A DNA stretch of 30,114 bases, the filler included, from an uncultured virus (IMG/VR IMGVR_UViG_2049941000_000908) (taxonomy: Duplodnaviria > Heunggongvirae > Uroviricota > Caudoviricetes). It is 2 parts of one record of this genome, joined end to end, with 100 filler letters (N's around TTAATTAATTAA, not from the genome) between each part and the next. Parts side by side here need not be neighbours in the genome. Positions count along the whole stretch, not along the records: positions 1 to 15,220 come from IMGVR_UViG_2049941000_000908; 1 more part is not named here. One strand, written 5' to 3'. Below, in pieces: positions 1 to 30,114 of this stretch. A program made the translations under genes and the position numbers. Under the pieces are notes generated by a model. The model was not told where the DNA came from and ran no database searches. It was given only the letters and a program-made list of their open reading frames with translations. Each line of letters begins with the position of its first letter. Positions within the stretch are counted from its first letter, which is position 1.

Positions 1-1
1 G

Positions 2-555
2 AACGGCAAGTCAACCTTCTGGAACGCGATCTCCCGCGTGCTGGGCCTGTACAGCGGCAACATCTCTGCTGACACCCTGACCGTGGGCTGCCGCAGGAAC
101 ATCAAGCCGGAAATGGCCGAGGTCAAAGGCAAGCGGCTCCTGATCGCTGCCGAGATGCAGGAAGGCGCGAGGCTGAACGACTCCACGGTCAAGCAGCTCT
201 GCTCCACGGACGATGTGTTCGCGGAAAAGAAGTACAAGGACCCGTTCTCCTTCAAGCCCTGCCACACGCTGGTGCTCTATACGAATCATCTGCCGAGGGT
301 CAGCGCTTCTGACGACGGAATCTGGCGCAGGCTGATCGTGATCCCGTTCAGTGCGAAGATCACCGGCAAGAGCGACATCAAGAATTACAGCGAGTACCTG
401 TATGACAACGCTGGCGAAAGCATTCTGGCGTGGGTCATCGAGGGTGCCAAGAAGGTCATCGAGCTGGAATACCAGATCCCGGTGCCGGAGAGCGTACAGA
501 AAGCAATCAACGAATACCGCAGCCAGAATGACTGGTTCGGCCACTTCCTTGAGGA
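2..555 (+). CDS. Phage/plasmid primase P4 family, SF3 (D5-like) helicase domain; partial at both ends
   Basis: Frame from base 2 reads NGKSTFWNAISRVLG (Walker A), KRLLIAAE (Walker B), LVLYTNHLP (motif C) and DDGIWRRLIVIPF. Ends at an N gap. Confidence 0.9.
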
Positions 556-950
556 NNNNNNNNNNNNNNNNNNNNNNNNNNNNNNNNNNNNNNNNNNNNN
601 NNNNNNNNNNNNNNNNNNNNNNNNNNNNNNNNNNNNNNNNNNNNNNNNNNNNNNNNNNNNNNNNNNNNNNNNNNNNNNNNNNNNNNNNNNNNNNNNNNNN
701 NNNNNNNNNNNNNNNNNNNNNNNNNNNNNNNNNNNNNNNNNNNNNNNNNNNNNNNNNNNNNNNNNNNNNNNNNNNNNNNNNNNNNNNNNNNNNNNNNNNN
801 NNNNNNNNNNNNNNNNNNNNNNNNNNNNNNNNNNNNNNNNNNNNNNNNNNNNNNNNNNNNNNNNNNNNNNNNNNNNNNNNNNNNNNNNNNNNNNNNNNNN
901 NNNNNNNNNNNNNNNNNNNNNNNNNNNNNNNNNNNNNNNNNNNNNNNNNA

Positions 951-1790
951 GAGTTCCGGCTGCTGGATATGGGACAGCGCCTCGGACGGTTCATCACGCA
1001 GTACCGGAACGCCTACTTCACCCCGGACAAGCGCAACGGCGAGATCATCTATTCCTACAAGCCGCTGCCCTTCGCGGAGGACGCGATCTACCGGAAGATC
1101 TCCGATATCACGATCTCCATGAAGTCCACCGATCATCTGAAGATGCCGGAGCTGGTTTCCACCCAGTACGAGGTGCGTCTCTCCGACGCGGAGGCTGAGC
1201 GGTATGCGGACCTGAAGCAGGAACTGATCCTGCAGCTGCCGGACGGCGAGGTCACTGCTGCCAATGCCGCTGCCCTGACCGGGAAGCTGGCCCAGCTGGC
1301 CAACGGTGCGATCTATGCCGACACCGGCGAAGTGGTCGAATTCCATGAGCGGAAGCTGGATGCTCTGGAGGACATCATCGAAAGCGCGAACGGCAAACCC
1401 CTGCTGGTGGCTTACTGGTTTCGGCATGACCTGCAGCGGATCAGGGAACGCTTCGATGTCCGGGAGCTGAAGTCCAGCAAGGACATCGCCGACTGGAACG
1501 CCGGGAAGATCCCCGTGGCGGTGATCCATCCCGCCTCTGCCGGTCACGGCCTCAACCTGCAAGCCGGTGGTTCCACCCTCGTGTGGTTTGGCCTGACCTG
1601 GTCCTTGGAGCTCTACCAGCAGACCAACGCCCGCCTGTGGAGACAGGGCCAGAGCGCCGGGACCGTGGTGATCCAGCACATCGTCACCAAGGGAACCATT
1701 GATGAGCGCATCCTGAAAGCCCTGCAGGCCAAGGACAGAACGCAGGCCGCCCTGATCGAGGCGGTCAAAGCGGACCTGAAAATCAGATGA
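951..1790 (+). CDS. SNF2-family (DEAD/DEAH-like) phage helicase, C-terminal part
   Basis: KLAQLANGAIY, LLVAYWFRHD, HPASAGHGLNLQAGG and WSLELYQQTNARLWRQGQ are helicase-C motifs. The 5' part lies in the gap. Confidence 0.92.
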   Translation, partial: EFRLLDMGQRLGRFITQYRNAYFTPDKRNGEIIYSYKPLPFAEDAIYRKISDITISMKSTDHLKMPELVSTQYEVRLSDAEAERYADLKQELILQLPDGEVTAANAAALTGKLAQLANGAIYADTGEVVEFHERKLDALEDIIESANGKPLLVAYWFRHDLQRIRERFDVRELKSSKDIADWNAGKIPVAVIHPASAGHGLNLQAGGSTLVWFGLTWSLELYQQTNARLWRQGQSAGTVVIQHIVTKGTIDERILKALQAKDRTQAALIEAVKADLKIR

Positions 1791-1801
1791 CNNNNNNNNN
1801 N

Positions 1802-1943
1802 TCAGAGCGCCGGAACCGTAGTGATCCAGCACATCGTCACCAAGGGCACTATTGATGAGCGCATCCTGAAAGCCCTGCAGGCAAAGGACAGAACGCAGTC
1901 CGCCCTGATCGAAGCGGTTAAAGCGGACCTGAAAATCAGATGA
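1802..1943 (+). repeat. Variant second copy of the SNF2 3' end (1650-1790); strain-variant assembly duplicate
   Basis: Near-identical copy across a 10-N gap, with mostly third-position differences. Confidence 0.85.
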
Positions 1944-1980
1944 CAACATTCGACAATCTTCGACAATCCGTGCCAATCCG
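1941..1980 (+). repeat. Four 10-bp-period direct repeats (TGACAACATT/CGACAATCTT/CGACAATCCG/TGCCAATCCG)
   Basis: Read directly from the sequence; intergenic, upstream of the GGAGG RBS of the 2007 ORF. Confidence 0.75.
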
Positions 1981-2006
1981 AGGGAACACTTATCGGAGGT
2001 ACAAGG

Positions 2007-2201
2007 ATGGACCCTTATCAGGAGCTTGCAAACGCCATCGTGCTGCAGGCGGTGAAGGACTACCGCATGACGGACGATGAGCAGGAACTGAAAGAAATAG
2101 AACGCTTCTTCCGTTCCGGCTGGTTTGGAGTGCTGACCAAAGTGGACCCAGACCTCCTGATCACTAACCTGCGGAAGGAGAAAAAGCAATATGACTACTA
2201 A
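2007..2201 (+). CDS. Conserved small phage protein (64 aa)
   Basis: GGAGG RBS. MDPYQELANAIVLQAVKDYR...ERFFRSGWF is typical of the gene preceding RinA-like regulators. Overlaps the next gene. Confidence 0.8.
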   Translation: MDPYQELANAIVLQAVKDYRMTDDEQELKEIERFFRSGWFGVLTKVDPDLLITNLRKEKKQYDY

Positions 2202-2607
2202 GGCATATCTGGGTCAGGCACGGTTTCTGGACATGCGGATCAAGTCAAAGATACAGCAGATCGATTCTCTGAGGGAGCTGGCCACCAGCTGCACGGCAGT
2301 ACTGTCGGACATGCCGCGCAATCCCAACCACGGCGCGTCTAAGTTGGAAAGCTGTGTCCTGAAGATCATCGAAGTGCAGGAAGGCCTGAAAGATGACATC
2401 GACGCGCTGGTGGAACTGAAGAAAGAAATCATGGCCACCATCCACGCCGTGGAGGACGTGGAGCTCCAGACCCTGCTGGAAAAACGATATCTCTGTTTCC
2501 TGTCTTGGGAGCGGATCGCCGTGGAGATGCACTACAGCATCCAGCATATCTACCGGATGCATGACGCTGCTCTGGCTGCGGTGACGGAAATTCTCGCTGG
2601 CCGCTAA
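2191..2607 (+). CDS. RinA/ArpU-like (DUF1492-type) late transcriptional activator
   Basis: N-terminal coiled coil; C-terminal sigma-4-like HTH LLEKRYLCFLSWERIAVEMHYSIQHIYRMHDAAL. Sits just before HNH and terS. Confidence 0.8.
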   Translation: MTTKAYLGQARFLDMRIKSKIQQIDSLRELATSCTAVLSDMPRNPNHGASKLESCVLKIIEVQEGLKDDIDALVELKKEIMATIHAVEDVELQTLLEKRYLCFLSWERIAVEMHYSIQHIYRMHDAALAAVTEILAGR

Positions 2608-2610
2608 GCA

Positions 2611-2655
2611 TGAGAGGAAATGAGAGAGATTGAGAGTCGCTTCTTATGATAGGAT
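2611..2655 (+). promoter_or_regulatory. Putative late promoter: TGAGAG x3 at 10-bp period plus extended -10 (TG-A-TAGGAT)
   Basis: TGAGAG at 2611, 2621 and 2631; TG at 2647 and TAGGAT at 2650-2655. Lies between the late regulator and the packaging operon. Confidence 0.6.
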
Positions 2656-2796
2656 TAAGATGCGAAAATCGAAGGTCAGGACCGGGCAACCGGCTCTGGC
2701 CTTTTCTATTGGAGGCGAGCAATGCCGTACAGGAAGGTCGGGTACGCCGAGCAGATCTGGTACATGCTCCGCTGGAAGTTGAAGGAGGTGTTCCCG

Positions 2797-3109
2797 ATGC
2801 CGAGGTTCCCGGACCACCCTTGCAGGCATCCCGGCTGTCCCAAGCTGGTGCCCAAGGGAAAGAAATACTGTGACGAACACGTCGCACTGCACCCGGAGGA
2901 AGTCCGGTCCGCTGCCGCCCGTGGTTACAACGCACGCTGGCGACGGCTCTCGAAGCTCTTTCTTTNNNNNNNNNNTCGTGGATCACATCCGTCCGCACCG
3001 TGGTGACCCGGAGCTCTTCTGGGACCCGGACAACTGGCAGGCGCTCTGCAAACATCATCATGATGTGAAGACGCGCAACGAAGATCAGTACCCTGTATAT
3101 CACTACTGA
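2797..3109 (+). CDS. HNH endonuclease (terminase-associated); spans a 10-N gap; alternative in-frame start at 2722
   Basis: PCRHPGCPKLV...YCDEH, ARGYNARWRR and VDHIRPHRGD..LFWDPDNWQALCKHHHDVKT. AAGGAGGTG RBS before ATG 2797. Confidence 0.9.
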
Positions 3110-3120
3110 TTTCCGACCGG

Positions 3121-3200
3121 GAGGGGCGGTCAAAATCTCTACGAGGCGACTCCCCACAGACCGCCGCCCCCTCTTTTACGCAAAAAATCCGGTTCAAACA
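3121..3200. other. Putative cos/packaging-initiation region
   Basis: Imperfect GC-rich dyad GAGGGGCGGTC (3121-3131) / GACCGCCGCCCCCTC (3159-3173), followed by an A tract. Located between HNH and terS, the usual cos position in HNH-terminase phages. Confidence 0.55.
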
Positions 3201-3239
3201 GGGTATTAACCCCTGAGCCATCGAAAGGACGGTGAAAAC

Positions 3240-3827
3240 GTGGCTAAAGACGGTACAAACAGAGGCGGCAGACGCGTCCGTGCAGGCGATAAACCGGATG
3301 CTCTTGCCGATAAAATCGCTCGTGGCAAAGCCGCGCAGGTCATGGACCTTCCGATCACCGAGCTCGATGGTACGGATGACCTTGGACCGGTCGCGGATCT
3401 GTCCGGAGCGGATATGCCGCACCCCAGCGACTACCTGTCCGCCAAGCAGCGTGACGGTGAACCGCTCGGCGCGGACATCATATTCAATGAAACGATCCGC
3501 TGGCTGAAGGAACGCGGCTGCGACCGGCTGGGCAATCCCCGNNNNNNNNNNCCCCGGCTGGTGGAAAGCTACTCCGAGGCCTTTGCCCGGTATATCCAGT
3601 GTTCAGAGGCGGTCAGCAGCTATGGCCTCCTCGGCAAGCACCCCACTACGAAGGCACCCATCGCCAGTCCCTTCGTACAAATGATGCTCAGTTTCCAGAA
3701 ACAGGCCAACCTGCTCTGGTACGAGATATTTGACATCGTGAAGCAGAACTGCACCACGGCCTACGAGGGCTCCCCGCAGGATGACGCGATGGAAAAACTG
3801 CTCAGATCAAGGAGTAAAAAGCGATGA
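3240..3827 (+). CDS. terS: Terminase small subunit (P27 family-like)
   Basis: GTG start. MAKDGTNRGGRRVRAGDKP N-terminus and GLLGKHPTTKAPIASPFVQM. Position after HNH. Contains a 10-N gap. Confidence 0.8.
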   Translation: MAKDGTNRGGRRVRAGDKPDALADKIARGKAAQVMDLPITELDGTDDLGPVADLSGADMPHPSDYLSAKQRDGEPLGADIIFNETIRWLKERGCDRLGNPXXXXPRLVESYSEAFARYIQCSEAVSSYGLLGKHPTTKAPIASPFVQMMLSFQKQANLLWYEIFDIVKQNCTTAYEGSPQDDAMEKLLRSRSKKR

Positions 3828-4606
3828 TAGAAAAAGTCAATCCGAGCCATCCGGACAAGGTGGCAGACCGCATCGCCGGTGCCATCGTGGACCTCGCATA
3901 TCGGACGGAGCATGATCCGAAGATCGCTGTGGAAGTCCTGATCGGCCACGGCAGATGCCATGTGATTATTGAGACCACGGCTGTGCTCGACGAAGACGCG
4001 ATCACGGATGCCATCAACAGGATCGCAGGTGACGTCACGCCGGACATCCAGATCGTCCCGCAGGATACGCACCTCTCTGAGAACCAGGCGGAGGGCCTGC
4101 GCTGCGGAGACAACGGTATCTTCAAGGGAATGCCGCTGACGCCGGAACAGAAACAGCTCTCAGCCATTGCCCGCAGAATTTATGAGAAATACACATCTGA
4201 CGGGAAGTACATTCTGGACGGCATCCGCCTGATCCTCTGCCAGAGCAACGCTCCCACTAAGGAACTGGCCAAGGACTATCCCGGCGCGGAGATCAACCCG
4301 CTCGGCGACTGGACCGGTGGCACGAATGTAGATACCGGCGCTACCAACCGGAAGCTCGGCAGTGACATGGCCGACTCCGTGACCGGTGGCGGCCTGCACG
4401 GCAAGGACCTGTCCAAGGCCGATGTATCCGTCAACATCCACGCCTTCCTGAAAGCCCAGCGTACCGGCGAGCCCGTGGAGCTCTGCTGCGCCATCGGCGA
4501 CGATACCGTGGACGGTCTTCCATTTCCGGATATCGTGGAGGAAGCGCGGAACTACATTCTCTCTATCGGCGGCTTCGAGAAGTTTGCCGAATGGGGCCTG
4601 TATTGA
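3824..4606 (+). CDS. metK: Compact S-adenosylmethionine synthetase (methionine adenosyltransferase)-like protein, 260 aa
   Basis: EKVNPSHPDKVADRIAGAIVD (cf. ESV..GHPDK..D), GDNGIFKG (cf. GAGDQG), DTGATNRKL (cf. DTGLTGRKI) and GGGLHGKDLSKADVS (cf. GGGAFSGKDPTKVDRS). ATGA overlap with terS. Confidence 0.88.
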   Translation: MIEKVNPSHPDKVADRIAGAIVDLAYRTEHDPKIAVEVLIGHGRCHVIIETTAVLDEDAITDAINRIAGDVTPDIQIVPQDTHLSENQAEGLRCGDNGIFKGMPLTPEQKQLSAIARRIYEKYTSDGKYILDGIRLILCQSNAPTKELAKDYPGAEINPLGDWTGGTNVDTGATNRKLGSDMADSVTGGGLHGKDLSKADVSVNIHAFLKAQRTGEPVELCCAIGDDTVDGLPFPDIVEEARNYILSIGGFEKFAEWGLY

Positions 4607-4616
4607 GGTGACCGCT

Positions 4617-5873
4617 ATGGCAAAGACGACAACCGAGATGAAGCTGGTCTCCATCGACAAGCTCATCCCTTATGTGAATAACGCACGAACCCACTCGCCG
4701 GAGCAGATCAACAAGCTCCGGTCTTCTTTACGGGAATTTGGCTTCGTCAACCCCGTAATCATCGACCAGAACTACAACGTGGTCGCTGGTCATGGGCGGC
4801 TGATGGCTGCGCGTGAGGAAGGCTTCACCGAAGTGCCCTGCGTGCTGGTGGACTACCTGACCGACGCCCAGCGCAAAGCCTACATCCTCGCGGACAACCG
4901 CTATGCCGAGGATGCGGGCTGGGACGAGGAAATGCTGCGCGTCGAGATTGAAGCCCTGCAGGAGCAGGCGTTTGACCTGTCCCTGACCGGCTTTGATGCA
5001 GACGAGTTGGCTGACCTGTTCGCGGATGACGAGGAAGAAACCAAGGACGACGACTTCGACCTCACCGCCGCACTGGAGAAGGCATCCTTCGTGGAACCCG
5101 GCGACCTCTGGACCGTGGGCAAGCACCGCCTGCTCTGTGGTGACGCCACCAAGGCTGAGGATGTAGAACGGCTCATGGACGGCAAACGCGCCAACCTGAT
5201 CGTGACGGACCCGCCCTACGGCGTTTCCTTCAAGAGTTCCAGCGGCCTTGCCATCCAGAACGATTCCATGAAGGGCGACGAGTTCTACCAGTTCCTTCTG
5301 GCAGCGTTTCAGGCAATGGCCGATGTTCTGGAAAAAGGCGGTGCCGCTTATGTGTTCCACGCGGACACTGAAGGGCTCAACTTCCGAAAGGCCTTCATTG
5401 ATGCCGGATTCCATCTGGCCGGTGTCTGCATCTGGGTGAAGAACAGCCTCGTGCTGGGCCGCTCAGATTATCAGTGGCAGCATGAGCCGGTGCTCTACGG
5501 ATTCCTACAGAACGGAAAGCATCCGTGGTACGCCGACCGGAAACAGACCACGATCTGGAACTACGACAAGCCCAAGCGCAACGAGAACCACCCGACCAGC
5601 AAGCCGCTGGACCTGCTGGCTTATCCGATCACCAATTCTTCGCAGGTCAACAGCGTCGTGATCGACACGTTCGGCGGCAGCGGTTCCACCATGATGGCCT
5701 GCGAACAGACCGGTCGCATTTGCTACATGATGGAGCTTGATCCGAAGTACGCCTCCGTTATCCTCCGGCGCTACGTTGAGGACTTCGGCGGTGCCGATCA
5801 GGTATATGTGGAACGCGACGGTAAGAAGCTCAGGTACGCCGATCTGGTGAAGGAAGTCGAGACCAGATCGTAA
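4617..5873 (+). CDS. ParB-like N-domain plus N6A/N4C DNA methyltransferase (beta-class motif order)
   Basis: LIPYVNNARTH...FGFVNPVIID...AGHGRL (ParB/Srx). VTDPPY catalytic motif precedes HPTSKP and the DTFGGSGST SAM-binding motif. GAGGTG RBS before ATG 4617. Confidence 0.93.
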   Translation: MAKTTTEMKLVSIDKLIPYVNNARTHSPEQINKLRSSLREFGFVNPVIIDQNYNVVAGHGRLMAAREEGFTEVPCVLVDYLTDAQRKAYILADNRYAEDAGWDEEMLRVEIEALQEQAFDLSLTGFDADELADLFADDEEETKDDDFDLTAALEKASFVEPGDLWTVGKHRLLCGDATKAEDVERLMDGKRANLIVTDPPYGVSFKSSSGLAIQNDSMKGDEFYQFLLAAFQAMADVLEKGGAAYVFHADTEGLNFRKAFIDAGFHLAGVCIWVKNSLVLGRSDYQWQHEPVLYGFLQNGKHPWYADRKQTTIWNYDKPKRNENHPTSKPLDLLAYPITNSSQVNSVVIDTFGGSGSTMMACEQTGRICYMMELDPKYASVILRRYVEDFGGADQVYVERDGKKLRYADLVKEVETRS

Positions 5874-5875
5874 GA

Positions 5876-6050
5876 TGCACAACGTCTCCGACCGGTGTTT
5901 GTGTAATAGGTAGAATGTCCCGGAAGGCCTGAAAATATGCGGTTTTTTCGAGATATATAACTTGCTATTTCAGGCCTTTAGAGTGATTAATACACTACCC
6001 GGAGGGAACAGGCCCACGGGAAACCAAACACTATAACGGAGGTACATACC
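5876..6050 (+). promoter_or_regulatory. Cassette leader 1: TGCACAA-N16-TTGTGTA dyad, promoter-like box and AACGGAGG RBS
   Basis: Dyad at 5876-5905; TATAACTTGCTATTTCAGGCCTTTAGAGTGATTAATACACTACC at 5956-5999. Homologous to the leaders at 7270 and 8230. Confidence 0.75.
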
Positions 6051-6833
6051 ATGATGAACATCAGACTTGCAACCGAGAACAGAAAAGCCGCCGCGCTGAG
6101 GCTGGCGGAGATCACCGGCGAGACTTCCCGCTACACCAAGGTTCCCAGATGCGCCTACCAGGTCGGCCCCTTCTTCTTCGAGAAGGACGGCACGGTCACG
6201 GTACCGGAGGACGCGGATTTCACGCCGCTGCGCACGCTGGCCGATGAAGGCCTGCTGGAGCCCTTCGAGGCAGAAGCCGAGCCGCAGTCGCAGGAAGATA
6301 CCACGGCGGCCACGGAGCCCGACGACGCGGACAGCGCCACCGAGGACGCGGATGCCCTGACGATCTCCCTGCCGATGGACGGCTTCAACCCGGATTCCCT
6401 TGACCGGCTCATCAAGCTGGTCGACAGCAAGGCCACCCTGATCAAGAAGGCGCTGGGTGCCACACGCCTGACGATCCGCAGGGATGGCGACCGGGTTTCC
6501 TTCCCTTGGTGGGACACGATGCCGGAAGCCGACGAGGTACAGACCTACATGAGCTTCATCACCGCCCTCTGCAAGATGGCGAAAGAAGCCCAGCGGGTCA
6601 CCGCCAAGGAAACTGAGGTTGAAAGCGAAAAGTACGCCTTCCGGTGCTTCCTCCTCCGACTGGGCTTCATCGGCAGCGACAGCAAGGCCCAGCGCAAAAT
6701 CCTGATGCGCAGGCTTTCCGGCACCGCCGCCTTCCCGAACAAGGAAAAGGCCGATGCCTTCAGCGCCGCACAGAAGGCCAAGCGGGATGCCGCCAAAGCC
6801 GCCGAGACCGAGGAGGTGGCAGCATGCGAATGA
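6051..6833 (+). CDS. Conserved phage protein commonly annotated 'virulence-related protein'; function unknown
   Basis: GGAGG RBS. C-terminal signature EKYAFRCFLLRLGFIG...RKILMRRLSG.AAF; acidic linker. Confidence 0.8.
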   Translation: MMNIRLATENRKAAALRLAEITGETSRYTKVPRCAYQVGPFFFEKDGTVTVPEDADFTPLRTLADEGLLEPFEAEAEPQSQEDTTAATEPDDADSATEDADALTISLPMDGFNPDSLDRLIKLVDSKATLIKKALGATRLTIRRDGDRVSFPWWDTMPEADEVQTYMSFITALCKMAKEAQRVTAKETEVESEKYAFRCFLLRLGFIGSDSKAQRKILMRRLSGTAAFPNKEKADAFSAAQKAKRDAAKAAETEEVAACE

Positions 6834-7225
6834 TCCGACCTGAGCAGCTCAAGCACCTGCGGGAAACCTACCCGACCGGGACCCGCGTGGAACTGGTCCA
6901 GATGGACGACGCGCAGGCACCGCCCATCGGCACAAAAGGCACCGTCACCGGTGTGGACGACACAGGCAGCCTCCTGGTCGACTGGGACAACGGCTCCGGC
7001 CTGAACGTGATCTGGGGAGTCGACGTGGTCCGGAAGGTTCCGAGCATGACGGATACGATCCGCGAGCAGATCCTCGCGATCCGGGACACCGGCCTCACAA
7101 ACATGTTCGACGTCCCGATGGTCCAGCGGCTGGCCAACGACCGAGGCTACTACGAACTGGTCTGCTACCTCGAAGAACACCGCAGGGAGTACGCGCACTT
7201 CATCATGACCGGCGAGGCCGAATAA
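6824..7225 (+). CDS. DUF4314-like plus DUF5049-like fusion protein (133 aa)
   Basis: GGAGG RBS before ATG 6824. YPTGTRVELVQMDD..APPIGTKGTV..VDD.GSLLVDWDNGSGLNV (DUF4314-like), then in frame MTDTIREQILAIRDTGLTNMFD...EYAHFIMTG (DUF5049-like). Confidence 0.8.
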   Translation: MRMIRPEQLKHLRETYPTGTRVELVQMDDAQAPPIGTKGTVTGVDDTGSLLVDWDNGSGLNVIWGVDVVRKVPSMTDTIREQILAIRDTGLTNMFDVPMVQRLANDRGYYELVCYLEEHRREYAHFIMTGEAE

Positions 7226-7234
7226 CGGCTTCCA

Positions 7235-7265
7235 GCCAGAAGAGCCAGAAGGCTCTTTTGGTCGT
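7235..7265 (+). terminator. Cassette-end hairpin GCCAGAAGAGCC-AGAA-GGCTCTTTTGGT followed by CGT
   Basis: Stem visible directly after the cassette 1 stop; short T run. Confidence 0.55.
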
Positions 7266-7269
7266 ATAG

Positions 7270-7403
7270 TACACAATTTCAGGCGCTGATATTTGTCGAT
7301 TATATGTGTGGAAATCTCGCAGATATAACTTGCTATATTCCCCGTTTAGAGTGATATATACAGTACCCCAAGGGGAAAACACGAAAAACGGAGGAAAACC
7401 ACC
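7270..7403 (+). promoter_or_regulatory. Cassette leader 2: TACACAA-N16-TTGTCGA dyad, promoter-like box and RBS
   Basis: 7317-7367 matches 8277-8327 at 48/51 nt without gaps; the dyad also sits at the same 960-bp offset. Confidence 0.8.
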
Positions 7404-7679
7404 ATGACGATCAACGAAGCAATGAGAACCTACCGCCTGCCGAACCCCAGCACCCCGGAAGACCTCGAATGCCGCTGGAGCAAGATCCTGAACTTCGGAG
7501 ACAAGGTCATCCTCGCCGGGTACTACTACAACGGCAAAAACAAGCCCTGCTACTTCGGAGCCACCTACGAATTCCTGACCGACGACACCACCTGCGAGGG
7601 CACGGTTGGCCTGCGGGCCGCCAGCGAGGTCGAATTCGAGGACGACGGACACGCCATTCTCTGGGCGATGCAGCAGTAA
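7404..7679 (+). CDS. Hypothetical protein (91 aa)
   Basis: AACGGAGG RBS, strongly biased codon usage, directly after leader 2. Confidence 0.8.
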   Translation: MTINEAMRTYRLPNPSTPEDLECRWSKILNFGDKVILAGYYYNGKNKPCYFGATYEFLTDDTTCEGTVGLRAASEVEFEDDGHAILWAMQQ

Positions 7680-7692
7680 GGAGGTCAACGCC

Positions 7693-8169
7693 ATGATGAA
7701 CGCAAACAACGCCTACTTCGAGAACCTGAAGCGTATCGGCCACGAATGGGAGGCCGCCCGCGTCGAGCGGAAGAACCGCAAGCAGCAGATCATCGACACC
7801 CTCGGCTGGGACAGCGACGAGCTGAAGGCCTGGTACGAGGAAGACGCAGCCGCCAAGTTCCCCTTTGAATCCGGCGTCAGCAAGGCCTACCGCGCATGGG
7901 CGCAGAGCCTTTCCCGGAAAGAGGACGAGCTGGAGATGGACGATTTCCTCTGGGACAAGGAGGTCGCGGACTTCATCGAAGCCCTCCGCAGCGCCGGGAT
8001 CGAGACCTTCGTGTACACCAACCAGAGCACGGCGGTGATGGAAAACCTCCACGCCTTTGCCGCACAGGGCTGCACGATGATGGGCCTTTGCACCATCACC
8101 CGGCAGGAAACCCGCTGGGGCGACGAAGAGCCGACCGAGGTCATGGGCATCCGCTTCCGCATAAGCTGA
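7693..8169 (+). CDS. Hypothetical acidic protein (158 aa; DUF7698-like by recall)
   Basis: TAAGGAGGT stop/RBS coupling. DFLWDKEVADFIEALRSAGIETFVYTNQSTAVMENLHAF..GC.M.GL signature. Confidence 0.8.
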   Translation: MMNANNAYFENLKRIGHEWEAARVERKNRKQQIIDTLGWDSDELKAWYEEDAAAKFPFESGVSKAYRAWAQSLSRKEDELEMDDFLWDKEVADFIEALRSAGIETFVYTNQSTAVMENLHAFAAQGCTMMGLCTITRQETRWGDEEPTEVMGIRFRIS

Positions 8170-8190
8170 AAGCCGCTGGAAAACCCAGCC

Positions 8191-8221
8191 GCCACCGGAG
8201 CCGAAAGGCTCTGTTGGTCGT
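8191..8221 (+). terminator. Cassette-end hairpin GCCACCGGAGCC-GAAA-GGCTCTGTTGGT followed by CGT
   Basis: Same GCCA..GAGCC-N4-GGCTC..TGGTCGT layout as 7235-7265; GNRA loop; weak U tract. Confidence 0.5.
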
Positions 8222-8229
8222 TCATAATG

Positions 8230-8370
8230 TGCACAAGTCCGGCCTCAAAGATTTGTGTAGATTATGGCCGATTATATCGCAGATATAACTTGCTATATCC
8301 TCCGTTTAGAGTGATATATACACTACCGAAAGGGAAACCGGACGGAAAACAAAAACGGAGGTACGCCACC
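8230..8370 (+). promoter_or_regulatory. Cassette leader 3: TGCACAA-N16-TTGTGTA dyad, promoter-like box and RBS
   Basis: Dyad at 8230-8259; AGATATAACTTGCTATATCCTCCGTTTAGAGTGATATATACACTACC at 8281-8327. Confidence 0.8.
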
Positions 8371-8694
8371 ATGACGAACGCTTACGAACTGAGAAAACAC
8401 TTCTTCCTCGAAGACTACAACACCGCGATCCTGCGGGAGGACTTCGAAGCCTTCTTCACCAAAACGAAAGAAAAGGTCACCTTCACCTTCGGCGGCTGGG
8501 ACGGCAAGAGCTACGACGGCGAGAGCCGCACGGCCAGCGTTTACCGCACCAGCATCCCCGGCTTCGAAAGCGTCAGGCTGATCAAGGTCGGCAAGGGCCT
8601 GCACTACATCGAAGAGGATCACGAGGTCCTCGAAAAGGCCACCGGCGAGTACCACAAGCGGGCCAGCTGGCTGGTCGACGTCAAGAAGGCTTAA
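8371..8694 (+). CDS. Hypothetical protein (107 aa)
   Basis: AACGGAGG RBS before ATG 8371; reads MTNAYELRKHFFLEDYN... Confidence 0.8.
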   Translation: MTNAYELRKHFFLEDYNTAILREDFEAFFTKTKEKVTFTFGGWDGKSYDGESRTASVYRTSIPGFESVRLIKVGKGLHYIEEDHEVLEKATGEYHKRASWLVDVKKA

Positions 8695-8707
8695 GGAGGT
8701 GCCGACC

Positions 8708-9046
8708 ATGAAGTACGCAAGAAGAGACGCCACCATTTACACCGATCTGGAACCCATCGACCGAAACGATCCGGACAGCGCAAACAGCGCCATCGAGTAC
8801 GGCCTGCCGACTGGCTTTTCCGGCAAAGCACATGCCTGCTGGGAATACTTCTCCGGAGCCGCCTACCTCTTCGAATACAAAGGCCAGCTGGTGATCACCG
8901 ACGAGAGCCTTGAACTGACCGAGTACGGCGACGGCAGCCACGAAGCACCCTTTGGCGCACCGAGAGGCACCTTCGACACTTGGGAGGAAGTTGAGGAATG
9001 GCTCGAAGCGGTCTACGATGACCTGATGGAGGAAGGCATCCTGTAA
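8708..9046 (+). CDS. Hypothetical strongly acidic protein (112 aa)
   Basis: TAAGGAGGT stop/RBS coupling; about 25 D/E versus 7 K/R by manual count. Confidence 0.8.
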   Translation: MKYARRDATIYTDLEPIDRNDPDSANSAIEYGLPTGFSGKAHACWEYFSGAAYLFEYKGQLVITDESLELTEYGDGSHEAPFGAPRGTFDTWEEVEEWLEAVYDDLMEEGIL

Positions 9047-9071
9047 ACGAAACCACCTGATTTGAATATCA

Positions 9072-9132
9072 GCGGGAACGGCCCATCCGGGCTGTATCTC
9101 GTTATCCGAAGATCCGCAAGGGTCTATTTTTT
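9072..9132 (+). terminator. Cassette-end hairpin ending in TCGT (9072-9102) plus intrinsic terminator AGATCC-GCAA-GGGTCT-ATTTTTT (9110-9132)
   Basis: Two consecutive stem-loops between the last cassette gene and terL; the second has a U tract. Confidence 0.6.
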
Positions 9133-9153
9133 ATGCCTTGAGGAGGTGAGAAT

Positions 9154-10448
9154 TTGCGAAAACTGAAGAAGTACAAGCCGACCGCCTTCAAGGCCAAGGA
9201 CTCCTACTACGACGAGGACGCTGCGGATTTCGCAGTCGCCTTCATCGAAAACCTCTGCCANNNNNNNNNNNNNNNNNNNNNNNNNNNNNNNNNNNNNNNN
9301 NNNNNNNNNNNNNNNNNNNNNNNNNNNNNNNNNNNNNNNNNNNNNNNNNNNNNNNNNNNNNNNNNNNNNNNNNNNNNNNNNNNNNNNNNNNNNNNNNNNN
9401 NNNNNNNNNNNNNNNNNNNNNNNNNNNNNNNNNNNNNNNNNNNNNNNNGATACCGAAGAAAATGGGCAAGTCCGAACTGGCCGCTGCGGTAGCGCTGCTG
9501 CTCACCTGCGGCGACGGTGAGGAACGCGCCGAGGTCTATGGCTGCGCGGCTGACCGTCAGCAGGCTGCCATCGTGTTCGACGTGGCCGCCGACATGGTAC
9601 GAATGTGTCCAGCGCTGAACCGGCGCGTGAAAATACTGGCTTCCCAGAAGCGGATCATCTATCTGCCGACGAACAGCTTCTACCAGGTGCTGTCGGCAGA
9701 GGCCTATTCCAAGCACGGCTTCAACATCCACGGCGTCGTATTCGACGAGCTGCATACCCAGCCCAACCGGAAGCTCTTTGATGTCATGACCAAGGGCTCC
9801 GGCGATGCCCGCATGCAGCCGCTTTACTTCCTGATCACAACGGCGGGAACGGACACCCACTCCATCTGCTACGAGACCCACCAGAAAGCCAAGGACATCC
9901 TCGAAGGCCGGAAGATCGATCCGACCTTCTATCCGGTGATCTACGGCGCGGATGAATCCGAGGACTGGACGGACCCGAAGGTCTGGAAGAAAGCCAACCC
10001 GTCTCTTGGCATCACGGTCGGGATCGATAAGGTCCGGGCAGCCTGTGAATCGGCGCGGCAGAATCCCGGCGAAGAAAACGCCTTCCGGCAGCTCCGATTG
10101 AACCAGTGGGTCAAGCAGGCTGTGCGCTGGATGCCGATGGAAAAATGGGATGCCTGCGCCTTCCCGGTAAGCGAGGAAGATCTGGAAGGCCGGGTCTGCT
10201 ACGGCGGCCTCGACCTCTCGTCCACTTCGGATATCACTGCCTTCGTGCTGGTGTTCCCGCCTGTGGATGAGGATGACCGGTACACTATTCTCCCGTATTT
10301 CTGGGTGCCGGAGGATACGCTGGACCTGCGCGTCCGGCGCGATCACGTGCCCTATGAGGTCTGGGAGCGACAGGGCTTCCTGATGACCACCGAGGGCAAC
10401 GTCATTCACTACGGCTACATCGAGAAGTTCATCGAGCGTCTCGGAGAA
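9154..10448 (+). CDS. terL: Terminase large subunit (gapped; 3' end in gap)
   Basis: TTG start with GAGGAGGTGA RBS. PKKMGKSE Walker A, VVFDELH Walker B, LITTAG and the GGLDLSSTSD nuclease motif. Confidence 0.95.
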
Positions 10449-10878
10449 NNNNNNNNNNNNNNNNNNNNNNNNNNNNNNNNNNNNNNNNNNNNNNNNNNNN
10501 NNNNNNNNNNNNNNNNNNNNNNNNNNNNNNNNNNNNNNNNNNNNNNNNNNNNNNNNNNNNNNNNNNNNNNNNNNNNNNNNNNNNNNNNNNNNNNNNNNNN
10601 NNNNNNNNNNNNNNNNNNNNNNNNNNNNNNNNNNNNNNNNNNNNNNNNNNNNNNNNNNNNNNNNNNNNNNNNNNNNNNNNNNNNNNNNNNNNNNNNNNNN
10701 NNNNNNNNNNNNNNNNNNNNNNNNNNNNNNNNNNNNNNNNNNNNNNNNNNNNNNNNNNNNNNNNNNNNNNNNNNNNNNNNNNNNNNNNNNNNNNNNNNNN
10801 NNNNNNNNNNNNNNNNNNNNNNNNNNNNNNNNNNNNNNNNNNNNNNNNNNNNNNNNNNNNNNNNNNNNNNNNNNNNAC

Positions 10879-12195
10879 CTGTACACCTACAAGGATGACG
10901 GCGGCAAGGAAAAAGCCATCGGGCATCCGCTGTACCTGCTGTTGCACGACGAGCCCAACCCGGAGATGAGCTCCTTCGTCTTCCGGGAAACGCTGATGAC
11001 ACACCTGCTCCTCTGGGGCAATGCCTACGCGCAGATCATCCGGAATGGCAAAGGCGAGGTCGTGGCGCTGTATCCGCTCATGCCAAATCGCATGACGGTG
11101 GACCGGGATTCTTCAGGGCAGCTTTTTTACAGCTACCAGATGAACAACACNNNNNNNNNNNNNNNNNNNNNNNNNNNNNNNNNNNNNNNNNNNNNNNNNN
11201 NNNNNNNNNNNNNNNNNNNNNNNNNNNNNNNNNNNNNNNNNNNNNNNNNNNNNNNNNNNNNNNNNNNNNNNNNNNNNNNNNNNNNNNNNNNNNNNNNNNN
11301 NNNNNNNNNNNNNNNNNNNNNNNNNNNNNNNNNNNNNNNNNNNNNNNNNNNNNNNNNNNNNNNNNNNNNNNNNNNNNNNNNNNNNNNNNNNNNNNNNNNN
11401 NNNNNNNNNNNNNNNNNNNNNNNNNNNNNNNNNNNNNNNNNNNNNNNNNNNNNNNNNNNNNNNNNNNNNNNNNNNNNNNNNNNNNNNNNNNNNNNNNNNN
11501 NNNNNNNNNNNNNNNNNNNNNNNNNNNNNNNNNNNNNNNNNNNNNNNNNNNNNNNNNNNNNNNNNNNNNNNNNNNNNNNNNNNNNNNNNNNNNNNNNNNN
11601 NNNNNNNNNNNNNNNNNNNNNNNNNNNNNNNNNNNNNNNNNNNNNNNNNNNNNNNNNNNNNNNNNNNNNNNNNNNNNNNNNNNNNNNNNNNNNNNNNNNN
11701 NNNNNNNNNNNNNNNNNNNNNNNNNNNNNNNNNNNNNNNNNNNNNNNNNNNNNNNNNNNNNNNNNNNNNNNNNNNNNNNNNNNNNNNNNNNNNNNNNNNN
11801 NNNNNNNNNNNNNNNNNNNNNNNNNNNNNNNNNNNNNNNNNNNNNNNNNNNNNNNNNNNNNNNNNNNNNNNNNNNNNNNNNNNNNNNNNNNNNNNNNNNN
11901 NNNNNNNNNNNNNNNNNNNNNNNNNNNNNNNNNNNNNNNNNNNNNNNNNNNNNNNNNNNNNNNNNNNNNNNNNNNNNNNNNNNNNNNNNNNNNNNNNNNN
12001 NNNNNNNNNNNNNNNNNNNNNNNNNNNNNNNNNNNNNNNNNNNNNNNNNNNNNNNNNNNNNNNNNNNNNNNNNNNNNAGGAGCTTTTGCAGATATCGATT
12101 CGGGAAAGGAGGATACGGAATCCGATGAACCCACAGAAGAAATTTTGGAAGTGGAGAAATCAGGCAGACGGAGAACCGGAAGCACGAGTCCTTGA
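10879..12195 (+). CDS. HK97-family portal protein (mostly gap)
   Basis: HPLYLLLHDEPNPEMSSFVFRETLMTHLLLWGNAYAQIIRNGKGEVVALYPL.PNRM.VDRD. C-terminal tail reappears after the gap. Confidence 0.9.
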   Translation: MYTYKDDGGKEKAIGHPLYLLLHDEPNPEMSSFVFRETLMTHLLLWGNAYAQIIRNGKGEVVALYPLMPNRMTVDRDSSGQLFYSYQMNNXXXXXXXXXXXXXXXXXXXXXXXXXXXXXXXXXXXXXXXXXXXXXXXXXXXXXXXXXXXXXXXXXXXXXXXXXXXXXXXXXXXXXXXXXXXXXXXXXXXXXXXXXXXXXXXXXXXXXXXXXXXXXXXXXXXXXXXXXXXXXXXXXXXXXXXXXXXXXXXXXXXXXXXXXXXXXXXXXXXXXXXXXXXXXXXXXXXXXXXXXXXXXXXXXXXXXXXXXXXXXXXXXXXXXXXXXXXXXXXXXXXXXXXXXXXXXXXXXXXXXXXXXXXXXXXXXXXXXXXXXXXXXXXXXXXXXXXXXXXXXXXXXXXXXXGAFADIDSGKEDTESDEPTEEILEVEKSGRRRTGSTSP

Positions 12196-12866
12196 GCTCT
12201 ACGGCACTATCGCCTCGGAGAGCTGGTTCGACGACGACGTCACACCTCAAATGTTCAAGGATGAGCTGTTCGCCGACGACGGCGACGTGGTCATCTACCT
12301 GAACAGTCCGGGCGGCGACTGTATCGCAGCCAGTCAGATCTACACGATGCTCATGGACTATCGCGGCAATGTCACCATCAAGATCGACGGNNNNNNNNNN
12401 NNNNNNNNNNNTGGCTCCCACAAGCCTCATGATGATCCACAATCCCATGACCGCAGCCTTCGGCAGCAAGGACGAGATGGAAAAGGCCATCGAAATGCTG
12501 GAGGAGGTCAAGGAAAGCATCATCAACGCCTACGAGCTTCGGACCGGCTTGTCCCGCGCCCGGATCTCCCATCTCATGGACAGTGAGACATGGATGAACG
12601 CAAAACGCGCCATCGAGCTCGGCTTTGCGGACGGCATGCTCACAGACGAGAAGGTCATGGCAGAGATGCCCGCCTTCGAGTTTTCCGACCGGGCTGTCGA
12701 GGCCGCACTGATCAACAAAATCACTGCCAAGACCCGGAAGGATACCCCGGTAAACAAGCTGGAACCGGAGACGGAGCCCAAAGAGCTCCCGCAGCCGGAA
12801 CCCGCTCCCAAACATGGCCGTTCCGTCGATGAGCTGATGGAGCGGCTTCATCTTTTGAACAATTAA
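12125..12866 (+). CDS. ClpP-family head maturation protease (spans gap)
   Basis: GGAGG RBS. YLNSPGGD, MMIHNP and MDSETWMNAKRAIELGFAD motifs. Confidence 0.92.
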
Positions 12867-12880
12867 GGAGGATACCTACC

Positions 12881-14101
12881 ATGACTATCATTGAACTTCG
12901 CAACAAGCGTGCCCAGAAGCTGGCTGCTGCCAAGGCCTATCTGGAAGCAAAGCGCACCCCGGACGGCTTCCTCTCCGAAGAGGACGACGCCACCTACACC
13001 AAGCTGGAGACTGAGATCACGAACCTCGGTAACGAAATCGCTCGCATGGAGCGTCTGGAGGCTCTGGATAACGAGCTGTCCAAGCCGGTGAACACTCCGA
13101 TCACGGAGAAGCCTGCGGCTCCCGCCAAGATGGATACAAAGACCGGTCGTGCATCCGATGCCTATAAGAAGGCGTTCTGGAACGTCACCCGCCATAAGGA
13201 TTCCATGACACCGGAGATGAAAAATGCTCTGCAGGAAGGCGTGGATTCTGAGGGCGGCTACCTCGTTCCTGACGAATTCGAGCGCACCCTCGTGCAGGGT
13301 CTGAACGCTGCCACTGTGATCCGTGCCAACGCTCATGTCATCACCACTTCCAGCGGCCTGCACAAGATCCCTGTTGTCGCCTCTCACGGCTCTGCCGCTT
13401 GGATCGATGAGGAAGGTGCCTATACCGAAAGCGACGACGTCTTCGGTCAGGTCCAGCTGGATGCCCACAAGGTCGGCACCATCATCAAGGTCTCTGAGGA
13501 ACTCCTGAACGATGCTGCCTTTGATCTGGAAGGCTACATCTCCTCTGAGTTCTCCCGCCGCATTGGCGACAAGGAGGAAGAAGCATTCCTCACTGGTAAC
13601 GGCTCCTCTAAGCCCACTGGCATTCTGAACGCCACGGGCGGCGGCGAGGTCGGCGTTACCGCTGCCAGCGCAACCGCCATCACTGCTGATGAGCTGATCG
13701 ACCTGTATTTCAGCCTCAAGGCTCCGTATCGCAAGAACGCAATCTGGGTGCTGAATGACACGACCGTCAAGCTCGTCCGCAAGCTGAAGGATAACAATGG
13801 CCAGTACCTGTGGCAGCCTGCCCTCCGAGATGGAGATGTTCCCACGATCCTTGGCAGGCCGTACTTCACTTCCGCGTATATGCCAGAAGCCGCTGCAGGT
13901 GAAAAGACCATTATCTTCGGCGATCTGAACTACTACTGGATCGGCGACCGTCAGGGCATCACCTTCAAGCGCCTGAACGAGCTGTTTGCCGGTAATGGTC
14001 AGGTTGGCTTCCTTGCCTCCAAGCGTCTGGACGGCAAGACTGTCCTGCCGGAGGCTATCAAGGTCCTGCAGCAGAAAGGTACCGCTCAGTCCGGTTCCTG
14101 A
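12881..14101 (+). CDS. HK97-fold major capsid protein
   Basis: N-terminal delta-domain coiled coil, EGGYLVPDEF, KVSEELLNDAAFDLE, FLTGNG..KPTGIL, LKDNNGQYLWQP and FGDLNYY. Confidence 0.96.
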   Translation: MTIIELRNKRAQKLAAAKAYLEAKRTPDGFLSEEDDATYTKLETEITNLGNEIARMERLEALDNELSKPVNTPITEKPAAPAKMDTKTGRASDAYKKAFWNVTRHKDSMTPEMKNALQEGVDSEGGYLVPDEFERTLVQGLNAATVIRANAHVITTSSGLHKIPVVASHGSAAWIDEEGAYTESDDVFGQVQLDAHKVGTIIKVSEELLNDAAFDLEGYISSEFSRRIGDKEEEAFLTGNGSSKPTGILNATGGGEVGVTAASATAITADELIDLYFSLKAPYRKNAIWVLNDTTVKLVRKLKDNNGQYLWQPALRDGDVPTILGRPYFTSAYMPEAAAGEKTIIFGDLNYYWIGDRQGITFKRLNELFAGNGQVGFLASKRLDGKTVLPEAIKVLQQKGTAQSGS

Positions 14102-14122
14102 TAACGGAAAGGAGGCTGCCTC

Positions 14123-14381
14123 ATGACACTGATTTCGCTTGATGAAGCCAAGACGTACCTCCGGGTGGATTCTGCGGATGAGGATACTGTGATCAGCAGC
14201 CTCCTCTTAGCATCCATCCGTCTGTGCATGGATGTCGCCAGACTGTCCCCGGAGCNNNNNNNNNNCCATCCTCTACGCCCTCGGCTATCTGTACGAGCAC
14301 CGGGAGGAAGCGGATCACCACGGCCTGACGATGACGCTGCGGTCACTCCTCTTCGCCATTCGGGAAGGAGGCCTCAGATGA
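14123..14381 (+). CDS. Head-tail connector (HK97 gp6-like); spans 10-N gap
   Basis: ISLDEAKTYLRVDSADEDTVISSLL before the gap; ILYALGYLYEHREEADH..L...LRSLLF.IRE after it. Confidence 0.85.
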
Positions 14382-14716
14382 ATATCGCAGGACTTAGGGT
14401 ACGGATCACCATCCAGAAGAATGAAACCGTGGTCGACAAGTATGGGAACCACAAATCGGCATGGACCGATTATTTCACCTGCTGGGCCACAGCCCTCACC
14501 AGCGGCCTGTCCGCCAGCGAAAAAGAAACGGCTGGTCATACGACAGAGGCAGACAAGCTGGATATCACCGTCCGGTATTCCTCCGAAACGGCAGCCGTCA
14601 ACTCAAAGGAATACCGCGTGCTTCTGGAAGGCCACATTTACAACATTCTGAGTATCGATGAGATGGGCTTTAAGCGTAACAGCCGCAAGCTCCACACCGA
14701 GCTTGTTGAGAGGTAA
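14378..14716 (+). CDS. Head closure / head-tail adaptor protein
   Basis: ATGA overlap; MNIAGLRVRITIQKNETVVDKYGNHKSAWTDYFTCWA...YNILSID. Confidence 0.85.
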   Translation: MNIAGLRVRITIQKNETVVDKYGNHKSAWTDYFTCWATALTSGLSASEKETAGHTTEADKLDITVRYSSETAAVNSKEYRVLLEGHIYNILSIDEMGFKRNSRKLHTELVER

Positions 14717-14721
14717 CGGAT

Positions 14722-14914
14722 ATGTCTAACCGAAAAGTACAGATCGACGGTCTGGCGGATGCCGTGATGGAAGGCCTGATGGAATACAACGATCTGGCTG
14801 CCGACTCGGTGAAAAAAGCTGTAAAGAAAGCCGGGACCACCGTCCGAGACGAGATCAGGAGTACCGCTCCGGAGAGAACCGGACGCTACGCCAAGTCGTG
14901 GACCAGTAAGACGA
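14722..14914 (+). CDS. HK97 gp10-family tail-completion protein, partial (variant copy at 14991-15220)
   Basis: VKKAVKKAGTTVRDEIRSTAPERTGRYAKSW. Two near-identical copies lie across a 10-N gap. Confidence 0.8.
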
Positions 14915-15220
14915 NNNNNNNNNNCGATGAGATGGGCTTTAAGCGCAACAGCCGTAAGCTCCACACCGAGCTCACTGAGAGGTAACGGATATGTCAAACC
15001 GAAAAGTCCAGATCGACGGTCTGGCGGATGCCGTAATGGAAGGACTGATGGAATACAACGATCTGGCTGCCGACACCGTGAAAAAAGCAGTAAAGAAAGC
15101 CGGAACCACTGTCCGAGATGAGATCAGGAGTACCGCTCCGGAAAGAACCGGACGCTACGCCAAGTCGTGGACCAGTAAGACGACGGAGGAAACGGCTACT
15201 TCCATGCAGGTTACGGTGTA

Positions 15221-15320
15221 NNNNNNNNNNNNNNNNNNNNNNNNNNNNNNNNNNNNNNNNNNNNTTAATTAATTAANNNNNNNNNNNNNNNNNNNNNNNN
15301 NNNNNNNNNNNNNNNNNNNN
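15221..15320. other. Artificial scaffold-joining linker N44-TTAATTAATTAA-N44
   Basis: Exactly 100 nt; the 12-mer at 15265-15276 has stops in all six frames. Confidence 0.9.
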
Positions 15321-16330
15321 ACGGCGTTCCGGGGTGTACGTGCCCTTGATGGACTCCCTGAACTTAGCTCGCTGCTCATCAGACCAGGGATGGGCTTTGC
15401 GCTTGGTGCTGTACTCGGCATTTTCGGTATGGCCGTCTGTGAAGGTGAATTCCAGAAGGCCATTCTTGCCCATCGTGATCTGCTCGACCTGATCCCGGAA
15501 TGCGTCGGCGTCAAAACCATCCGTGCCCATGACCGTTGCCGTAATCTCCATGAGTTCTGGCTCCCGGATGCCCTTGACTCCACATTTCGTACTGCCGCCA
15601 CCAGCGCAGCGCCAATAGCTCACTTTTCCGTCTTTGCACTTCTGGGTCTGCCTCCTGCAGGAATCACCGCAGCATCCGCATTTGATGCGAGTGGTAAATG
15701 GTGAGAACCGGCCTTCACCTTTGGCCATGTAGTTCCGGACCCATTCGCGCTGGCGGTCCTTGAACTCATCCGTCCAGCAGTCCTTCTTGGCAGTGGATTC
15801 CCATTCCTTCGTGACCTCAGTACCATCGTAGAAATGGAAGATCAGCGTGCCGCCTTCCGGGACATCGATACGCTCGACACGTTCAGCGAAAACTGCCTCA
15901 TCGAATTCATCCAAGCCCAGTACATCGGCGCAGGCCTGCTTCAGGATCTTATCCGGGATTTCCTTGGCGTAGCAGCCTTCGCCTTTTTGTTTCTGCTTCC
16001 GGGAGCCACAGACCCAAGTCGTGTACATGCCGTCCTCATCGGTATAGGTGGTCGTGAACTTAGCCCTGTTCTTCCGGACGTTGTGCATGAAGCTCTTTCC
16101 GCAGTTGCAGCACTTGATCTTCCCGGTGAAGCAGGTGATGTTCAGGCTCTTGTTTGCCAATGCGCCGAGCTCCTTCCTCCGTGCCATTTCCTCCTGCACA
16201 TACTGGAAGGTTTCCATGTCGATGATCGGCTCGTGAGTGTTCTCGACGAAGTATTGCGGTAGCTCGCCCTTGTTCTTCCGACGCTGCTTATTGATGGGGT
16301 CCACCGTGTATTCCTTCTGGAAGAGCATGT
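15321..16330 (-). CDS. Large serine recombinase (integrase-type), C-terminal part with two Zn-ribbon domains
   Basis: LFQKEYTVDPI.K.RRKNKGELPQYFVENTHEPIIDMETF.YVQEE (end of recombinase domain), FTGKIKCCNCGKSF...WVC..C and FTTRIKCGCCG...WRC..C. Variant copy at 16342-16659. Confidence 0.85.
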
Positions 16331-16858
16331 TNNNNNNNNNNGGCCTCATCGAATTCATCCAAGCCCAGTACATCGGCGCAGACCTGCTTCAGGATCTTAT
16401 CCGGGATCTCCTTGGCGTAGCAGCCTTCGCCTTTCTGTTTCTGCTTCCGTGAGCCACAGACCCAAGTCGTGTACATGCCGTTCTCTTCGGTATAGGTGGT
16501 CGTGAACTTGGCCCGGTTCTTCCGAACGTTGTGCATGAAGCTCTTTCCGCAGTTGCAGCACTTGATTTTTCCAGTGAAACAGGTGATGTTCAGGCTCTTG
16601 TTTGCCAAAGCGCCGAGCTCCTTCCTCCGTGCCATTTCCTCCTGCACATACTGGAAGGTNNNNNNNNNNCTTTACCTTTTCTGATGTGAATCCGATGGAG
16701 ATGACAGCTGCTTTTCTCACCGTCCATCAGAACGACGTGACGATTGAGAAAGAGNNNNNNNNNNCGAATGATAAGGAGGGCTTGAATCATGATCGAGAAG
16801 ACCGTAACCATCGGCGATAAAGAGGTCAAGTTCCGCTCCTCCGCATCNNNNNNNNNNC

Positions 16859-17080
16859 GTGCTCTACAACTGCACGGCGTCCCGTCCGTCCATCGAATCC
16901 GAGACCAAGGAAGAAACCATTGAACCCGGCACGGAGACTCTGTCCCTGACCGCTGATCCCAGAGAGGACGGTCTGGTGAAATCCCGCACTGGCGACGATA
17001 CCACCGACAGTGTCTACCGCAACTGGTACCAGGCGGTGTATGTCCCGCAGGAGTCTGGCAGCACTCCTCTTGCTGAATGA
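16859..17080 (+). CDS. Major tail (tube) protein, phi13-like family, C-terminal fragment
   Basis: VLYNCTASRPSIESETKEETIEPGTETLSLTADP...WYQAVYVP; directly upstream of the chaperone and tape measure genes. Confidence 0.85.
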   Translation: MLYNCTASRPSIESETKEETIEPGTETLSLTADPREDGLVKSRTGDDTTDSVYRNWYQAVYVPQESGSTPLAE

Positions 17081-17097
17081 TAAGGAGGGCCTGAATC

Positions 17098-17475
17098 ATG
17101 ATCGAAAAGACCGTAACCATCGGCGATAAAGAGGTCAAGTTCCGCTCCTCCGCATCGGTCCCGCGCCTGTACCGCATCAAGTTCAAGCGGGACATCTTCA
17201 AAGACCTGTCCAAACTGGAGCAGTCCTTTAAGGACAAGGGCGGCGAAAACGGGTCCCTGATGGAGATCGAGGATTTGGAGATCTTCGAGAACGTGGCCTA
17301 TATCATGGCCTTCCATGCGGACCCGTCCATCCCCGGTACCATCGATGAATGGCTGGAGCAGTTCGAGATGTTCTCCATTTACGAGATTCTGCCGGAGATT
17401 CTGGATTTGTGGGGCACGAACCTCATTACGGATGTCCAGTCTAAAAAAAACTCAAAGCGAGCAGCCGTGAAATGA
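17098..17475 (+). CDS. Tail assembly chaperone (lambda gpG-equivalent)
   Basis: AAGGAGG RBS; position between tube and tape measure genes; ends ...SKKN over an A8 run. Confidence 0.85.
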   Translation: MIEKTVTIGDKEVKFRSSASVPRLYRIKFKRDIFKDLSKLEQSFKDKGGENGSLMEIEDLEIFENVAYIMAFHADPSIPGTIDEWLEQFEMFSIYEILPEILDLWGTNLITDVQSKKNSKRAAVK

Positions 17476-17636
17476 CCACGGCACTGTTCCTCCTGCGGTG
17501 TGTGGAGATCGGGATTTCCATCCGAGACCTCGATCTCCTCACCATCGGTATGGTGCTGGACATCTGGACCGAAAAAGGCAATGACGGCGTGAAATACGAC
17601 CGCGTGGCCTCGCAGGAGGACTTCGATAAATTCTGA
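17472..17636 (+). CDS. Tail chaperone second ORF (gpT-equivalent), probably reached by -1 frameshift
   Basis: MTTALFLLRCVEIGISIRDLDLLTIGMVLDIWTEKGND...ASQEDFDKF lies in the -1 frame, open from A AAA AAC at 17445-17451. Confidence 0.8.
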   Translation: MTTALFLLRCVEIGISIRDLDLLTIGMVLDIWTEKGNDGVKYDRVASQEDFDKF

Positions 17637-17654
17637 TGAAGGGAGGGAGAATCC

Positions 17655-20536
17655 GTGGCAAGCAGAATCAAGGGCATCACCGTCGAGATCGGCGGCGATA
17701 CCACAAAACTGGAGCAGTCGCTGAAGTCGGTCAATTCGACGATCAAATCGACGCAGACTGAGCTGAAGGATGTCTCCAAGCTTCTGAAACTGGACCCGTC
17801 CAATACGGAGCTTCTCTCCCAGAAGCAGAAAGCGCTGAAGGAAGCTATCGGCGCGACCAAGGATAAACTCGAAACTCTGAAAACCGCACAGGAGCAGGCC
17901 AAGAAGCAGCTGGAGGAAGGCACGCTCGGTCAGGACAAGTACGATGCCCTGCAGAGAGAAATCATCGAGACCGAGCAGGAGCTCCAGCGTCTGCAGCAGG
18001 AAGCCCTGAATACCAACGCTACGCTGGAAAAGATTGACGCGGTCGGCAAGAAGATGGAGTCCGTTGGCGATTCCATCTCCGGTGCCGGGAAAAAGATGAT
18101 GCCGGTCACCCTTGCCATTACCGGTGTCGGCGCTGCTGCCGTCAAGACAGCGGCGGACTTCGACGAAGGCATGAGCAAGGTGGCGGCCATTTCCGGCGCG
18201 ACTGGCGATGATCTGGATGCCCTTCGCAGCAAAGCCCGCGAGATGGGCTCCAAGACCAAGTTCTCCGCGACCGAGGCTGCTTCCGCTTTCGAGTATATGG
18301 CGATGGCCGGTTGGAAAACCGAGGATATGCTGGATGGTATCGAGGGCATCATGAACCTCGCTGCTGCTTCCGGCGAGGACCTCGCCACCACTTCTGACAT
18401 CGTCACGGATGCCCTGACCGCCTTTGGCCTGTCGGCGGAGGACTCCGGTCACTTCGCGGACATCCTTGCCTCGGCATCCAGCAACGCGAACACGAACGTG
18501 TCCATGCTNNNNNNNNNNTCTGATGGCGAATGCCGGTATCAAGGCTTCTCAGTCCGGTACGGCGCTGCGCACAGGCCTGACAAACCTTGCAAAGCCTACC
18601 AAGCAGATGCAGACCTACATGGACAAGTACAACATTGCCCTTGTAGAAAACGATGACGGCTCCATCAATCTTAGGGAGACGATGATCTCCCTGCGTGAGA
18701 AGATGGGAAACCTCTCGGAATCCGAGCAGGCAGCTGCCGCTTCAGATCGGAAGAGCGGTTCAGCAGGAATGCCGAGACCGNNNNNNNNNNAGCCACCATG
18801 CAGGATAACCTGTCCGGCCAGCTGACGATCCTGAAGTCCCAGCTGGAGGAGCTGGCGATTTCCTTCGGCGAGCTCCTGATGCCCATCATCCGGAAAGTCG
18901 TATCCAAGATTCAGGCCTTTGTCGATAAGCTCAACAGCATGGATGAAGGCACCAAGCAGAACATCATCCGTATTGCCGCCCTGGTCGCAGCCATCGGCCC
19001 GCTGCTCATCATCATCGGTACAACGATCAGTACGGTCGGCAAAGCCATGCAGGGCTTCGTTACGCTGTCGAAGGGTATCGGGAATCTGAAGATTGCTATC
19101 AGCGGCGCACACGGTGTACTGGGCAAGCTCGGTGCTGCCCTTGGCGGTATCTCAGCGCCGGTCCTCGCCGTTGTCGCTGTGGTCGCTGTTCTTGCTGCGG
19201 CCTTTGTCAACCTATGGAAGAACAACGAGGAATTCCGCAATAAGATTCTGGCTATCTGGGAACAGATCAAGAATACCTTCACCGGCTTCGTGGAGGCGAT
19301 CAAATCGAGGCTGGATGCATTGGGCATCTCCTTCGAAGACATCACGGCAGCGATCAAGGCTGTATGGGATGGCTTCTGCGAGTTGCTTGCCCCGGTCTTC
19401 GAAGGCGCGTTTCAGGCCATTGCTACGATCCTTGATACGGTGCTGAACGTCATCATTGGCATTGTCGATGTGTTTATCGGTATTTTCACCGGCAACTGGG
19501 ATCAGGCATGGACCGGCGTAAAAGAAATCTTCTCCTCGATCTGGGAAGGGATCAAGAGCCTCTTCTCAACCATCCTGAATACGCTTAAGGGCATCGCGGA
19601 TGTATTCCTTGGCTGGTTTGGCACAGATTGGGAAACCGTGTGGACTACGGTGAAGACCTTCTTCTCGAATATCTGGAACGGCATCGTCACCTTCTTCACC
19701 GGCGTATGGGACGGGATCAAGAACACTGTTTCCACCGCCATCAATACGGTAAAGACGACGATCAGTACTGTACTGATGGCCATCTCCACAACGTTCACGA
19801 ACATCTGGGAAGGCATCAAAACTGCCGTCTCCACAGCAATTACCGCTATCCAGACCACGGTCACGAATATCTGGAATGCCATTAAAACCTTCATCACCAC
19901 TGTGATGAACGGGATCAAGACCGGCGTCACCACGGCTTGGGACGGCATTAAGACCGCTGTGTCCACTGCGGTAAACGCGGTGAGCACGACGGTTTCCACG
20001 GTATGGAACGCCATCAAAACCACTGTCACGACAATCCTGACCGGAATATCGACGGCAGTGAACACTGCATGGAATGGAATCAAGACGGCTGTTTCTACAG
20101 CGGTGACTGCCATTCAGACGACAGTCTCCACAGTATGGAACGCAATCAAGACGACCATTTCCACTGTGATTACGGCCATCCAAACCAACATCACCACAGT
20201 CTGGAACGGAATCAAAACGACCGTCACGACTGTGGTATCGGCAATCCAGACGGCGCTCTCCACTGCATGGACGGCAATCCAGACAACCGCCTCCACGGTA
20301 TGGAACGCCATTAAGACGGCCATCTCCACTGTAATGACCGGCATCCAAACCACAATCTCTACCGTCTGGAACGCCATAAAGACGACCATCACAACTATCA
20401 TCACAGCCATTCAGACGGCGCTTTCGACGGCTTGGACCGCTATACAGACAACCGCCACCACTGTGTGGAATGCCATCAAGACCACGATCTCTACCGTGAT
20501 GACCGGCATCCAGACGACCATCACAACCATCTGGAA
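17655..20536 (+). CDS. Tape measure protein, TP901 family (gapped; C-terminus appears at 26026-26148)
   Basis: MASRIKGITVEIGGDTT, TKFSATEAASAFEYMAMAGW, MQDNLSGQLTILKSQLE and long Trp-periodic T/A/I-rich repeats. Confidence 0.93.
18744..18780 (+). other. Illumina paired-end adapter contamination
   Basis: AGATCGGAAGAGCGGTTCAGCAGGAATGCCGAGACCG at a contig end. Confidence 0.95.
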
Positions 20537-20546
20537 NNNNNNNNNN

Positions 20547-20897
20547 AATCGGAAGGCCAAGGTGCGCTGCGTTCTCGACCAGGGAGACGCCTTCGTTGGA
20601 GAGATAGAAGAAAATGACTGCCGTGCGAAGGATGCTGCCGGTACCGATGACCTGCGTATCCAGCACGTGGCCGATGCCCACCAGCGCGAAGATCAGGACC
20701 TTGCGGCAGATACCCTTGAAGCCGACTTCGCTGGAGAGCTTGTGGTCCGCGACTGCGCACATGACACCCGTCAGGTAGTCGAGCGTCACGAAAACCAAAA
20801 GCGCATAAAGCAGACCGTCACAGCCGCCGAGGAACCAGCCAAGCCAGCCGCCAACCGCTGTGAAGATGAGTTGAATGGTGTTCCAGAATTCTTTCAT
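20547..20897 (-). CDS. Holin (toxin secretion/phage lysis holin family), 3' truncated
   Basis: GGWLGWFLGGCDGLLYALLVFVTLDYLTGV...LSSEVGFKGICRK...FYLSNEGVSLVENAAHLGLPI; AGGAGG RBS. Confidence 0.92.
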
Positions 20898-20920
20898 GGT
20901 GAAAACCTCCTTTTTGCATG

Positions 20921-20948
20921 AAAAAGGACATCCCCCAAAGAGATGCCC
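20921..20948 (-). terminator. Intrinsic terminator before the holin
   Basis: Minus strand GGGCATCTC-TTTGG-GGGATGTCC-TTTTT. Confidence 0.65.
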
Positions 20949-20977
20949 GATTTAGAATACTGCCTGTTTCGGATTGC

Positions 20978-21475
20978 TCAGAGCCAATTCGACGTGTCGA
21001 ATACGTATGTCTTAACTCCCTGTTTGCCGACGTTGTCTTTTGCGATCACGAGATAACCGTCAGCGGTGGGCGTATATTTGGTATTTGCATACACAGCAGG
21101 ATTATTAGTCGAGATCACAGATGACCCGACCACGTTTTCTGTCACAGTAGAAATATCAGTTGTAGTGAACATCACCCTGAAACGTGATCCTACATTTGCC
21201 CCCAACGAGATGAAATATCTGTGATCAGCCTTCACCTCATACATATCGGCATAGGTTCCTGTAGGGTTTTCATATTTCCAAGTGCCTGCGTCCACATATC
21301 CCTGATTTAGTTCTGTGATGTATGGCTCTAACGGAGCAGTCGCCAGAGCCCCTGTTATCGCACTACCATCCGCCGCATGGGCTGTATAGCCTTTGTAGAG
21401 CTTATCAGCGGTGATGGTGTCAGATGTAAGATCGATGAGCGTGCTCCCGCCATAATCCACTCGATTTACTGACAT
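20978..21475 (-). CDS. Small tail-fibre/receptor-binding-like protein (165 aa)
   Basis: AAGGAGG RBS. N-terminal LIDLTSDTITADKLYKGYTAHAADGSAITG module followed by a beta-rich, more AT-rich C-domain. Confidence 0.65.
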   Translation of the reverse strand: MSVNRVDYGGSTLIDLTSDTITADKLYKGYTAHAADGSAITGALATAPLEPYITELNQGYVDAGTWKYENPTGTYADMYEVKADHRYFISLGANVGSRFRVMFTTTDISTVTENVVGSSVISTNNPAVYANTKYTPTADGYLVIAKDNVGKQGVKTYVFDTSNWL

Positions 21476-21485
21476 AGCCGCCTCC

Positions 21486-22194
21486 TTATCCAATCGTCAC
21501 CGTTGTACCTCCTGCAGCGTTGGGTGTCTCAGTATAAGGGATCGCAGCAACAGTGACCTGAGACAGGTAGTTGAAGCCTTCACCGGGCGTCACCACTTGC
21601 TGGGTAGTTCCGGGTGTNNNNNNNNNNTGTCACCGTTGTGCCTCCTGCAGCATTGGGTGTCTCAGTATAAGGGATCGCGGCAACAGTGACCTGAGACAGA
21701 TAGTTGAAGCCTTCACCGGGCGTCACCACTTGCTGGGTAGTTCCGGGTGTGACGCTCGCACTCTGGGCAGTCACATCTTCTGTGCCGCTCATGGTCCCGG
21801 TAACGCCGAGGATGGTGATGCCCTCGCGGATATTAGTTCCGATGATCTTAGCCTGTTCCTGCGGACTGATCGCCACCTTACCGGAACCGTCATGATAACC
21901 CTGTGCGATTGTGTACTCACCGGTTTTTGTGTCGATGGTCCCGGAGGCTGCTCCGTTATTCGGCATCGTGCCGGTCAGCCCCCGGCCTCTTGCATGAGCG
22001 GTTTTGCCTGCCAGAATCTCTGCCACTGCTGCGGTATCACCGGAGGTATCGGAGTCATAAGAACAGGTGCCCTCCAGCGTATCTCCTTTCTTGTCATGAA
22101 AGGTCACACCGGAGAGCACCTTGTCCTCAGTAACGGTATCAGCGGTCAGGTCAATGAGGACCTCACCGCCGAAGATAATCTTACTGTTAGCCAT
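21486..22194 (-). CDS. Small tail-fibre-repeat protein (3' end duplicated across a 10-N gap)
   Basis: LIDLTADTVTEDKVLSGVTFHDKKGDTLEG and DTAAVAEILAGKTAHARG repeats, YTIAQGYHDGSGKV; ends PNAAGGTTVTIG. Confidence 0.7.
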
Positions 22195-22208
22195 AATCTG
22201 TTCTCCCT

Positions 22209-22505
22209 TCATTGTTCAGATGCGATATAAACGGTGTTGCCACCGGAGGCGTTTTCCGTCCGGTAGGCGGGTACCTTTTTAACGGTAATGTCATCAGAAA
22301 CATAGGTGTCCTTCGTCGGGAGCACGATGTCCTCAGCTGCCTTTGGCACGATGACAATCTCACCGTCGTAGGTCTTCTTGGGACCGGATGTCAGGAAAAC
22401 ACCCAGCTCGCCATGAAATGATCCGCCGCTGGATAAGGTGCCGTCATAGAAATCAGGCGGACCGATATCTTTTGCGTGCGATGTCTTTCCGTCTTTGATA
22501 ATCAT
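22209..22505 (-). CDS. Small tail-associated protein (98 aa)
   Basis: TGATG overlap with the upstream gene; C-terminus ITVKKVPAYRTENASGGNTVYI. Confidence 0.7.
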   Translation of the reverse strand: MIIKDGKTSHAKDIGPPDFYDGTLSSGGSFHGELGVFLTSGPKKTYDGEIVIVPKAAEDIVLPTKDTYVSDDITVKKVPAYRTENASGGNTVYIASEQ

Positions 22506-22629
22506 CAGATCTCACCCTCCTTCAGCACCGCGTACACGTTTTCGTCGTAGATCCGGCTGGCACCGACAGCACCGCTTGCAAACCGGTACCGGCATTGCAC
22601 CTGCGCAAGCCTCCCGGCCTCCAGCGCCA
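22505..22629 (-). CDS. C-terminal fragment of a small baseplate/tail-associated protein
   Basis: AQVQCRYRFASGAVGASRIYDENVYAVLKEGEI-stop. The fragment FTFSDVNP...VTIEKE at 16671-16754 (+) may be its N-terminal part. Confidence 0.5.
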
Positions 22630-22640
22630 NNNNNNNNNNT

Positions 22641-24366
22641 GCCGGAGAAACACAGTTTGTCTCCAATGGGCTGGGCCGACTTTCGGACGCAGTCAGCTGC
22701 AAGGTGGTGGAGGAACGGAACGGCCAGTATGAGCTGGAGCTGGAATATCCGGTCACAGGGCTTCACTACGCCGACATCATGGAGGAGCGCATCATCTGCG
22801 CACGGCATGACGACACCGAGGACATCCAGCCTTTCCGGATTTATAAGATCACCCGTCCGATGAACGGGATCGTGACGGTCAATGCACGGCACATCACCTA
22901 CCAGCTTTCCAAGGTGGTGGCGATGCCGTTCACGGCAGATAACTGCGCAGCAGCCCTGCAGGGCTTGATCGACAATGCCGAGGGCGACTGTCCCTTTACC
23001 GTATGGACGGACAAGGACCTGACTGCTTCTTTCACTGTCTCTCAGCCTGCCACCGTCCGGTCGCTTCTCGGCGGTGTGGCCGGGTCCATCTTGGATGTGT
23101 ACGGCCCCGGCGAGTTTGAATGGGACCGCTTTACGGTGAAGTTCCATGCCAGCCGAGGAATCAACGCAGGAGTCATGATCCGCTACGGCAAAGACCTGAC
23201 GGATGTCAAGAAGACCACGGACACCAGCAACATCTGGACCGGAATCGTGCCCTTCTGGGTAGGACTCAATGATGAGGAACAGGAAACGCTGGTCACGTTG
23301 CCGGAGAAGGTCATCTACGCGGAGAACAGTGATGACTATGTATACCGCATGGTCATTCCGGTGGACATGAGCTCCTATTTTCTGGAGCGGCCCACCGAGG
23401 AACAGCTCCGCACCCGCGCCGAGAGCTATGTCCGGGCAAATGCGGAAACCGGCATCCCGGCAACTATCGAGATATCCTTCGTGGCCCTGTGGCAGACAGA
23501 GGAATACAAGAACATCGCTCCGCTGCAGAAGCTCCGGCTCTGCGATACCGTGACCGTCTACCACAGAGGCCTCGGCATCGAAAACAGCGCCAAGATCGTA
23601 TCGGTCACTTATGACGTGTTGCTGGAGCGATACCAGGCCATGACGGTCGGCGATGTGCGGACCAACCTGACGGATACCATGCGGGCGATCTCGGCAGAGA
23701 TAAATAAGGATAATCCCACAGTCAGCGCCATCAAGAATGCCATTAGCCACGCGACCACGATCATCTCCGGAGGCCTCGGTGGCAACGTCGTCATCAATAC
23801 GAATGAAGACGGCCAGCCCATTGAGATTCTGGCGATGAATACAGCGGATATCACGTCCGCCACGTATATCCTGCGGCTGAGTAAGGAAGGCATCTCGGTG
23901 TCCACTACCGGGTATGCCGGTCCCTATACGACCGTGATGCAGCTTAGCGGTGGCATCAGCTCGGACTTCCTCCGTGGCGTCATTGATGCCGCGCTTGTGA
24001 AGAAAGGTTCCCTCGCCGACAAGGCCAATAACATCACATGGAACATGATCACCGGCGCTTTCAAGGGAACCAATATGGAGATCACGACACTCACCTCGGA
24101 AACGGTGAACGCGGATAGCCTGAAAGCCGATCAGNNNNNNNNNNNNNNNNNNNNNNNNCTCCGGTGATGGCTTCACTGGGACTTTTCATATTCCGGGAAC
24201 CGCAGACGCACTGGGCTGTACGATTTCCATCCGGGACGGTATCATCACCGGCCTTGTGGAGGACGAGCCTCCTGAGCCGGAAGACCCTGATCCGGGAGAA
24301 CCGGTCGAGCCTGATCCACAGGACCCCGACCCGGAGGAACCAGACCCCAGTGAGGAAGGAGAATAA
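22641..24366 (+). CDS. Tal / tail spike (prophage endopeptidase-like hub) protein, 5' truncated, spans gap
   Basis: NGLGRLSDAVSCKVVEERNGQYELELEYP, QPFRIYKI, IRYGKDLTD and LCDTVTV. Continues after the gap to TAA 24364-24366 with an E/D/P-rich tail. Confidence 0.85.
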
Positions 24367-24371
24367 ACCAT

Positions 24372-25953
24372 ATGCTTACCAGCAGATTTGAAATAGACGT
24401 GACACCGGGTGGCATCCCTCCGGTCGTCAACGCAAGCCNNNNNNNNNNCCGTGTGGTCACCGTGGTCATCACAGAACAGATGACTGCTGCTGCAGGGAAA
24501 GTCCGATGCGAGCTCGCGCTTTATACCGGAACGCCTGCAACTAACGAGACGCCCGCCTCCGATGACTATATGCAACTGTGCACCGCTAACTTCATCCTCA
24601 TGGTGGAACGGGCAGCACTGGATAAGGATACCGTATCCTCCGAATCAGAGGTCAGGCAGCTTGTCAACATCATCGACCGCTCCAATGAAATCATCGCTGC
24701 CGCCAACAGGTCTGATCAGGCGAAGGAAGCCATTCAGCGGATGATCGCCCAGAACGAGGAAGGCATGCAGATCATGACGGCGCAGGCCGAGCATCGTCTG
24801 GAAGAGATCACCCAGCAGACGCAGGATTACCTCGCACAGAAGACAGAGGAAACAGAAGCTGTGCTCGGCGAGATCCGGGAAGAAACCATCGCCGCAAGGG
24901 ATCGTGCGATCCAGAGCGAGAATGCTGCCGTCGAGACACTGGAGACAGTAAATCAGCGGGCAGCACAGATCGTGCAGGTCACGACCAACGCAGATACGCT
25001 TGCCGCGCAGGCGATGGAACGCGCCTCCAATGCTGAGAATGAAGCCGCTGAAACCGCCAACGCGCTGGACCAGCTGAACGAGAACGTCGCCCTGATCCGG
25101 CTCATGTCCGAGGGCAAGGTGGACGATGCTTACGTAGAAAACGGCTACCTGTATCTCACATCCAATGATGAAGTCGTAGCCGGACCTCTTGGTCCCTTCT
25201 CCGGGACTGGCGGAGGTGGTGGCGGCAGTTCCGGCAACAACGCACAGATCTCCGTTACCAACCGGACCGGCTGGCTCTCGCGCACCATCGCGCAGGGCGA
25301 TAAGTGCCCGGTCACGATTTTCTGGACCTCTGAGGAAGATGACGTACCCACCGGCAACGGTACGATGCGCATCACGGTCAGCGGCTCAACCAAGGCCATG
25401 CTGGATGTGGCGCAGGGCGATGTGACGGTAGACCTGTCTTCGTACCTCTCTGCCGGGTCCAACGTGGTGAAGGTCAACATCGCGGATATCTACGGCAACA
25501 GCCGCACGATCAACTTCTCTGTGACAGTGGTTGTACTTACGGTATCATCGACCTTTGATGACTCGGTGGCTTATCAAGGGCCGATCATCTTCCCGTATAC
25601 GCCGGTCGGCAATATCCAGAAGACCATGCATTTTTTGATCGACGACCGGGAGATCGGCTCTGCCACAACCTCGGTTTCCGGCAGGCAACAGTCGTTCACG
25701 ATCCCGCAGCAGACCCACGGGGAGCACTCCTTCCGCTGCTGGTTTGAGGCGGACGTCAACGGTTCGACTGTCCGGTCCAATGAGCTCTACTTTGAGATCA
25801 TCTGCCTTGAGACACTGAACATGACACCGATCATCACCAGCTCCTTCCGAGAGACAGAGGTGCCGCAGTATTCCACAGTTCATGTCGGATACTCGGTTTA
25901 CGATCCGGCATCCATGACGGCGGCTGTGACGATCCGGGTGAACGGCAGACAGG
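24372..25953 (+). CDS. Large tail/baseplate protein N-terminal part (BppU-like domain, coiled coil, Gly linker, Ig-like domains)
   Basis: ITEQMTAAAGKVRCEL...TANFILMVE (BppU-N-like), A/E/Q-rich helix, GGGGGSSG and beta-rich repeats. Truncated by gap. Confidence 0.7.
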
Positions 25954-26025
25954 NNNNNNNNNNTGCCAATCAGATCGCGCTGATGACCGGCATTGAGAAG
26001 ATCGAAATGATCCCNNNNNNNNNNT

Positions 26026-26148
26026 TACTACGGCGGTGTCACAATCAATGTCTATGGCCATGAGGGTCAGGATATTTCGGCACTCGCTGACGAGATCGAG
26101 GAACGCATCAATATCAACATGACGCGGCGTAAGGCTGCATTCATCTGA
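26026..26148 (+). CDS. Tape measure protein C-terminus (displaced fragment)
   Basis: YYGGVTINVYGHEGQDISALADEIEERI...RRKAAFI-stop, immediately upstream of Dit. Confidence 0.75.
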   Translation, partial: YYGGVTINVYGHEGQDISALADEIEERININMTRRKAAFI

Positions 26149-26166
26149 CGGAAAGGAGGACGGCCC

Positions 26167-26801
26167 ATGCACAGGTTTATCTACAACGGAAGGAATAGTC
26201 GTGACTTCGGGATCGTCCTCTCCGGGGAGGATACTTGGCGAAAGGCGGTACCCGATCTGGAACGCAAGCAGATCCCCGGAAGGAACGGTGACCTGGTTCT
26301 GAGCAACCAGCGCTACAACAATGTGAAACTGAGCTATCATGCCGGGATCATTCACGACTTTGAAAAGAACTATACGGCCCTCTCGAACTTCCTTTTGTCC
26401 AATCCCGGCTATCACCGGCTGGAGGACAGCTACCACCCGGAATACTACCGGATGGCCCTTCTGGAGGGCGATATCGAACCCAAACTGACGGCATACCACC
26501 GGGAAGGCGAAATCGATCTGACCTTTTCCTGTATGCCGCAGATGTATCTGAAATCCGGAGAGCAACAGAAAACCTTCACACAGGGCGGCAGCATCAACAA
26601 CCCCACCCTGTATGTGGCAAGACCGCTCCTGCGGGTCTACGGCATCGGACGGTTTGCTATCAACGATGATATCGTGAATATCACCTACGCAGAGGTGTTT
26701 ACGGACATCGACTGCGAGCTGGAAGATGCCTACAAGGGAAGCGCCAACTGGAACGCCTACATCGAGCTCTCCAACAACGAGTTCCCGAAATTGAACCCCG
26801 G
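26167..26801 (+). CDS. Distal tail protein (Dit), 3' truncated
   Basis: FIYNGRNSRDFGI, IPGRNGDL, GYHRLEDSYHPEYYRMA, LTFSCMPQMYLKSG and INNPT...RPLLRVYG. A C-terminal piece (ANQIALMTGIEKIEMIP) lies at 25965-26014. Confidence 0.88.
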
Positions 26802-26930
26802 NNNNNNNNNNNNNNNNNNNNNNNNNNNNNNNNNNNNNNNNNNNNNNNNNNNNNNNNNNNNNNNNNNNNNNNNNNNNNNNNNNNNNNNNNNNNNNNNNNN
26901 NNNNNNNNNNNNNNNNNNNNNNNNNNNNNN

Positions 26931-27648
26931 GTGCAGCTGCACATTCAGCTGCGAAATGCTGTCCAAGTCGGGACGGATGTGCCATGTGTAGTCCACTCCG
27001 GGAGTGCAGGATGCAATGCCTGTCCCGCCTTTTTCAAAGGAGCCTGTGCGGTGGGTCAGCGTGCATTCTCCCCGGGCAGGTTGCAATGGAGGATAGGCAT
27101 AGCTCTGCGTATCCGGCACCGCGTTGATGATGACCTCTTGGGCAAGGTTGAAATTGTATGTGCCCGGATTGAGGCTTCCGGTAAGGAAATAGCCGTCAGC
27201 CTGACCATCCCAGCCGAAATTGAAGNNNNNNNNNNGTTGTACATGCCGGAGGAGTTGGGACCGTACACCATGTCCACCGCCACGCCGCTGTGATGGCACA
27301 GTTGGGAGATGGCACCGTTGATGTGAACCGGACGGTCGCACATCTTGTGGTATTCGTAGCGGCTGCTACGGAAGTCTGCTGAAAGCTCCCCGTATGTGTC
27401 GTGGGTGTAGCGGTAGCTGCCGGTGCCGCTTTCGGGCCAGCGGAAGTAGTACATCAGCTGGGCCATGGCGGTGGCCACGCAGCCGGTCACGCAGCGTTCG
27501 TTACGACCATTGTCATCTTTGGGGCAGTAATAATTGTATTGGATTCCCTGTCCCCAATGGCTTTCGGTCAATGGCGCCGTCTCTTCCACAATGCGTATTG
27601 AATCCTCGACCAAGGTTTGCAGGCAGGACTGTTCCGACAGGCGGGCTG
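26931..27648 (-). CDS. C10 (streptopain/SpeB-family) cysteine peptidase fragments; probably not part of the phage
   Basis: PLTESHWGQG..YNYYCP, catalytic TGCVATAMAQLMYY, SGVAVDMVYG and FNFGWDG..DGYF. Confidence 0.85.
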
Positions 27649-27659
27649 NNNNNNNNNNT

Positions 27660-27818
27660 ACGCAGCTGCGGGAGTTCGCGGAATGGATCGTGGAAACGGA
27701 TACCGAGACCGCGACCGGCGCTCTGCTGGATGCGCCGGTAACCTTGGGAGACGCGACTTATACGCACGACACCTCGGAGTACCGGCTGGCCAAGTTCAAA
27801 GCCGAGCTTCCGCGCTAT
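27660..27818 (+). CDS. Fragment of the large tail protein (CotH-kinase-like region)
   Basis: TQLREFAEWIVETD...DTSEYRLAKFKAELPRY; appears to continue the 28167-28342 fragment. Confidence 0.5.
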
Positions 27819-27828
27819 NNNNNNNNNN

Positions 27829-28122
27829 AGAGACGCTCACATCGTTTTTGCTGATCAGTGAAATGATCAACCCCATTGGCGTGCCCTTAGACGGATCTGC
27901 TGCCAGCTGCGAAATCGCTGTTGTAGGGGTGATTGTTCCGACCTCTACGTCTTTCCACGGCGCTGGATTGAAGATTTCTCCTGCTGGATCGAATGTTCCG
28001 ATAATCGGCTCACCGTCTGCACCGTGGGCGGTTCTTCCCTGTAGAAGCGTTTCCGGTGTGACTGTGTCTGCTGTCAGATCCACAAGGGTAGATCCGCCGT
28101 AGTCAACTCGGTTTATTGCCAT
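27829..28122 (-). CDS. Second small tail-fibre-like gene (alternative to 20978-21475), 3' truncated
   Basis: Same ATAAGGAGGCGGCT-ATG start context. MAINRVDYGGSTLVDLTADTVTPETLLQGRTAHGADGEPIIG, then an unrelated C-terminus. Confidence 0.7.
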
Positions 28123-28166
28123 AGCCGCCTCCTTATATTCATCCGTCCAGCAGTCCNNNNNNNNNN

Positions 28167-28342
28167 TACAACTGGAACAACGATAAATCCACGGAGGAAG
28201 TCTTCGGTTTTCAGGAAGATGACGAGTCTTGGGAAGTGAAGAACAACACCTCGGACCGTGTCCTTTGGAAGAGCGCTGACTATGGCGATGATGCATGGCT
28301 CGGCGACTTTGAAGGGCGCTACCCGGATGGATACGAGGACCC
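28167..28342 (+). CDS. Fragment of the large tail protein (CotH-kinase-like region)
   Basis: YNWNNDKSTEEVFGF...SWEVKNNTSDRVLWKSADY...DFEGRYPD. Confidence 0.55.
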
Positions 28343-29154
28343 NNNNNNNNNNNNNNNNNNNNNNNNNNNNNNNNNNNNNNNNNNNNNNNNNNNNNNNNNN
28401 NNNNNNNNNNNNNNNNNNNNNNNNNNNNNNNNNNNNNNNNNNNNNNNNNNNNNNNNNNNNNNNNNNNNNNNNNNNNNNNNNNNNNNNNNNNNNNNNNNNN
28501 NNNNNNNNNNNNNNNNNNNNNNNNNNNNNNNNNNNNNNNNNNNNNNNNNNNNNNNNNNNNNNNNNNNNNNNNNNNNNNNNNNNNNNNNNNNNNNNNNNNN
28601 NNNNNNNNNNNNNNNNNNNNNNNNNNNNNNNNNNNNNNNNNNNNNNNNNNNNNNNNNNNNNNNNNNNNNNNNNNNNNNNNNNNNNNNNNNNNNNNNNNNN
28701 NNNNNNNNNNNNNNNNNNNNNNNNNNNNNNNNNNNNNNNNNNNNNNNNNNNNNNNNNNNNNNNNNNNNNNNNNNNNNNNNNNNNNNNNNNNNNNNNNNNN
28801 NNNNNNNNNNNNNNNNNNNNNNNNNNNNNNNNNNNNNNNNNNNNNNNNNNNNNNNNNNNNNNNNNNNNNNNNNNNNNNNNNNNNNNNNNNNNNNNNNNNN
28901 NNNNNNNNNNNNNNNNNNNNNNNNNNNNNNNNNNNNNNNNNNNNNNNNNNNNNNNNNNNNNNNNNNNNNNNNNNNNNNNNNNNNNNNNNNNNNNNNNNNN
29001 NNNNNNNNNNNNNNNNNNNNNNNNNNNNNNNNNNNNNNNNNNNNNNNNNNNNNNNNNNNNNNNNNNNNNNNNNNNNNNNNNNNNNNNNNNNNNNNNNNNN
29101 NNNNNNNNNNNNNNNNNNNNNNNNNNNNNNNNNNNNNNNNNNNNNNNNNNNNNC

Positions 29155-30074
29155 TTTCGCAAGTGGGACCGCAATCTGCCCTGTACGCTCTCGTCCAATA
29201 CGGTCTTCACGGCGCTGTTCAAGACCGACCAGACGTTCATTGTCACCTTCATCGATTATGACAACACCGTGCTGGATACCCAGTATGTCAGCCAGTACAA
29301 CGATGCGGTCGATCCCGTGGCAGCAAATCGCATCTTGACACCAGTGCGGCTCTCCACCGCGCAATATGACTACGTTTACAACGGCTGGCAGCAGTCCCTG
29401 AAAGAGATCACGGCGGACAGGACGATTGCGGTACGCTATACCTCCGTCCTTCGCTACTATCCAGTCCGGTATTTCGATTCGGACGGCGAGACGCTGATGG
29501 TTTCTCAGGACTTTGGCTACGGCTCAAATGCCGCATATCCGGGAGACATCATAAAGCCCGGTGTTGACAAGCCGGAGGACTATTATCTGTACCTCTGGGA
29601 GCCTACCAGCATTCAGATCACTGGTCCTGTCGATTACACCGCCGTCTGGCATCGTGCGATTTTGGATACATGGGAGCAGATCCTTGCCGCTGGCGAAGAT
29701 GGCACCTATGCCCAGAAATACAATGTGGGTGATGTCGTGATGCTGGATCTGGACACGGAGGGCATCGTTCCCTTCGAGCTGGTTGCCAAAGATGCCGATG
29801 AACTGGCGGACGGCAGCGGAAACGCGCACATGACATGGCTGGCTCTTGCTCCACTGGCAACAAAGAGAGCAATGGGCACCAGAGGCACCAATGCTGTCAA
29901 TGTAACCGGCCACTTCAATCTCGTGGAACAGGAGTCCGGTGAAGGCGAGGAAGACCCGGTCGGCCTCATGTACCGCACCGATACGATCACGCACAACCAG
30001 GCATGCGCCAGCCTGTTCACAATCACAGCAAATGAGGCGCTTTCCATGCGGCTCACAGGGCGATGTGACGGTAG
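29155..30074 (+). CDS. Fragment of a large tail/receptor-binding protein with InlB-B/Listeria-Bacteroides-type repeats and start of a DUF6273-like domain
   Basis: Open frame not in the ORF track: VTFIDYDNTVLDTQYV...STAQYDYVYNGW...ITADRTIAVRY, then DTWEQILAAGEDGTYAQKYNVGD...DADELADGSGNAHMTW. Confidence 0.65.
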
Positions 30075-30114
30075 NNNNNNNNNNCGCGGTCGATCCGGTG
30101 GCGGCAAATCGCAT

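Follow-up and report, generated by a model that had tools for sequence, protein, structure and literature searches.

How are accessory genes expressed when they are lodged between conserved genes of a phage, and how do they come and go? The locus that raises this question belongs to a Heliusvirales-like gut phage and lies within a 30,114-nt stretch of DNA, all of which was analysed (the window). Three cassettes (5874-7265, 7266-8221 and 8222-9102) are flanked by a ParB-methyltransferase gene and terL, and every unit runs from a dyad through a 31-nt box and a GGAGG ribosome site to two coupled ORFs and an end stem-loop (Table 1).

Layout of the array and distribution of its leader

The single repeated architecture proposed for the three units in the sequence-only reading was recovered, with all of the described parts in their places. 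These include the TRCACAA-N16-TTGT dyads (5876-5902, 7270-7296 and 8230-8256), the AACGGAGG ribosome-binding site before each of the ATGs at 6051, 7404 and 8371, and the 48/51 identity between leader copies 2 and 3, which we reproduced over box positions -12 to +38; copy 1 matches copy 2 at 37/51 positions and copy 3 at 39/51. Because one homologous leader is common to all three units, the co-regulation suggested by that reading is plausible. Other particulars required revision. The variable spacer of the box is 8 nt rather than 7, giving CTTGCTAT-N8-TTTAGAGTGAT[A/T][T/A]AT. The array had been placed between terS and terL; terL does bound it on the right, but its left neighbour is the methyltransferase gene, and terS (3240-3827) lies a further 2 kb upstream. 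Exactly two ORFs per unit holds for this array but not for its relatives. An ArpU-like regulator lies upstream of HNH-terS, and in a related complete genome replication genes, the array and lysis genes follow one another in a single co-directional gene string. Nearness to the putative cos end had been taken to fit an early locus; lambda packages its terminase-proximal end first and injects it last.

Table 1. Mapped features of the cassette array and its two neighbours
Feature	Position	Strand	Basis
ParB_N + N6_N4 DNA methyltransferase gene	4584..5873	+	Pfam N6_N4_Mtase 2.4e-25, ParB_N 6.1e-08; PHROG 498, 2.7e-185
Dyad 1 (TGCACAA-N16-TTGTGT)	5876..5904	+	sequence
Leader box 1	5961..5991	+	CTTGCTAT + N8 (TTCAGGCC) + TTTAGAGTGATTAAT
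GGAGG ribosome-binding site, cassette 1	6038..6042	+	sequence
Cassette 1 gene 1, 260 aa	6051..6833	+	PHROG 2443 'amidoligase enzyme', profile positions 159-428, 3.1e-47
Cassette 1 gene 2, 133 aa, DUF4314 + DUF5049	6824..7225	+	Pfam 5.1e-30, 3.3e-33
End stem-loop 1 (CCAGAAGAGCC-AGAA-GGCTCTTTTGG) + TCGT	7236..7265	+	sequence; not called terminator
Dyad 2 (TACACAA-N16-TTGTCG)	7270..7298	+	sequence
Leader box 2	7329..7359	+	N8 = ATTCCCCG
Cassette 2 gene 1, 91 aa, Nmad4	7404..7679	+	Pfam 1.9e-21
Cassette 2 gene 2, 158 aa, DUF7698	7693..8169	+	Pfam 3e-13
End stem-loop 2 (CCACCGGAGCC-GAAA-GGCTCTGTTGG) + TCGT	8192..8221	+	sequence
Dyad 3 (TGCACAA-N16-TTGTGT)	8230..8258	+	sequence
Leader box 3	8289..8319	+	N8 = ATCCTCCG, includes anti-SD CCTCC
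Cassette 3 gene 1, 107 aa, no family	8371..8694	+	Pfam, PHROG, PADLOC, NCBIfam without match
Cassette 3 gene 2, 112 aa, no family	8708..9046	+	Pfam, PHROG, PADLOC, NCBIfam without match
End stem-loop 3 (CGGCCC-ATCC-GGGCTG) + TATCTCGT	9079..9102	+	sequence; weaker than stem-loops 1 and 2
Terminator-like hairpin + T-run directly before terL	9110..9135	+	terminator call (9110-9125)
terL (partly masked), right neighbour of hot spot	9154..10898	+	Pfam TerL_ATPase, TerL_nuclease

Hairpins ending in TCGT were said to close the units. The hairpins are present and TCGT follows the first two. The 11-bp stems of these two (7236-7261 and 8192-8217) take in the TTTTGG/GTTGG stretch before TCGT and thus leave no free U-tail, and no intrinsic terminator was called at either. 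There is one compensatory change between them. The sole terminator-like site called on the + strand is the one directly before terL.

Within the window, AACTTGCTAT-N8-TTTAGAGTGAT occurs exactly three times (5959, 7327 and 8287, + strand); no further box site was found there with up to three mismatches, and none of 100 dinucleotide shuffles of the window yielded a match. Beyond it, the exact box was found at no fewer than 137 viral loci (viral scan) and at least 139 genome loci across Bacillota (genome scan), as well as in GenBank Heliusvirales and in Streptococcus Javan and Terrisporobacter phages. Judged by these matches, the leader is a Bacillota-wide phage element rather than a local repeat, near-invariant in hundreds of phages that infect Gram-positive bacteria. 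On plasmids the box is rare (2 records), which left a link to conjugative leading regions unsupported. A Shine-Dalgarno (SD) sequence and an open start codon follow 195 of 205 non-redundant leaders, and in the first set the distance from box start to start codon was 40-109 nt for all 85 ORFs listed and 50-89 nt for 81. The other leader parts are less widely shared. The end stem-loop is confined to a close subfamily, and the same dyad with exactly N16 was seen in 18 of 126 leaders; its halves change independently of each other, a pattern more in keeping with a protein site than with an RNA stem.

Spacer complementarity and the promoter reading

The variable 8-mer of the box covaries with the ribosome-binding region downstream. 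Among 126 leaders, the longest Watson-Crick run between N8 and the UTR averaged 5.0 nt, compared to 4.31 +/- 0.12 in 200 permutations, and runs of at least 7 nt occurred in 18 leaders (permuted mean 4.8, maximum 11); complementarity was 5 nt or less in 89 of the 126, and this set gave no same-sense signal between N8 and UTR. Over 195 leaders the N8 duplex energy was -11.94 versus -10.11 +/- 0.15 kcal/mol when permuted, with pairing centred on N8+TTT and the SD. The 29 leaders with mutually distinct N8 gave -12.0 versus -10.0 +/- 0.40, a value reached by none of 300 permutations. By these measures the variable 8-mer is an anti-SD for each gene's own SD region, well beyond permuted controls. In predicted folds, helices of 9-10 bp arise in window leaders 2 and 3 only in RNA that includes the box: in leader 2, UUCCCCGUUU pairs with AAACGG-AGGAA over the SD in RNA starting at the box, and leader 3 forms a perfect 9-bp helix, CCUCCGUUU/AAACGGAGG (z -2.45), the SD of both being free in RNA predicted to start after the box. 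Leader 1 is predicted to pair weakly (N8+UUU with the SD, 6 bp, fold z -0.18). Pairing within sense-strand RNA should leave an asymmetry between G.U and A.C mismatches, which was absent (51 vs 65; permuted, 45 vs 62).

With confidence a little above even, we lean towards the leader being an autonomous promoter whose anti-SD spacer locks read-through RNA and leaves leader-started RNA free, the leaders serving also as recombination joints. The region would be an accessory-gene hot spot in a Heliusvirales-type temperate phage, carrying three autonomous expression cassettes. The promoter would consist of an A-rich upstream stretch, the -35 hexamer TTGCTA and an 8-nt free spacer, with the invariant block TTTAGAGTGAT[A/T][T/A]AT standing in for the -10 region and a short A-rich 5' UTR leading to the strong GGAGG site. 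The free 8-mer would have evolved complementarity to the cassette's own SD region. A long co-directional late transcript crossing the array toward terL would have both arms and fold back to hide the ribosome site, whereas RNA started at the leader would lack the 5' arm and be translated; cargo would thus be expressed only on the leader's own schedule. Because the same arrangement precedes serine-integrase genes, as in the nearest genome (L007 and L008; the box stands directly before large serine recombinase genes in 2 of 82 first ORFs), the analysis suggests a schedule that is early or constitutive, not late.

Several features of the leaders led us to infer promoter activity and a start site within them. 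In 43 divergent copies, the first hexamer reads TTGCTA, TTGATA, TTGCAA or TTGACT, varying as -35 hexamers do, and an A-rich stretch lies upstream (AAAT at -6 to -3). Ten leaders in which the invariant block is altered or replaced (for example L147:2640, L016 and L066) have instead a canonical hexamer 17 or 18 nt after TTGNNN (GAATAT in seven and TAATAT in two, at exactly 17 nt; TATATA in one, at 18 nt) and keep the anti-SD, UTR and SD. On the other side, a consensus scan of 5700-9260 returned no sigma-70-type sites. The common box offers no hexamer 16-18 nt from TTGCTA that combines A at -11 with T at -7 (the sequence there is GATATA+T); TAGAGT does so, yet sits only 11 nt from TTGCTA. Near-invariance of TTTAGAGTGAT across hosts of 30-60% GC also exceeds what a sigma-A promoter needs.

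These objections bear on a possible but rather unlikely alternative, in which transcription starts upstream, whether from the preceding genes or at a promoter close to the dyad, and the mRNA carries the entire box as a riboregulator or processing site. The N8:SD helix would then be a translational lock, opened through endonuclease cleavage of the conserved single-stranded UUUAGAGUGAUAUAU loop or through binding of a protein or ligand to the conserved segments. Covariation of N8 with the SD implies that both arms act on one RNA, and invariance across very different hosts suits contact with a conserved host machine. Within the box the -10 is non-canonical, and a weak -10-like TATa.t lies upstream of the box at -16 to -11; upstream promoter signals are nevertheless weak, at most ~1 bit. 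A terminator-like site was found within 100 nt upstream of only 14 of 195 leaders, and in L007, L008 and the L159 type 3-8 nt separate the preceding gene's stop codon from the start of the box. Most leaders lie within co-directional gene strings that have no terminator before the leader; on the promoter reading this points to a need for insulation from read-through, but it fits an RNA-level element equally well. Searches for such an element gave little. There were no Rfam family matches, even at E<=1, a mutual-information scan of column pairs revealed no fixed-register covarying helix, leaving N8:SD as the sole one, and post-box hairpins were not enriched (54 leaders vs 55.6 in shuffles). Moreover, CTTGCTAT varies like a -35 hexamer, and a canonical -10 at 17 nt can replace the conserved loop, which tells against an RNA binding site because such a site is not expected to tolerate a loop swap.

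Cassette exchange and cargo

The cassette hot spot has the methyltransferase gene as its conserved left neighbour: of 195 non-redundant leaders, 66 have a homologue of this gene within 2.5 kb upstream on the same strand, and 49 have a TerL homologue within 4 kb downstream. The 37 loci with both have a gap of 0.66-5.1 kb holding 0-4 leaders (none in 1 locus, one in 12, two in 20, three in 3 and four in 1). The complete relative NatCom_27610 carries two cassettes, and Nmad4 takes second place in the second of them. In L050 the cassette order is permuted, a homologue of cassette 3 gene 1 lies before the Nmad4 cassette, and HSP ends cluster at leader edges. RNA-library contigs from four runs contain a joint from 7379/7382 to 7705, found in 3 studies, that gives a variant without the Nmad4 gene; other joints run from 5999 to 8371, 6010 to 7388, 8272 to 5961 and 7684 to 8708, and two different new continuations, each with a ribosome-binding site and gene, follow 8337. 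Cassette number, content and order thus vary among relatives with breakpoints at leader edges, as the sequence-only reading had anticipated. Near-identical leaders across cassettes and phages would allow homologous recombination to add, remove and reorder cassettes.

The reordering, and the adjacency of the box to large serine recombinase genes, might also reflect an integron-like system in which the box is a phage serine recombinase's site for capturing and reordering cassettes. We consider this highly improbable. Serine-recombinase sites are imperfect palindromes around a central dinucleotide, and the box is not. Variant junctions fall at +38, +49, +50, +53, +59, -17 and start codons, as expected where homology ends and not at one crossover point. 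NatCom_27610 has leaders at the hot spot only and none at its invertase/recombinase genes, and gene expression explains the box-to-RBS geometry.

The six cargo genes had been read as unrelated and of no known function. The two genes of cassette 3 match no family, but the other four do, the match of cassette 1 gene 1 covering the middle part of PHROG 2443. Cassette 1 gene 1, which has no Pfam match and overlaps its partner by 10 nt, belongs to the family that is the commonest first cargo after the methyltransferase. Searches with its AF2 model (pLDDT 88) gave weak fold matches only: the N-terminal domain to the RNase H3 N-domain (Z 6.1) and residues 100-225 to PafA/gamma-GCS (Z 5.4-5.8). Atlas clusters of this protein are auto-named 'virulence protein'. 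The second gene of every ORF pair has its own GGAGG, and homologues of cassette 3 gene 1 follow leaders of other phages in 3 of 195 cases. The recurrent accessory set after the box comprises Amidoligase_2, the cassette 1 gene 1 family, DUF7678, DUF6329, DUF7698, Nmad4, DUF4314 and large serine recombinases. An anti-defence role for the cargo, as first suggested, was not borne out by PADLOC or NCBIfam (0 of 6 genes matched) or by the fold search with cassette 1 gene 1; the genes may be accessory, possibly linked to DNA modification or counter-defence.

Alternatively, the leaders might be constitutive in the lysogen and the cargo moron genes for lysogenic conversion or superinfection exclusion rather than infection-time functions. 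This concerns timing and role, is compatible with the promoter mechanism, and seems to us quite unlikely. A promoter-like leader, genes and an end stem-loop between conserved phage genes is a moron layout, the content is variable, and gut and rumen RNA-library contigs cover the cassettes, although such libraries may include carried-over DNA. Conversely, cargo GC (58-63%) is not atypical against 56% for the window, no surface or exclusion-type domains were found with Pfam, and the box also heads integrase genes, which are not lysogen-maintenance functions. Amidoligase_2, Nmad4 and the ParB-MTase and MetK-like linkage point instead to DNA- or nucleotide-directed functions.

Relation to known systems

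The PeSL (promoter-early stem-loop) mobile regulatory cassettes of T4-type phages (Arbiol et al. 2010, PMC2839356; Comeau et al. 2014, PMC4122927) are short promoter and stem-loop motifs that lie in plastic regions on either side of variable ORFs whose function is not known, and they act as homologous exchange points at which genes are inserted, deleted or replaced (PMC4122927). The leader resembles them as a short conserved composite motif that flanks variable ORFs and would serve as a homologous exchange point. PeSLs belong to Gram-negative myoviruses, whereas this leader occurs in Bacillota siphoviruses and prophages and is unrelated in sequence; its stem-loop is restricted to a close subfamily, the conserved part being the 31-nt box, a putative promoter with a non-canonical -10. 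We know of no description of an anti-SD in the PeSL leader.

In IS10, a segment that precedes the element's own start site can base-pair by complementarity with the ribosome-binding region, so read-through RNA is silent and native transcripts lack the 5' arm. This fold-back inhibition in IS10/Tn10, which protects from external promoters, was reportedly described by Davis, Simons and Kleckner in 1985. The proposed leader likewise has a 5' arm upstream of the start that would pair with the ribosome-binding region and silence read-through RNA, but this arm would lie in the promoter's own spacer and serve many phage accessory genes rather than one transposase. IS200 sequesters its SD with an anti-SD inside the native transcript (PMC4513863), which is the geometry of the RNA-level alternative.

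The array also resembles lambdoid morons in its insertion between conserved phage genes and its variable presence. Those morons, studied by Hendrix and colleagues, are autonomous promoter-gene-terminator units, variably present between conserved phage genes, that have individual unrelated promoters and often deviant GC; here hundreds of phages have a single near-invariant leader in common, and cargo GC is not deviant. The SPO1 host-takeover module is likewise an array of short operons with repeated strong promoter/RBS signals, and the start-associated sequences (SAS) of Cluster K mycobacteriophages are likewise a conserved motif repeated directly upstream of many start codons. The SPO1 and SAS motifs are unrelated to the box in sequence and are each restricted to one phage group, whereas the box spans Bacillota.

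Phage context and leader anatomy

The window belongs to a temperate siphovirus of the Bacillota type, with a GC content of 56% and numerous masked N runs. Comparisons were made with its nearest genome (G001) and with a virus record (G002). Among GenBank records, 'Ca. Heliusvirales' phages come closest, and the synteny is the same in NatCom_27610, a related complete genome of an Oscillospiraceae phage. A literature search for this 'NatCom' phage returned no paper. Heliusvirales-type phages have been described as a widespread intestinal bacteriophage lineage (PMC11283538). Sequence of the present phage occurs in metagenome runs from 12 studies, labeled bovine gut, oral, gut or plain metagenome.

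Features of the window in their order along the + strand
Feature	Coordinates	Strand	Remarks
Primase/helicase and end of SNF2-type gene		+	
Small PHROG 7024 gene		+	
Weakly ArpU-like regulator, 138 aa	2191-2604	+	PHROG 36 'transcriptional regulator', 9e-25; ArpU TIGR01637 21 bits, below cut-off
HNH	2722-3110	+	
terS	3240-3827	+	
MetK-like gene, 260 aa	3824-4606	+	Matches the N-terminal domain of SAM synthetase only
ParB_N + N6_N4 methyltransferase	4584-5873	+	
Three cassette units	5874-7265, 7266-8221, 8222-9102	+	Between methyltransferase and terL
terL	from 9154	+	Followed by portal, ClpP-type protease, HK97-type capsid and tail genes

The ArpU-like regulator is probably a late activator acting ahead of HNH-terS. 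The motif TTGAGAGT upstream of HNH (~2630) was considered as a shared late-activator site and rejected, as it is not conserved in NatCom_27610. The match of the MetK-like protein to PHROG 1569 (residues 1-259 on profile positions 4-336 of 346, 1.5e-64) spans the entire protein, so the gene is a short version conserved in phages and not a fragment. At 1640-1942, ~140 nt coding for the end of the SNF2-type helicase are present in two slightly differing versions flanking a 10-N run (1792-1801), which suggests that scaffolding joined two strain variants and does not look like a biological duplication. Two neighboring ORFs at 14722-15272, both HK97-gp10-like and both separated and followed by N runs, are either a tandem duplication or a join artefact.

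The core AACTTGCTAT-N8-TTTAGAGTGAT occurs exactly three times in the window (5959, 7327 and 8287), where chance would give zero copies. Every copy has a dyad (TRCACAA-N16-TTGT), a AACGGAGG site 75-90 nt 3' of the box start and two coupled ORFs downstream. Leaders 2 and 3 are identical at 48/51 positions (-12 to +38), while leader 1 matches them at 37-39/51; GC content is 44-48% in the leaders versus 58-63% in the genes. The sequence-only reading had described this architecture of three cores with dyads, ribosome-binding sites and coupled ORF pairs, and its account holds in all but the spacer, which it put at 7 nt and which is 8 nt long. Exactly 16 nt separate the dyad halves in 18 of 126 leaders, and the halves vary independently, so that the dyad is more likely a candidate protein site than an RNA stem. 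A small hairpin after the box (ACC-GAAA-GG) was rejected as a general 5' stabilizer because it is not enriched (54 leaders versus 55.6 in shuffles) and characterizes only a subfamily.

An 11-bp stem-loop closes each of units 1 and 2, with a T-rich stretch inside the stem and TCGT after it. They have no U-tail and were not called in a terminator scan. This end stem-loop with TTGGTCGT is confined to a close high-GC subfamily, with 9 contexts that include the window and its near-identical copies. The sole terminator-like site called on the + strand lies at 9110-9125, just 5' of terL. Here (9110-9153) a good terminator-like hairpin and T-run directly precede the terL ribosome-binding site, so late transcription would need read-through or antitermination for terL.

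Spread of the leader, its cargo and its rearrangements

The exact pattern CTTGCTAT-N8-TTTAGAGTG is present in at least 137 stretches of IMG/VR contigs, and a slightly longer box pattern in at least 139 stretches of one-genome-per-species contigs. Among the matches listed, named records belong to Lachnospiraceae, Oscillospiraceae, Negativicutes, Bacillaceae, Lactobacillales, Acholeplasmataceae and others, and a few carry the label Actinomycetota or Bacteroidota. The box was found too in Streptococcus Javan prophages and in one Terrisporobacter phage. It is nearly absent from plasmids (2 records, both weak matches, in a plasmid scan), and for this reason we abandoned the idea that it marks a conjugative leading region. 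An alignment of 126 non-redundant copies showed that A25, T26, A29 and T30, which lie outside the searched pattern, are also nearly invariant; the 8-mer varies freely. On the 3' side of the box come an ACC(R)AAA motif and an A-rich tract; upstream there are only weak A-rich signals. Rfam covariance models run over 5500-9260 gave no match at E ≤ 1.

A Pfam scan covered the first ORF behind the leader in 82 of 85 cases with complete ORFs, three copies of the window's own genes having been left out. Amidoligase_2 was most frequent (16), followed by DUF7678 (6), DUF6329 (4), DUF7698 (3) and Nmad4, DUF4314 and large serine recombinases (2 each); 47 had no Pfam family. By tblastn, the family of the window's first cargo gene follows 35 of 195 leaders, and many of the 47 ORFs belong there. 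A ParB-methyltransferase gene lies within 2.5 kb upstream of 66/195 leaders and TerL within 4 kb downstream of 49/195, both lower bounds because many loci have only 300-1500 nt of flank. Neighbor orientation taken from raw ORFs is unreliable in high-GC DNA, with a spurious antisense ORF appearing at a locus where annotation gives a co-directional neighbor.

In the nearest genome the box stands directly 5' of two serine recombinase genes. Both recombinases (loci L007, 780-1878, and L008, 110-1141) close a three-gene unit behind a lysin gene, after a sigma-70 region-4-like protein with zinc-ribbon motifs and a 58-aa protein, and the box occupies the ~50-nt gap immediately 5' of the recombinase start codon. 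The sigma-like protein has homologues in 17 loci.

None of the six cargo proteins was matched by PADLOC or NCBIfam (0/6 each). The first cargo gene yielded a confident structure model (pLDDT 88) with weak structural neighbors only: the best Foldseek hits in the PDB were KH-type pre-ribosome factors (E 0.011), its N-terminal domain resembles the RNase H3 N-domain (VIA-align Z 6.1, 64 residues aligned, rmsd 2.8), and residues 100-225 are similar to a portion of PafA/gamma-glutamylcysteine-ligase-type enzymes (Z 5.4-5.8); neither Z value is high enough to tell true relatives from common arrangements. Clusters of this gene are automatically named 'virulence protein' in source databases, a name without tested basis. 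An atlas search with the first gene of the third cassette gave no usable match. That a methyltransferase, a MetK-like gene, amidoligases and Nmad4 recur together suggests that cargo functions may be directed at DNA or nucleotides. The early anti-defence role put forward in the sequence-only reading is a candidate role.

The gap between methyltransferase and terL measured 0.66-5.1 kb in 37 distinct loci and held no leader in 1, one in 12, two in 20, three in 3 and four in 1. The first cassette is usually the first-gene family with DUF4314, and later cassettes vary: of the two cassettes in NatCom_27610, the second consists of a 61-aa gene and then Nmad4, and at one leader-bearing locus (L050) the third-cassette gene precedes the Nmad4 cassette. 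BLAST segment ends cluster at leader edges (7241-7270, 7318-7329, 7382-7413, 8178-8198, 8267-8288 and 8336-8380). Variant arrangements joined at leaders also appear in RNA-library contigs from four studies (joints at 5999, 6010, 7379/7382, 8272 and 8337). Leader 2 runs directly into DUF7698, with Nmad4 absent, in three studies; leader 1 leads to the first gene of the third cassette or to cassette 2; the end of cassette 2 runs into leader 1; and two different new genes lie past 8337. These Logan contigs come from related phages and show junctions rather than 5' ends or transcription, and their depth cannot rank genes. The proposal of the sequence-only reading that leaders could serve as recombination points, with cassette number and cargo varying among relatives, is supported by 0-4 leaders per gap, differing contents, breakpoints at leader edges, the permuted order in L050 and the contig joints.

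Within the 6824-7225 gene, homology segments of several relatives begin or end at 7046, the boundary between its DUF4314 and DUF5049 domains, which indicates shuffling at domain borders too and not at leaders alone. NatCom_27610 has a DUF4314-only form of this gene.

The variable 8-mer and the nature of the box

The 8-mer is complementary to the downstream UTR, chiefly to the Shine-Dalgarno (SD) sequence and its flanking bases, as in the pairs TATCCTCCGT with ACGGAGGA, TTTTTGCCTT with AGGCAAAA and TATGTACCTT with AGGTACATA. On average, the longest stretch of complementarity measures 5.0 nt versus 4.31 ± 0.12 with 8-mers permuted among loci, and runs of ≥7 nt occur in 18 of 126 leaders (permuted mean 4.8, maximum 11); these 126 leaders gave no same-sense signal between 8-mer and UTR. 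Across 195 leaders the duplex energy is -11.94 kcal/mol versus -10.11 ± 0.15 after permutation, and pairing centers on the 3' half of N8 plus TTT with positions -3 to +8 around the SD. The signal persists in 29 leaders with mutually different 8-mers (-12.0 versus -10.0 ± 0.40; 0 of 300 permutations as low) and so reflects many independent compensatory states. Judged by this complementarity, the free 8-mer is a predicted anti-SD sequence. A fixed-register covariation scan (mutual information, column pairs) returned no partner column for N8, because the partner distance varies, and the asymmetry of G.U versus A.C pairs, used as an RNA-strand test, gave no signal. When box-containing RNA of the window was folded, CCUCCGUUU paired with AAACGGAGG in leader 3 and UUCCCCGUUU with AAACGG-AGGAA in leader 2; pairing was weak in leader 1. 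In RNA starting past the box, the SD is open.

We rank first, and consider somewhat probable, that the leader is a promoter with an IS10-like fold-back lock. The native promoter would then fire between the two arms, and native RNA would lack the 5' arm. The first hexamer of divergent copies varies in the manner of -35 hexamers (TTGCTA, TTGATA, TTGCAA, TTGACT) and the upstream flank is A-rich. In ~10 variant leaders whose invariant block is altered or lost, a canonical hexamer stands 17 nt (GAATAT, TAATAT) or, in one case, 18 nt (TATATA) from TTGNNN, with anti-SD, UTR and SD retained. Only these variants have the sigma-A arrangement (TTGACA-like -35 and TATAAT-like -10, 16-18 nt apart, A at -11 and T at -7). 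The common box offers GATATA+T at 17 nt and lacks, within a workable distance, any hexamer that has A-11 and T-7; a consensus scan of the window array found 0 sigma-70-type sites. The invariance of TTTAGAGTGAT, which goes beyond what a sigma-A promoter requires, counts against a promoter, as does the presence of a terminator-like site upstream of just 14/195 leaders.

A lock that acts at the RNA level and is opened by processing, with UUUAGAGUGAUAUAU as candidate segment, or by a factor comes second in our ranking, and we regard it as doubtful. A promoter with a fold-back lock and an RNA-level lock have in common that the ribosome site is predicted to be sequestered in upstream-derived RNA. 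A co-directional gene string of about 45 kb contains both the array and the integrase gene, and sequestration makes biological sense because a late transcript must cross the array to reach terL.

We think it unlikely that the 31-nt box is no ordinary promoter but a so far undescribed, phylum-wide phage element, either a factor-dependent promoter class or a riboregulator or processing site served by conserved Bacillota machinery, whose programmable anti-SD lock would govern a 'leader regulon' made up of amidoligases, Nmad4, DUF7678 and other accessory genes as well as integrases.

Several known elements were compared by eye, using their consensus sequences. Sigma-54, sigma-D, sigma-H, sigma-E/K, CIRCE/HrcA, LexA and the T4 MotA box do not fit in register, and the MotA-box geometry (a TGCT-type box ~11-13 nt before TAnnnT) is a resemblance only. 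TAGAGT as a -10 with an ATGACT-like -35 was rejected, since several variants carry another base in place of A19 and are otherwise intact, GTGAT..AT included.

A full-text search with the motif sequence returned unrelated papers only, a search with the cargo Pfam and DUF names found nothing related, and the Heliusvirales paper (PMC11283538) mentions no promoter, cassette or amidoligase. For two points we did not find a description in print: a near-invariant leader common to phages across Bacillota, and an anti-SD inside its variable spacer.

Hardly any accessory gene of Heliusvirales-type phages has an assigned function. One leader that is simple to search for and heads these genes in hundreds of phages would allow this gene pool to be catalogued through 'guilt by leader', and leader joints offer a mechanism for cargo swapping. 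The promoter-embedded anti-SD is a testable device that would separate a cassette's own expression from read-through within a co-directional transcript of 40 kb. If the box is a new regulatory element, leader scanning would be a direct route to new phage counter-defence and DNA-modification genes.

Comparison with known systems

The array differs from an integron cassette array: the box is not palindromic, the junctions are scattered, no recombinase adjoins the array, and every cassette has its own leader rather than being promoterless. Insertion between conserved phage genes and variable presence fit a moron, for which the promoter and terminator of its own are here only putative. The proposed translational lock works like IS10 fold-back inhibition, without membership by sequence; in both, a segment 5' of the native start (putative here) shows complementarity to the gene's own ribosome-binding region. 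A paper on IS10 and Hfq contained no passage on fold-back inhibition.

The leader array works like the PeSL regulatory cassettes of T4-type phages (PMC2839356; PMC4122927), again without membership by sequence. Where PeSL has an early promoter and a terminator stem-loop, the leaders have a -35-like hexamer, a canonical -10 only in variants (0 canonical sites in the window) and a subfamily-limited stem-loop without U-tail. As in PeSL, copies of one conserved composite motif flank variable ORFs in a plastic region, here as three leaders in the window and 0-4 per gap in the 37 loci, and the breakpoints of indels, replacements and reordering fall at that motif, seen here in contig joints, HSP ends and the order of L050.
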